Source of the DNA: Amphiscolops sp. MND2022
Taxonomy: Eukaryota
NCBI GenBank assembly: GCA_964187785.1
Contig: OZ076411.1
Coordinates: forward strand, 71,300,001 to 71,364,000
Length of the DNA: 64,000 nucleotides
Reading direction: 5' to 3'
The translations under genes were made by a program, and so were the position numbers. The notes under the pieces are model-generated. The model ran no database searches. It was given only the letters and a program-made list of their open reading frames with translations, and was not told where the DNA came from. Below are positions 1-64,000 of the stretch, piece by piece. Position 1 is the stretch's first letter. Every line of letters begins with the position of its first letter.

Positions 1-1070
1 GTAAGCTGATAAATTTTCCAATTAGAGTCAAGAATTACTTCCTGGGAGGGTAAAAATTTGTTAGGAACTTGGCTTCAGATTTCCTCGCTCTACCCCTAAA
101 AGTGCCTGAAATTACAAAAATTGAACCGCACTATATTCAAACCTTTATTTCAGGCGAGACTTCGCTTGATTGCATTGAGAAATTAAAGTTACAAGGAAAT
201 TGAAACTAGGACAATCACATTATTTTCATTAAATTGAGTGGTTTTCCTTCATTCTCAGAGCATGAATGAATCATTTTGCTGTTGAAACAGACATTCAATT
301 TTGAATCACAAAAGCTATCTGCTCTTATTTGATGGTATTTTTGAAGGATGTGTTATTGAAGAGTTGAAGGCCTGTATATACTGGTTTGAAGTGTTGAATA
401 ACGGGACTGAAGAAAATATTCACCATTTTAAATTTCTGAAACCGGGGATTTTAATATTCTGAACAACCTACTTCGTCGATGTTTAGCTGATTGCAACTAC
501 AGTTCTCTTTTTTTTTGTAATTGCCTTTTCCTCTCTGCTTTTTCTCAATAGCTTGGACTTTTTCCGAAAGATGGAGGAAAACGCTTTTAAGCTACTTACT
601 CAAAGCAGTAATCAATAGAATCAATTAGGTTGCTTTTCAAACAAACCAAAGTGCCCAATATGTAGCATAGAAACAAATCCGATGGATGTTCAGATTTTGG
701 ACGGTTAGTGGCAAAGCTGATTGAATCACTGCATGCTTGTATGCGCAGAAACCATTTAGTAAAATAACTGTTTACTCCAAGCCTGCCGGCTTTGCGAGTG
801 AGAAACGATGTTTTTAAAGTAACAATTAATTTCGAAGTAACTTGGTCGGTATGAGATTCAGTCACAAACAAAAACGAATAGGCGTTTGAGCCTGCAACGG
901 TTTAGTGAACACAAAAATGAAGTAGCTTGCCAAGCAGACCCTCTAATAAGCTGACTACTTGGAAAGCCGAAAATTTAACTACAACGTTAATTGTTTGACC
1001 AATCAGAATTTAGAATCACACATCAAGGAAATCAGTGCTGTTACAGCCGGATTATGTATGGAACTTGATT

Positions 1071-1230
1071 TATTTGAAGAGGTTAGTAATTGTTGTATGG
1101 CTCGGTCGCCTGGCTACCTTCGCCAAGTAGCAACATTAAGGCATGGCCATAAGGCACGTCACTCCACTTCGCTTCGCTCCTGCATTTAGGACACTAGGAG
1201 TATCTGAACATAGCTGACTACGTTATAACA
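1071..1230. repeat. Interspersed repeat family B (CTTCGC-rich), copy 1
   Basis: TTATTTGAAGAGGTTAGT..CTTCGCCAAGTAGCAACATT..GGCATGGCCAT..CTTCGCTTCGCTCC recurs at 16729-16892 and partly at ~42860-42930. Confidence 0.7.
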
Positions 1231-1699
1231 ATTATTATATGGACTGCTAATCGGACGAAATTGTTTAATTTTAATCAAAAAGTTCAACCAAACGGAATCG
1301 AGTCTGCTCATTAGCACGAATAATACTTCTAGGCTATTTGACTGGTCCGCTTGTTAGACGCACTTCCACAAAATGGCAGCTAAAAAAATGAGTACGTGAA
1401 CTTTAGCGTCGATTATGCAATGTTTATCAATAATGCGTACAATTGAATGTCAATGAAGTTAATTATTGTAGAACTAAAGTCAGCTGTCAACCAAAACTGA
1501 CATGTCAGTCATTTCAACATGCCAAATTAATTCAGAGGACAAATGTTTCGTGTTAATTCAAAAAAAGGAATCGGTTCGTCCGAACAGTCCTTTGGCGGTT
1601 TCGAAAACCCATCAGTAGTGTGAAGGTCAACGTTCGTACCGTAAAACATTGGTATTTTATTTGAATGACATACGATTTTCATTTTGTTAATCACGTTTT

Positions 1700-4225
1700 A
1701 TCAGGGATCTCGTATAGGTTCGGGATTTCGAATCAAATTTGCGGATCGCGCAATACGGTCTGAACCACAATTTAGCGGGACAATTCTCGCACTGGGGTAA
1801 TGGTCACTGGCATTAGACGCTTCAACAATCCAGAAAAGGTCGCTTTGGTTCATGGCTCTGCTGCTATCCGTGACCCACTTTTTTGGAGCTTTTATAGGGT
1901 CGTTACCTTTTACTGGGGTTAGCAGTCGCGCGTCCAAGGTTGGGTTTCATCAGTGAGACGACGGTCGCCAGAGATGGAGTACAAGACCCGTTTACAACTG
2001 GGGACTAAACGCTCCCAAGACCCACCTTGGTGATGTGTACCGGGGGTTAAATTTCCAATTTTCTGGTGGACTAGTAAATCGAGTGCTTGTTCATTCAATT
2101 TTCTTTTGTTTTGGACTCGTTCAGTCTCGCTCCCGACAAAAATCGTACTGTTGTCTGACCTCGGGTACCTCGGGCAATTTATCGACGGCGTTCCGTGGCG
2201 TGCCGCAAATCTGAGTTTTCCTATGACACATGGACTGGTATCTAGAGAAGATCCGACTTCTAGATGTACCGCTCGGGTTGTCAAGCACGTGAATAAGAAT
2301 AAGAAACCCCATCGCTTCTCGCTCGATCGGCGTACTGTCACGAAACGCTGGTCAAAACTCTCGACACCTGTCATGTTGATGGGTAGTTTTGGCACGAACA
2401 TCGCTCATTTGGAAGATCTGCCATCATAAGCGGTAACGTCTCAGCCTCTCCAAGACGACACACCAGATAGGAACTTTCAATTTTACGCAGGGTGTTCCTC
2501 AATTCAAGAACAACATAGTGTTGTTGGACTTGAGCCCGCATGAAGTCCACGTCTGGGTGGTAATGCAATTCATGCATGTTTGGAGTAGCAATTGGCAAAA
2601 CCTGTGTCGACCGTCCTGAATGATTGCATGCTTGACATCGCAAGTGGTTTCGCTCAGACGTTTGACACGACCGGTGGATCGCATTAGGCCGCTGGTACGG
2701 ATGAAAGGTGAATAGGCACGTATACAGCACTTGGTGTGGAGTTGTTTTCCTTCAGGAAGATGTTTCCTTTCGAGGTATAACGATTAACGTTCAACTTTCT
2801 CTCGCTGAATCAAAGGTAGTATTCATGGCACAACTTGTACTGTAGACACTAACTTTGATTCAGCGAGAGAAAGTTCGGAATAGTCAACAATCCTTTTGTT
2901 AGGAGTTCGGAAGTGACTATGTATCAGCTTGTTGAGCAGAACGTAAACCATATTTCGCTGTAGTTTTTTGAGGGTGCTGAAAATCTCCTATTTGATCACT
3001 TTGGTTGGACTTCCTGCTATCTCGAGAAAAAAAATCACTCTCCTCGACGCTGCCTGTTTTCAAATTGTAGACAAAAGCTTTGTCGTGTTTGAAGGGCAAA
3101 GCACCTGACGGCAACAATTCAGAACCCAAACACCAACTGCTAGGCGTTTCTGTGGAGAGACGTTTAGTTCTGGCGTCGGCAGAGTTGTTCGGTAGAGCTA
3201 ACATAAAGCCATTGGTCTATGTTTGTCAGGTCTAAGATTCCGCAAACTCTGTTCGCAATGAAGAAGGGTTGGTTTGCAGCAGCTTGTAACCAATACAAAA
3301 TCGTGGAACTATCAGACAAAAAAAGTGTTATCAATTAGACGAGTGAAAGCTAGTGAACTTCGGCAACAACCTAGCGGCTAGGAGGATAGTTTGTAGTTCC
3401 AATTCAGGAACTGTCGACGACTCATTCGAGCTACAAGGCTTTCCCGATGACAAACCACAAAAACGTGTTTCTTTGGTAGCTAGCTATTCACGGCCTTCCT
3501 CGTAAAACCGCGACAGCTCTGGAGACCTCCTGTGGACTGTCCCCAAACAAGTGTAGTTCAATTTGATTAACATCAACAGGGTAATAGCTGCGAGGGATTG
3601 TCATTTCGCTTAGTTGGGGTAACTCGCATATCCTTTCAGAGAGCTTTTGGGCTATGTCAACTGGAAGTTGGTCATCCCAATGTTGACCAAAAAAGCGCTG
3701 AATACCTTTCAATAGGCGCCTCGCTCTGGCCGTGAACGATTCGGTAAGCCCAATGGGGTCAAAGACAGCAGCAACGAGACCGAGCACAGCTCGTTGTGTC
3801 AGCGCGGGGGCGACGACTTTATTTCTTCCGGGTAACAGCGGGGCTGTCACTTGAATGATCCCACTTCAGTCCAATCATGAGGGAAGAATTCCCCAGACTG
3901 TCTGAAGTTGCTTTGGTTTTTTCGTGTCGAAAGGTAACTTGCTCGCGTTAGCTTCAGCAGTAAGTGCTGCAAATTTACTTGCAAACTTGGTGAGTTTTAA
4001 GCCTCTTTTGGCTAGCAACTTGTCCCGATCTTTTGATCGCCGTAGAGCCAATTCAGGAGCGGGCATTGAATCCAAGTAGTCGTCCACGTAGAAATTGAGT
4101 GACACGGCACAAGCTGCGGACTCGAAAGAAACTGCAATTTTGGCGGCGGTTCTCTGCAGCACAAATTTGGCGCAGAAAGGGGAGTTTTTTACAACGAATA
4201 CGTGTCGCACACATTGGTGAACCAC
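1700..4225 (-). mobile_element. Degenerate BEL/Pao LTR retrotransposon pol remnant (RT, RNase H, integrase)
   Basis: Frameshifted ORFs: FYVDDYLDS (RT, 3875-4225), VFDPIG..ELHLFGD (RNase H, 3488-3850), CR..MADLP.ER (integrase Zn region), FTCLTTRAVHLE and SDN..FVG / GGSWERLV (integrase core). Boundaries are approximate. Confidence 0.85.
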
Positions 4226-4259
4226 AATCCCGTCGTTAGGAAGAACCTGCCATAGATCT

Positions 4260-5430
4260 TGTTACACGATTTTTATGAGCCATCGGATGAAGATACTTGG
4301 TTGATGTTGCCGTTGACTAGATCAAAAGAAAGTATCCCAAGGTATTTATTGTCCAAAGCGGGGCCTTTCTCATGTCTCGTTTCAAATGACTTTAGTTGGA
4401 CAAGAGCGGCATAAAGGTTGTCCGGTAGGGAAACATCGTTATGCCAAAGCATTCCTACTTGGTAGCGAGTTCCATCGTGGTAAGTTATGTCCTTCAGGAG
4501 TTTTTATTCGGATTAGAATTATTCGATCAGTCGGATGTCCAGAAAGGCATCTTTTCCCAAAATTTCTTCCACAAGAAAGTTTTCAATCGTTTTCCTTAGA
4601 CGGAAGAGACTTTTTGTATATTTTTTGTATATGGACAATTGCCTTGTTATTCCACAAGCCATGCGGGTGACGATTATGCGTTCATTACACTATGGTTATC
4701 CAGGACTAGGCATGGGATGTGACATTAGGTCCCGAAGACAACCCAAGAACGGTATTTGTGAGCAATGCATTCTGCACTTCTGTAAACATTTCGGAATAAA
4801 ACATATATCTTGTCCAGTGCGAGATCATAGGGGAAATGGTAAAAAGAGAGATGTCGCAAAACCCTCCAACGAGCAAAACAGAGCCTTCAGCAAAATCGAA
4901 TAGAAGAAAAAGAAACGAGGGATTGAGGAGCCATCAAGCTCGGAAGAGAGGGAAGAGATGACAAGGAAGCAAACAAAGAAGATGACAACAAAACAATGGC
5001 ACGAAATGGCAAGGGAATTTGAGGAAAAAGATGCCCCCCACATCTTCGATATACAATCGACCAACGCAAATAGTGAGACGCAAGCAGCACCCCAGAAAGT
5101 ACTGAAAGACGAAGATGCGCAAAAGTGTGGGAAAGTGCAAAACCCTGCTACTCGACCAACCGGAGGAACTAGCGCAACAAGTGAGAAGGTGCCAACGCGA
5201 ACGATGGACATGAAGCGAGTGGCAACACAGAGTTGAGTGTTTAAACAACTACAGCTTTAGTCTCAGCTAGCAACACTTTCAGTTTTGTTACATTTACATT
5301 TATACATTTAAACAGTTAGAGTTACAAGTTGCATTGATTGATAAGATTGACGTATTATTTTTGTTGATTGACCCTTTCTTCAAAAGGGGGGTGTAGTGAA
5401 TATTACCACTTTGTTTGTAAATAGGTATTT
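4260..5430 (+). mobile_element. Degenerate Ty3/Gypsy 3' remnant with polypurine tract and probable LTR start
   Basis: LYMDNCLVIPQAMRVTIMRSLHYGYPG resembles the Gypsy integrase H2C2 region. AAAAGGGGGG (5382-5391) is directly followed by TGTAGTG (5392), a PPT/LTR-like junction. Confidence 0.5.
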
Positions 5431-8400
5431 GAATTATTGCTAACATTAAATAAATACCCGCTCAAAGATCTCACTGAAAAGAATCAGGTAAAAAGAACTG
5501 AAATAACTCCAAAATACGTACTGCATCAATTCATCAATCAACCTTCATTGTTTTCAACTGAGAATCATATCAGTCAAGCTATAACACAAACACAATTTTT
5601 GTTTTCGTTTTTAGGGGTTCTTCTTTTCATCATCACAGTAGTGGATTTGGATTTAAAATTTTAGATGACAGATTTTAATGAAAAAACTAGTTTTGAATAT
5701 GAATGATGATATCAATTAAAACTCTTATTCAATCAATTTTGGTAATAGCCTAATTTTCGTTTCCGAAATATCAAGAGTTTTAAAGATGTAACTTCATTAT
5801 TCCGAATACAACATAACGCAGTCAATAAGTTTTATCTATATCTAACTGTCGAATTGACTGCTCTCTGAAAAAGACAGAAAAGCTCTCGGTTTTTTATCCT
5901 GAAGCCAACGCAATTGATGAGAAATCTGGTTAAGAATTAGCTAGGTAGACATAGACAGTATATCAAAAGACAGGGAAAAGTTGACTGAGTCCTATTGATG
6001 GGATGAGAACACTAACGGATTTTTCGACCCTGAAAAACGAAAAAGTTCAAGAAAACACAATCTGGAGAAGGCAACTAGAAGCAATGTGCCAAATCATCAC
6101 AGTTGAATACAAAACGAAACCGGATGCAATAGCAGAGAAAGGCTTCATAAAGTTGATCAATGAAGACAGTTTACTGAAGGGAAATCATATTTTATCAGGA
6201 CACTTTTTCTGTTCGGAACAAGGAAAAAATGAAGCTGGGGAAAAATTATGAACGCGATAATACAACTATAGCTGTTTTTATCTTTTTGCTGTGTAATGGT
6301 AAGAGTATCTTTGGTGAGCAAGGGTAAAACTGTGTGAAAATACGTTGTTATCAAATTCGGTGAATTCAAAATTGCACGAATTTCGTGATCTTTTTCTAAA
6401 AATTCTTATTATGAAATTATGAAAATTTTGTGGGCAACCGCACCTTGATTCAAAGTGAATTCTTCAAAACAAACGAAAGACAAGATTCACGACTCGTTTA
6501 AGAATGCTTGTCTTTTCAAGCTACAAGGTTGAATGAATGAAAATGAATCTCACATAAATCCACTTTTGTACCAAACAACCAAAGGCAGTTAATATCACAG
6601 GCAAAAACTTCAAAAGCACATTAGGACATGCATTTAGGACAAAAAAGTCTGAGATTGTGATCAAAATTACAACGATGTTCTTTGTTTTGAAATCGACTGA
6701 AAATTTAAGTAGTTATCCCGCATGGTGTTTTGAGGATTTTCGGAAAAATTCGAAGTTCATTACGCAATTTCTCAAAAACTACTGGTCAGAAGAAAAGCAT
6801 CCAACAATCGTTTTTGTAGCCTTGACACTGTTTTTTAATTTTTATTTTCAACACTTTTTGAGGAAATGTTTTCTTTAAAATGAACAACCTGAGATATAAT
6901 TCCGCCGAAATATTACTTTCACGTTTCGTGATTTTTCAGCATTTCGTGATCATTTTGAGTTGTAAATTTTCAATTAGAGCGTTTCTAAGAAAAGTGTTGT
7001 TTCCAGAAGTAAGGCAACGGAATAAGAAGAGATACAAAGTTTCTCTCTGGCATCTCCTTACGAACACCGCGTCTGGAGATTTTCCAAAATACTATTTGGA
7101 AAACGCCAAGTCAAAAATAAGCTAGCTGTTACACTTATTGTTACTTTGCTTGATTTTAAAAGTTGAAAAAACATGTAAGTGTAGTTGGAATGTGCAAAAG
7201 CTTTACCCCTTGGACTTTTGTGTCAATCTTTTGCTGTGAAATCGGCTGTCTTTAGCATTTTGGTACCCTGTTGTATGTATTTTCTAGTCGGTCCATTTTA
7301 GAAAAAAAAGCGCCGGAATATTACAGTGGCAAGTTTTTTTCAATTCGAGTTTTACCTGAAGGTGTTCTCGAAGATAAGCACTCTCAATTGGATAAAATAG
7401 CTGCCTGAATGGTAAAGTCTAACAGTGGTATGGAAAGAAAACTCCGAAGGAAAATTGTAGAAGTTCTTGAAAAGAAAGTATGTCTGCAAAAAACTGAATC
7501 ACTGTGCGTTAATTTACAAATTTTTTTACCACACAGTTAATTGAATTGGACTTCCAGCTGTGAAAAAGCCATTAGTACAAGAAGTTTCTTGGAATTGAAT
7601 TTAATGGAAAGTCGCTCGAATTGCATCTACACAATTGTTCAGATTGGACTTAGGTTACAGTCTTAGATACTTAGGGCTAAAATGTCTCAGAAAGGCAAGG
7701 ATAAATGCCTTTTGTGTTAACATTGAGACAGATACGTTTATGAACTATATTGTTGAACCGGCTGCCTTTTGTGAAGGCAACTTTCTGCAATTGATTTATG
7801 TTTTCTGTTACCAGTAATCTGAACAATAGTGTTAGCTGGTAGTTCAACTTAAGTTGACAAATAGTATTTCTCTTCTCACTCAACCGAGTTCAACTACAAT
7901 GACTATTGCGATATTTTGTTTGAAACAAGCCGGCAACGGCTCAAGTCGGCGCTCCGCTCAGGGTTCAAACGGAGTAAAGTGTTATGACTATGCAGAAGAA
8001 CACTATATTGCAAACTTTTAGCAAATATACACTTTTATAACGTTTCCAAAGGGATACCCATAAATAGGACTCGGAAACCGATTTTTTCCCTAACTCGAAC
8101 AGTCAAAAAACCGAAAATTTGCCTTTCAAAAAATTCTCGTAGTCCCGAAAACCCAAATTGAGACCATTCAATTTCGCCAAAAACTTTTTCAAGACGAACT
8201 CTTTCTAAATAAAATACTCGTCTCAAAATGCCCAGTGCCGGAAAGGTTTTTGCAGAAACATTGAGAAAGCTTTCATCAGTGCCACAAGACCAAAAATAAA
8301 CTGCAATCATTGAGGTCATTTTGCACTTCGAGAATTTTTTTTAACAGGAAACCTCGAAAATGCAAACTATGTGTGAGATAAACTCAATTTTTTTGCAGCA

Positions 8401-9235
8401 TACTTTTCTAAAACTTTTCTCAAAAAAATCTGTAAGGCGCATAGTGCCGAAAACTAAACAAAACGAGAGGTTTCGGGCATACCGCAGCCTTTGCGAGCAT
8501 AAAACATTTATATTAGCGCGGGACTCGAACCCATGTACTCTGCTTCTCAGGCCCTGCCACAAGGCTTGAAAACCGCGTTAACAGATATGCCAAAAAGCGG
8601 GAGCCAATTAGCAAGTTGTTTACAACTTACAGAACTTGTAGAAATGTATCCGCAAGGTTGGTCTTGAAAAAAAACCATCACAATTGTCGGCCTTCTCTAA
8701 CGAAAGCGCCGTTTAAATGAACAAGTTACGAAAAAACGAAAAGTTTCATTTTGGTATTAATTAATTCGGTTCACGATCCATTTATGACCATATGGTTGGA
8801 CAAGCCGGGAATGGCATGAAACGTCTCATTGATTCAGGCTCAACGAATGCGAGTCACTTCAAATCATTTTGAGGACTTGTTCCCCAGAAAAATTTCAAGA
8901 CCAATTTGATTGGCCAGTGTGCTTGAACATTATGAGGGCTGATCATTCCGGAACAAAAAGGTTTTGAAAAAACTGCCAAAAAATCCAAAAGAGGGGCCTT
9001 TAGTTTCTTCTGATTTGTTTAAAAGTGAAAAATTCATGCACTCATACTATAAGTATTAGTTAGAGCGAAGCTGTTGAGTTCCCGAGTTTGTTATATCCAG
9101 CTGCGAACTTACTAAGAGCGCCCACATAGTCTCCATTTGTTTATCACGTGTCAATCACGTTTATTCAATTGTTTATCACGTTTCCAACCCAAACATTTTT
9201 TTGAGTATTTCAGATACTTTGAGAGTTCCAACCCA

Positions 9236-9764
9236 AACTTTGAGAACGGCCAAAGTCGGCGCTATATCTAAGCCTCAAAATTGTAAAAAGGGGGACCCTT
9301 TGGACTTTGTGAAATTCGCGTTGATTGCAAAATATGGAAAAAATTGAAGGAGACCCTTGGGAGATTTTTAAAAATTTCCCAAAAAAAATGAGATTTTTGA
9401 ACATTGTCACAGTGCCGAAAAATGTAAAGGGGGACCCTTTGGGATTTTTTGACATTGTGTTGCAAAATATCGAATCAAACGAAGGAGAGACCCTATTGTG
9501 CAATCCAAAAAGTTTAAAAAATAGCCGCATAGTGCCGAAAAAAATCCGAGTGAAAAACACCAAAGGGGGATCCTTAGTATGTTTTCGAGGTTCTGGACGT
9601 CGATGTTTTTGTTTTGGACGAGGTTCTGGCGTTTCGAGTAAGTTTTGCACGTCCGTAGCTTAAGTTGATGTTGTTGAACAAATGAACAAAAAAGTGGACC
9701 TTACGCGTCTAAGAAAAACTGTAATAGTCGGGCTCATTTTCTACTGAAATGTGCCGACTAAAAA
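9236..9764 (+). mobile_element. Interspersed repeat family A (non-autonomous Helentron/DINE-like)
   Basis: 5' GAACGGCCAAAGTCGGCGCTATATCTAAG, internal GTGCCGAAAAA/GGGGGACCCTT units, 3' GTAATAGTCGGGC..GTGCCGACTAAAAA hairpin. Confidence 0.7.
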
Positions 9765-9870
9765 CACAGATTATGAGAATGAATCAAGTCAGCAATCTAA
9801 AAGCTATTCTTCGTTGTTGGTTTTTGGTCGTAATTTGGCACATAATTTTGGCACATCACGTGTAATGTAT

Positions 9871-10355
9871 AACAAAACGAGAACGCCTCAAGTCGGCGCT
9901 ATATCTAAGGCTCAAAAAGCGCAAAACATTTTTTTTGGAAAAAAACTTGAAATTTTCGAAAAAAAAATTCTTCCGGAAAATGTCGCACAGTGCCGAAAAA
10001 TGTAAAAGGGGGACCCTTTTTGATTTATAAACACGCATTCTGTAGCAAAATAACAAAAAACTCAAAGGGGGGACCCTTTGGGGACATTAAAAAAATTCGA
10101 AAAAAAATCTCACAGCGCCGAAAAAAATCGAAAGGGGGGGGGGGGTACGAAACTTTAGTCCCGTCCGGGCTTGTATGTAACGTTGAAAAAGTAAATGAAT
10201 GCCCTCCCCGTTTGCCTTTAGCGGTCCAGTAGTTTAGTACTTATTTAGTAGTTGAACGTTAATTTTAACGTTCGTCGCTTGGAGTCTGTCTTAAATAAAA
10301 AAAAACGAGTGACTGTAATAGTCGGGCTCTTTTCTGTAAAAGCGCCGACTAAAAA
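9871..10355 (+). mobile_element. Interspersed repeat family A
   Basis: Same ends: AACAAAACGAGAACG..AAGTCGGCGC and TAGTCGGGC..GCGCCGACTAAAAA. Confidence 0.75.
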
Positions 10356-10430
10356 GACTTCGGATGGAAATACCGTAGTTTCTCTTTTGATGACGTAACC
10401 TAACTGTATCAAAAGTTTAGTTGAATTTTT

Positions 10431-11271
10431 GGTGTGCGTTCGTTTCACCCCAAAATCATTTCACCCCATATCATTTCACCCCATATCAATTCACCCCACA
10501 TTCATTTCACCCCACGTTCATTTCACCCCACATTCATTTCACCCCACATTCATTTCACACCACATTCATTTCACCCCATAATCATTTCACCCCACATTCA
10601 TTTCACCCCATTTTCATTTCACACCATATTGTAATTATACAAAGGCGTCTTACGTTAATTAGCCAATCAACAATTAAACTTTGATGCCTACTGTTTTTGA
10701 GTTAGCTTTGAGGTTTCTAACGGAATAAGAAATTTTTTGCTGAAGATTCGCAGCATCCATAATTGTAGATTTTGATTGACAGAAAAAATGATTTTTCTGA
10801 GCTCTTTGTTTAGAAGTATTACAATTCCGATAAGTGAAACATTGAAACATTGAATTTCATTGGATTAATATGCATGACATGCATTAAAGTATTCATAAAT
10901 GTATAGAAAATACAATGTGGACACAAAATGAGCATCAGTGCTCTTCAAGTTTGTGCCCATTTTTCGGTTCCGATTTTATGGTTCACATAGCAAGCATCGT
11001 TTGCTTATCTTATTGGTAATTAGAACCAAGACGTTTTTCTATTAGCGCTAAGATTGAAATTGGGTGGCTTTAGTAATTAATCTGAGACGCATTTGATAAT
11101 TTAAATGTGGGGTGCAGTGAACGTGGGGTGAAATGAATTTGGGGTGAAATGAACTTGGGGTGAAATGAACCTGGGGTGAAATGAATGTGGGGTGAAATGA
11201 ATGTGGGGTGAAATGACATAGGGTGAAATGATATGGGGTGAAATGAACGTGGGGTGAAATGATACTAAACC
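10431..11271. mobile_element. Foldback-type MITE with TIRs built of 15-bp (TCATTTCACCCCACA) repeats
   Basis: The array at 10443-10625 is inverted relative to the array at 11107-11262. Ends are GGT..ACC, with an 8-bp TSD GAATTTTT at 10423-10430 and 11272-11279. Confidence 0.85.
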
Positions 11272-11913
11272 GAATTTTTCAGACATTTTTGCACTATAGT
11301 TTACAAAATACCAGTTAGAGCTTGTGGATACATCAATTATTGGCTAAATTAAAAAAACTACGAGAGATTTTTTCATTAGATTTTCATTTCAATTTTTAAA
11401 TATATTGATAGCCATTAAAAGTTATGAAGAAGTTCTACTAACTGTTTTGAATCAATGAATTGAAGAAAATGGTTATTTTGTGAAAATCTAGGCTAATAAT
11501 ATCTTACGAATGTTAATTGCTTCAGGATAATTGATGAATTATTTATTGAGTGAAAATTTGAAACGTATAAGTGTGTTCGCGAGAGGAAACAAAAAAGATA
11601 TTTTCAAACTTTTGAACTAGTTCACGGGAAGAATTTCGAGATTAATTGACTCATAACAGTCTCAACAAAAGGTCAACAACTGAACATGGTAACATTTGAC
11701 CTTCTTTCAGCGATTGTGCAATGAAGCTACTAAGAGCAAACAATGGTATATCATTGAAGAAGTATTTTCATATTCGTAATAAAAGAAACGCGAGTCTTTA
11801 TACTTTTTTTCACAATTATTAGCGGATTGTTTCTTTGCTAACGTGAATAATTTATAAAAAAGGAAATGAAAAACAGATTAGATAATGATGATGATCCATC
11901 ACTTCCTTGTTTG

Positions 11914-12261
11914 GGACCATGTTTCTCACCACCCCCCCTTAACACGAAGGCGCATTTTATTCTTGAAGAAAAATATTTCACTAAAAAAGAATATCATATG
12001 AATGTAAATGCTTATGGCATTGTCTATACAGCTGTTTTGACACTTCAAGCAAAAAATGACCCTGATTTTTCGATATTATTGTCCAAAATTCACGCTTGGA
12101 ACAAGCTGAAATTGTATAAAATGTGTGAATTAATGTAGAAGATATCATTATGTCGACATCGATTATTTTATTGGAACAAAATTTCAGCGCAAGCGATGTC
12201 AGCATTATGGTATTTGAATTTTTATCGAACAAAGCATAGCGGGGGAGAAGAAACATGGTCT
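11914..12261. mobile_element. MITE, TIR GGACCATGTTTCT (same family as 45910-46713)
   Basis: Inverted ends, degenerate TSD CTTGTTTG/AATGTTTG, and a shared internal ATTATGTCGACATC..AAATTTCAGCGCAA segment. Confidence 0.7.
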
Positions 12262-12549
12262 AATGTTTGTTATTGATCACCAAAAGGATAATAATCTGGA
12301 AAACAGAACAATATTAAGGTCACTGATTATTGCATCCTCCGCTTGTCAACGACGATAAACGCTGAATTAACTTATCATCAAGAAAACACTTCACTTTTTG
12401 GACACAGTAAACATTACTATCGAAAGTCATCAATTACAAAATCGCGGAAAAAATATGAAAATCCCAAGGACTTGAAATTCTTCCTAAATAGAGAGGGGAA
12501 ATTCGAACAACTAAAATCGAAGTCAAACGTTTAAAAACTTTTTATAATA

Positions 12550-12729
12550 CAGTCGAACTTCTATATCATACGGGAAGAATGATTAAAAAACGTTAATTCG
12601 AAGTTTACGTTATATAGGAGGACGGTTATATATAAAACTTGGGAAGACGGAGCTTCAAATTGATTTAAATTGATTAACAATAACGAGTTTTACCTTATAA
12701 TGAGGGTACATGAAAGTGAAGTTCGACTG
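12550..12729. mobile_element. Tc1/mariner-pogo type MITE
   Basis: TIR CAGTCGAACTT..AAGTTCGACTG flanked by TA on both sides. Confidence 0.8.
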
Positions 12730-12735
12730 TAGTCG

Positions 12736-13274
12736 TTTTTAGTCGGCACTTCATGAAGTGAAACGCGACTATTATAGTGACTCTTTTTTTTCTATCCACA
12801 CGAACTGACCAAAATAGTTCTTAAAAGTTCTACAAAATATTATTGCACCAAATTGCACTATTTGGCCTAGCGAACTGAACCAAAAAAGTTTTTCCTGTTT
12901 TTCCGCGCAATATACCATACCGGGCGAGACCAAAGGGTCCCCCCTTTCATTTTTTTTGGCACTGCGAGATTTTTTTTCAAAAAAAATTTTTTCCCCAAAG
13001 GGCCCCCTGCAATTTTTTGATGTTTTGCGACAGAATGGATGTTGAAAAACCTCAAAGGGTCCCCCCTTTCAGTTTTTCGGCATTGTGAGACTTTAGCGCG
13101 CCACTCGGTCCATTTTTTTTCATTTTTTTGAGTATGTAATATTTTTCGAAAAAAAATTTTTCGAAAAATTTTCGATTTTCGAGTACTGTAATAGAGAATA
13201 CTTGACACTTGGAAGTCTTTTTGCTATTTTTGAGCCTTGGATATGGCGCCGACTTGGGCCGGTCCCGGCTTGTT
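12736..13274 (-). mobile_element. Interspersed repeat family A
   Basis: Reverse-complement ends: GGCGCCGACTTGGGCCGGTCCCGGCTTGTT on the right and TTTTTAGTCGGCAC on the left. Confidence 0.75.
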
Positions 13275-13562
13275 CATCAATTTTCCGCGTATAGCCCAAA
13301 TTTTACAGTACATTTCCTCAAAACTTGACAAGCAAATTACACTAGGATGTCAAGAAGCTGCTGAAGACACTAGGTTTCGCGGAGGAGGATAAAATCGCAA
13401 TAACGTTTTCCACAATCAATTGACACAAAAGTCTTAGAAGCGATATTTTCTCAGATTTTGATCATATTTACTAACGTATTGTTGTTTGGAAATCAAACAA
13501 AAATTGTAAAAGTTATAGCACTTGGCATACTTTTGGGTGTTTTCTGAAATGTATAATGCAAT

Positions 13563-13990
13563 CAGGGGTGGGGAATATTGTATTTGAATATTATTTTTAT
13601 GATATAATAAATAAGTTTGTATTCTAAATCACTAAAAATAAATTATTGACTTATTTTTTCTGGAATATCTAGTGCCAAAAAATCATTTTGTCAAGATTTA
13701 ATTATCAGCAGGTCCATTAACAACAATGGAATTTACCAAATTTATGTCCCAAAACCGAGTTTTCTGATTTAAAAAAAACCTGATTTTCAAGATGCACAGG
13801 TTCAATTTTCTTGCTGCCATCATTGAACATGCAGTAAATTAACGTTAAAATATATGTAATAATTGCGTCCATGTGCATAATGATTGTTAAGATAGATTTA
13901 AATTTTTATGTTTTTGTTAAGGGAAAATAAATTATTTAATTTTATTTATTGTGAATTATTTATTGAAATATTATTTATTCCCAACCCTTG
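13563..13990. mobile_element. hAT-type MITE
   Basis: CAGGGGTGGGGAATA..TATTCCCAACCCTTG; 8-bp TSD AATGCAAT/CATGCAAT (7/8 match). Confidence 0.8.
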
Positions 13991-15029
13991 CATGCAATAT
14001 CTCGAAAATAGTTGATCGTAAGAAAAATTATTAAAACAAACTTAGTACCTTTGATTCAGATCTCTAACTTTGGACTTGACCACGTTTTCTGAAAGCGCCC
14101 TTTTTTGAATTTACATCGGAAAACCATCACGAAATGCTTATTCGTCAATTTTACTGTGTAAAAATATTAGTCCGACGGAATTGCAACTGTTTTGTTCTTC
14201 ACTCTTCAAGAATGCATTTTCTGAAAAATTGTTTGATATAAAAGTTAAAGATCGGTGTCAAGCTTACAAAACTGATGAAGGATGGATTTTCTTCACTTCT
14301 ACAGCTTTTCAGATAATGTGTGAAAAAGTTTGATAACTTGAAAAATTTCTGAAAATACAGTGTGATCCATTTGATATATCACTTCAAGTTTTCAATTCTC
14401 ATCAATACAAAAAACATCGTAATTCTGAGCGAACAAATGAGGAACTTTTGCTCCTGTGACTTTTTTTGGTCAAACGCATGTCCTCGGAAAAGCTGTGCTT
14501 ATAATGCTTTCGCCTGTGATATTAGCTGTCATTTGCTTTTTGGTATCAAAGTGTACTTTAGTTTTGTAGATATATATCTCAACTTCTTTTTGCACCCAAA
14601 ACTGATGTAGAACGCATGAAAAATGCGACTAATCGGAGAAACATTTGAGTTAACATATTAGTTTTGATTGTTATTATTCATTTTAATAAAACGCCAAACT
14701 TTGAATAGGTGGAACTTTCTTTTCTGTAGAAGGTTGGTTACACTTTCAAACTTGGCATGAAAATGTTTTTTTTTTTCGACCAGATTGGAAAAAATGCAAT
14801 GAGAAGCCACTGTAATAGTCACGTTTCATTTTGAAAAGCGCTGACTGAAAAACTGTTTGTACCAGCTGCAACCAAATCGACTACAGTGTCTTTTATGATA
14901 ATATTACTTAATGCCAAAGTACCGAGACACAGCAGCCGCTTCAAAAACCATGGTCTTTTCCAATTCAATTCTTGAATTGAATGATTAAGAGCAAAAATTG
15001 TTAGCTGATCAAACCTAGTTGAAATTACA

Positions 15030-15415
15030 GGAACTTTTTACATGCTGCAGGACTACATGAAGGGATTTTTTATGAAACCTAAAAAATTCAGCTAATTTCG
15101 GGTGGTGAATCATGTACAATTACACTGCATTTTCCACTGCAATTAAATTTGAAAATAAATTCTACATTACCGACACGATCAGTTTGTATTCATACTTTGT
15201 TTTCTCACCCTAGTCGAGACTGCTTGAACTTTTTACATGCTGCAGGCCTGCATGCAGGGGAATTTTTAATAAAACCTAGAAAATTCGGTAAGTAAATTCG
15301 GTGATAAATCTTGTAGAATTTACACTGCATTCTGCACTACTGCAATTAAGTTTGAAAATATTTCCCCCTCCTTTACGGATATGATCACGTTGTATTCACA
15401 CATTTATTTCCCAAC
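15030..15415. repeat. Diverged tandem duplication, two ~195-bp units
   Basis: GAACTTTTTACATGCTGCAGG..TACACTGCATT..ACTGCAATTAA.TTTGAAAATA occurs twice. Confidence 0.7.
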
Positions 15416-15428
15416 TACTCATCTAATT

Positions 15429-16260
15429 TAACACAGAGGCGAAGCCGTGCTTCGCAAACACTTGCGAACTTTTGAAGAAAACCAAATAAGCAATATCATA
15501 CGGAAAACCAAGGGTAAAGGGAGATAAAAATTTCATCAATTTTACAGTGCCAAAAAATACCCGAAGGGATACGCGTAAGCCTCGAAAACCATTCTTCCCC
15601 AACTGAAAACAGCAAAAAACCCATTCTTTCTCAACGGAAAACCTTAAACAGAAAATAGAAGAAAAAAATTTCAAAAATTTTCGAAAACATTTTTGATGGT
15701 CTCCGGTAAGTCGCAAAGCCTTGAGGAGTCCTCTCGCAAAACGTTTCGTTTCTTGTAAAAATTGAGCAGGGGCTTCGGTGAAAACAAATTTTAAAAAAGT
15801 CGCAAAGAAAAAAGATCGGTCTTTAAAAAAACGGTCTTTTAAAACTAAAAATTGAGAAAAAATTTTCCGAATTTTTCGAATTTTTTTGAAGTTTCTGCTA
15901 AGTCGCATAGTGCCGAAAAATGTGAAAAAGGGACCCTTTAGGATTTTATAACATTCGTTCTCTTGCAAAATATCAAAAAATTGAAAGGAAGACTCTTTGG
16001 GGACATTTATAAAATTTCGAAAAAATGTCTCACAAAGCCGAAAAGTCTGCTTCGGAATACTTGTAAAAAAAAATAGCGCATACCTACGGGTTCGAACACG
16101 AAACCTCTGGGTTGAAAAGCAAGCATCTTACCACTAGACCACGAACGCGTGAAACGTGCGAGTTGCCGCGTGAAAACAGAGAGTTGTCGCGCGGAAAAAA
16201 AAGCACCCGCACTTTCCCATAACACTTGCTTATCGCAAGTGCAATCACCGCTTCTCAAAT
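15429..16260 (+). mobile_element. Interspersed element related to family A, with GCGAAGC-CGT-GCTTCGC hairpin start and internal antisense tRNA-like cassette
   Basis: The hairpin start recurs at ~33844 and ~48026. Family-A core at 15900-16040; tRNA-like segment at 16088-16142 (minus). Confidence 0.55.
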
Positions 16261-16728
16261 AGGACGCTAAAGATGACGCTAGTTTGTTGTTTACATTGTG
16301 AATAAGTTAATTTGCATCAAAATGGCGGCAAGATTGTTGACACCGCAGCTGCAATCAAAATTAGAACTGATGCATAATAGAACTTGCAGAACTTCACGGC
16401 TTGAAATTGCCGCCAAAACTATGATGAATCTTTCAAGCAGCTTGATAAAAGTTGATGTCAACAGGGAAATATCAACGCATTAAAGTTTCCGCAATAGATT
16501 TAGAAAATCACTGAAAAAGTTGCTGCCAACTTTAAAGAACATATAAAAAGTTTAAGCAAGTTCAACAAGGGCAACTACTCTTCTGATGTGATCACCGCTT
16601 CTCAAATAGCACGCTGAACAGAGACTATTCATTGAGTCGAAATTAAACAAAAGTAATCAGAGCGTCGAAATCAAAATTACCTGTTCGTCGCGTCGAAAAA
16701 CTCTAAATCAGCGATTATTTTCAAGTTA

Positions 16729-16892
16729 TTATTTGAAGAGGTTAGTATATTTCTTGTATGGCTCGGTGGTCGCTTCGCTCCCTTCGCCAAGTAGCAACAT
16801 TGAGGCATGGCCATATGGCACGTCGCTCCGCTTCGCTTCGCTCCTTCATTTAGAGCACTAGGAGTATGTTAACATAGCTAATTACGTTATCG
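16729..16892. repeat. Interspersed repeat family B, copy 2
   Basis: Homologous to 1071-1230. Confidence 0.7.
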
Positions 16893-17369
16893 TAATTTGT
16901 TCGCCGCTGTGTGGACACAAATTCAAACAATTTATTTCTTTCATATTTCAATTTTCAACCAATAAGAAGCGTTTGATAACATTTTCGGCGCGATGAATAG
17001 CTTTGTAAAAATTCGAGGTTTTGATTATTCGACGCTTTGGGAATCCGCCACGCTGAACATGACGCTAATTTGCAGTTTATTACGTGACTTTATGACGTTA
17101 GTCGTTTCGCATTAAATTTGCGGTAAAATTGATAGCATTTTATTTGCTTTTAAAATTATGGCTGCTGCTCAATGAAACCTGCTAAACTTGAAGGCTTAAA
17201 ATTGGCGCCAAAACTTTGATGAATCTTTCAAGCACCTTGATAAAAGTTAAATACAACAGGGAAATATTTTCTCATGAAATTTTCCGTAAGAGTTTTACAA
17301 AATCATAATAAAAGTTGCTGGCATTATTAAAGTACATGAAAAAAGTTAAAGCAGTTCCAACTAAGGAAA

Positions 17370-20220
17370 CTTTTATAGGAACTGATTTCGTATCTTTTGC
17401 GGGAATCTGATTAGTTTCAGCTGCATTCTTCTGGACAGAACAGCTGCGAAACTTTTGTCATCATCAGTCTGCTTGTTTTCACTGATTGCGACTGATTGTT
17501 CACACTCAGACTCCATTATATCTATTTTGTTGCAAACTGGGCAAAAACTGGAGATAAATTTTGGAAGGACGAGTCCAATAAAAGATCTAGTTTTCTTAAT
17601 CAAAGTGTTAAGATGTTCTTCAACCAGCTACAATGCAATACGTACTGCTGATGCGTTGTGTTGACAAAACCCAACAATTACTGGAATGATTATTAAAGTA
17701 ATTGTATGTCAAATATGCTTTTATATCACAAACTATGAAAAGTGCAGATTTCATGTTTTTCGGCAACACAAACATTGAAAAATTCTCTGGAGTTTGAAAA
17801 CAGTGTATCTGGGTACATGCTTATCATCCGAATAAGATTGGTCAGAAATTTCCGAGCATGAATCGAAGTTGCAATTAATTTCAAACAGTCGCGGCATGTT
17901 CTGATAACAATTTTTATACGTTTGAATCGTGGGACTAGCTCTTCGAAGTTTTGTTAGCGCAAGAATAGTTATCAAATAGAAGCAGGTCATCCAAAGACGT
18001 TGGAAGTGTTTTTCTGGCATTCAATTTTGCTAGACTGCACCTTAAAATCCACTGTTTGGATCTAGATGGTTTAAACCAAGTCGGATAGCAGAAGAACAAA
18101 ACTTCTCAACGTCTGGTAGGTCCCTAAGCTCGAAACCGGTAAATTCAGCGCCGCTGTTTTGCGCTCCACAGTTTTACAATTAAAGAAGTTTTTGCATTAG
18201 CTTCTTCTAAAATGCTGCAACTCCACGGATTAAGATGGAGATGGTTTTGAGTATTTTTATTATAGAATCCGTTATAAACAAACGTCCTCGTTTTTCAAAC
18301 AGTGTGATTAAAATAAGACAATACAATGTACTCAGTTCCTGCTGGCAGGAGCCATAAGTGTCTCAAGTGACTTTTTGTCAAGCAGGGGAAAGCCATTGGC
18401 GCTGTCTCGAAAATTTGTGATACTTTCGAAAACAGTCAGCGTTGAAATGCGTTGTTGCAACATTTTGAAAAGTTCAAATCTTTCCCATTGTTTTTGGTTT
18501 GGTAGAATTGTTGCATTGTCACTGGGGAGGAAATTTCGATAATCACAAGTTTTGTTGTTTGAGAAAATGTTTTATGATTTATCATTTATCTTGCCCAACA
18601 TCGTTATCTTTACAGAAACTTGGTCGTTTATAAAGACAAGTGTTTTGCAATTACAAACAACATTTTTGTTCCTTCAAAGAAAAGTTTCATTTGTATGGAG
18701 GAGCAACAAAACTTTATGATGTCCTTAATGGGTCCTTTCCTTCGAACAAGGTCTAAAAGCTTTATCGTTATCGAAATGGGTGTCGTTCATTTGTGAGTTC
18801 ATGTTGACCATTTTTTTTGCATCTGCAGCTTATGCATCGTTAAGTACAAATCCGTCAGTAATATTTCGAGCTTTTCTTTTTTGAACAGTTCCAGTATTCA
18901 ATGCCCGGTGTTTTGAGCACTTCTTTGTTGATAGTTACATTGGCCATGTTGCATATTCTTTTTGTTGTGCGTTTTTTCATGCGGATTCCAGTGAAACTGG
19001 TTCGAAACTTGCTGCAAACTCAATCGGTGGTCGCAGTTAGATGTGTTGCTCCTCGGTGGAAAAGAAGTTGCCTCCTTCCTAGACACTCAAACCCCTATTG
19101 AGTGCGTGTTTGTAACAACTATCTAAACAATTGCCTAAAGTTTAATGAAACTACTGAACATCAGGCAAAACAGTATTGCAAGAGAGATGAACAAAACAAG
19201 TAACTGCGTCAAACTTTAAGGTGACGGTATCGAATTTAAAGTGACGGTATTAGGTTAAAACATTCCTTAATGATCTCTTCAGGTATTGCCTTCTAGTGTC
19301 AGATTGATCAATGTTTTTGAAAATGATCTTCGAACTAGATCTTCGATCTTGATTTTGAAGATTTTACTAGAATAGAACAGAGGTTTCACCATATATGACA
19401 GGAGCCTTTGGCGATTGGCTCATTGCTGTTTGGGTTCTCTTTCCATCGTCAGTTCATATTTCAAATTATTCCAGATTTTGTGCAATTTCGCTTTAAAAAC
19501 GTTAAAGGTTCCATTAATCATTGAGCTATAAGAAGCGTGCCGACTTCACCTGTTCCTGGCTTCTTTTGAGTAATAAAAATACTTTCTTCTCGTCTGAATT
19601 TTCCGTTTCTGATTTTCAGGGATTCTTGGACAATGTGTCTTTTTTTGTCCCAGATTTCAACCTTTTGCGTTTGGTATCGTCCAAGTTTTTGGAGAATTAA
19701 CTTTTTGAGTAGCACAAGAGCTGAAGTGCATCCAAGGACGCCAAAGAGCTCCTTTGTTTGATTTCTTTAGGTTAAAACATTGACCGAAATCCAATGGTTC
19801 CTCCTTCTTTGAGTGTGTATTGGCACTTTTTTTGACAACTTTCACTCACTAAAAAACGTTTTCAATTTCTGATATTTTTAGTTTGAAAACAATGCGCGTT
19901 CATCCTGCACACAGGGCCCTTTGCATAACATTAGCCTTGTATTTCTATGACAAAAATCTTTTCACTATAGAATTTTATCATCGTTTTTTTATCAGGTTAA
20001 ATTAAAACCTAATAACTTTCAGTCCGAAGGTTCTCTTTTTGGTCTTTTAAGTCCCAGTAGCAATTCGTATCGAAATAGTGTTCTTTTGTATGCGTTAGTT
20101 TTCTGTTTTCCATTTTTTCAGAAAAACAACTACACTGTAGAAAACTTGCTGATCTAGCTCTATTGTTTAAATAACTGCGATCGGCGGGCTTATTTGAGTA
20201 GGACATTTATTTGAGTCGCG
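17370..20220 (-). mobile_element. Highly degenerate Ty3/Gypsy-like remnant
   Basis: Broken motifs on the minus strand: LDDLLL (RT-like, ~17990), TRSFIGLV (RT/RNase H connection), NAS.. (RNase H-like), and a gag-like N-terminus MSYSNKP.. at 20206. Limits are approximate. Confidence 0.45.
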
Positions 20221-20953
20221 ACACTCTCGACGAGGGGAGTCAACAACTAGGAGTTCCAGAAGATTTTTTATATATACCGGTTGGCCAGCAGGCCGCAGCG
20301 GGCAGTAATCGTTTCCAGTTATTCAACGGATTTTCCGAGTAGAGCTCAGCCTGTCTCTATCAGGGCCTGGCTCTTGTTTGGTAAAAGGACGCCGCACAAC
20401 AATCAATTATTTTTTTGGATGAAGAACACTACTTTTCACTAAGTAGTGGCAAAATTCAGCAAACACTTTTTCAAATAAATACAGTTTCTCTATATTCAAA
20501 TATAGTTTCATTAACAATACAGTGCTTCCAAATAAAAACGGGTGGATGATACTGACAGCAACTAATCGATTACAGTTTTAAACAAAAGCAGAACGTTTCC
20601 AAATAAATACGGGTTCGTACTATATACACCCGGTTAATCGAATGCACAGTTTCAATTGAATGGGGTTTCGTTCAACGTGTTTCTCAAGTGAACAAGTTAT
20701 TAAAGTTGTAGATACAATTTTCTATACGAGGGGGTTTTCTATATCAATGTTTTTTCATTATTTTCTTTTTTTCTTAGCACACAACTGTTCTCTACACGGT
20801 TTATTTTTCTCTTTCTCTTTTCCGAGCAGTTCTCGTTTCTTACCTTATTACGTCCAGGGGCGTCGTTGTTTTAGGATAAAGAATCGATAAAGAACACTTC
20901 TTGGCGTTTGTTTTGTTCTTTACTTCAGACTTTTCTCGCCTACTCTTCACTGA

Positions 20954-21646
20954 ATGACTTATATCGAGGATCAGTTGCGAAGTTTACATGAAAGAGAGAG
21001 CCACCCCCTGCAAATTGTCTCTACCTCCGTGCCCGTGATGTTTTTAGTGTGCCTCATTTGAGACTTGCATGCGCAGGCATAGTAGCCAATTGCTCATTTT
21101 GCGTATTGACTCCCGTATTCCCCTTCGACGAAGTGGTCCCACGGTCCATTGTTCCAAAAAGAAGAGAAAGTTTTTATGCAAAAAGATCGGCAATAAATGG
21201 ATGAAGCAATTTGAAACAAGCAATCACGTTAAATTGTTTCTTCTAAATTCAAAACGAAAATAGTTAACTTCCCAAATCCTTTTAATTGCGTCTGCACTAC
21301 TTTGAGCGTTAATCTGACCGGGAGTATTAAAGCTTCGGTGGCCATTCAGGACTGTGTGCGGAAGATTAGAAAAGGCCGCTCCGCCTACGAGTACATAGAA
21401 TTTGCAGACGCGCTTCCCACTGACGATCCTGGTGACACTTATTTTATCTCACGGACCGACACACGAGTTATCGCTCGCGAGCTTGGAGTCACGATTTGGG
21501 AATACTTTGAGCAGTCAGCCGAGTGGATTGTGTACCGCGGATGTCATAAGCGGTCTACACACGAGAGTATTTATTTAGCTTGTAGATATCTGGAATCACG
21601 AGGGGAATGTCATTGTATGACGGTCAGGGGATTGAAAGAAAAGTAA
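20954..21646 (+). pseudogene. Frameshifted ORF of unknown family (~230 aa if frames are joined)
   Basis: GC-elevated island with consecutive open segments MTYIEDQLRSLHERE / PANCLYLRARDVFSVPHLRLAC.. / SVAIQDCVRKIRKG..CRYLESRGECHCMTVRG. Confidence 0.4.
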
Positions 21647-23381
21647 GTATAGGTTGCCAATCGTTAGTATGTTCCTTTTATTAATTTTGAGTCGTCTTGA
21701 GTGAGTATGCTGTTTTCGTATTCATCTATAAATCAATGTTTTCACTCAGTGGTCGTCACGTGCTTTATGCAAATACTCGGCTACACTTGTAATAAAACAG
21801 TATAAAGCCGCTGCCGGGACGCGCGCGGAGAAAAGGAATACAATGCTCCCTAAATTTGATGCCTGTAGAACTTTTCTACATACACCGTTTTCTGTGATTA
21901 CACCAATAAAAATGCCTTACATCCGGATTATTACCGTTGTTTTCGGAAAATTGTGGATCTCGTTAATGCGAAGGCAAGCGAAGCCTTTTTTCAAACTGCC
22001 ATGGAAATCTATATGCATAAATGAATGAACTAGTTTTCATTACAGTAGAGACTTGGTCAGTTTAAAATATTCCGACACTGTTTTATCAAACAATTGAGGG
22101 TGTGAAATGCCTGATTTTTTTTCCAAGAAACCGTTATCAGCAGAAGGTACGGAAAACATCATAAAGCCGCTGCGCCTCTTGTTTCAAACTAACTTGAAGC
22201 AAATGGTATAACTGGTAATTGTGAAAAAAAACCCAGATCACAGGTAAACGTTGAATTTAACCAATATAATAAAATTAATTCAATTAAATCTTCTCTTTCT
22301 TTCAATTATTATTTGCACTCTTTAGATCGAGAGTTTCTCAATAGAAGCAAAGCTTTCTGAAAATTGCGCTCCCATGTAGATGAAAAGTTTGTGAATGGAT
22401 CAGCGATTCAAATAATTAACAAGCGTTGATCACTAGTAGTAAACAACAACTATAAACAACACTGATCGTTGTAGAAAAGGCAAGCTTTCACTCAAAGAAG
22501 GACAATGATGAACATTAGCATTTTTTTACAAAAGCAAAATGCCGTGAAAACGACGCCATTGCTGTGATAATTGCATGAGATTAAAAGAAGCTGAGAATTC
22601 TTAGTGGCAATTTGAGGAATCATTCCCATTCTGTGTTGAAAAATGTGTTGCTGATGGTATCATTCCGTAACAAATTGAGGACACTTTGACTGAAGGCGGT
22701 AGACGGTAATCATTATTCACACATTCCATGTTTCTCAGATCAACATTGAATAGGAAACAGTTGAAATAATCCAAATTGTTTCCTTTTTCCAAATAACCTC
22801 AGGAAAATCAAAAAGTTGTGACGTAATAAATTAAATGCAAAACTGTTCTCTAGTTCTCAAATGTTACTATCTTGCGTTTGGATTTGCGATTTTCAGCTAA
22901 TTAAAGTGTTTATTTTATATTCTCAAGATTTCAAAAGTGTCGTTTCTGGCCAAGTCAGTCAGTTTTTTACATGCAGCAATAATGTGTGCAGGCTAACTTT
23001 TTGAAAAAAAAACAGAAAATTAAGGGACTTTTGAATAGAAATTTTTCGCAAGGCTTCCTGCAGCGTGGAAAATTTATAAGTATATAAGTAGAAAGTCGTC
23101 AGATGAAAGAGAATCAGCAACAAGCTAAAATAATTGATAGTCATGAGGCTTTCTAAGATTTTCAACCATCATCTCAGCTTTTATACATTTTTTCATCGAT
23201 TTCAAGGATAATCATAGATGGCTTTTAGCCACGGCTAGGCATGCATGACTCATGTCAAGATTTAATGTCAAAACTACTTTTGTGTTTTATAAGCTGTTTT
23301 ATAAATTTAGAATGTTCAAAACTGCAAGAAATCTTCGCATGATGGAAGTACGTTGTTGAATACTTTGCTAAATCAAATATG

Positions 23382-23611
23382 AACAAAACGGGAACGTCTG
23401 AAGTCGGCGCTATATATAAGGCTCAAAAAGCTCAGTTTTTTAAATATGCGTAGGACATTTTATAAAAAACTCATGTTCCCATAAACCAAAAAAAGTCTGT
23501 ACTAAAAAATGGTACATATAGGGTGAGGTCTGTGAACTGACGAAAAAAATACATAAAAACTTGCCCCTGTAATAGTCGGGCAATTTTCACTAGAAAAGCA
23601 TCGAATAAAAA
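23382..23611 (+). mobile_element. Interspersed repeat family A, short copy
   Basis: AACAAAACGGGAACGTCTGAAGTCGGCGCTATA..CTGTAATAGTCGGGC. Confidence 0.65.
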
Positions 23612-23789
23612 GGCAAAAAATACAGGATCATTGATACAATTCCAAATTTATTAGATACGAAGAAAAAATTTTAATCCTTGTTTGCTGAAAGCAACTACCA
23701 TTTTAGTGGCAGCGATTTGTAGACGCGTTTGAGATGGGACTTTTGCGTCTTTGCCTACTTGAGATTTGAAAGTGATAATAATATCAAGG

Positions 23790-25760
23790 TTTCTTTCGTA
23801 ATGGGAAAGACACGAGTAGAACCGATTAAAACTACTTTAATTCCAAGTTGGAACTCCAAGAAGCCCTTCATGCGTCAGGAGTAAAAGTGTCAATACTCGA
23901 AGAACACGATATCACCATCGATCGAGTTTATATGTGGAGTGATTCGACAACAGTTATACAATGGCTGAATGCATTCGACAAAATGCAGAATGCAGATATT
24001 CGTTACAAATCGCATAGGAAAAATTTAGGAAAACCCAAAGCTGGACTAATGGAATCACGTCCCCGGTGCACAAAATCCAGCAGATCTCGTGACGCGAGGG
24101 ATGAGAGCCAATGAAAGAGCGTCCAGTGTGCGGTTAAACGGGCCGCGTGGCTCAGAGAAAATAAAACTCAATGGCCAAAAGCTACCATCCAGCGCACTAT
24201 TGTTGAAGACTGATTATAAATAACCCATGTGGTTGGTCTATTGCCAAACAAGCCATTTGAGATACAATGGCATCGGTTTGGTACTTGGAGTTAGTTAGTT
24301 CACACCATTTGGTGCAAACTTCGCTGGAAAAGCCTCAATCAATTAAAAGGACCAATTTCATTGGACGAGTACCAGAAAGCAGAACGAAAGATATTCAGGT
24401 TGGTTCAAAAGGAGGCGTTTCTGACAGAATTTGTAGCTTTGACGGAAAAGAAAGAATTGTCATCGAAATCAAAGATTGCTCAATTTTGCCCATTTATTGA
24501 TGACAATGGTATCATAAGAGCTGGTGGACAATTATCCCAAGCAGATATTGAGTTGGATACCAAACATCTAATTCCTCTACCATCCGAACATCCTACAATG
24601 CAGTAGTTGATGATGCTGAAATGTCATTTGGACAACTACCATCAAAGTGTTGAGAGTATGCGACATGTGGTACAGCAAAAGTTCTGGATATTTAGCCTCA
24701 GAAATGCATTGCGCAGGATGTAAAGTCGCTGTGTTCCATGCACGAAAAACAGTGCGAATATGCAAGCTTCACTTATGGCCAATTTACCACGCGAAAAGTA
24801 GAGTAAGTGGCTTTCCCTATTACCTTGGTTGGAGTTGATTATTACGGACCATTAGAGGTAAAATACATGAGAAAAACTATGAAAAGGTGGGCTTGTGTTT
24901 TCACATGCTTGTCCACCAGACCTATTTATCTCGAAATAGTTTATCCCTTTATTCCCTAGATACAGATTCTTGACTGAGTGCAATGACACAATTTATTGCC
25001 AGACGAGGTCACCCATGGACAAATTGGAGCAACAATGGGACAAATTTTGTTGGTGCGAACAACGAGCTGAAGCAGCTTGCATCACTGTGGCAAACTAGTG
25101 ACTTCCAGGACAACCTTCTTCAAAAGAAGATTGTTTGGAAGCTCAACCCTGCCGCAGTGCAACATTCTGGTGGAACTTGGGTGCTGGATGGTGAAGACTT
25201 GCAAACAAGCCTTCAACATTGTCCTAAATGGACAACGCCTTACAGATGAGCTCCTTATTACTATTCGTACCGTTACGGATTAACTGTTAATTGCACGCCC
25301 TCTCACGCCTTTTTCTAATGATCCGACGGACTTGGTAGCACTCACGCCGAACCAGTTTCTTTTTGGCCGACCGAGTATCGCTATTCTTGTTTGCCAGTTG
25401 CACAGAAGTATCAAAACCACAGAAAAAAATGGCTCAGGCTCACATGGACAACATCTGGCCGAGATGATTGAAAGAATACCTTCCGGTGCACAATCTCAGC
25501 CGAAAATGGTACAAAGAACTTCCCCAATCGAAAGAAAACGATCTGCTGTGGATGAGGGACGATTGGGAAAAACGGATTTTTACCGCCTTGGAAGGGTGAA
25601 AAGTGCAATTTCGGGAACGATGGTAAAATCCAATCGTATGACATCTAGACTCAGTCAGGAGTTGTTTCTCGGCCCACCGTCAAGTTTTCCCGTGTATTTG
25701 ATAGCATTTGGTGTGTTCCTCCCCAAGCGAAACACGGTGCTGGCAATGAAAATGCCTGAA
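23790..25760 (+). mobile_element. Degenerate BEL/Pao pol remnant (RNase H to integrase)
   Basis: VYMWSDSTTVIQWL, PFID..GIIRAGG.L, PLPSEHP, FIARRGHP, S.NGTNFVGA..EL, LTPNQFLFGR in shifting frames. Confidence 0.9.
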
Positions 25761-27409
25761 AGCCCGCACAGTAAAAAGACCTCGAATTGGGTGATTTTGA
25801 AGAGCTGTAACTCGGACACAAATGAAAGAATGAACGTCAATTTGAGTGTTTCTCACCATATCTCATCCAAATCACCGGTTTAGCACAAAAAAAACAGGAA
25901 GTCGAAGAGATCTTTTTCAAAATTACGTTTTCTGGGGCATTTTTGGGATTTTTGAGTATTACACCACTTTTGAGCTATTCATTTCCTCCCATTTCCTGTT
26001 TAGCCCATATTAGCAATCATATTTGTTAGTTGTTAACGTGTTGTAGAAATGTATTTGAGTATTTCTAGTCATTATTAGCTAATAAAGATAGGCAGAAAGT
26101 GCCCAGCATAGCCTATTTACTGAGCACGGAAGTGTGATTACTTGTAGTAAATCAACGAATCTTCACTCATAACTTCATATTTATACATAATATTTTGCTT
26201 GTCTTTTGTTTACTCTATCCAGTTGTATATCTGAGATGTTGTATAACCATATTAGAACAAACAATAGACTTGTTTGAATCGAATTGAGAGTGTTTTGGAA
26301 GTTACAAATTCTTCAGTTTTCAACAAGGCTTAGTAAAGATTTCGGGGATTTTGCTAAATTTCGTAAGTATTATTATTGCCAGGGACAGGACGCTTCAATT
26401 TGAAGAATCAACCTTTGCTCGTTCATTTGGTTAGAAGGTACCCGCCTCACTTTCATAACTGATTTCGTTTTGGAATAAGTAAAGTGGACGCTCTTTTTTG
26501 GCACTATGGAACTTCTTCCGAACACAATTTCAACAGTGTTTCAAAATTTGGGTTTTTTATCCCTCCAGGTATTTTTGGTATTGTATATTTAATGAGTTTA
26601 CCAATTATGTTTCTTTGTATATGTATAAACAAATAAAATCTTCGCTCTATTTGAAACTTGAGCGGGGCAACGACTCTGGCTGATCCCGGCTTGTTACATA
26701 TAAACTGCTTATTTGTCTAACAAAAGTCTACTAAAACAATGACAGTTTAGTATGAGTAAAATAATGAGTCAAAATATGGACTTTCTGTTTTCGGGAAACT
26801 TTGAAGCTTTTTGAAGCAACAAGCCGAGAACGACCTAAATCTGCGCCCCGCTCAAGTTAAAAAAAACTAAAGTATTTAATATGGCGAGGGACAGTATTGT
26901 GAAATCTTTTTATCGAATTTACTGCACAAAAATACCTGAAGAGATACCCATGTCTCGAAAATCGCTTTACATTAGTTCGAACATCAAAAACCTCATTTTT
27001 TGAAATAAAGGTCGAGTTTTTACTTTCCGGAAAAGGTCTCGTAATGCCTAAGACCCCAAAATGAGCCAACAAATTTTTAGAAAGCGAAGGGATAGGTACT
27101 TTGATCAAATAAAATTTCTGGAAAAAGTCAGACAGTGTCGAAAAAAAGGTAGCTCTTTTCCACCGGTTTTGAGAAAACTCATCAGTCCCACGGACAGAAA
27201 AATAACCAAAAATGAGACCTTTAAGACTCGAGAAACAGTTTTCTTTGACAGATAACCTAAAATCCAAAAACTTTAAGAAGAATTTTGAAATTTTAATGAC
27301 TTTGAATAAAAAAAACACTGTATTGATCTTGTTATTAAACTCATGGAAGATTCAGTAATAAAGTAGTGTACAAATACAATTTTATAATATTGAGATTGAA
27401 ATTATAAAG

Positions 27410-27930
27410 AAACACATTCATCTGAATTGATAATCCCTCCAACAAGTTTTACCATAATCGGGTGTATCTACTTCCCTTTCAAGTTGCTTGATGAAAAAAG
27501 CTTTGGTATTAATCTTTATAGTTGTATATGAGTAGGACTTAGTTTCCAAGTTTTTCGGCAAGGTGTTCCATAGAGGGACGGTTTTCTTAAAAAAGCTATT
27601 TCTCATGAAAGTACTCTCACTGCCTAGTATATACAAGTATAATTGTTCTTTCAAGAAATCTGATTTGAGCAGTTGATGGTTAATTTTCACCGATAGGAGC
27701 CGGGATCATATTATTTTTCCATTTCCAAAAAAAAGTACCGATTTCATGTTGAGCAAATATTGTACCGGTAAGATTTTATACTGTAATTTCAGATCTGAGG
27801 AATGATCGTATTTAGTGCAAAAAAACATGCTTTAATAGCCCAGTTAAGCTGTTTCTCTAGCGTGGTCATTAGATTCTAAGAAATTCCGGCCAATAAAATA
27901 ACCGAGTACTGTAGACAAGCTGCATTGGTG
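27410..27930 (-). mobile_element. LINE (CR1/L2-like) RT C-terminal remnant
   Basis: TLEKQLNWAIKACF.., KILPVQYLLNMKS and RNSFFKKTVPLWNTLP, the last being a typical 3' LINE motif. Confidence 0.7.
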
Positions 27931-28997
27931 ATAAGCTGCGTATTGCCGAAAAAGAAGCCGAAGGAGGGACTTTTTGGTCACCCCTCTGCTTTTGCAAGTC
28001 TAAAAAATTTTATTGTAAGCATTAGAAAAGACTCGAACCCAACGTCCTTCTGCTCCTCAGAACTCACAAAAATCCGCATTAACCTCTGTGCCAAGTGGCA
28101 GTAAAAGCTACAAGCTACTAAGCAACAATTTTTTTAAAAAGCCACTAGTCGGGTTTTTTCTTCAGAAAATGTCGACTAAAAAGGACTCTATCTTTTAGAC
28201 TCGTGATAGAAATAAAACTAAAAATCCTCTATAACTACTTTCAATGATACTTTAGCTACTCTAGCTTGCGCTTGAAAGTATTCTCAAATTACAATTTCCA
28301 AATGACTGTATCGTAAAAATCGCCTTTTCATTGAACTAATTCTCAAGAAATTGAAATGAATATTTCTGAGAATTGTTTTTTTACGCAGCATGAATGAAAG
28401 AAGCCAGATTTAGCGAGAGTTTGTTACCGAAGTTAAGATGCAGTCCTTATTTGGAAGCAGTTAATTTCAAACCAAAATACGGTACTGAAAACTTCACAAA
28501 AATGATATCTCGAAACCATTTTAAAATTCAAGAGATTGGCGATGGAAACTTATGATCTAAGTTGGCTACCTGTTTTAAGTAAAATAAAAACTATTCAGTT
28601 CTAATACACAACACGAGACATTCATCTCGCTGTATTTTTTCAATCAAGTTATCTGAAATTAAGTGTATTGAACAGCCTATTGAATGAACGCCTGGTGCTA
28701 AATATACGTTCGACTCGAATTTAATTTCGACACGTAGTTACGCATTAAACAAGCAGTAACAGTTTTGGTATAAAATTAAACCAGAAACATTTTATACCAA
28801 AACTACTCGTTCCGTTTTGGCTAACAAACATTCGATAATTTCGGTCTCTACCACAATTCTAGGGTAGAAATAAATTTCTTTAATAAACTTGGTGAGAAAA
28901 ACCGGCCCCGATCATCGACATTTGATGTTTCCTCATAAAAGATCTTCATGACAGAAGCAACCACTATTCCTAGCTGAAAAACCCACTTCTGTTCCTA

Positions 28998-29346
28998 GCA
29001 ACCGCTATTTCCAGCACAGAAGCAACCGCTATTTCCAGCAGAGAAGCAACCGCTATTTCCAGCAGAGAAACAACCGCTATTTTCAGCAGAGAAACAACCG
29101 CTATTTCCAGTACAGAAGCAACCGCTATTTCCAGCAGAGAAGCAACCGCTATTTCCAGCAGAGAAGCAACTGCTATTTCCAGCAGAGAAGCAACCGCTAT
29201 TTCCAGCAGAGAAACAACCGCTATTTTCAGCAGAGAAACAACCGCTATTTCCAGTACAGAAGCAACCGCTATTTCCAGCAGAGAAGCAACCGCTATTTCC
29301 AGCAGAGAAGCAACTGCTATTTCCAGCAGAGAAGCAACCGCTATTT
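28998..29346 (+). repeat. 24-bp minisatellite (GCAACCGCTATTTCCAGCAGAGAA) x14.5 with 144-bp higher-order duplication
   Basis: Units start every 24 bp from 28998. Variant units at 29070/29094/29166 recur at 29214/29238/29310. Confidence 0.95.
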
Positions 29347-29363
29347 GTTAGAAAGAAGCACCA

Positions 29364-30455
29364 ATGGACACCACAGCTTTAACCTCCGTTGAATGTAGTA
29401 TATGCAAAGACACACTGGTTGACCCAAGGTCCCTTCCGTGCGGACATTCTTTTTGCGGGCCCCCGAAGCACTGTCTCAAGGCTGTAGAGAAACCACGTGG
29501 GTTGAAATGTGCTATTTGCAAACAAGACATCGATTTGAACGTTGACCAACTTAAACCGCTCTATGGAATTCGAACATTCCTTCGACAGTCGACTTCCAGA
29601 CAGCAAAACGACGGAAACGAGAAAAAGTTCGAAGTTCTATGTGAGAAACACGCAGGCTGCTCGGTGGAATTTTGGTGTGAAACTTGTAAGGAAGAAGCGT
29701 GTATGAAGTGTTTCAACTCTGTCCATCAAAAACATGCACTGGTTGTTTTCAGAGAACATTTGAAAAATATCACAGCGCCAATATTCTCGGAAATCGACGT
29801 AAAGGTTAAAGCAACGGAGAGACTCGCGTCAAAAGTGTTGAACGAGACTGAAAATCTCAGTTTTATGGAGTCTCAGCGAGAAGAAGTCTTCAAGCAAGTT
29901 CGGTTCTGTCTTGGAGACTTGAACAATTTCAAAACTACGTTGAGAAGCATTGGGGAATTCATTGAAGACTCCCAAATTGACATTGATTTGAATCAAGTAA
30001 AAAAATTCGCAAGTCGGGAAACTCCCGATGACTTGGAAAGCATTCTTAAAGAATTGACTTTCCTGCGAGCGAGAACATCTGCAGACTTCAAACTTGTCGC
30101 AGAATTCACAAGCAATCTCGACGGGGACGAAAGCAAAGAATTGCGATCACTTGCGATGAATGACGAAAAGATGAACATCAAATTGAAGTTGAGGTATGAC
30201 CCTCACAAATCAGAACTGCATTTGGAAACAGCGCTATCCACAGGTGAAATAATTCCGGCAGGTCGAAACATTCCTGGGGAGATGCCTTATTTTTGCGGAG
30301 TGTATATTGCGACATCTACTTGGAGACCCGAAAAAGCCCATGCATATCACTTCACACTTCCATGCAAATTTCAAATTTCGATGCAAATACCAGAAACTTT
30401 GAAAACCCAGCAAGTTCAGATCAAGTTAAAATATAAATTCATTCTTAATGAATAA
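29364..30455 (+). CDS. Intronless RING - B-box - coiled-coil (TRIM-like) E3 ubiquitin ligase, 363 aa
   Basis: RING CSIC..LPCGHSFC..HC..CAIC; B-box CEKH..FWCETC..CMKC..HQKH; helical heptad region follows. Uninterrupted ORF. Confidence 0.9.
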   Translation: MDTTALTSVECSICKDTLVDPRSLPCGHSFCGPPKHCLKAVEKPRGLKCAICKQDIDLNVDQLKPLYGIRTFLRQSTSRQQNDGNEKKFEVLCEKHAGCSVEFWCETCKEEACMKCFNSVHQKHALVVFREHLKNITAPIFSEIDVKVKATERLASKVLNETENLSFMESQREEVFKQVRFCLGDLNNFKTTLRSIGEFIEDSQIDIDLNQVKKFASRETPDDLESILKELTFLRARTSADFKLVAEFTSNLDGDESKELRSLAMNDEKMNIKLKLRYDPHKSELHLETALSTGEIIPAGRNIPGEMPYFCGVYIATSTWRPEKAHAYHFTLPCKFQISMQIPETLKTQQVQIKLKYKFILNE

Positions 30456-30874
30456 TAAAATTACAATAGGAGCTGCTTTCACAAGAAAAAAACTTATGAG
30501 CCGGAATCTTAAGACGGAGCAACTCAAACCTGCACATGTGAAGATAAATTCATGAATTTAGAAATATTATTTTGATTGCGCTTGTATCATTCAGCTATCT
30601 GCAGCTAACAGCTTTGGAACATTATAAATAAACCTTGATAATATTGATGAAATTCTTTACCAAATAAAATTCAAATCCGTTCGAGTTTTATTGAACAAGA
30701 CGCCCGCTGATCACCGGGATATTGTCAGCTAAAAATGAAACGCATCACGGATTCGAACCCACAACCTTGTGTCTGCCAGGCGTGGCTTGTTTTACTAAAT
30801 GGAGTAATAAAGTGAAGTTTTGGCAGAATTTGGAAAAGAACGCAAGACAGATTATGATTTTCCTTCTCCATTAT

Positions 30875-32979
30875 TAGGCTTAGGATTTTTATGTATATCC
30901 ATATTTCATATGTTTTCCATATTTCGCCTTAAATGATATCATTTCCATGTTGAGGAAAAAAATCCATATTTAGCTGAATTGATACGTTTCTGAGAAATGA
31001 TGATAAGCTTTTCTGAGAAATGACACGATTAACAATCACTAATTACAGTATTTGTCAGAAATTAATATTGTTTAAACTTTATATTATCAACGCTTCTTCC
31101 GTATTTCAGTTTCCGTAACGCCAAGCCATCGGCCAAACGGTGAAACATTAGTCCGTCCGTGCCAAATGGAGAAAAAGACGGGTATCAAGAAGATCAAACC
31201 AAAACATTGTTGTGCAAGCTTTGTAAGGTCAATATCGACCATCGGGACACAAACACTAAATTCAAGGTGGATACGAATGCCAAACCAGCAAAGCATAAGA
31301 AAGCGGAAGAACTTAACACTGCTTCCACGAAAAAGTTCCAAATTTTATCTCAGAGTCTAAAATTCCAAAATACGAACATTTTACCGATTTAACGGAAGCG
31401 CTTGTGGCTGCGAATATTCCAGTGAATTGTGTATTTAAAGAAAACTTCTCAAACTTTTTAGAGAAGTACACTAAAAAACACCCCGATTGAGTCTCCTATA
31501 GGAAAACATAACATTCCCGAAATGGCAAAAACAGCCCTCGATAAAATAGAAAATCTTGTGAAAAATCGGAAATTCTACATGATAACTGATGAAACTACAC
31601 ACGCTACAGGCCGTTATAATATAGCAATCTTAGTGGGTATTTTGAAAAAGATGATAACGAAAAACCGTGGCTGTTTCAACAAACGGAAGTTCCATCAACC
31701 AACCATATTGCTATTACCCAAACTATCACTTCAGTAATGAATCAGCTGTCCGATAACCCTATACCCTATTGTTCATTGAAATTACTGGTCTAAGACCCAG
31801 CCTCGTATATGCTCAAAGCTGCGCGGCAGCTGCAAGAAACGCTCTACCCAGATATGCTACAATGTACTTGTGTGGCCCATGGATTGCATAGGGTGGCTGA
31901 ATTCATGAGACTCGCATCCTAAAACGGATAAATTGGTTGCAGCTACAAAGAAATTTTTACTCAAATTTCCACACCAAAAACGAAATTATACGGAGAAGAC
32001 TTAGTTCCATTGCCACCTGAAGTGGTAATTACTAGATGGACAACATTGCTGAAAGCTGTATTCTATTACGCCGAAAACTTCGAAGCCGTTGCTGAATATG
32101 TGCTTGACCTCAATGATGATACAATTGCAAATTCAACAGCTGAATAATTACCGCAAGACCCAGAAATCAGAGGTGATATGGCCTTCATTGCATCAAACTT
32201 TAAGTGTCTGGCGGAAACTGTTACAAAACTTGAAGGGAGACTGCCACACAGGGCAGTCTTGGAAATATTGAATGATTTCGATGTTAGTTTGACTGGTTTA
32301 CAGAATGTTCAAGAAAAATTCCAGAGTGCTGAAACATAATCCCGGTCTCGAGTGGTTAAATCGCTTCAACCGGGTAATTAATGGAGAAGAATTCTACCTG
32401 AATAAAGAAATTATACTCGAAGATAGTATGCTATTCAAGAACGCCCCAATGGTCATGGTCGACATGGAGATATTTTGTTCGCAATATGGAACCATATTGG
32501 AACCTCAGAGACAGCGACAGATTGTTGAGAATATCAAAAATCATGCCCTGGTGTTACTTAACAATTTCAGTTAATTGCTGATTGTTTGAATTCACATATT
32601 ATTGGGCATAATAAGTTTTTGTTTCGAAGACTTAGTCAATTAAAATGGTAATTTTTTCCATAATTTGGCATTTTATATCCATTTTGCGCTATTTTGTTCT
32701 CCATAATTGGTTGCATATTTTTGCTTATTTATTATTTTCTGCCCACATATAATGGGGAGGAAAATCATACTCTGTATTGCGTTTTTTTTCTACAAGTTTT
32801 GCCAAATCTCCACTTAATTACTCCTTGCAGTAATTCTAGTCACCAGGGCGCAGTTTGAAATGCGTCTGTCTGGCAGACAGGAGGTCGTGGGTTCGAACCC
32901 GTGTTGATGCGATACATTTTTAGCGAAAAATATCCCGGTGCTTAGTGGGCGTCTTGTTTCCATATAAATCCTAAGCCTA
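30875..32979 (+). mobile_element. Degenerate hAT-superfamily DNA transposon
   Basis: TIR TAGGCTTAGGATTT at both ends; degenerate 8-bp TSD TCCATTAT/CCAATTAT. Broken transposase with CKLC zinc finger, FYMITDETT, CTCVAHGLH and ITRWTT motifs. Confidence 0.8.
32845..32905 (+). ncRNA. tRNA-derived (SINE-head-like) cassette, not a bona fide tRNA
   Basis: CTGTC-TGGCA-GACAG hairpin and B-box GGTTCGAACCC; no complete acceptor stem. A partial inverted copy lies at 30748-30785. Confidence 0.55.
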
Positions 32980-34958
32980 CCAATTATATGTGGGCTGAAA
33001 ATAATAATTGTACTGATACCTTGTCTTCTTTCCAATGACTCCGCAACGTTTCTGATCAAAATTACTGATCAACACAGTAACTATGTTGGTTTCCCTTTCG
33101 ACATTTTCTCTCAAATTAAGGATTCTTACGCCTCCTTCTCAGTAAAAGTCAAAATACTCCGGATATAACGTCACGTTCAAAAAACGTCACGGTCAAAAAT
33201 TCGGATATAGCCGCTGGGACAAATGGAAACGCTTGTTTTCGAACATCCGCATCCTCCTCAGTAAAACGCAATGTAGTTCAGATATTACCGTCAAAACTTC
33301 GGATAGTTTTAAAAGTATATTTGGAGACATTTAAAAAATTTTCAAGACTCAGTGTCAAAAAAATTGAAAGGGGGACACTTCAGTCTCGTCCTGTTTTGGA
33401 AATACTCGAAAAAGTTCTCACTTAAGCTGGGACTCGAAGCCGCGACCGCTGGGTGCCCCGAAATTTGAGTAAAGTCTGTACTAAAAAGTGGTACATACAG
33501 TGTGAAATCTGTGGTCTGACGAAAAAACTTAGTCACTGTAATAGTCGTGCACTTTTCTGTTAGGAAAAACGCTGACTAAAAACATCTTCGTAACAGCGTA
33601 TGGGATAGCTAGTTGGTTTGTTTTGGAGTTCTTTGAATGTTTCAAGTGTTTTTAAACCTGTTTAAAATCTGTACAAACGGGTTCAAAATGAGAACTTCTA
33701 GCTTTTTGGGGTCATTTTGGAGTGTAAAATTTGAAAATCTTTGACTGTGTCATTTTGGTCATAACCAATTTGAATATGACATTGGAACATGACGAATGTA
33801 GGAAAAAACGCCACTCAGTCAGTAATTTTTCTTTCCCATATTGAACACGGGCGAAGCCGTGCTTCGCAAAGACTTGGGAAGAAACTTGGGAACCTTTGAA
33901 GAGAAAACCAAATAGGCAAGATCATACTGAGAACCAAGGGTTAAGGAGGCGGACACTTTTTCAAACAATTCATCATTTAAAACAAGACGGGAACGTCGGC
34001 GTTATACTTAAGGCTCAAAAAGCGCAAAGTTTATTAAATTTTACAGTGGCAAACAACACCCGAAGGGATAGGTACAAGACTCGAAAACCATTTTTTTCCA
34101 AACTGGAAACAAAAAATCAATTTCTTCGAGAAAAATTGGGATTTTTTCTTTCGGAAAGTCTCATAGTACCGAAAAATCGAGTACCACTTTCCCGGAATAG
34201 AAAGGTTTCGAAAAGTCACACAGTGTCGAAAAAGCTGTACGCCTTTCGCACAATTATTGAAAAAAATCACATCAGTCCCACAGGACTAAAAATAATCAGA
34301 GGTTACCCTTAAAACTGGGAAAACGGCGTTATCGCAAGTGTAAAATATGGGCGGAAAATAACGATACTGGTTTTTCAATATTGGTTGTATGAAATACTGA
34401 CTCGGTCTTTTTCTTGGCAATCCCACCAATGCGCCTTTTTCAAAACCAGCCTTTTGGAACTCTTGGCTAGTTATGACACATCGCTCCTACATTAGAACTA
34501 GGTGAAAAAAACTATGCATGGAATTGCAAGTTAGCAGAGAAAAATTTTAGACGCCTTGTTCAATTTGGACACCCTACCCCCTCTTTTAATGGTCGCCGAC
34601 TTTTGGTTAGTCAAATTATAACCAATTCATGATAGCAACTGCAGAGTATGTAATCTGTTCAGTTGGTTCTTTGTTCATTCGTTTCTTTTTCACTGAACAA
34701 CTTTGAACCAATGACATTGCGTTGTTTGTTCACTCGCAGCTAACACTTATAAAAGTCATATTTTTCGACGTTATTTTCTTGGCAAAACAGTGCAACAAAA
34801 AGTTCAACTTTAATTCATCAAATGTGGCACAATTGTTCAATAATCAAAACAAATTTTCAATGAAAGACGACGACTGTGTGCGTGGTCAATTTGTACTAAA
34901 TTGAAGTTAAATACGAGAAAAGCAGGTCACAATTTCTTCTGATGTCAGTCAGGTCAGG

Positions 34959-35109
34959 TCAGTTGAGTTTAAGATGCGTGACATTTTCCAGAATTGAGGA
35001 CATCTCCTTCATCCATTTATCTATTGCGTCATATCTCTCGATGCTCTCCGTCTGTCTGCGCTTCATCTCCAAAATCTGATTCACTTGGTCTATCCTTCCT
35101 TCTATTTTC
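34959..35109 (-). CDS. COPS2: COP9 signalosome subunit 2, exon 10 (last)
   Basis: cccag|G KIEGRIDQVNQILEM..RYDAIDKW..KLN TGA, matching the CSN2 C-terminus GRIDQVNQ. Confidence 0.9.
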
Positions 35110-35279
35110 CTGGGCGAAAAACAACAATCCATTTCATGAGCAAGAAATTAAATAGGTATATCCATAAAAGTAGGTATTTCGGAAAAAGAGGAGGCTTACT
35201 GAACGAGCATGGGGGGAAAGTTTAGTTTCAGTTAAGCTCTTGTGATGAGATTCAAGTGCTTTACGTTGTTTTACGATTG

Positions 35280-35826
35280 AGCTTTTAGTCGGCGTTTTCG
35301 AAGAAAATGCACGCCTCTTACAGTGGCTAGTTTTTTTCGTCAGTTCAACGCGATAGGTTCACTTTTTTGTTCATTTGTTCAACATCATCAACTTAAACTA
35401 TGGACGTCCAAAACATACTCGAAACGCTAGAACCTCCTCCAAAACAAAAACATCGACGTCCAGAACCTCGAAAACATAGGAAATCCCCTTTGGTGTTTTT
35501 CACTCTGATTTTTCGGAAATATGCGATTTTTGAACTTTTTTGGATTCCACCAAAGGGTCTCCCCTTCGTTTGTTTCGATATTTTGCAACACAATGGATGT
35601 CAAAAAATCCCAAAGGGTCCCCCCTTTACATTTTTCGGCACTGTGACACTGTTCAAAAATCTCATTAAAATTTTTTTGGGAAATTTTTTCAAGTCCCCAA
35701 AGGGCTCCCCTTCATTTTTTTCATATTTTGCAACCAACTGGAGTTTCACAGCCCAAAGGGTCCCCCTTTTACAATTTCGAGCCTTAGATATAGCGCCGAC
35801 TTTGGCCGTTACCGGCGGGCTTGTTT
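35280..35826 (-). mobile_element. Interspersed repeat family A (CSN2 intron 9)
   Basis: Reverse-complement family A ends. Confidence 0.75.
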
Positions 35827-35860
35827 CTTACTTACTCGGGGTGTTTACTTACTCGAATGA

Positions 35861-35930
35861 TTAGAAAAGAATAGATTAAAATAGTCTAGGACAGAATGGA
35901 TGGAATGGATTAGAATAGACTAGTATAGGA
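35861..35930. repeat. (AATAG)n-like microsatellite, left part
   Basis: Continues at 37941-38256 on the other side of the pogo insertion. Confidence 0.7.
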
Positions 35931-35932
35931 TA

Positions 35933-37930
35933 CAGTGGGGTTTGCTTATAAACAAGTATTTTATAAACAAGATTCGCATATAAACAACTATTTATCGAGC
36001 ACCGGCATAGACTAATGTAAAAGATGCAGTTTTAAACTTTTTATAAACAAGATTTTATTATAAACAAGAGAATTTTTTGCACCGTCGTTACATTTTAACC
36101 TTTTATTAACAAGATTTCTGAGAAATTGTGTTAAGTCAATATAACTGCACGTAAATTAGTTCATTTCAGAGCTGAATTGTTTACACAGATTTATTTCTGA
36201 GAAAATGTGTTAATTCAATAGAATTACTCGTCAATTGTTTACACAGTACAGCCTGTTCAACTGTCAAACAAAAAACCATGTCTCATAATAAACGAACCGC
36301 CTTGACTTTATCTCAGAAATATGAAATAACACAAAAAATTGCCTCGGGACGCAAACAGAAATTACTGGCCTTGGATTATAATGTAAATGAATCAACTATT
36401 GCTCGAATTAAATCACGGGCCTCTGAAATTTGTTCTTTATTTGAATCCGGATCTCATGGTATTTTGAAGAAAAAACAACGTCTCAACAAACATGAACAGA
36501 TTGAAAATACCCTCTATCACTGGATCACAACATTGGCAGCAGGTACACCAGGATTATCAACAGAAATATTACTGCAAAAAGCAATTGATTTCGGAAACGA
36601 ATTGGGTTATTCAGATGATGAGAGAAGCAAATTAGACAAAAATTGGATCAACAGATTTAAACAGAAAAAAGGTGTATTTTCACGGCGGTTGCAAGGTGAA
36701 GCAGCATCTACTGATATTGTGGCAGCGAATAACTGGAAAAATACCGTGTTAAAAACAATATTATAGCAATATACTCCTGAAAATGTGTTCAATGCAGACG
36801 AGACAGGGTTGTTCTGGAAAATGTTACCTGATACCACCCATGTTGTTAAAAATCAAACATTTTCCGGTGGAAAACGCTCGAAAGATAGAATAAAAATTTT
36901 GGTTACAGTCAGTGCGAACGGAGAAAAAGAACCTCTTCTAGTTATAGGCAAATCCAAGCAACCAAGATGCTTTAGAAACAATACGATTCCTTTTGAATAT
37001 AAATTTAACAAAAAAGCGTGGATGACGGCTGAAATTTTTAAATCCTTCCTAATGAAACTAGACAGGAAAATGATTCAGCAAAACAGAAAGATTGCTCTTA
37101 TCTTAGATAATTGCACCGCACATCCGACAGATATTCGTGAATTACAAAATAAAAAGATGTACTTTTTACCGCCTAATACTACTTCTTACATTCAACCCCT
37201 CGATGCTGGAATAATCAAAAATCTTAAACACCACTACCGCAGATTCCTTGTTCGAAGGAAAATTGATACTATCGAAAATGGGGTTCCATTTGATATAGAC
37301 CTTTTACAATCCCTGTTATTTTTGAAAACTGCTTGGTCGAAAGTCACATGCACGACAATCGAAAATTGTTTTAAACACACAGGGTTCAAATCCGTGAAAA
37401 GTAGTGATAAGGAAAAATTATTCAGAATTCTGAGGAATTAAATGATGACACATTTGTTGTTGAACCCTCCGTTCAGCTAGAAGGATGGAGCAATCACATT
37501 GGACCCCTTTCATTCGATGATTTCGTTACAGCCGATACCTTGGTGGCAACATCGGCAGAGCCGCATAATCAAGGTATTTTAGAACAATTCGGGGCAATTA
37601 ACAATGTAGAGGATTCAGAGTCAGACGAGGAACAAGATAGTACTGCAATACAACCAACAAAAGCCAACGCTTTAAGTGCATTGAAAACTTTAAAAAGTTA
37701 TTTCGAGTTTGAAAATGATGGTTTTGGGCACTTGTTAAACGTGGAAAAATTGGAAAAGGTTATATTGAAGAAACGACATGATGCTAGAACACAAAGTAAC
37801 ATTACAAACTATTTCCAACCATTGTAATTTATAAACAATTTTTTTGTTGAAAAGTTGTTTATAGACAATTTATTTTATAAACAAGTTTTTCGTAGGGAAG
37901 GACCATCTTGTTTATAGGCGAACCCCACTG
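35933..37930 (+). mobile_element. pogo/Tigger DNA transposon, pseudogenised transposase (CENP-B HTH + DDE_1)
   Basis: 24-bp TIR CAGTGGGGTTTGCTTATAAACAAG (22/24 match), TA/CA flanks. ORFs 36278-36766 (in-frame TAG), 36785-37441 (FNADETGLFW, LILDNCTAH, IQPLDAGII) and 37540-37827 after a frameshift. Confidence 0.95.
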
Positions 37931-37940
37931 CATAATGGGT

Positions 37941-38256
37941 GGAATAGAATACATTACAATAGAATAGAACAGAATGGATGGAATAGATTAGAATAGAATA
38001 GAATAAAGTAGAATAGAAAAGAATGAATGGAATAGAATAGAATACATTAAAAATAGAATAGACTAAAATAGAGTAGAATAGATTAAAATAGAATAGAACA
38101 GAATATAATACATAAGAGAAGAATAGACTAGAATAGAATAAATTAGAATAGAAAAGAATGAATGGAATAGAATAGAATACATTAAGAGAATAGAACAGAA
38201 TAGACTAAAATAGATTCGAATAGAATAGAATACATTACAATAGAGTGAAATAGAAT
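37941..38256. repeat. (AATAG)n-like microsatellite, right part
   Basis: Degenerate pentamer run GAATA/GAATG. Confidence 0.9.
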
Positions 38257-38288
38257 GGACTAGCTACATAATGATGGCAGCCAAAAAC

Positions 38289-38528
38289 CTGTCGAGGATG
38301 CAGGACACGAGGAGTGTCTCGACGTCGTTGTTGGAGATGTTGAGCCACCTGGCGATGAACTGCAGCGAGATGCTGGTGTAGGGCTTGATCAGCTTCACCA
38401 GCACCTGCGTCCGGATGTTCCTCAGCAACTCCTCGATGTGTTCCCGGATGAAGGGGTCCTCCATGATGGTCCTCGTGTTGCTCTTCAGAATACTCTCGAA
38501 CTCCTTGATGTCGTTGTTCTGGTACGCT
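38289..38528 (-). CDS. COPS2: COP9 signalosome subunit 2, exon 9
   Basis: ttgcag|[39 protein letters not shown]|gttttt (PCI domain). Confidence 0.95.
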
Positions 38529-39840
38529 CTGCAAACATTCACAACAAATAACTCCCACTGATTGTACACAGCCACCGGCAGGCAAACTTACCACCTTGAA
38601 CTAATCGAGCGACAAACAGTCAGAAATTGTAAGAAACTTACACAACAGTTCATAAATCTTATTTGAGTTTTTTCATTTTTCGCACTTTTTCCGAAAAAAA
38701 ACCTTAGGGCGATCTTAACAACCATGTTTTCTACAAACCCTATTATCAGGTCGTTAAATTTTGTAGATGGAGCTATATTTTTTGGGTATACATATAGAGT
38801 ATGGCTAAATTTGTTTTCAAAAACGCGATTGGAAGATCAATTTTTCGCTCTAAAATTGAAAATTAGCATGCTAGGACAAACAGATTTGATGAATATGTTA
38901 CGGGTGAAATGAAGATACATTTTTTTGTTATTCGCCATTATTTTCAATAACAAAGGGGCCAAAGACATCTGAAATATTTTAGAACTACTTATGAACCTCT
39001 TCACATAGAAATAAGAATGCAAAAACAGTATGGATTTCTTAGATGCTATTCGATCTTAGCCTTTTAAAAGTCTGTAAAAACAAGCGCTAGTTGGAGTAGT
39101 GCATTGTTACATCTAATGGAGAAGATATTTTGCGATAAGCTAAGATATGAAAGCCCCACTAGAAACATTGGCGAAACACCGATCCTTCACATCGGGAACC
39201 CACAACTTCCAAGTTGGGGAAGTAACGAGTGTTTCTAGTGCAAGGCTTTCATCGCTCGGTTTAGTTTATGGTTGATCAACATCGCTCCTGAAAAGTTCCC
39301 AGATTTCTCATATTGGAAAACAGATATTTTTTTGGCGAAAGTGGTCGAGTTCTCGTTCTAGGGGGTAACCTATGCCCAAATTTTCAACGACTGAAACGTG
39401 TGTTTTCCAGGGTTACCCCGGTTAAGAGCAAGCGCTTTATTCTTTTCGAAAAATAATGCTGATTTTTTTTCTCTTTTTACAATGATCACAGCCATACATG
39501 CCTGCTGTTTTAAGGTCTTAGACACAGGTCCCGAGATCGAGGTACATCGCCGGCGCTTTCCAACCTGAAAACAATTAATGTTTTCTCATTGAAAAGTACC
39601 ACCTCAAATACTAAATTATACTTAAGAAAACTGGAAAAGATGTAAGTTTTAATTTTTTCTTATTTAGCCAGGGTCCGACTGGATTGGCATTGTTATGCTG
39701 TTCGGGCCTTCTTCAAACGTGATTGCTACTGATTCGGCGTATCAACTGTATGTTCTATGTTTTGAAGAAACTATAATATTAATAATAATAATGGCGGACC
39801 TGGGTGAGAGGGTTCTATGAAAACTTTCAAGAACAAATTA

Positions 39841-39909
39841 GCGGAGCCCGGGATTCGAACCCGGGACCTCGGGGATGAAAATCAGAGCATAAAAGCCACT
39901 GGCCCAGGA
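39841..39909 (-). ncRNA. tRNA-derived cassette in CSN2 intron 8
   Basis: A-box-like TGGGCCAGTGG and a perfect T-arm CCGGG-TTCGAAT-CCCGG; acceptor and anticodon stems do not pair. Confidence 0.55.
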
Positions 39910-39934
39910 GTGTTTGTTGAATGTGGTGACTAAC

Positions 39935-40063
39935 GACACGAGGTTGGTCATGGCGATAATCTCGGGGTTGTTCTTGAAGGGCTTGGCCTCCTGTGAGTCG
40001 AAGGGGTTGATGGCGGATTGGGTGAGCATGTTGGCTAGCACCAGGTACTTGAGACAGGTGGTC
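39935..40063 (-). CDS. COPS2: COP9 signalosome subunit 2, exon 8
   Basis: ctcacag|[40 protein letters not shown]|gttagt. Confidence 0.95.
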
Positions 40064-40070
40064 CTGTGAG

Positions 40071-41181
<1,111 letters not shown>

Positions 41182-41200
41182 TCAGAACTGAAGTAGTGAT

Positions 41201-41507
41201 CAGATTTCACACCGCGATTCTATTAGCGGCAACTAATAGATTGTCCAAATTCAAAATTTCCTCGAACAATACAAGGAGTTTCGGAATGAATATCGAAAAA
41301 TACCCACTCTTCATCTGTAAAACCCACATAGTGAAAAATTCAAGTTTTTTTGCAAAAATTGATTTAAGTTATCGTTTATAGTTGAAACATTCTTGAATTC
41401 AAACACCTGATCGTTTGAAGAAAAAGCTTTTCAGTGAAATAGCGATTTTGAAATTAGCAGCCTGAGTGTCGCGATTAGCGAAAAAAATAAGCGATGTCAA
41501 AACTCTG
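41201..41507. mobile_element. hAT-type MITE (CSN2 intron 6)
   Basis: Perfect 8-bp TSD GTAGTGAT (41193-41200, 41508-41515); imperfect CAGA.. ends. Confidence 0.65.
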
Positions 41508-42990
41508 GTAGTGATACTATTAAAAGCAACATGGCACACGAAAAAACCAAATGAATTAATTTCATTGGCTGATTAAGGTCTCACGTGCTCATTTCATTGG
41601 TCGAGAGCTTTTCCAAAACATCATTTTTTAGTTTTTTGAATTTTTGACGCGTACACTTTTTTGACTTCGAAGTAATTTAGACAAAAAGATTCTCCCAAAG
41701 ATTTTGAATCGATTTTGAGATTTGCCTTATAAAGCTTTTAATAAGATCATAGTATAGTTTATACTATACTGTAGAATTGTACCTTCACTATCGCTTTCTT
41801 TCTTTTTGTGCAACTCTGCTGTATCTATTTATTGTGGGGTAAGTTGGAGTTATTTTTTACCTCAGAGCAAAGCAATCGGAAAATTTCGATGTCGCCTTAT
41901 TCCTTCGAATATAAGACGCGACATTGAATTTTGCTCAGGTTGGCCTTTTTTCAACAAAAAAGCGACCCGATTAAAATCATGGTTTTTGTAACCATAAATT
42001 ATAATAGGGACAAAAAAGACCTCGCGAAACGCCTCCATCCATTTCACATTTTGCCTTACCGCGCTCTCCTAACACTGAGTCGGCCTAACTATACTCTCTA
42101 TTGATTTCTGCATACATTAACGGTGAAACATTATATAATAGAAAGAAAAAGCTCAATAAACAAAGCATGCCGTTGACCGCCAATAAGGCCAAAATTATAA
42201 ATACACAACATTTTTGCTATAGAACCAAAACATGTTCGTGAAAAAAGCGACAAAAAGCGACTTTGGGGAAAAGGCTACCAAAAGCGACCCAACTGGCTAC
42301 CTTGAATTCACAATTCAAGTGAATCTGCGGCTTATATTAGACCTGTTTTATTCATTAAAAATCTATTTAATTGGGCGGGCGGGTTTCGGAATGTAATCTT
42401 TGCATATGTGTTTATATGCATTGAAATGCGTATATATGCGCACATATGCATATATGTGACCTTTGCCTAAAGGCAATTTTCAAATATGCTGAGAATTTTA
42501 TTGATGAAGGCGAGACTCATCATTGATAAAAGCAGCAACATTTAAACCCAAATTTGTTGAAACGGTTACATGTCGAAATCTCCCGAGTTAACACCACCTA
42601 TGTAAAAATCTAGGTCAAACTCCCCTGGAAAAAAAAGGAGAAATCAAAACAAAAATTAGACATCCGAATTTACCAAAAAAAAGTAAACTTTCAAGATTAG
42701 GATACGAGCATAAGCTTTTATCGGGGGCGGTGCACAGTGCCGACTGTTCACTAAGCCGACGGTGTAGATATTCTTTTTATACTGGTTGTATGACTCGGCC
42801 TTCCTCCTTCCTGGATGCTTCGCGCCCCTCCAATCGGCCTTCGTCAAAACTAGCCAATGGACTGGTAGTGACACGTCGCTTCGCTCATGTATTTAGGACA
42901 GTATCGGTATGTGAACGTAGCTAATAACGATTCTTGGGAGATTTTAACCTAGGAGATTGTGACCTGATGAGGGCGGCTCACTATGCAGAC

Positions 42991-45003
42991 CAGGGGTGTA
43001 AATTATCTTATCACTAATAATATCTTTGATAAAAAGCGATAACCGATTATCTATCATTGAATTATTAAGATTATCTAGATTATTAAGATTATCTTAAATA
43101 ATCCATTTACAAATCAATGATATCTTAAATAGTCCATTTACAAATCAATGATATCACATATCATTTTAATGTCCCAGAATTTGCGATTGGCCTTCAAAAA
43201 AAGGGTTTCTTCAAATGTTGTTGGGCACATAGATGATCTCGATGGCGTACATATATTCCCAGCAACACTAAACAGTCGTTCAGCAATATTCGACGTGCCG
43301 ATAATATCTTGAATATTGAAATATTTGACTTTTTTTCCGAACTTGTTTTGAAAGCGCCCTTTCGGCTAGAGAAGTACTATTAGGAAGGACTAATACTTCA
43401 GAAGAATCATTGAATGCAAGAGAGAAAGTTTTGAGAGAGAAATTGTTTCTTCGTGAGTCAAATCTGTTGATCCCCCTTGTAATTTTGCAATTGCAACTTC
43501 CAACTCTTTACTGTGAACGATATCTGCGTCGGAACAAAGATAGCTTCTCATCGATGAGTTTTCTGCTATAACCCCATCAAAAAGACACCAAATTTCATGC
43601 AAATGTCGTGTTGAGTTTTGTAGAGCTTGTGTGACTGACTCAAAATCCTGTAAAATTGACGACAGTTCTTTAATTCTCTTATGATCAGCAGGACCCAATA
43701 AAAATTCTGTAATTTCCGAATCTTCACCACCGTCAAGAAACTGATGTATCTCCAAATATCTTTGAATCATAGAATTAGTAGAAGACCAACGAGTGTAATT
43801 CCGAGTAATCGCTTTCAAGGGCGTTTTTTAACGTAATATTGCAGCCGCCTTCATTGTTCTACATTTTTTCATAAGATCATTCACTTTTTCAATCACAATT
43901 TCGAAATTATTCGAATTCAAGTACTCTTTCACTGCTAAATTAAATCGATGAGAGGCACATCCAATCATAGGTACCATAAGTTTGTCCGCAATGGCTTTAT
44001 TAGTATTACAAATTATCGCATATAACAAATAAAATATCGTTCCAATTTCTACCGTATAATTCCATGACAAATTTTATAAAGTCACAGTATTTTTCGGCTG
44101 AATGAGACGTTTCGTCCAGAAGAGGCGAGAATGCCAACAACGGATAAGAATTCTGACCATTGGGACAATAACAAGCGAAAATAGCCGTATAAATTGTTGC
44201 ATTAATTGACCATGAATCAAAAATAAGCCCAAATTTATTCGGTAAGGTTCCTTTTAAATGATCTTCTGATTTACGGGTCAACAAATTCATGTATTTCATA
44301 AGAGTTGGTCGCGATATGGATTTCATGGTTGAATTTTTCCGGAATCGTTCGCTTTCTACAGATGTAAAAGGTAAATTTTCCATAACAATCCACTCAATCC
44401 ACTTGAAAATTGAAACTACTTTTTCATTGTATTGATAAACAAACGCCGAATTGTTGGCTTGATAGTCTGATATATAAGTTGGATGGGCTGATTGTAAATG
44501 CTGAATAATATTGCCAAACCCAGTTCCCGCGGGTCGCTTCCGTTTGACTGTGCATCCTGGATATTTGCAAACGAAATAGCTTTCATTCTCCTTATCTTTC
44601 TCAAAAAACCGATCTACGTAATGTTTATTGGTTATCGACATTATTTAAAGCGAGCTCAAATTGAATCCAGAGAAATGAGAAAATGCAAGGTTAATACGTA
44701 AATCAAACACACTTAACTAGTTAACTAGCTTCAGCTACACAAAACACGTGAACAAATTTCACGTGAACAGATTTCATGATTCACGTTAGACGAGCTTGTC
44801 TGTGCCTGCCCGTTTTCAATCCCCTTGCTAGATTGTTTGCTCACTTACGACAATGCTGATAGCCTGACAATAGAAGAAAATTAGATTATCTAGATTACCA
44901 GTTAGTTAGGCCAAGATAATCTTTATTTACTTTTTGAATGTCGATTATCTTATTTACCGTTATCTAGATAATCTTTGCTAAGATAATCTTTTTTACACCC
45001 CTG
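42991..45003 (-). mobile_element. Full-length hAT transposon with frameshifted transposase (CSN2 intron 6)
   Basis: TIR CAGGGGTGTAAA; perfect TSD ATGCAGAC (42983-42990, 45004-45011). BED-like finger CKYPGC..HLQSAH, FGLIFDSWS, VICDN, GCASHRFNLAV, TRWSST, TSNIAERLFS. Confidence 0.95.
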
Positions 45004-45154
45004 ATGCAGACGGTTCACTAAGCCGACGAAATAAATTCATTCTCAACGCGCGATTAAATTCATTCTCAAACTTGATTGGACAAATATATGCCGATACTAG
45101 TTAATGCAAACAAAATAGCGTCAATCGAAATTTACGATTGACTAAAGTAATCAC

Positions 45155-45329
45155 CTCGTATGACGCCCATGATGTGTGGGTGGGGGATGGCGGACTTGAT
45201 CTGTAGACTCTTCTCGTACAGAGTCTTGAGTTGCTTGTTGTTCTTCTGGGCAGTGTACATCTGGATCTCCAGGGCATAGATCTCCAGCAGCTGCGTGCCC
45301 TTCTTGTGGTCGTCTTCGCCTTCGTTCGT
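45155..45329 (-). CDS. COPS2: COP9 signalosome subunit 2, exon 6
   Basis: ttttag|[49 protein letters not shown]|gtgatt. Confidence 0.95.
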
Positions 45330-45745
45330 CTAAAACACGCAAACCAACAACTTCCACTGAAAATATCACTGAATGTCTGAGACTGAGACTGTATGCTTTG
45401 CACACTTGATTAGCAACGAAGATAGTTGCATGTCAAAATCTCCTGTACTAAAATCTAGGCTAGAACTCCTAAGTTAACATATTTTTGACAAAAATGGCCT
45501 GATACCACAAAAGGTAGTGCTAAGTAAAGTAAATCGACTTCTGCACTTACTTCTTCGAAACCTCTCAGCGAAAAGTTAATTACTCAAGTCAACGCAAAGT
45601 CGAAAACATCGAAAAATCCTAATTGATTGTAAAATTTTCCGAAGTCGCACAGTGCCGAAAAGCCACCCCCCCCCCCCCGAGATCCTGCACAATTTAGTCA
45701 CAATAGTAGTCTCCTTCATTTGGATGAGAAGGAATGTTGACTCAC

Positions 45746-45823
45746 TTTACATGACTGCTGCAACTGCTTCAGGATCCTCGCCAGTTTCTGATACTCTTCA
45801 CGGTCGTAATACAACTTCCCCAA
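45746..45823 (-). CDS. COPS2: COP9 signalosome subunit 2, exon 5
   Basis: tttcag|LGKLYYDREEYQKLARILKQLQQSCK|gtgagt. Confidence 0.95.
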
Positions 45824-45909
45824 CTGAAACGCACCAATCACAATGGAGTCTCAATTGTAAGCACCAGACGCATCAACAAAACTTCTAAAAAGGCTTTTAA
45901 AGTTATGAT

Positions 45910-46713
45910 GGACCATGTTTCTTATTCCCTCCTTCCAGGTACACCTTGTTCTTTATCCCCCAACGCGAAAACAACAATTAAGCTTAATAAACCATCTTGG
46001 GCGAATGAAAGACATCGATATGGCTATTAATACTCAGAGGATTGTCTTTAGAGATGTATCCACACTTGCATTCTTTTAGATGTGAATTAATAATGTAAAA
46101 GATAGGATTATGTCGACATCAATCATTTTATTGGACTGAAATTTCAGCGCAAACTATCATTACGATACATATGCCGCAACGAACTAGCAAGATCTTGCTA
46201 GTTCGATTAACAGCCAATAGAAACGCGTTATTATTTCTGATACGCGTTACGAGTTTTGCTCGTTACACTGTGTGATTTGGCGTTACACATAGTGATCAAA
46301 ATACAGTAAATGACTACTTTACACTCTCTACAATTACGTACTTTGACTGGTTTCCACTTCACACACGAAGACGGAAATTGTTTTACACTTTAACCTGGTA
46401 CACAATTTGACTGGAATTCACTTTCAAAGTGAAAAACAATCAAAGTGTGTAAGCTAGTGATTACTTTGACTGTTTTCCACTGGGAAGCATTGATCATTTT
46501 CTTTCTAACCTGGTACACATTTTGACTGGAATTCACATCGGCAAAGTGTGTACGTTAGTGATTTTGATTAGGATATATGATTTAGCAAGCTCATATTAGA
46601 TATATTTAGCTAAAATACTCAATTATGTGAGTATCATGATGTTAGTTGAACCTCGCTTCTTATCCAACCGCGAGGCTGCTTGGGGGGGGATAAGGGAATA
46701 AGAAACATGGTCC
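45910..46713. mobile_element. MITE filling most of CSN2 intron 4
   Basis: TIR GGACCATGTTTCTTATTCCCT; perfect 8-bp TSD GTTATGAT (45902-45909, 46714-46721). Confidence 0.9.
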
Positions 46714-46806
46714 GTTATGATTATGGCTTATCAGTCTAGAAATGTGCTTAGTTTCGTGATCAAATCAGAACACACTGCTACATCAGGTAGGTGAGGCGAT
46801 AGGCAC

Positions 46807-46968
46807 CTTGAGGTTAGTTTTGAACCAGAGCCGGTCGTTCTTGGCCTCTTGCAGGGCGGAGAGAGTGGTCTCGTAGAAGTTCTGCAGCAGCTCCATGTTT
46901 TGCGAGGTGGAGATGAAGTCCAGAATAGAGTTGATCGCCTTCTCCGAGTGGTTGCGCGTCACTGCTGT
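46807..46968 (-). CDS. COPS2: COP9 signalosome subunit 2, exon 4
   Basis: gtttag|[33 protein letters not shown]|gtgcct. Confidence 0.95.
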
Positions 46969-48153
46969 CTAAACAACACACATCAGCTCTATACAGTACT
47001 GTGATTAAGAGAACGTCCCTGGGCTGAGAATTTTGGAAAACATAAGCAATAAAAGTTTCCTAGAATTTCATCTACTTTATATTAGCGTTTTTTAAAAAAA
47101 AATCAGAAACAAAAATTGAGAGAGTTACAAATATAGCTGATTTTGAGCAAAGTTATAACTTTTTGCCGTTTTTCCAATTTTTGACCGTTTCATCCACAGT
47201 TCTTTGGTAAGTTTTGTGCTCAATTAACTCCCACAAATCTATTGAATACATGGACGTACTTTTATTTCAAAAATAATCAGCCGTTTTTGAAGTATCATGC
47301 TCGAATAGTAAAATTTCGTCGATTCACATGTTTTAAGATAGGAAATTAACGTTTCGCGGTGAAAAAATGCAATTTTTTAAAATTTAGAATGTTTTTGAAG
47401 TAGTCTATCTGTAGAAGTGATATTATTAACAGCAACATAAAGCAAATTTCAAATCGAATATCTCTAAAACGGCAGCGATGTTTGAAAAATGATAGAAGTG
47501 AAAGTTTTAGATTTTTATCTAGTTTGCAGATATCAAGGGATGTATTAAATGGATTTTTCTCAACCAGAGAGCAAGCTCCACATAAACTCACGCTGAAGGG
47601 CATTCAGATTTCACACTTCCGTGTCACGTTAATTCAGGTCAAATTTCACGCATTTTTTGTCGAAAACTGGAAAAACTAACGAGTTTTCTTGAGTTTCAAA
47701 ATCTGCATTTTGACGCTCATTGGTTAGTTTTCAGTTGGCTGCAAAAACTTTCGTGTTTCTAATTAGGAAACGACAAAACAAAATTTTCCTGTCAAAATTG
47801 ATGTTTTTCGTATTTTTCATTCATTTTCAAGCAATATTACCTATTTTTGCGGAAATTTGATTGCGCAATAATTCACGAGTTTACACGATCTGACGCCCAG
47901 TGAAACACTGCGGAGCCTACCTTACAGCCTATGTTTTTCCATTTAAAGAACTTATTGTTCCTATCAAAATATTATGACGAAATGCACTTCACGGGTGTAG
48001 ACTTGAATATTACAACGACAATATCTAACACAGAGGCGAAGCGGTGCTTCGCAACACATGACGAAGACAACGATTATTTTAATATGCGTATAAATATTAT
48101 TTTAATCGCATGCGTATATATTCAACAGTTCAACTTTATTCAATAACGTCCTT

Positions 48154-48215
48154 ATGGCACAGTGGTTAACACTTATGCCGCGCAATCGGGAGGCTGCAGG
48201 TTCGAATCTCTCTGG
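48154..48215 (+). ncRNA. tRNA-derived cassette in CSN2 intron 3
   Basis: A-box TGGCACAGTGG and B-box GGTTCGAATC; cloverleaf incomplete. Confidence 0.5.
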
Positions 48216-49666
48216 GGTTTTGGCTTTTCTCTAAAAGGCGCTTATTATGAAGTTGGCTACTGTGGAAAAAAACTTTCTTAGCTGGACTGCAATGCACATT
48301 GACTTCGTCATGTGCAAAAAGGGCAGAATGATGTTTGATATAAAAACTGCCCGTAGTGAGAAAGCTCGCACTGAGTCCTGCTTCAGGACATGCCGACTTG
48401 CGAACAAACTTCCGGAGAGAGTGACATTTTTCGAACCTTAGGGCCTCAAAGATAGAATTCTGGACTTCATGTGGTAACATTTTCACCAACTCTATCTTGA
48501 AGATCAATTGTGCACCTACCAAATATACTGTGACTGCCAAAGCACAACTAGGATATTCTGATAACAATTGTTGGGGAGAAGTCCCTTCAGCCTAGCTGTA
48601 AAGTCACAACAGCAACAATAACAACAACACCATTGCCACTAATGAAGACGCCCAAGTGTGTGGTCGCTAACCGTATCTCAGCTATCAGAAGCGGTAGCTA
48701 GCGGTAACTGAATTTCAAATTGAACAGCTACCTTAGGTTACAACGCCCTACGAATATAACATCCTTCATCATTTCGGACTGGAGCAACGTATCTGAAAAT
48801 TACGGTAAAAAGCATACAATTCTCGTCCAAAAATAACGCCAAATAACCGGGAAAAAACAAATAGCACAAGAAAGAACGTGAAACATCTCAAAATTTGACA
48901 GGGAGTTTCTGCATTTTCAGAACAAGGAATGTTTGACAAGAAAACTGGTATCATTTATACCACAAAGATAGATACAATCCTGAACTTAGAAATTTGTGGA
49001 AACAATAGCAATAAAAATCAACTTCGCTGGATTTTTTTTTGAAAACTACCTTCCATAGGGGAAATTGTCTCTCGAAACGCAAATATTCCGCTAAATAAAA
49101 TAAGTCACGCTATATTGTCATTGGCTAGAAATAAACGGAAAATCACGCGATTTCACAACGTGAATTTCTGTAATGCCTACCGTTGTTTTTTGAGTTTTCC
49201 GAGATGCTTTCAAAAGCATGAAATATATATATTTTTTGAATTATACTTTTCACCAGACAGCGTCAAAATGTTTTTTTTTCATTTTATTACTTTTTTATGA
49301 CCGCATAATGACAAAACGACTTTTGTGATCAGCTCATTCGATAAATGTGTATTTACTACTATTACTACAGCACCGTTCACTGATCGTAATAATTGATTGC
49401 AAAATTTGAAACTTTTCCAAATTATTAAATCATGACTACATTGTGGTTATTAAAGCCAGTGTTGTGAAAAATGAAGAATACTTATTTAGCGACCAGCGAT
49501 TGATATTTATGATCTGGTTTTTTTGCCGAGTAGAACCGAGACAAAAAGCCATTCATACCAAAAATCGATCCTAACACTAAACATGCTCGCACAAGGTAGC
49601 TCAAAGGTTCCAACCCAACTTAGGTAGAAAAATTATTGGTATATGAAGTTGAATGCTTGCACTAAC

Positions 49667-49720
49667 TTTAATATAGGTCAACAATTGGTGATATCGGGTC
49701 ATCATCTGATCGAATTCGTT
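49667..49720 (-). CDS. COPS2: COP9 signalosome subunit 2, exon 3 (54 nt)
   Basis: ttttcag|NEFDQMMTRYHQLLTYIK|gttagt; fills the 18-aa gap between exons 2 and 4. Confidence 0.92.
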
Positions 49721-49849
49721 CTGAAAACAACAATATTGTAAAACATTCTTATGCCTCTCTATATGTTAATAAAAGTGCCCCCTTGCTGCGAAGAGAGTTA
49801 GTCTAGATGCTAAGAGAGAACAATTCGCAAAAGTACCGTTTGATTGGAA

Positions 49850-50717
49850 AACAAGACGAGAACGTCTAAAGTCGGCGCCATATCTAAGGCTCAAAAAAAG
49901 CGCAAAAGACTTTTTTTCGAAATTTTATCGAATTTTTTTTTCGAAAAACCAAAAAAATGGACTGAGTGGCGCGCCGGGGCCCGCTAGCGCGAGCCCCTGG
50001 CGCGCTAAAAGAGGGACACTTCCGAAATTGTCAACATTTTTGTTGCAGTTGAAGGAGGAACCCTTTGGAGAAAAAACAAATTTTCGAAAAAAAGTCTCAC
50101 AATGCCGAAAAACTGAAAGGGGGGACCCTTTGGGATTTTTAAACACCCAATGTGTTGTAAAATATCAAAGAAATTGAAGGGGGACCCTTTGGAGAGAAAA
50201 TAATTTTCGGAAAAAATCTCACAGTGCCGAAAAAAACTGAAAGGAGGGACCTTTTGGGTTTTTCACCATCCATTCAGTCGCAAAACATCAAAAAATTGAA
50301 GGGATGAAATTTTTTATTTTCGAAAAAAAATCTCACAGTGCCGAAAAAAACTGAAAGGGGGGACCCTTTGGAATTTTCCAACATCCATTTTGTCGCAAAA
50401 CAGCAAAAAATTGAAGGGGGGACCCTTTGGAGACAAAAAAAATTCCAAAAAAAGTCGCACAGTGCCGAAAAAAACTCAAAGGGGGGACCCTATTGTCTCG
50501 TCAGGTTTTGTATCTTACGATAAAAATGGAGTAACTGAAAGGGGGGACCCTTTGCACTATTTTAAATACGCTCCCCGTTTGCCGATCCAGTACTTTAGTT
50601 TAGTAGTTCTGTTCTGTAAAAAGTGTCCACTACGCATACATTCTGTTATCTGACGAAAAAAAAACTAGCCACTGTAATAGTCGGGCTCATTTTCTTCTAA
50701 AATGCGCCGACTAAAAA
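49850..50717 (+). mobile_element. Interspersed repeat family A, long copy with tandem internal units (intron 2)
   Basis: Family A ends; internal ~120-bp unit repeated several times. Confidence 0.8.
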
Positions 50718-50842
50718 TCTGACTTTACCGCGTTACAAAAATACTCCAGCTTCTTTCATTAGAATAGAATACAAATCGTAATTTCCAATTCTATTTTGAA
50801 AGGCATCGTTCGTACTCAAGAATGAGGACTAAACTATGTTTT

Positions 50843-51405
50843 AACAAGACGAGAACGTCTAAAATCAAAGTTTTTAAAATTGTAGATGAGGGGACTCTTT
50901 GGGCTTTTTGAAAATCCAGTTTGTTGCAAAATATCAAAAAAATGAAGGAGCGACCCTCCGGGGACATTGAAAAATTTCGAAAATTTTGAAAAAATTTTCC
51001 AAAAAAAAACGAAAAATGAGAATTTTTAACAGTCTCATAGTGCCGAAAAATGTAAAAAGGGGGCCTTTAGGCTTTTTCAACATCCATTCAGGTGCAAAAC
51101 ACCAAAAAAATAGAAGGGGGACCGTTGGAAGACTTTAAAAAATTTCAAAAAAAAATCTCACAAAGCCGAAAAAGGGGCGGGGAAAGTCTCATAGCGCCGA
51201 AAAATTGGAAGGGGGACCCTTCTGGGTTTTGCATTTTAAGGTAGAGGCCTTTGGATGCGTTCAAAATCAAGTACTGAGTACTTTTGGTAAAAGTGCATCT
51301 TTCACAAAAAGTGGTACATACGCGATGAGGGAAAAGTCTGACGAAAAAAAAACTAGCCACTGTAATAGTCGGGCTCTTTTCACTAGAAAAGCGCCGACTT
51401 AAAAA
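50843..51405 (+). mobile_element. Interspersed repeat family A (intron 2)
   Basis: AACAAGACGAGAACGTCTAAA..TAGTCGGGC..GCGCCGACT. Confidence 0.75.
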
Positions 51406-52784
51406 TAGGTCCCCGTGTGGGCACAGAATTATTTCTACTTAAAGCTTTCATGTTCAATAATAGGAGCATATCTGGAATAACTACAGTCCTGTGATAAAAG
51501 AATGGAATCCATGTTTGATAATCAAGGTTGAAACGCCTAATGAGTTCGCGAATTTCTCAAAAACTATCAAATTTTCAAATATGATAAAAACAAACGTTGA
51601 TTCAATTTTTGTCCAGTTTACATTTCTTTAATTTTAATTTTGTAAGTTTTAAAACTAGCATAAGACAAGTTTGCAAATAATAATTTTTAAGTGTAAAACT
51701 TTGGAAATTCAGAAGCAGAGTCTAAATTAGGAGCGAAAGCTCGTCGTTATTTACTTTTTCATATTGTTCAAGTCGCCCATCATTTCCTAATTAGACACGA
51801 AAATGTTTAGTGCCCTAGAGTGTACATGTAAGAAGATAATCACAAATCTATGAGTCTTGAATTTATGCCCAATCTTAATACATGTATCGGAATTAATTCA
51901 GGAGTATATCGAATTCTTCGGATGTGTAAAGACTAAGTGCCTCAAAATTTGACAGTGCAATCAACAGGACAGCGATGAACCGGTTGGTAAACAGAACTAA
52001 TTGAAAATGTTTGTAAATTAGAAAAAAAAACATTTTACATGGCGGGGTATTGATGGCTAATTTCCCCAAATTTTGTCATAGAAGTTTCAAACAAACACAA
52101 ATGTAAACTAGATTAAATTTCGAGAAACTTATCAAAGGCATTGTTCCTGAATCTCAATAGTTTCAGAAATATGGCAGAAAAATGGAGTGTTCCAAGCATT
52201 ATTATCAATTAGGTGTTCTATTCATTTATCGCAGGACTGCATGTACACTCCTGTTCAGTCATTATACAGCGCACAATTAACCACTGTACCAGTTTGAACC
52301 GCCTTTAATTCTTCTCGGATAAAAAATTAATAAGTGTTTGAATGCAGGCGCAGCTCCCGGCATCCGAATAATTAACCATTAATTCCCTCGATCTCAATGA
52401 ATTCAGCGTATGAATGCATAATTAACACTCACTCGTTTCATCGCACGAGAATTGAATTGTCGTTGGCAGCTTGAGACATTTAAATCTCACACTTATTATA
52501 CTCACTGCCGAACAAATTATCTGAATCTTTTTCAGTAGGTACTCGCTTCACGAAGACTCGATAAAAAACAAACTACTATCGCAGAATTAATGAAAATTAA
52601 TGAAAACAACAAAGGGCCATTATTTCTGCTAACTGATTTGTGGAAGAATTGGTTCAACAGAGTATTGTGAATGAAATTAAATTTCATCGTTGTTTTGCTA
52701 ATAATATTTGAGGAAAAACCTGCACTTTTTGGAAACTACTGTACGTACTTTTTTTGAAATGAAAATGATCATCACTGTACGTAC

Positions 52785-52976
52785 TAGGTGGAAGAGCAGT
52801 TTGATCATCTGTTTGAGGGCCTTGAAGCCCCACTCGCCCTTCTCCTCCTCGAGTTCGAGCACGCCCTGGAACTGCACGATGGCCTCCCGCGGCTGGTCGT
52901 CCTTGAGACTCTTGGCATTGTAGTACTGGTTCTCCAGATTCACGTCCGGCTCAGACCCACTCGTGTCGTCATACTC
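52785..52976 (-). CDS. COPS2: COP9 signalosome subunit 2, exon 2
   Basis: gtcag|[45 protein letters not shown]|gtacgt. Confidence 0.95.
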
Positions 52977-54152
52977 CTGACACGAAACATCACCATCACA
53001 TTCATCATCAGTTAGGAAAGAAAGAAAAGTTTATTTAATTGAATACAATATTAAGGACTGGGAAAAACGTGTTTTGACCCGAATGAAACTGCGTGCTTAC
53101 TTAATTTTTATTGTTTTTCCTTTTTCTTGCAACTCTTAATTTCAATGCACAGAGACAATACAATTATTCAGGGTTCGACTGTCTGAACAAAAATGCGAGT
53201 TTGTCAGCTTTCTCAACATCCAAATTTGTTCGAAGAGAACCATAGGTAGAGTTTTCTATGTAACCCATGCCTTGTCAAAACTCTTCACGTTTAAGATTTT
53301 CCCTTTGGTGCGAGGGATAGCTGCGTGAAAAAAAACTGTCATTTTTCGTTATTGTTTAAAGCATGTTGTTGCTGTTGTTTAAAACAGTTTAAAACAAACG
53401 TGCCAGCCTTGACAATAACACATAGATAACTAGAAACTTCAGGTTGAATGTATTCAATAAGGACAGAGAACGAGGCTTTGCACCTCTTCGAGCCTCTGCC
53501 CTAGGTAATCAATAGGGTAATCTAAGCTGATAACTAAATAGAACCCAGAAAAGGCCTGGAATTGAAGACGGGTTTACAGAACACTTTTTAAATTAAAGCC
53601 ACAAATATAAGCAATGTTTGTATTAACCTAAGTTAGCTCTGGGTTCGAGTAGTCCTAGAGTTTCCGTTTTTCAATTGTATAGTATAATCACAGTTTAAAC
53701 TATTCGTTTAAATGTCAGAATTAATGAGCGATGAAACGAATCGAACAATGCCGTTTAAACTATGGTATAAGTGTAGCTTCCCTTTTAAATTGTCAAATTT
53801 ACTTGATATTTACACAAAAACAGCTCGACTGATGTTCAATGCACCTGTCACTTCTTACAATTTTAATGATTGAACCACCAAACTGTTGACAGTTTCAAGA
53901 TGTTTCTGGTTTTCGGTGTACTAAATAATGTAGTTTTTCCTCCGTATTTTTACATGTATTGGTCTGGTTCATTTGATTTTTTCGAAGAGTATTGATTCAG
54001 ATTTCGGCTTCATCATAGTTTCTACTGTCCGGGATTTAAGCTATAGTATAAATTTGAACGGTTTAAAAAAATTTAAACAGAAAAAAACTAGCATAAGTAA
54101 ATGTAGATGAACAAACTATCGCGCTGACTTGAATTTAGGATGAAAAACTAAC

Positions 54153-54209
54153 GAATCCGAAATCATCGTCATCCCCGTCGACCATGTACGCGTCGTCGTC
54201 TCCATCCAT
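54153..54209 (-). CDS. COPS2: COP9 signalosome subunit 2, exon 1
   Basis: MDGDDDAYMVDGDDDDFGF|gttagt, an acidic N-terminus typical of CSN2. The ten exons total 1341 nt = 446 aa + stop. Confidence 0.88.
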
Positions 54210-54346
54210 ACTCTGAAAACACTCTACTCTCTTGATTCCATGGGTTTCTTCATTATGAAACACCCTCAGGTCTGTTTTCAAACCGATTTCCGTGGGACCA
54301 TTTCTTACATCGATCTTAAGGGGGGATGTTTTAAGATTGAACAATG

Positions 54347-54871
54347 AACAAGCCGGGAACGGCCAACGTCGGCGCTATATCTAAGGCTCAAAATTGTAAA
54401 AGGGGGGCTTTGGGCTTTGTGAAACTCTAGTTGGTTGCAAAATATGAAACAAATTAAAGGGGCACCCTTGATTTTTGAAAAAATCCGAAATTTTGAAAAT
54501 GAGATTTTTGAACAGTGTCGCAGTCGAAAAATGTAAAAGGGGGGCCTTTGTGATTTTTTGACATCCATTGTGTTGCAAAATATCGAAACAAACGAAGGGG
54601 AGACCCTTTGGTGGAATCCAAAAAAGTCGCATATTTCCGAAAAAAAATCAGAGTGAAAAACACCAAAGGGGTCCTATGTTTTCGAGGTTCTGGACGTCGA
54701 TGTTTTTGTTTTGGACAAGGTTCTGGCGTTTCGAGTATGTTTTGGACGTCCGTAGTTCAAGTTGATGATGTTGAACAAATGAACAAAAAAGTGGACCGAT
54801 CGCGTTGAACTGACGAAAAAAACTAGCCACTGTAAGAGTCGTGCATTTTCTTTGAAAACGTCGACTAAAAA
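54347..54871 (+). mobile_element. Interspersed repeat family A immediately upstream of CSN2
   Basis: Family A ends; begins ~140 bp from the CSN2 ATG. Confidence 0.8.
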
Positions 54872-54974
54872 TTACTAAGACTCCCTTAGTCTTCATCAGG
54901 ACAAATGAAATTGAATTTACTGATTCCGTTATACATAATGATAATAACAAGACGGGAACGCTTGACCCCCGCTT

Positions 54975-57900
54975 AACCCTAACAAATTCGGAACATTCAG
55001 TTTCTGCAAATTCTAAACGCACCAGCTGATTTGTATGGTAAAAAACTTTGAATGAGATTTTCAGACGATATTGCAAAGCACTCGCCGCCTTTTCACGGAA
55101 TATTGACGTGATGTCTCCGAAACACAGAAATTGGGACCAAAAAATCAAAAAAATAAGTGCAGATTTTCCTTTTTCCAATTCGTTTTTCGTTTGTGGCCCT
55201 TTTATCCCACTGATATCAACATTGGGTCAAAGCGGCCGCAGCATATTTTGAAATATGCTGAAAAGCAGAGACACGACACATGCAAAGTTTTGGCGCAAAG
55301 TCCGGAGCCAGTGCGGCTAAGCCGCACGCCAGCGGAGGACATCGCGCAAAAACCTTTGCTCGCAAGGGGTCCACGCTAGCGGGCCCCCAGACCAGCAGTT
55401 TAATAATTGATTTGAAAGCCCTGATGCTCCTCTTTCGAACGCTGCATAAATCGTTTGTCGGACTTGAATAGTTTAGGAGATATTGCGGTTTAAAGTTCAA
55501 GCACCCGATTTTTGGATGGATCCAGAATTTTCCTGGTCAACTTAGGGTTAACAAGAAAAATACTAAGATTTTCAAATTGTGCTGAGGCTATGGTTTTTAG
55601 TTGTTTTGAGTCATCAAATGAGTTTTTGCATCATTTAGGCCAAGTTTCGAACTTTTCATTTTCGTCATAACCCTAACTTGGCCACTGTGCCGAATTCGGC
55701 GCATTTAGTTTCTGCAAATTCTGAACGCACCAGATGATTTGTATGGCAAAGAAAACTCTTGAATAAGATTTTCAGACGATATTGCATAGCATTCGGCGCC
55801 TTTTCACAGAATATTGACGTGATGTCTCCGAAATCCAGAAATTAGGACCAAAAAATCAAAAAGAGTGCAGATTTTCCTTTTCCAATTCGTTTTTCGTTTG
55901 TGGCCCTTTTATCCCACCGATATCAACATTGGGTCAAAGCGGCCCCAGCATGTTTTGAAACATGCTGAAAAGCAATCAGAGACACGACACGTGCAAAGTT
56001 TTGGCGCAAAGTCCGGAACCAGTGCGGCTACGCCGCACGCCAGCGGAGGACATCGCGCAAAAACCTTTGCTCGCAAGGGGTCCACGCTAGCGGGCCCCCG
56101 ACCAGCAGTTTAATCATTGAATTGAAAGCCCTGATGCTCCTCTTTCGAACGCTGCATAAATCGTTTGTCGGACTTGAATAGTTTAGGAGATATTGCGGTT
56201 TAAAGTTCAAGCACCCGATTTTTGGATGGATCCAGAATTTTCCTGGTCAACTTAGGGTTAACAAGAAAAATACTATGATTTTCAAATTGTGCTGAGGCTA
56301 TGGTTTTTAGTTGTTTTGAGTCATCAAATGAGTTTTTGCATCATTTAGGCCAAGTTTCGAGCTTTTCATTTTCGTCATAACCCTAACTTGGCCACTGTGC
56401 TGAATTCGGCGCATTTAGTTTCTGCAAATTCTAAACGCACCAGATGATTTGTATGGCAAAGAAAACTCTTGAATAAGATTTTCAGACGATATTGCATAGC
56501 ATTCGGCGCCTTTTCACAGAATATTGACGTGATGCCTCCGAAATCCGGAAATTAGGACCAAAAAATCAAAAAGAGTGCAGATTTTACTTTTCCAATTCGT
56601 TTTTCGTTTGTGGCCCTTTTATCCCACTGATATCAACATTATGGTCAAAGCGGCCCCAGCATGTTTTGAAACATGCTGAAAAGCAATCAGAGACACGACA
56701 CGTGCAAAGTTTTGGCGCAAAGTCCGGAGCCAGTGCGGCTAAGCCGGACGCCAGCGGAGGACATCGCGCAAAAACCTTTGCTCGCAAGGGGTCCACGCCA
56801 GCAGGCCCCCAGACCAGCAGTTTAATAATTGAATTGAAAGCCCTGATGCTCCTCTTTCGAACGCTGCATAAATCGTTTGTCGGACTTGAATAGTTTAGGA
56901 GATATTGCGGTTTAAAGTTCAAGCACCCGATTTTTGGATGGATCCAGAATTTTCCTGGTCAACTTAGGGTTAACAAGAAAAATACTAAGATTTTCAAATT
57001 GTGCTGAGGCTATGGTTTTTAGTTGTTTTGAGTCATCAAATGAGTTTTTGCATCATTTAGGCCAAGTTTCGAGCTTTTCATTTTCGTCATAACCCTAACT
57101 TGGCCACTGTGCCGAATTCGGCGCATTTAGTTTCTGCAAATTCTAAACGCACCAGATGATTTGTATGGCAAAGAAAACTCTTGAATAAGATTTTGAGACG
57201 ATATTGCATAGCATTCGGCGCCTTTTCACAGAATATTGATGTGATGTCTCCGAAATCCAGAAATTAGGACCAAAAAATCAAAAAGAGGGCAGATTTTCCT
57301 TTTCCAATTCGTTTTTCGTTTGTGGCCCTTTTATACCACTGATATCAACATTGGGTCAAAGCGGCCCCAGCATGTTTTGAAACATGCTGAAAAGCAATCA
57401 GAGACACGACACGTGCAAAGTTTTGGCGCAAAGTCCGGAGCCAGTGCGGCTAAGCCGCACGCCAGCGGAGGACATCGCGCAAAAACCTTCGCTCGCAAGG
57501 GGTCCACGCTAGCGGGCCCCCAGACCAGCAGTTTAATAATTGATTTGAAAGCCCTGATGCTCCTCTTTCGAACGCTGCATAAATCGTTTGTCGGACTTGA
57601 ATAGTTTAGGAGATATTGCGGTTTAAAGTTCAAGCACCCGATTTTTGGATGGATCCAGAATTTTCCTGGTCAACTTAGGGTTAACAAGAAAAATACTAAG
57701 ATTTTCAAATTGTGCTGAGGCTATGGTTTTTAGTTGTTTTGAGTCATCAAATGAGTTTTTGCATCATTTATGCCAAGTTTCGAGCTTTTCATTTTCGTCA
57801 TAACCCTAACTTGGCCACTGTGCCGAATTCGGCGCATTTAGTTTCTGCAAATTCTAAACGCACCAGATGACTTGTTTGGTAAAGAAAACTCTTGAATAAG

Positions 57901-58137
57901 ATTTTCAGACGATATTGCATAGCATTCGGCGTCTTTTCACGGAATATTGACGTGATGTCTCCGAAATACAGAAATTGGGACCAAAAAATCAAAAAAAAAT
58001 AAGTGCGGATTTTCCTTTTTCCAATTCGTTTTTCGTTTGTGGCCCTTTTATCCCACTGATATCGACATTGGACCAAAGTGCCCTCAGCATGTTTTGAAAC
58101 ATGCTGAAAAGCAATCAGAGACACGACACGTGCAAAT
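54975..58137. repeat. Tandem array, ~710-bp unit, ~4.4 copies
   Basis: Marker TTTCTGCAAATTCT at 55001, 55709, 56419, 57131 and 57842 (spacing 708-712); units are near-identical. Confidence 0.97.
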
Positions 58138-58154
58138 TTTTTCAGCTCAATGGA

Positions 58155-58404
58155 TGTTAGGTGTTGACGCTCAAGATGTCAAGACCAACTTTTCTAAACC
58201 AATACTTGATTAATTTGCAATCGCACAAAATGAAGACGTGATATTGTGAATGAAATTATATTTAGTTAAACTTGATCACGCTTTTTCAGTTGTTTGTAAA
58301 TTTTCGTCACTGCAAGTTCAATACTGAATGAAACTTTCATGCTGAGATTAAATTCAATTTTTCTTTTGTAAACCAATTTACAAAGTCAACGCTATCCAGC
58401 AACA
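58155..58404 (+). mobile_element. Probable 5' LTR of BEL/Pao element
   Basis: TGTTAG..CAACA, immediately followed by a primer-binding site. The partner LTR is not inside the window. Confidence 0.65.
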
Positions 58405-58408
58405 TTAT

Positions 58409-58421
58409 TGGTGCCGCGACC
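58409..58421 (+). promoter_or_regulatory. Primer-binding site (TGGTGCCGCGACC)
   Basis: TGG-initiated, BEL-type PBS 4 nt after the LTR end. Confidence 0.7.
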
Positions 58422-58466
58422 CGGGAATCGACTCAGAAAAACGATTACTGTTCGAAATCGATCAAG

Positions 58467-59258
58467 ATGTCACTTGAAACTAAAACTATAGAGCAACTGC
58501 GTAGATCAAGGTCCGCAATTTCGGGCATTATAACAAAAAATGCCATCAAAATCAATGCTATTGCAGACAAAGCACCTGTCAACGTAACAAATGAAGACCT
58601 AGCAACCCTCAGAGCATTGCTTGAAGTGATGCAAGCGAAATTGACTTTCGCCCTACAACTCAACAGTCATCCTTGATAAATCAGAAGAAAGTGACGATGC
58701 GTTTGATATTGAATTCCAAGCAGGAAATGAATTTGAAGTGAAACTTCAGACCCAAATAAAAGAAATTGAAGGTCTCATCGACAGATCAACAGCCCAACCG
58801 AATGATTCTCACTTTCCACAGCCAACAACCAGTAGAACAATGGGAGTCAAAATGCCAAAGTTTGACATACCGAAGTTTTCGGGGCGATACAAGGACTGGA
58901 TTCCCTTCTATGATCAATTCATAGCAGCTGTCGACCAAAACGACACAATACCCGATATACAGAAATTGAACTATTTGAAGGCGTCTTTAAAGGACGAAGC
59001 AGCAACACTATTGGCTCATTTGCCATTGACAGCATCCAATTACCAGGTTGGCATTAAATTACTTGAAAATCAGTATTCGAACAAACGATTGATTCTAAAG
59101 GCTCATATGGAGCAATTCATCAAGCACCAAGCCTACGCACTGAATCTGCAGAAGGTTTGAGGCGTCTACAACTAACGCTGGACGAAAATTTGATGGCTAT
59201 GGAGGCCATGAAGATTGACACTTCACTCAATTGTTTCTATTGGGTACATATTATCTCT
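58467..59258 (+). pseudogene. BEL/Pao gag (DUF1759-like), disrupted and 3'-truncated
   Basis: KMPKFDIPKFSG..WIPFYDQF..IQKLNYLKASLK.EA..NY..LLE; contains stops and frameshifts. Confidence 0.85.
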
Positions 59259-59271
59259 GGGTCATAATTAG

Positions 59272-59915
59272 TGATAGAAAACATTTTTCTCACAAGATAA
59301 TATTGGACCCTTCAATACCCAGCTGACGAAAGACTCGATCGTGGAAGTCATAGCGAACAATCTACTTGATGCAGCACCGCGTTTGGCTATCATGAACAAT
59401 TTCCTGCCGATGGGAGTTAGAGAAACAGATATGTCCCCGCCCTCTTCTACGTGACCATCAGTGAACCAACGTCCAACGCCAATAATTGCTGAGGAATGAG
59501 CGCCTTTGACATGACTAGGTGCAGTGTAGAAGCTCAGTCCTGTCATATCTAATGAACTAGCAAAGGATGTGGAGAAATCTTCAACTGGGTTATTTTTTTT
59601 GTTTCCCTTGTGGCATTATTATATTTGAATTTTCGGAAGATTGCAGCTAATTGGCGCTTATTGGTGCATTTTTGGACAACTCGCAAAAATCCTTCATCAA
59701 ATTTAAATAGACGCTGATTGCGGACAACAATTGGTTGGCAAATCCAGACATCATCAAAAATATCTAAACTACTATTATGCGCCTCCTCTTTGATCGAATT
59801 CCAATCAAAGCAATTAGTGCCATCTATTGTTGCAAGCGAATTCCAACCCAAATCTTTCATTACCTCGCTAGAACTGCACAGTTGAATCAATGAATCCAAA
59901 TCTGACATTGCTGAT
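59272..59915 (-). pseudogene. Displaced N-terminal fragment of a JmjC-like gene, antisense within the BEL element
   Basis: ttctcttccag acceptor (AG at 59917-59916), then ORFs 59908-59549 and 59546-59268, which join if one A is added to the A8 run at 59593-59600. Motif SAIIGVGRWFTDGHVEEGG..GRKLFMI; ends at CEKNVFYH. Confidence 0.65.
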
Positions 59916-59993
59916 CTGGAAGAGAATTATATCATTAATCTAGAAGAAGTACCACTTAATGAAATAGACAAAGATCCATCTCAACTGTATTAT

Positions 59994-62978
59994 TTGCCAC
60001 ATCATTGCGTTTTCAAGGAGGAATCAACGACAACCAAATTAAAAGTTGTTTTCGATGGCTCAGCGAAAACGAGCACCGGGCAGTCCTTGAATGAATCTTT
60101 GATGGTGGGTGCAAAACGTCAGCCAGACTTGTACTCGACACTTCTGCGTTTTAGACTACACAAGGTGGCTTTATCCGGTGACATTGCCAAGATGTATCGT
60201 CAAATTGCATTAGCCGATGAAGATAAAGACTTTCATCGCATTTTGTGGCGGGATAGTCCTTCCGAACCACTAAAACATCTGCGAATGACGAGGGTCACTT
60301 ATGGCATCGCGTCATCTTCCTTTCATTCGATACGATGTCTCCAGGAAGTGGGAAAGAAGTCTACCGATGAAGAAGTCCAATTGGCCATTTTCAATGATTT
60401 CTACGTCGATGATTTCATTGGAGGTGCACCAGATAAAGACACAGCATCATCTTTAGTACATCAATTGATTGCCGCATTGAAGAAGCATGGATTTGAACTA
60501 CGCAAATGGACAAGCAGTGACTCATCGATAACGCTCTCCCCACCTGAAAAATTACGCGAAACAGAAAAATCAAAAATTCTTGATGAAGACTACCATATAA
60601 AGACACTAGGTATCCGTTGGAACCCCAACCCTGATACTTTCACATTCAATGTGACTCTGGATGCTATCAAACAACATACGAAGAGAACTTTGTTATCAGA
60701 CGTATCGAAACTCTTCGATCCTAGTGGATGGCTTGGTCCTGTAATTATTCGCTTTAAAGGTCTGCTTCAAAAACTTTGGATTCTCGGAATTGATTGGGAC
60801 TCTGAATTGCCATTTGACATCAAAGAAGAGTGGCTATCAGCGCGAACCAGCTTAAAACAACTCGAAGGTTTTCACATTCCACGCTGTGTTTTGCCTGATG
60901 GCGAAATTGAAGACTTTCAACTACATCTTTTCACAGATGCAAGTGAAAAGGCTTACTCTGCGAACGTGTATAGCAGAATCAAATCTAAGGATGGTTCAGT
61001 TTCAACGAGACTTCTGGTTGCAAAGACACGTGTGGCACCTGTGAAAACAGTCAGTTTGCCTCGATTGGAGTTATGTGGAGCACAACTGGGAACCAAATTG
61101 ATGAGTATCGTCATTGAATCTCTACAGTCCTCGAAATTAACCATCAATTCTACACATGCATGGACAGATTCGACAATCGTGTTACAATGGCTGAATCAAC
61201 TACCACGCACATGGACAACATTCGTTGCAAACAGAGTGTCCGAGATTCAAGAATCAATGCCTAGAGCAAAATGGAACCACATTCCGTCGCAACAAAATCC
61301 AGCTGATCTATCTTCTCGTGGAATGGAGGTAAAGGATTTCAAATCTTCAAACCTCTGGTGGCAAGGTCCTGAGTTTCTCGGAGTTAATGAAAATCAATGG
61401 CCAAAGCAACCGATGCTTTCTGGAACTCCGCCAGAAATTCGATCGAAGGAATCTGATATGAAGCAAACAACTGGAGTTGTGGATACGGAAAATCATTCGA
61501 GCGATTTTATTCCCATAGAATGTTATTCCAGTTTCAACAAACTATTGCGAATAATGGCCACTGTTCATGTAGCTAGTCAACATATGAGAAAACACAAACG
61601 CTCAAATTTCATCACAGTAAGTGACCTTTCACGAGCAAAGAATGGAATAATCAGATGCCACCAAATAGCGTACTACACGAAAGAGCGTACATTATTGCAA
61701 AACGATTTGCCGTCGCCAAAAGACAGCAAAATTTTGAACTTGACCCCGTTTTATGACGAAGAAACAGGAACATTGCGAGTTGGAGGACGTTTATCTCAAG
61801 GACAATTCAGAGAAAGCAAAAAGTTTCCATTTTTGATTGCTAAAGATTCACGGCTGGCATTTTTGATCCTACAGCATTTCCATGAAGCGACCCTTCATGG
61901 CGGGGGCCTGCTGACTTTGAATGCAAGTCGCGAAGAGTATTGGGTCCCTGGTGGTAGAGAACTCATCAAGAAAATCATCAAACAGTGCGTCAAGTGTAGC
62001 CGTTTTGAAAACAAAGTTCCATATCAACTCATGGCTGATTTACCCGCTGAAAAAATAACAGTAGCAAAACCCTTCCAAAAAACAGGTCTAGATTTTGCAG
62101 GACCAATTTCCACAAAAACATCACCAAAAACATATATCGCTTGTTTTGTTTGTTTTGTTGTGAAAGCGGTGCACATAGAGCTGGTGGGAGACCTCACGAA
62201 AGAAGCATGTATCGCTGCTATAAAACGATTCACAGCACCTCGTGGGCTTCCTGAGAAAATATTCAGTGACAATGGAAGGAATTTCATTGGAGCAAGGAAC
62301 GATATCCTAAAGGTTCAAGAATTACTCTCACTGGATTGCAGCAACGAATCTTTGGGAAGGTTTGTAACCCACGAAGGAATTGAATGGGAAACAATCCCAC
62401 CTCGTGCTCCACATTTTGGCGGATTGTGGGAGGCATCCGTAAAAAGCCTAAAACGTCACCTGCGAAAAACAGTCGGTTTACAGATTCTTTCCTTCGAAGA
62501 ACTGAACACAGTAGTCACAGAGATTGAATCAATTCTTAACTCGAGACCACTAGCAGCAATGTCGAATGACCCCAACGATTTACAATCAATCACCCCAGCG
62601 CATTTTTTGCTAGGAAGAGCAGCGTCTGACATTCCCAACATGACGAACAACATGGACAAAAACATATCGTTGTCTCAAAGATTCAAGCTGCTGGAACGGA
62701 TTAAACGATCTTTTTGGAAATCATGGCATCGTGATTATCTTGTGACACTTCAAGTGCGTAAACGATGGCTCCACTCAGGTCCCAAGTTTTCAGAAGGTGA
62801 CTTAGTCCTGATTGCTGAAGACAATTTACCACCGCTGAAATGGCAGTTGGCGAGAATTGAAAAATTATACTGTGCAAATGACGAAATCAACAGAGTTGCG
62901 AAGTTGAAAGTTGGCACTGGATTCCTGATTCGACCTATAGTGAAACTTCGGAAGCTTCCTGTGGAAAGCATGCATTGA
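59994..62978 (+). CDS. BEL/Pao pol (RT C-terminal part, RNase H, integrase), uninterrupted 994 aa, lacking protease and RT N-terminus
   Basis: YLPHH..KVVFDGS, DIAKMYRQI, FYVDDF, LFDPSGW, LHLFTDAS, WTDSTIVL.W, H..TLHGG..CVKC, GLDFAGP, SDNGRNF, PHFGGLWE. Confidence 0.95.
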   Translation: MPHHCVFKEESTTTKLKVVFDGSAKTSTGQSLNESLMVGAKRQPDLYSTLLRFRLHKVALSGDIAKMYRQIALADEDKDFHRILWRDSPSEPLKHLRMTRVTYGIASSSFHSIRCLQEVGKKSTDEEVQLAIFNDFYVDDFIGGAPDKDTASSLVHQLIAALKKHGFELRKWTSSDSSITLSPPEKLRETEKSKILDEDYHIKTLGIRWNPNPDTFTFNVTLDAIKQHTKRTLLSDVSKLFDPSGWLGPVIIRFKGLLQKLWILGIDWDSELPFDIKEEWLSARTSLKQLEGFHIPRCVLPDGEIEDFQLHLFTDASEKAYSANVYSRIKSKDGSVSTRLLVAKTRVAPVKTVSLPRLELCGAQLGTKLMSIVIESLQSSKLTINSTHAWTDSTIVLQWLNQLPRTWTTFVANRVSEIQESMPRAKWNHIPSQQNPADLSSRGMEVKDFKSSNLWWQGPEFLGVNENQWPKQPMLSGTPPEIRSKESDMKQTTGVVDTENHSSDFIPIECYSSFNKLLRIMATVHVASQHMRKHKRSNFITVSDLSRAKNGIIRCHQIAYYTKERTLLQNDLPSPKDSKILNLTPFYDEETGTLRVGGRLSQGQFRESKKFPFLIAKDSRLAFLILQHFHEATLHGGGLLTLNASREEYWVPGGRELIKKIIKQCVKCSRFENKVPYQLMADLPAEKITVAKPFQKTGLDFAGPISTKTSPKTYIACFVCFVVKAVHIELVGDLTKEACIAAIKRFTAPRGLPEKIFSDNGRNFIGARNDILKVQELLSLDCSNESLGRFVTHEGIEWETIPPRAPHFGGLWEASVKSLKRHLRKTVGLQILSFEELNTVVTEIESILNSRPLAAMSNDPNDLQSITPAHFLLGRAASDIPNMTNNMDKNISLSQRFKLLERIKRSFWKSWHRDYLVTLQVRKRWLHSGPKFSEGDLVLIAEDNLPPLKWQLARIEKLYCANDEINRVAKLKVGTGFLIRPIVKLRKLPVESMH

Positions 62979-63380
62979 TTCCAGTCAATGAATGGAGAAC
63001 CCACTCTTATTCAGAATTGAAAACAATCATTGAAAAAAAATACCTATTATTTCTACCCCAGACAACCCCAAAAAAAATCATTGTTTTCAAAAGAAATTCT
63101 AAAAAATCGAACCGAACAATTAAAGTACTGACGATTGCCGAGCCTACGAGCATATTGGAAGCAATTTATCTGCAGCCATCAAAATTACCAAATTTTTTGA
63201 AATTCACCCCTTTCAATTGGCACTGAGATTATCAATTAATATCTGACAGTTTTATTACTGAAAAAGACACTCTTTTCTGCAAATTGCCTCTGGATCATCT
63301 CTGCGGGAAAGAACGCCTTCTTATCGTACAGCAGAGAGATAGAGAAGAAGGAAAACCGGTGATAGAGCATTACTCACTTG

Positions 63381-63496
63381 TTAAATTACAGCGACTAGTC
63401 TTTTTTCCTTTGGGTCTTTACCAGTCACAGACGCTGATTTTATATTTTTAGCATTCAGCTTTTTGTTCGGTGAAAGCAATCTGTATGCCACATATT
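63381..63496 (-). CDS. Putative terminal exon of antisense JmjC-like gene
   Basis: ttgcag|AA YVAYRLLSPNKK..KRLVAVI TAA; phase-compatible with the upstream donor via a 72-nt intron. Confidence 0.5.
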
Positions 63497-63568
63497 CTGC
63501 AATTAAGTGAATGTATTACTTCAATCGATTGAACACTTCAGACTGACCTAAACTACTCAACCACTAAC

Positions 63569-64000
63569 CTTTTCTTTGCTGCTGCCGTTCCTGAAATTGC
63601 ATGCGTACATCTTTCAAATTATTCAACTTTCTCTGTTTTTTCGAAACAGATGGCCGGCCTCTATTAGATGGACTCTTTTTGGAGAATTTCCTGTTCGACA
63701 TTGACACCAATTGTCCGATTGCCTCTGTTTTGGAATTTTTAGCAGTTGCAAGAGCTTCAGAACACTTTTGAGGATTTGATTTCTTCAAACCTACTCTCAG
63801 GACTTCATTACAAATGCCAGGGCAATATTTGGTGACTAACTGGGATTTTAAATGCCTGTCCGTAACATCGTTAGCTTCCCAACCACTAACAAGAAAGGAT
63901 CCAGTTGAAATAGTCAGGACTGAATGAGCGCACAAAGATGGTTGAATTATCATATCAAAGACATCAGTGATGTGATAGAAAACATTTTTCTCACAAGGTA
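63569..64000 (-). CDS. Exon of antisense JmjC-like gene, C-terminal half (continues beyond window)
   Basis: Open to the window edge: PCEKNVFYHITDVFDMIIQPSLCAHSVLT.. followed by a basic tail, ending AAA G|gttagt. Confidence 0.65.

What the first reader, a model, noticed from the sequence alone, without database searches (positions are those of the whole stretch)
58155..64000. BEL/Pao retrotransposon apparently carrying an antisense JmjC-like dioxygenase gene (candidate anti-silencing cargo)
No PPT or 3' LTR follows the pol stop (62978) within 1 kb; instead a minus-strand gene occupies the region. Joining 59915-59272 with 63971-63381 through their shared CEKNVFYH gives a ~390-aa protein. It contains SAIIGVGRWFTDGHVEEGGDISVSLTPIGRKLFMI, aligning with KDM2/KDM7-type JmjC [27 protein letters not shown], and DMIIQPSLCAHSVLT, aligning with the distal IPSGWIHAVYT motif. 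A complete HxE..H iron triad is thus present (H 59451-3, E 59445-7, H 63924-6), followed by a basic, NLS-like tail. JmjC enzymes include histone demethylases. A retroelement-borne one could counter heterochromatic silencing, by analogy with VANC anti-silencing proteins of VANDAL DNA transposons. I am not aware of JmjC cargo described in BEL/Pao elements. Enzyme function and membership in the element are inference.
Basis: partly seen in the sequence, partly recalled or inferred. Interest (0 to 1): 0.95.

Follow-up and report, generated by a model that had tools for sequence, protein, structure and literature searches.

The report
Retrotransposon carrying an antisense JmjC gene
A BEL/Pao-type jumping gene in this animal genome really does carry, on its opposite strand just inside its right-hand repeat, a conserved gene with the fold and catalytic residues of JmjC oxygenases (the family that includes histone demethylases); the copy in this window is a rearranged, broken one.

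Summary
The core claim is confirmed. A matching 3' LTR lies just beyond the window (64695-64936). It pairs with 58162-58404 (98.4% identical) and has a 5-bp target duplication (TTAGG), so the minus-strand gene is inside the element.

59271-59939 is a truncated internal duplicate of the gene's 5' part that replaces protease and the start of RT. The real gene is 63564-64609 and runs off the window. It has a 1-nt frame break here; sister copies keep an open 348-aa frame.

With a 144-sequence alignment, AlphaFold gives pLDDT 92.8. Every top structural match is a JmjC oxygenase (KDM2A, PHF2, KDM7A, PHF8; Z 13.6). The T..HxE..K..H residues align in register with PHF8 and are 87-94% conserved.

The gene family is abundant here: at least 122 scored matches, 78 without stops. 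dN/dS between subfamilies is 0.19-0.34. It sits antisense after pol in BEL/Pao elements and in about 14-kb env-bearing gypsy-type elements. BEL-linked copies are not one clade (AU p 3e-6).

Enzyme activity, expression and any anti-silencing role are untested. I found no published description. Earlier notes of this scan, including one follow-up, report the same gene on other DNA of this genome.

The parts
58157..58161 (.). Target-site duplication TTAGG, left copy. The right copy is at 64937-64941 in extended window coordinates, beyond the window end.
   Evidence: Direct reading of both LTR flanks.
58162..58404 (+). 5' LTR, 243 bp, with termini TGTTG...CAACA. Its partner, the 3' LTR, lies beyond the window end at extended coordinates 64695-64936 (G000:C3:71364695-71364936).
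   Evidence: Self-BLAST matches it to 64695-64939 at 98.4%. The alignment shows 3 substitutions and 1 indel.
58408..58430 (+). Primer-binding site, starting TGGTGCC..., complementary to a tRNA 3' end.
   Evidence: Read directly 3 nt after the LTR. The same sequence follows the LTR in sequencing-run contigs (loose ends at the LTR end). The matching tRNA was not identified.
58467..59259 (+). Gag remnant (DUF1759). It is broken into two frames and truncated at 59259.
   Evidence: Pfam DUF1759 at E 3e-24. Collinear with sister copies only up to 59259.
59260..59270 (.). 11-nt filler at the gag/duplicate junction.
   Evidence: This junction occurs nowhere else in the genome.
59271..59939 (-). Truncated internal duplicate of the 5' part of the antisense JmjC gene. 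It carries Thr 59460-59462, His 59451-59453, Glu 59445-59447 and Lys 59400-59402, but lacks the second His. It replaces about 1.3 kb holding the end of gag, the protease and the start of RT.
   Evidence: 98.2% identical to 63972-64640. Sister copies have 1.3 kb of gag-PR-RT here instead. The junction to pol has a 2-nt overlap and is unique to this copy.
59938..62978 (+). Pol remnant: the distal part of RT, Peptidase_A17 (the Pao RNase H region), integrase H2C2 and DUF5641.
   Evidence: Pfam. Collinear with sister copies.
63251..63256 (-). The only AATAAA on the minus strand between the JmjC stop codon and the pol stop codon; a candidate poly(A) signal for the antisense mRNA.
   Evidence: Pattern scan. 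No transcript data.
63564..64000 (-). Antisense JmjC gene, the part inside the window (C-terminal 145 codons). The whole gene is 63564-64609 in extended coordinates (G000:C3:71363564-71364609), so 609 nt of it lie beyond the window end. His2 is at 63924-63926. Beyond the window are Lys 64101-64103, Glu 64146-64148, His1 64152-64154 and Thr 64161-64163. A 1-nt frame break lies near 64250, and the start codon is at 64607-64609. The basic tail with RGRP begins at 63660-63662.
   Evidence: L012 ORFs 564-1247 and 1250-1609. An intact 348-aa version exists in a sister copy.

Best explanation
The window holds a rearranged 6.8-kb copy of a BEL/Pao LTR retrotransposon that is about 7.4 kb when whole. 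The layout is LTR, PBS, gag, PR-RT-RH-IN, the antisense gene, LTR. The family's third gene lies on the opposite strand between pol and the 3' LTR, with its start codon 85 bp inside the LTR. It encodes a 348-aa stand-alone JmjC-fold Fe(II)/2-oxoglutarate oxygenase with a basic C-terminal tail.

Shown: the gene is part of the element. It has a JmjC fold with a complete T..HxE..K..H cofactor set. It is kept under purifying selection as element lineages diverge. It is shared by BEL/Pao elements and by env-bearing gypsy-type elements.

Inferred: it is transcribed inward from an antisense promoter in or beside the 3' LTR, so it needs no splicing of the genomic RNA. The protein enters the nucleus. 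It most likely removes repressive lysine methylation from histones on or around element copies, countering heterochromatin-based silencing.

The copy in this window cannot do this itself: its gene is frameshifted and its protease and RT start are missing. The internal duplicate most likely arose through two template switches during the reverse transcription that made this copy.

My confidence by step: gene inside the element with a JmjC fold, about 0.95; an active oxygenase useful to the element, about 0.75; a histone demethylase with an anti-silencing role, about 0.35-0.4.
For: Element membership: there is an LTR pair with a 5-bp TSD and a PBS. The same pol / antisense gene / LTR order occurs in the other full copies.

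Canonical BEL/Pao domains are present: DUF1759 and zf-CCHC in gag, and Asp protease, RVT_1, Peptidase_A17, Integrase_H2C2 and DUF5641 in pol.

Fold: AF2 gives pLDDT 92.8 and pTM 0.84. The Foldseek PDB top 50 are all JmjC, with ceKDM7A at E 2.8e-8. The top 30 AFDB Swiss-Prot matches are all JmjC-domain proteins, led by JHD1/KDM2/KDM7 demethylases, with TYW5 and PSR-1/JMJD6 among them. VIA-align gives Z 13.6 over about 215 residues. In an exhaustive search of 48,161 chains the top 21 are all JmjC-type, at Z 12.6-9.7, while other 2OG oxygenases and cupins score 9.6 or less.

Sequence: in a PDB profile search the only hits are PHF8, aligned in register on T, H, D/E, K and H. A few family members touch Pfam JmjC or JmjC_2 weakly. 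Protein language-model neighbours are JmjC clusters at 0.95. The cofactor residues are 87-94% conserved across 144 family sequences.

Selection: dN/dS is 0.19-0.34 between subfamilies with unsaturated dS, against 0.5-1.4 between near-identical copies. 78 of 122 genomic matches have no stop.

Timing of the rearrangement: the duplicate pair differs by 1.8% and the LTR pair by 1.2-1.6%, so the rearrangement is about as old as the insertion. Both junctions are unique to this copy.
Against: No transcript evidence: no RNA run was listed, and the four runs found look like DNA.

No enzymatic or localisation data.

The JmjC fold also houses protein and RNA hydroxylases. FIH (Z 12.3-12.6), KDM6 (11.8-12.5), JMJD5 and TYW5 score almost as well as KDM2/KDM7, so the substrate class is not resolved.

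The protein has no recognisable reader domain such as PHD, CXXC or chromo.

It does not reach Pfam's JmjC threshold.

The RGRP motif is confined to the close subgroup.

Model coordinates could not be inspected, so the triad geometry was not measured.
Confidence: 0.45

Rival explanations
1. The protein is an active JmjC oxygenase, but a hydroxylase of a non-histone target: a host restriction or silencing factor, the element's own Gag or integrase, or an RNA such as the tRNA primer. It would work like FIH, JMJD6, JMJD7 or TYW5 rather than like a lysine demethylase.
For: FIH, JMJD5, JMJD7, JMJD6, TYW5 and the YcfD ribosomal oxygenases score Z 11.3-12.6, close to the best KDM matches. There is no histone-reader domain. 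TYW5 ranks 4th in the AFDB Swiss-Prot search.
Against: The best matches in all four structural searches, and the only PDB sequence hits, are KDM2/KDM7-type demethylases. The basic, partly AT-hook-like tail suits a chromatin protein.
Confidence: 0.3
2. What matters is the antisense transcript, for example to regulate the element through dsRNA or to drive small-RNA production. The encoded protein would be incidental or inactive.
For: Convergent transcription over an LTR element would give dsRNA. Antisense non-coding transcripts are known for other retroelements (review PMC7264820).
Against: dN/dS is 0.19-0.34 between subfamilies. The cofactor residues are the best-conserved positions. Open frames of 330-460 aa persist in dozens of diverged lineages. 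A well-folded domain is predicted.
Confidence: 0.05
3. The minus-strand gene is a neighbouring host gene, or a recent one-off transduced gene fragment, and not a stable component of the element.
For: None remains.
Against: The gene lies inside an LTR pair with a TSD. It is in the same position in all sister copies, in diverged BEL/Pao families with pol 69% identical, and inside the LTR pairs of five gypsy-type elements.
Confidence: 0.01

Closest known systems
KDM2/KDM7 JmjC histone lysine demethylases (KDM2A/JHDM1A, PHF2, PHF8, KDM7A/KIAA1718, C. elegans KDM7A)
   Same: They are the best structural matches (Z 13.3-13.6, about 215 aligned residues, rmsd about 3.9 A). The T-x-x-H-x-D/E ... G-x-K ... 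H cofactor residues align in register with PHF8.
   Different: Sequence identity is only 12-17%. The protein falls below Pfam's JmjC threshold. It has no PHD, CXXC, F-box or JHD accessory domains and is only 348 aa. It is encoded by mobile elements in hundreds of copies rather than by a host gene. Its substrate is unknown.
Antisense additional ORFs between pol and the 3' LTR of plant LTR retrotransposons (maize Grande gene23, rice RIRE2, Silene Retand; review PMC7264820, and PMC11963269)
   Same: Same position and orientation, between pol and the 3' LTR and antisense. They are present in most copies of a family. Some of the plant products are nuclear, and Grande gene23 has its own promoter.
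   Different: According to the review, the plant aORFs have no recognisable similarity to any protein family and no known function. They occur in plant Ty3/gypsy elements. Here the host is an animal, the elements are BEL/Pao and env-bearing gypsy-type, and the product has an identifiable enzyme fold.
AlkB-type m6A RNA demethylase ORF of giant Phalaenopsis Ty3/gypsy elements (PMC9289625)
   Same: An LTR retrotransposon lineage that has fixed an Fe(II)/2OG dioxygenase 'eraser' as an extra ORF, interpreted as a counter to host surveillance.
   Different: It is a different branch of the 2OG oxygenases (AlkB, not JmjC) with an RNA substrate shown in vitro. It occurs in a plant host and in a single element lineage. 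The JmjC gene here is in two LTR superfamilies.
VANC anti-silencing proteins of Arabidopsis VANDAL (Mutator-like) DNA transposons (from my own knowledge, not checked in a paper here)
   Different: There is no homology. VANC is a sequence-specific DNA-binding protein that causes loss of DNA methylation, not an oxygenase. It belongs to a DNA transposon in a plant. The analogy is untested here.
HTLV-1 HBZ, an antisense gene transcribed from the 3' LTR of a retrovirus (mentioned in PMC7264820)
   Same: A protein-coding gene on the minus strand of an LTR retroelement, expressed from an antisense promoter in the 3' LTR.
   Different: HBZ is a bZIP regulator and partly spliced. There is no enzymatic domain and no homology.

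Membership tests
BEL/Pao LTR retrotransposon | Two LTRs in direct orientation with short inverted termini, flanked by a target-site duplication. | tested here: met
   58162-58404 and 64695-64936 are 98.4% identical, with termini TGTTG...CAACA and TTAGG on both outer flanks.
BEL/Pao LTR retrotransposon | A tRNA primer-binding site next to the 5' LTR. | tested here: met
   TGG-initiated 23-nt stretch at 58408-58430 with the complement of a tRNA acceptor/T-arm end. The tRNA itself was not identified, and there is no tRNA gene in the window.
BEL/Pao LTR retrotransposon | Gag with DUF1759. Pol in the order PR-RT-RH-IN with the Pao-specific Peptidase_A17 and DUF5641 domains. | tested here: met
   The sister copy L014 has DUF1759 (1.7e-33) and zf-CCHC, and Asp protease, RVT_1, Peptidase_A17 (3.7e-49), Integrase_H2C2 and DUF5641 (3.3e-27). 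The window copy keeps all of these except the protease and the start of RT.
JmjC-domain Fe(II)/2-oxoglutarate oxygenases | A double-stranded beta-helix (cupin) core of the JmjC type. | tested here: met
   AF2 pLDDT 92.8. The top matches in four structural searches are all JmjC. In the exhaustive search JmjC chains score Z 12.6-9.7, and other 2OG oxygenases and cupins 9.6 or less. The model is of a natural relative (P0005), 59-64% identical to the window family's protein.
JmjC-domain Fe(II)/2-oxoglutarate oxygenases | An HxD/E...H iron-binding triad. | tested here: met
   His 64152-64154, Glu 64146-64148 and His 63924-63926. They align in register with the PHF8 triad in HMMER and hhalign alignments and are 88-91% conserved in 144 sequences. 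Their spatial proximity in the model was not measured.
JmjC-domain Fe(II)/2-oxoglutarate oxygenases | 2-oxoglutarate-binding Thr/Tyr/Phe before the HxD/E motif, and Lys on the following strand. | tested here: met
   The Thr of FTDGH and the Lys of IGRKLF align with the T and K of the PHF8 segments YTDFH and KGEKIF. They are conserved at 87% and 94%. Their role in PHF8 is from my own knowledge.
JmjC-domain Fe(II)/2-oxoglutarate oxygenases | A match to Pfam JmjC, JmjC_2 or Cupin_8 above the gathering threshold. | tested here: not met
   No Pfam hit for the window ORFs or for the intact 348-aa ORF. Only 2 of 53 family members touch JmjC (best E 0.017) and 2 touch JmjC_2 (0.021). The family is too diverged for the curated models.
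JmjC-domain Fe(II)/2-oxoglutarate oxygenases | Fe(II)- and 2OG-dependent oxidation of a substrate. | not testable with these tools
   Needs a biochemical assay.
KDM2/KDM7 histone lysine demethylase subfamily | Specific relationship to KDM2/KDM7 rather than to other JmjC branches. | tested here: inconclusive
   KDM2/KDM7 enzymes rank first everywhere, but the margin over FIH, KDM6 and JMJD5 is about 1 Z unit. No phylogeny with bona fide JmjC families was possible at this level of divergence.
KDM2/KDM7 histone lysine demethylase subfamily | Chromatin-reader or targeting domains (PHD, CXXC, F-box/LRR) beside the JmjC domain. | tested here: not met
   Pfam finds none. There is only a basic tail, with RGRP in the close subgroup.
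Transposon-encoded anti-silencing factors (VANC-like, functional class) | Expression of the factor relieves epigenetic silencing of its own element family. | not testable with these tools
   No expression or chromatin data were reachable.

The most novel reading that the evidence does not exclude
The antisense gene encodes a true histone lysine demethylase, for example acting on H3K9me or H3K27me. Animal LTR retroelements would use it to erase the heterochromatin that small-RNA pathways lay on them. It would be a portable counter-silencing module that has moved between an env-bearing gypsy-type (errantivirus-like) lineage and BEL/Pao elements at least twice. That would make it the first chromatin 'eraser' known to be encoded by animal transposons.
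Probability: 0.33. Interest if true: 0.92.

Novelty: new variant of a known kind. Interest (0 to 1): 0.8.

Why it matters
Transposons are usually seen as passive targets of chromatin silencing in animals. Known counter-measures are few and mostly from plants, such as VANC and the orchid gypsy AlkB.

Here a recognisable chromatin-enzyme fold is carried by two superfamilies of LTR retroelements. It is under purifying selection and abundant (at least 122 scored matches to its profile, from 750 first-look candidates).

If it is a demethylase, it makes the question 'can animal retroelements actively erase their own silencing marks?' directly testable with an ordinary enzyme assay. It would also explain why the gene is kept on the antisense strand with its own promoter.

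The family has no Pfam annotation on record, and the ten clusters looked up carry no name or public accession, so it also fills a small gap in JmjC diversity.

Tried and rejected
- Pfam on the window ORF pieces and on the full ORFs gave no hit.
- A PDB profile search with only the 10 close sequences gave nothing.
- AlphaFold with that shallow alignment failed (pLDDT 37). It became confident only after the exhaustive representative search supplied 137 clusters.
- I considered an intron or a programmed frameshift at the break between the 119-aa and 227-aa ORFs. I rejected this because sister copies and relatives read straight through with one extra A.
- I asked whether the rearranged form is a propagating non-autonomous variant. 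It is not: both junctions are unique to this copy.
- RNA evidence: four runs were found, but they have contigs up to 164 kb and flat depth, so they are DNA. None was listed under the library word RNA-Seq. The short Logan contigs holding relatives show no poly(A) tail.
I used the 1.5-kb flanks from the genome search and five external contigs instead.
- TRF missed the 710-bp array because its period limit is 500.
- The cluster look-up gave no names, accessions or taxa.
- The host species was not identified, because names are coded.
- hhalign of the family profile against one canonical JmjC ORF of this genome gave the right register but only 5% probability.
All protein work used natural open frames.
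Full report
**1. What is at the coordinates**

The window is G000:C3:71300001-71364000 of a 1.07-Gb eukaryotic assembly.

- From 58467 there is a plus-strand gag remnant with DUF1759.
- From 59994 to 62978 there is a 994-aa pol frame with RVT_1, Peptidase_A17 (Pao), Integrase_H2C2 and DUF5641.
- Minus-strand ORFs lie at 59268-59546, 59549-59908 and 63564-63953. None of them has a Pfam hit.

**2. The element's true limits**

I fetched the DNA beyond the window and ran a self-comparison. Coordinates above 64000 are window coordinates extended into that DNA.

- 58162-58407 matches 64695-64939 at 98.4%.
- Read at base level, the LTRs are 58162-58404 and 64695-64936, with termini TGTTG...CAACA.
- Both outer flanks carry TTAGG, at 58157-58161 and 64937-64941.
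- A TGG-initiated primer-binding site follows the 5' LTR at 58408-58430.

The minus-strand gene therefore lies inside an integrated LTR element.

**3. The 'join' is two copies**

The same self-comparison, show that 59271-59939 is a direct duplicate of 63972-64640 (669 nt, 12 differences).

- The full gene is 63564-64609 on the minus strand, and the window ends inside it.
- The segment between gag and pol is a truncated second copy of the gene's 5' part.
- CEKNVFYH is shared only because the duplicate's end point falls 29 nt before the window's last base.

Comparison with six other genomic copies gives the canonical layout, about 7.4 kb:

- LTR.
- Gag of 459 aa, with DUF1759 and zf-CCHC.
- Pol of 1262 aa, with Asp protease, RVT_1, Peptidase_A17, integrase and DUF5641.
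- A spacer of about 590 bp.
- The antisense gene.
- 85 bp, then the LTR.

In the window copy, about 1.3 kb (end of gag, protease, start of RT) is replaced by the duplicate. There is an 11-nt filler on one side and a 2-nt overlap on the other. Both junctions occur nowhere else in the genome, so this is a one-off defective copy.

The duplicate pair (1.8% different) and the LTR pair (1.2-1.6%) are about equally diverged. This fits an origin by two template switches during the reverse transcription that produced this insertion. That origin is an inference.

The family is small, with about eight copies at 95% identity or more.

**4. The gene's frame**

- In the window the gene is split into 119-aa and 227-aa ORFs in different frames.
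- Sister copies and relatives read through as one frame: 348 aa in L027, L014 and L015.
- The window's two copies both lack one A (ATAAAC reads ATAAC).
- The window's gene is therefore broken.
All further work used natural open frames.

**5. Is it a JmjC protein?**

Homologue searches:
- A word-indexed search found only close relatives, at 64% identity or more. None has Pfam domains on record, and none of the relatives from other sources carries a source name.
- An exhaustive HMMER search with their profile found 137 clusters at E<=1e-3, many of them fragments.
- None of the ten clusters looked up has a name or a public accession.

Structure prediction:
- With 10 sequences AlphaFold failed (pLDDT 37).
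- With 144 sequences it gave pLDDT 92.8 and pTM 0.84 for a natural 309-aa relative (P0005, 59-64% identical to the window family).

Structural searches:
- In Foldseek against the PDB, the 50 best hits are all JmjC enzymes: ceKDM7A (E 2.8e-8), PHF2, PHF8, KIAA1718, KDM2A, FIH, NO66 and TYW5.
- AFDB Swiss-Prot gives JHD1, KDM2, KDM7, TYW5 and JMJD6.
- VIA-align gives Z 13.6 with KDM2A, PHF2, KDM7A and PHF8 over about 215 residues at about 3.9 A.
- In a Foldseek-independent scan of 48,161 chains, the first 21 are all JmjC-type (Z 12.6-9.7). Generic 2OG oxygenases and cupins follow at 9.6 or less.

Sequence evidence:
- A 53-sequence profile finds only PHF8 in the whole PDB (E 0.9, not significant alone).
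- hhalign against a canonical JmjC ORF of this genome gives the same register (E 0.008, probability 5%).
- Protein language-model neighbours are JmjC clusters at 0.95.
- Across the 144 sequences, Thr, His, Glu, Lys and the second His are present in 87, 89, 91, 94 and 88% of the filled rows.

I conclude that this is a diverged JmjC-fold oxygenase with a complete cofactor-binding set. The branch of the JmjC family, and hence the substrate, is not resolved: KDM2/KDM7 lead FIH, KDM6 and JMJD5 by only about one Z unit.

**6. The gene is a retroelement component under selection**

Abundance and neighbours:
- The family profile finds 122 scored matches in this genome, out of 750 first-look candidates. 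78 of them have no stop, and open frames run up to about 460 aa.
- I examined the 30 best loci with their 1.5-kb flanks.
- In five loci the gene lies convergent with the end of a BEL/Pao pol. These include two lineages whose pol is only 69% identical to the window's.
- In about twenty loci it lies head-to-head with a homologue of a 581-870-aa ORF.
- Three of those loci also show the end of a gypsy-type integrase on the other side.

Five long contigs from public assemblies that carry relatives show the whole arrangement:
- LTR pairs, 95.7-100% identical, bracket gag, pol (RVT_1, RT_RNaseH, Integrase_H2C2, rve), the JmjC gene on the opposite strand, and then the large ORF. The whole element is about 14 kb.
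- By language-model features the large ORF resembles F-type viral fusion glycoproteins (Baculo_F and Fusion_gly at 0.96, with weak recognition). These are therefore probably env-bearing, errantivirus-like elements of the kind surveyed in PMC13524379. That paper does not mention an antisense gene.

Phylogeny and selection:
- A tree of 31 natural open frames places the BEL-linked genes in two separate places among the gypsy-linked ones.
- Forcing the BEL-linked genes into one clade costs 122 log-likelihood units (AU p 3e-6). Two caveats apply: the group was named after the tree was seen, and one branch is long.
- The module has therefore moved between LTR superfamilies at least twice.
- dN/dS between subfamilies with unsaturated dS (0.11-0.39) is 0.19-0.34. 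Near-identical copies give 0.5-1.4, as expected for decay after insertion.

**7. How it probably works**

Shown:
- Position and orientation of the gene.
- Fold and cofactor residues.
- Purifying selection.
- Sharing between element types.

Inferred:
- The start codon is 85 bp from the 3' LTR, and the polypurine tract must occupy the last bases before the LTR. The promoter must therefore lie in the LTR, reading inward, or in that short spacer.
- The only AATAAA on the minus strand before the pol stop codon is at 63256.
- Antisense placement lets the element express a third protein without splicing its genomic RNA.
- The C-terminal tail is strongly basic. The close subgroup has RGRP followed by KKQRK, which suggests a nuclear, DNA-associated protein.
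- The most economical function is removal of repressive histone methylation at element copies.

A hydroxylase acting on another target is the serious rival.

**8. Comparison with what is known**

Full-text searches found no paper describing a JmjC gene in an LTR retroelement. The closest published parallels are:
- The antisense ORFs between pol and the 3' LTR of plant elements, which have no recognisable family or function (PMC7264820; PMC11963269).
- The AlkB m6A demethylase ORF of orchid gypsy elements (PMC9289625).
- The varied ORF3s of rotifer LTR elements (PMC5408684).

VANC (from my own knowledge) is a functional analogy only.

Within this scan, first-stage notes on other windows of this genome report the same gene beside BEL/Pao and env-bearing gypsy elements. 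One follow-up report (s1-151499) reaches the same conclusion for the gypsy-type elements. A note on this window (s1-191946) describes the internal duplicate. I reached each of these points from my own calls.

**9. Verdict**

- The function remains a hypothesis.
- This particular copy is dead. The family and the wider gene family are what is interesting.

Noticed in passing
L066-L071 (e.g. G000:C9:51028585-51031893); ORF at L066 1435-2055, minus strand: A second, unrelated repeat-borne JmjC. Pfam JmjC hits at least 40 multi-copy loci above its cut-off: about 20 at 39.8 bits (nearly all with a 207-aa frame) and 11 at 29.4 bits. Six fetched copies are 99.6-99.8% identical over 3.3 kb. The ORF is a canonical KDM2/7-type JmjC. 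The HMM of the antisense-gene family does not match it, and no BEL, gypsy or env protein lies within 1.5 kb. The element type is unknown.
   Followed up: partly
L021, L022, L055, L056, L057; also L025-L051 flanks: The gypsy-type elements that carry the JmjC gene also carry a 581-870-aa sense ORF after it. It has no Pfam hit, and its nearest language-model neighbours are Baculo_F and paramyxovirus F fusion glycoproteins (0.96, weak recognition). It is probably an F-type env.
   Followed up: partly
window 54985-58141: A tandem array of a unit of about 710 bp, about 4.4 copies at 90-96% identity. It ends 20 bp before the 5' LTR and does not resume after the 3' LTR. TRF misses it because the period exceeds 500.
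   Followed up: no
G000:C1:25325657-25332099: A piece of the same BEL/Pao family spanning the gag/pol region is repeated four times at a spacing of about 1.68 kb, just upstream of a further copy of the element.
   Followed up: no
e.g. G000:C11:37101383/37114083/37126825, C9:17573475/17587567, C4:16357311/16371567: At least nine pairs (one a triple) of JmjC-like 336-aa open frames lie in the same orientation 7.6-15 kb apart. This would fit the earlier first-stage note that some env-bearing gypsy elements carry the gene inside both LTRs. I could not fetch these loci.
   Followed up: no
L016 (G000:C2:100773000-100782000): Two copies of the BEL/Pao element lie in tandem and share one LTR: pol, JmjC gene, LTR, then gag.
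   Followed up: no
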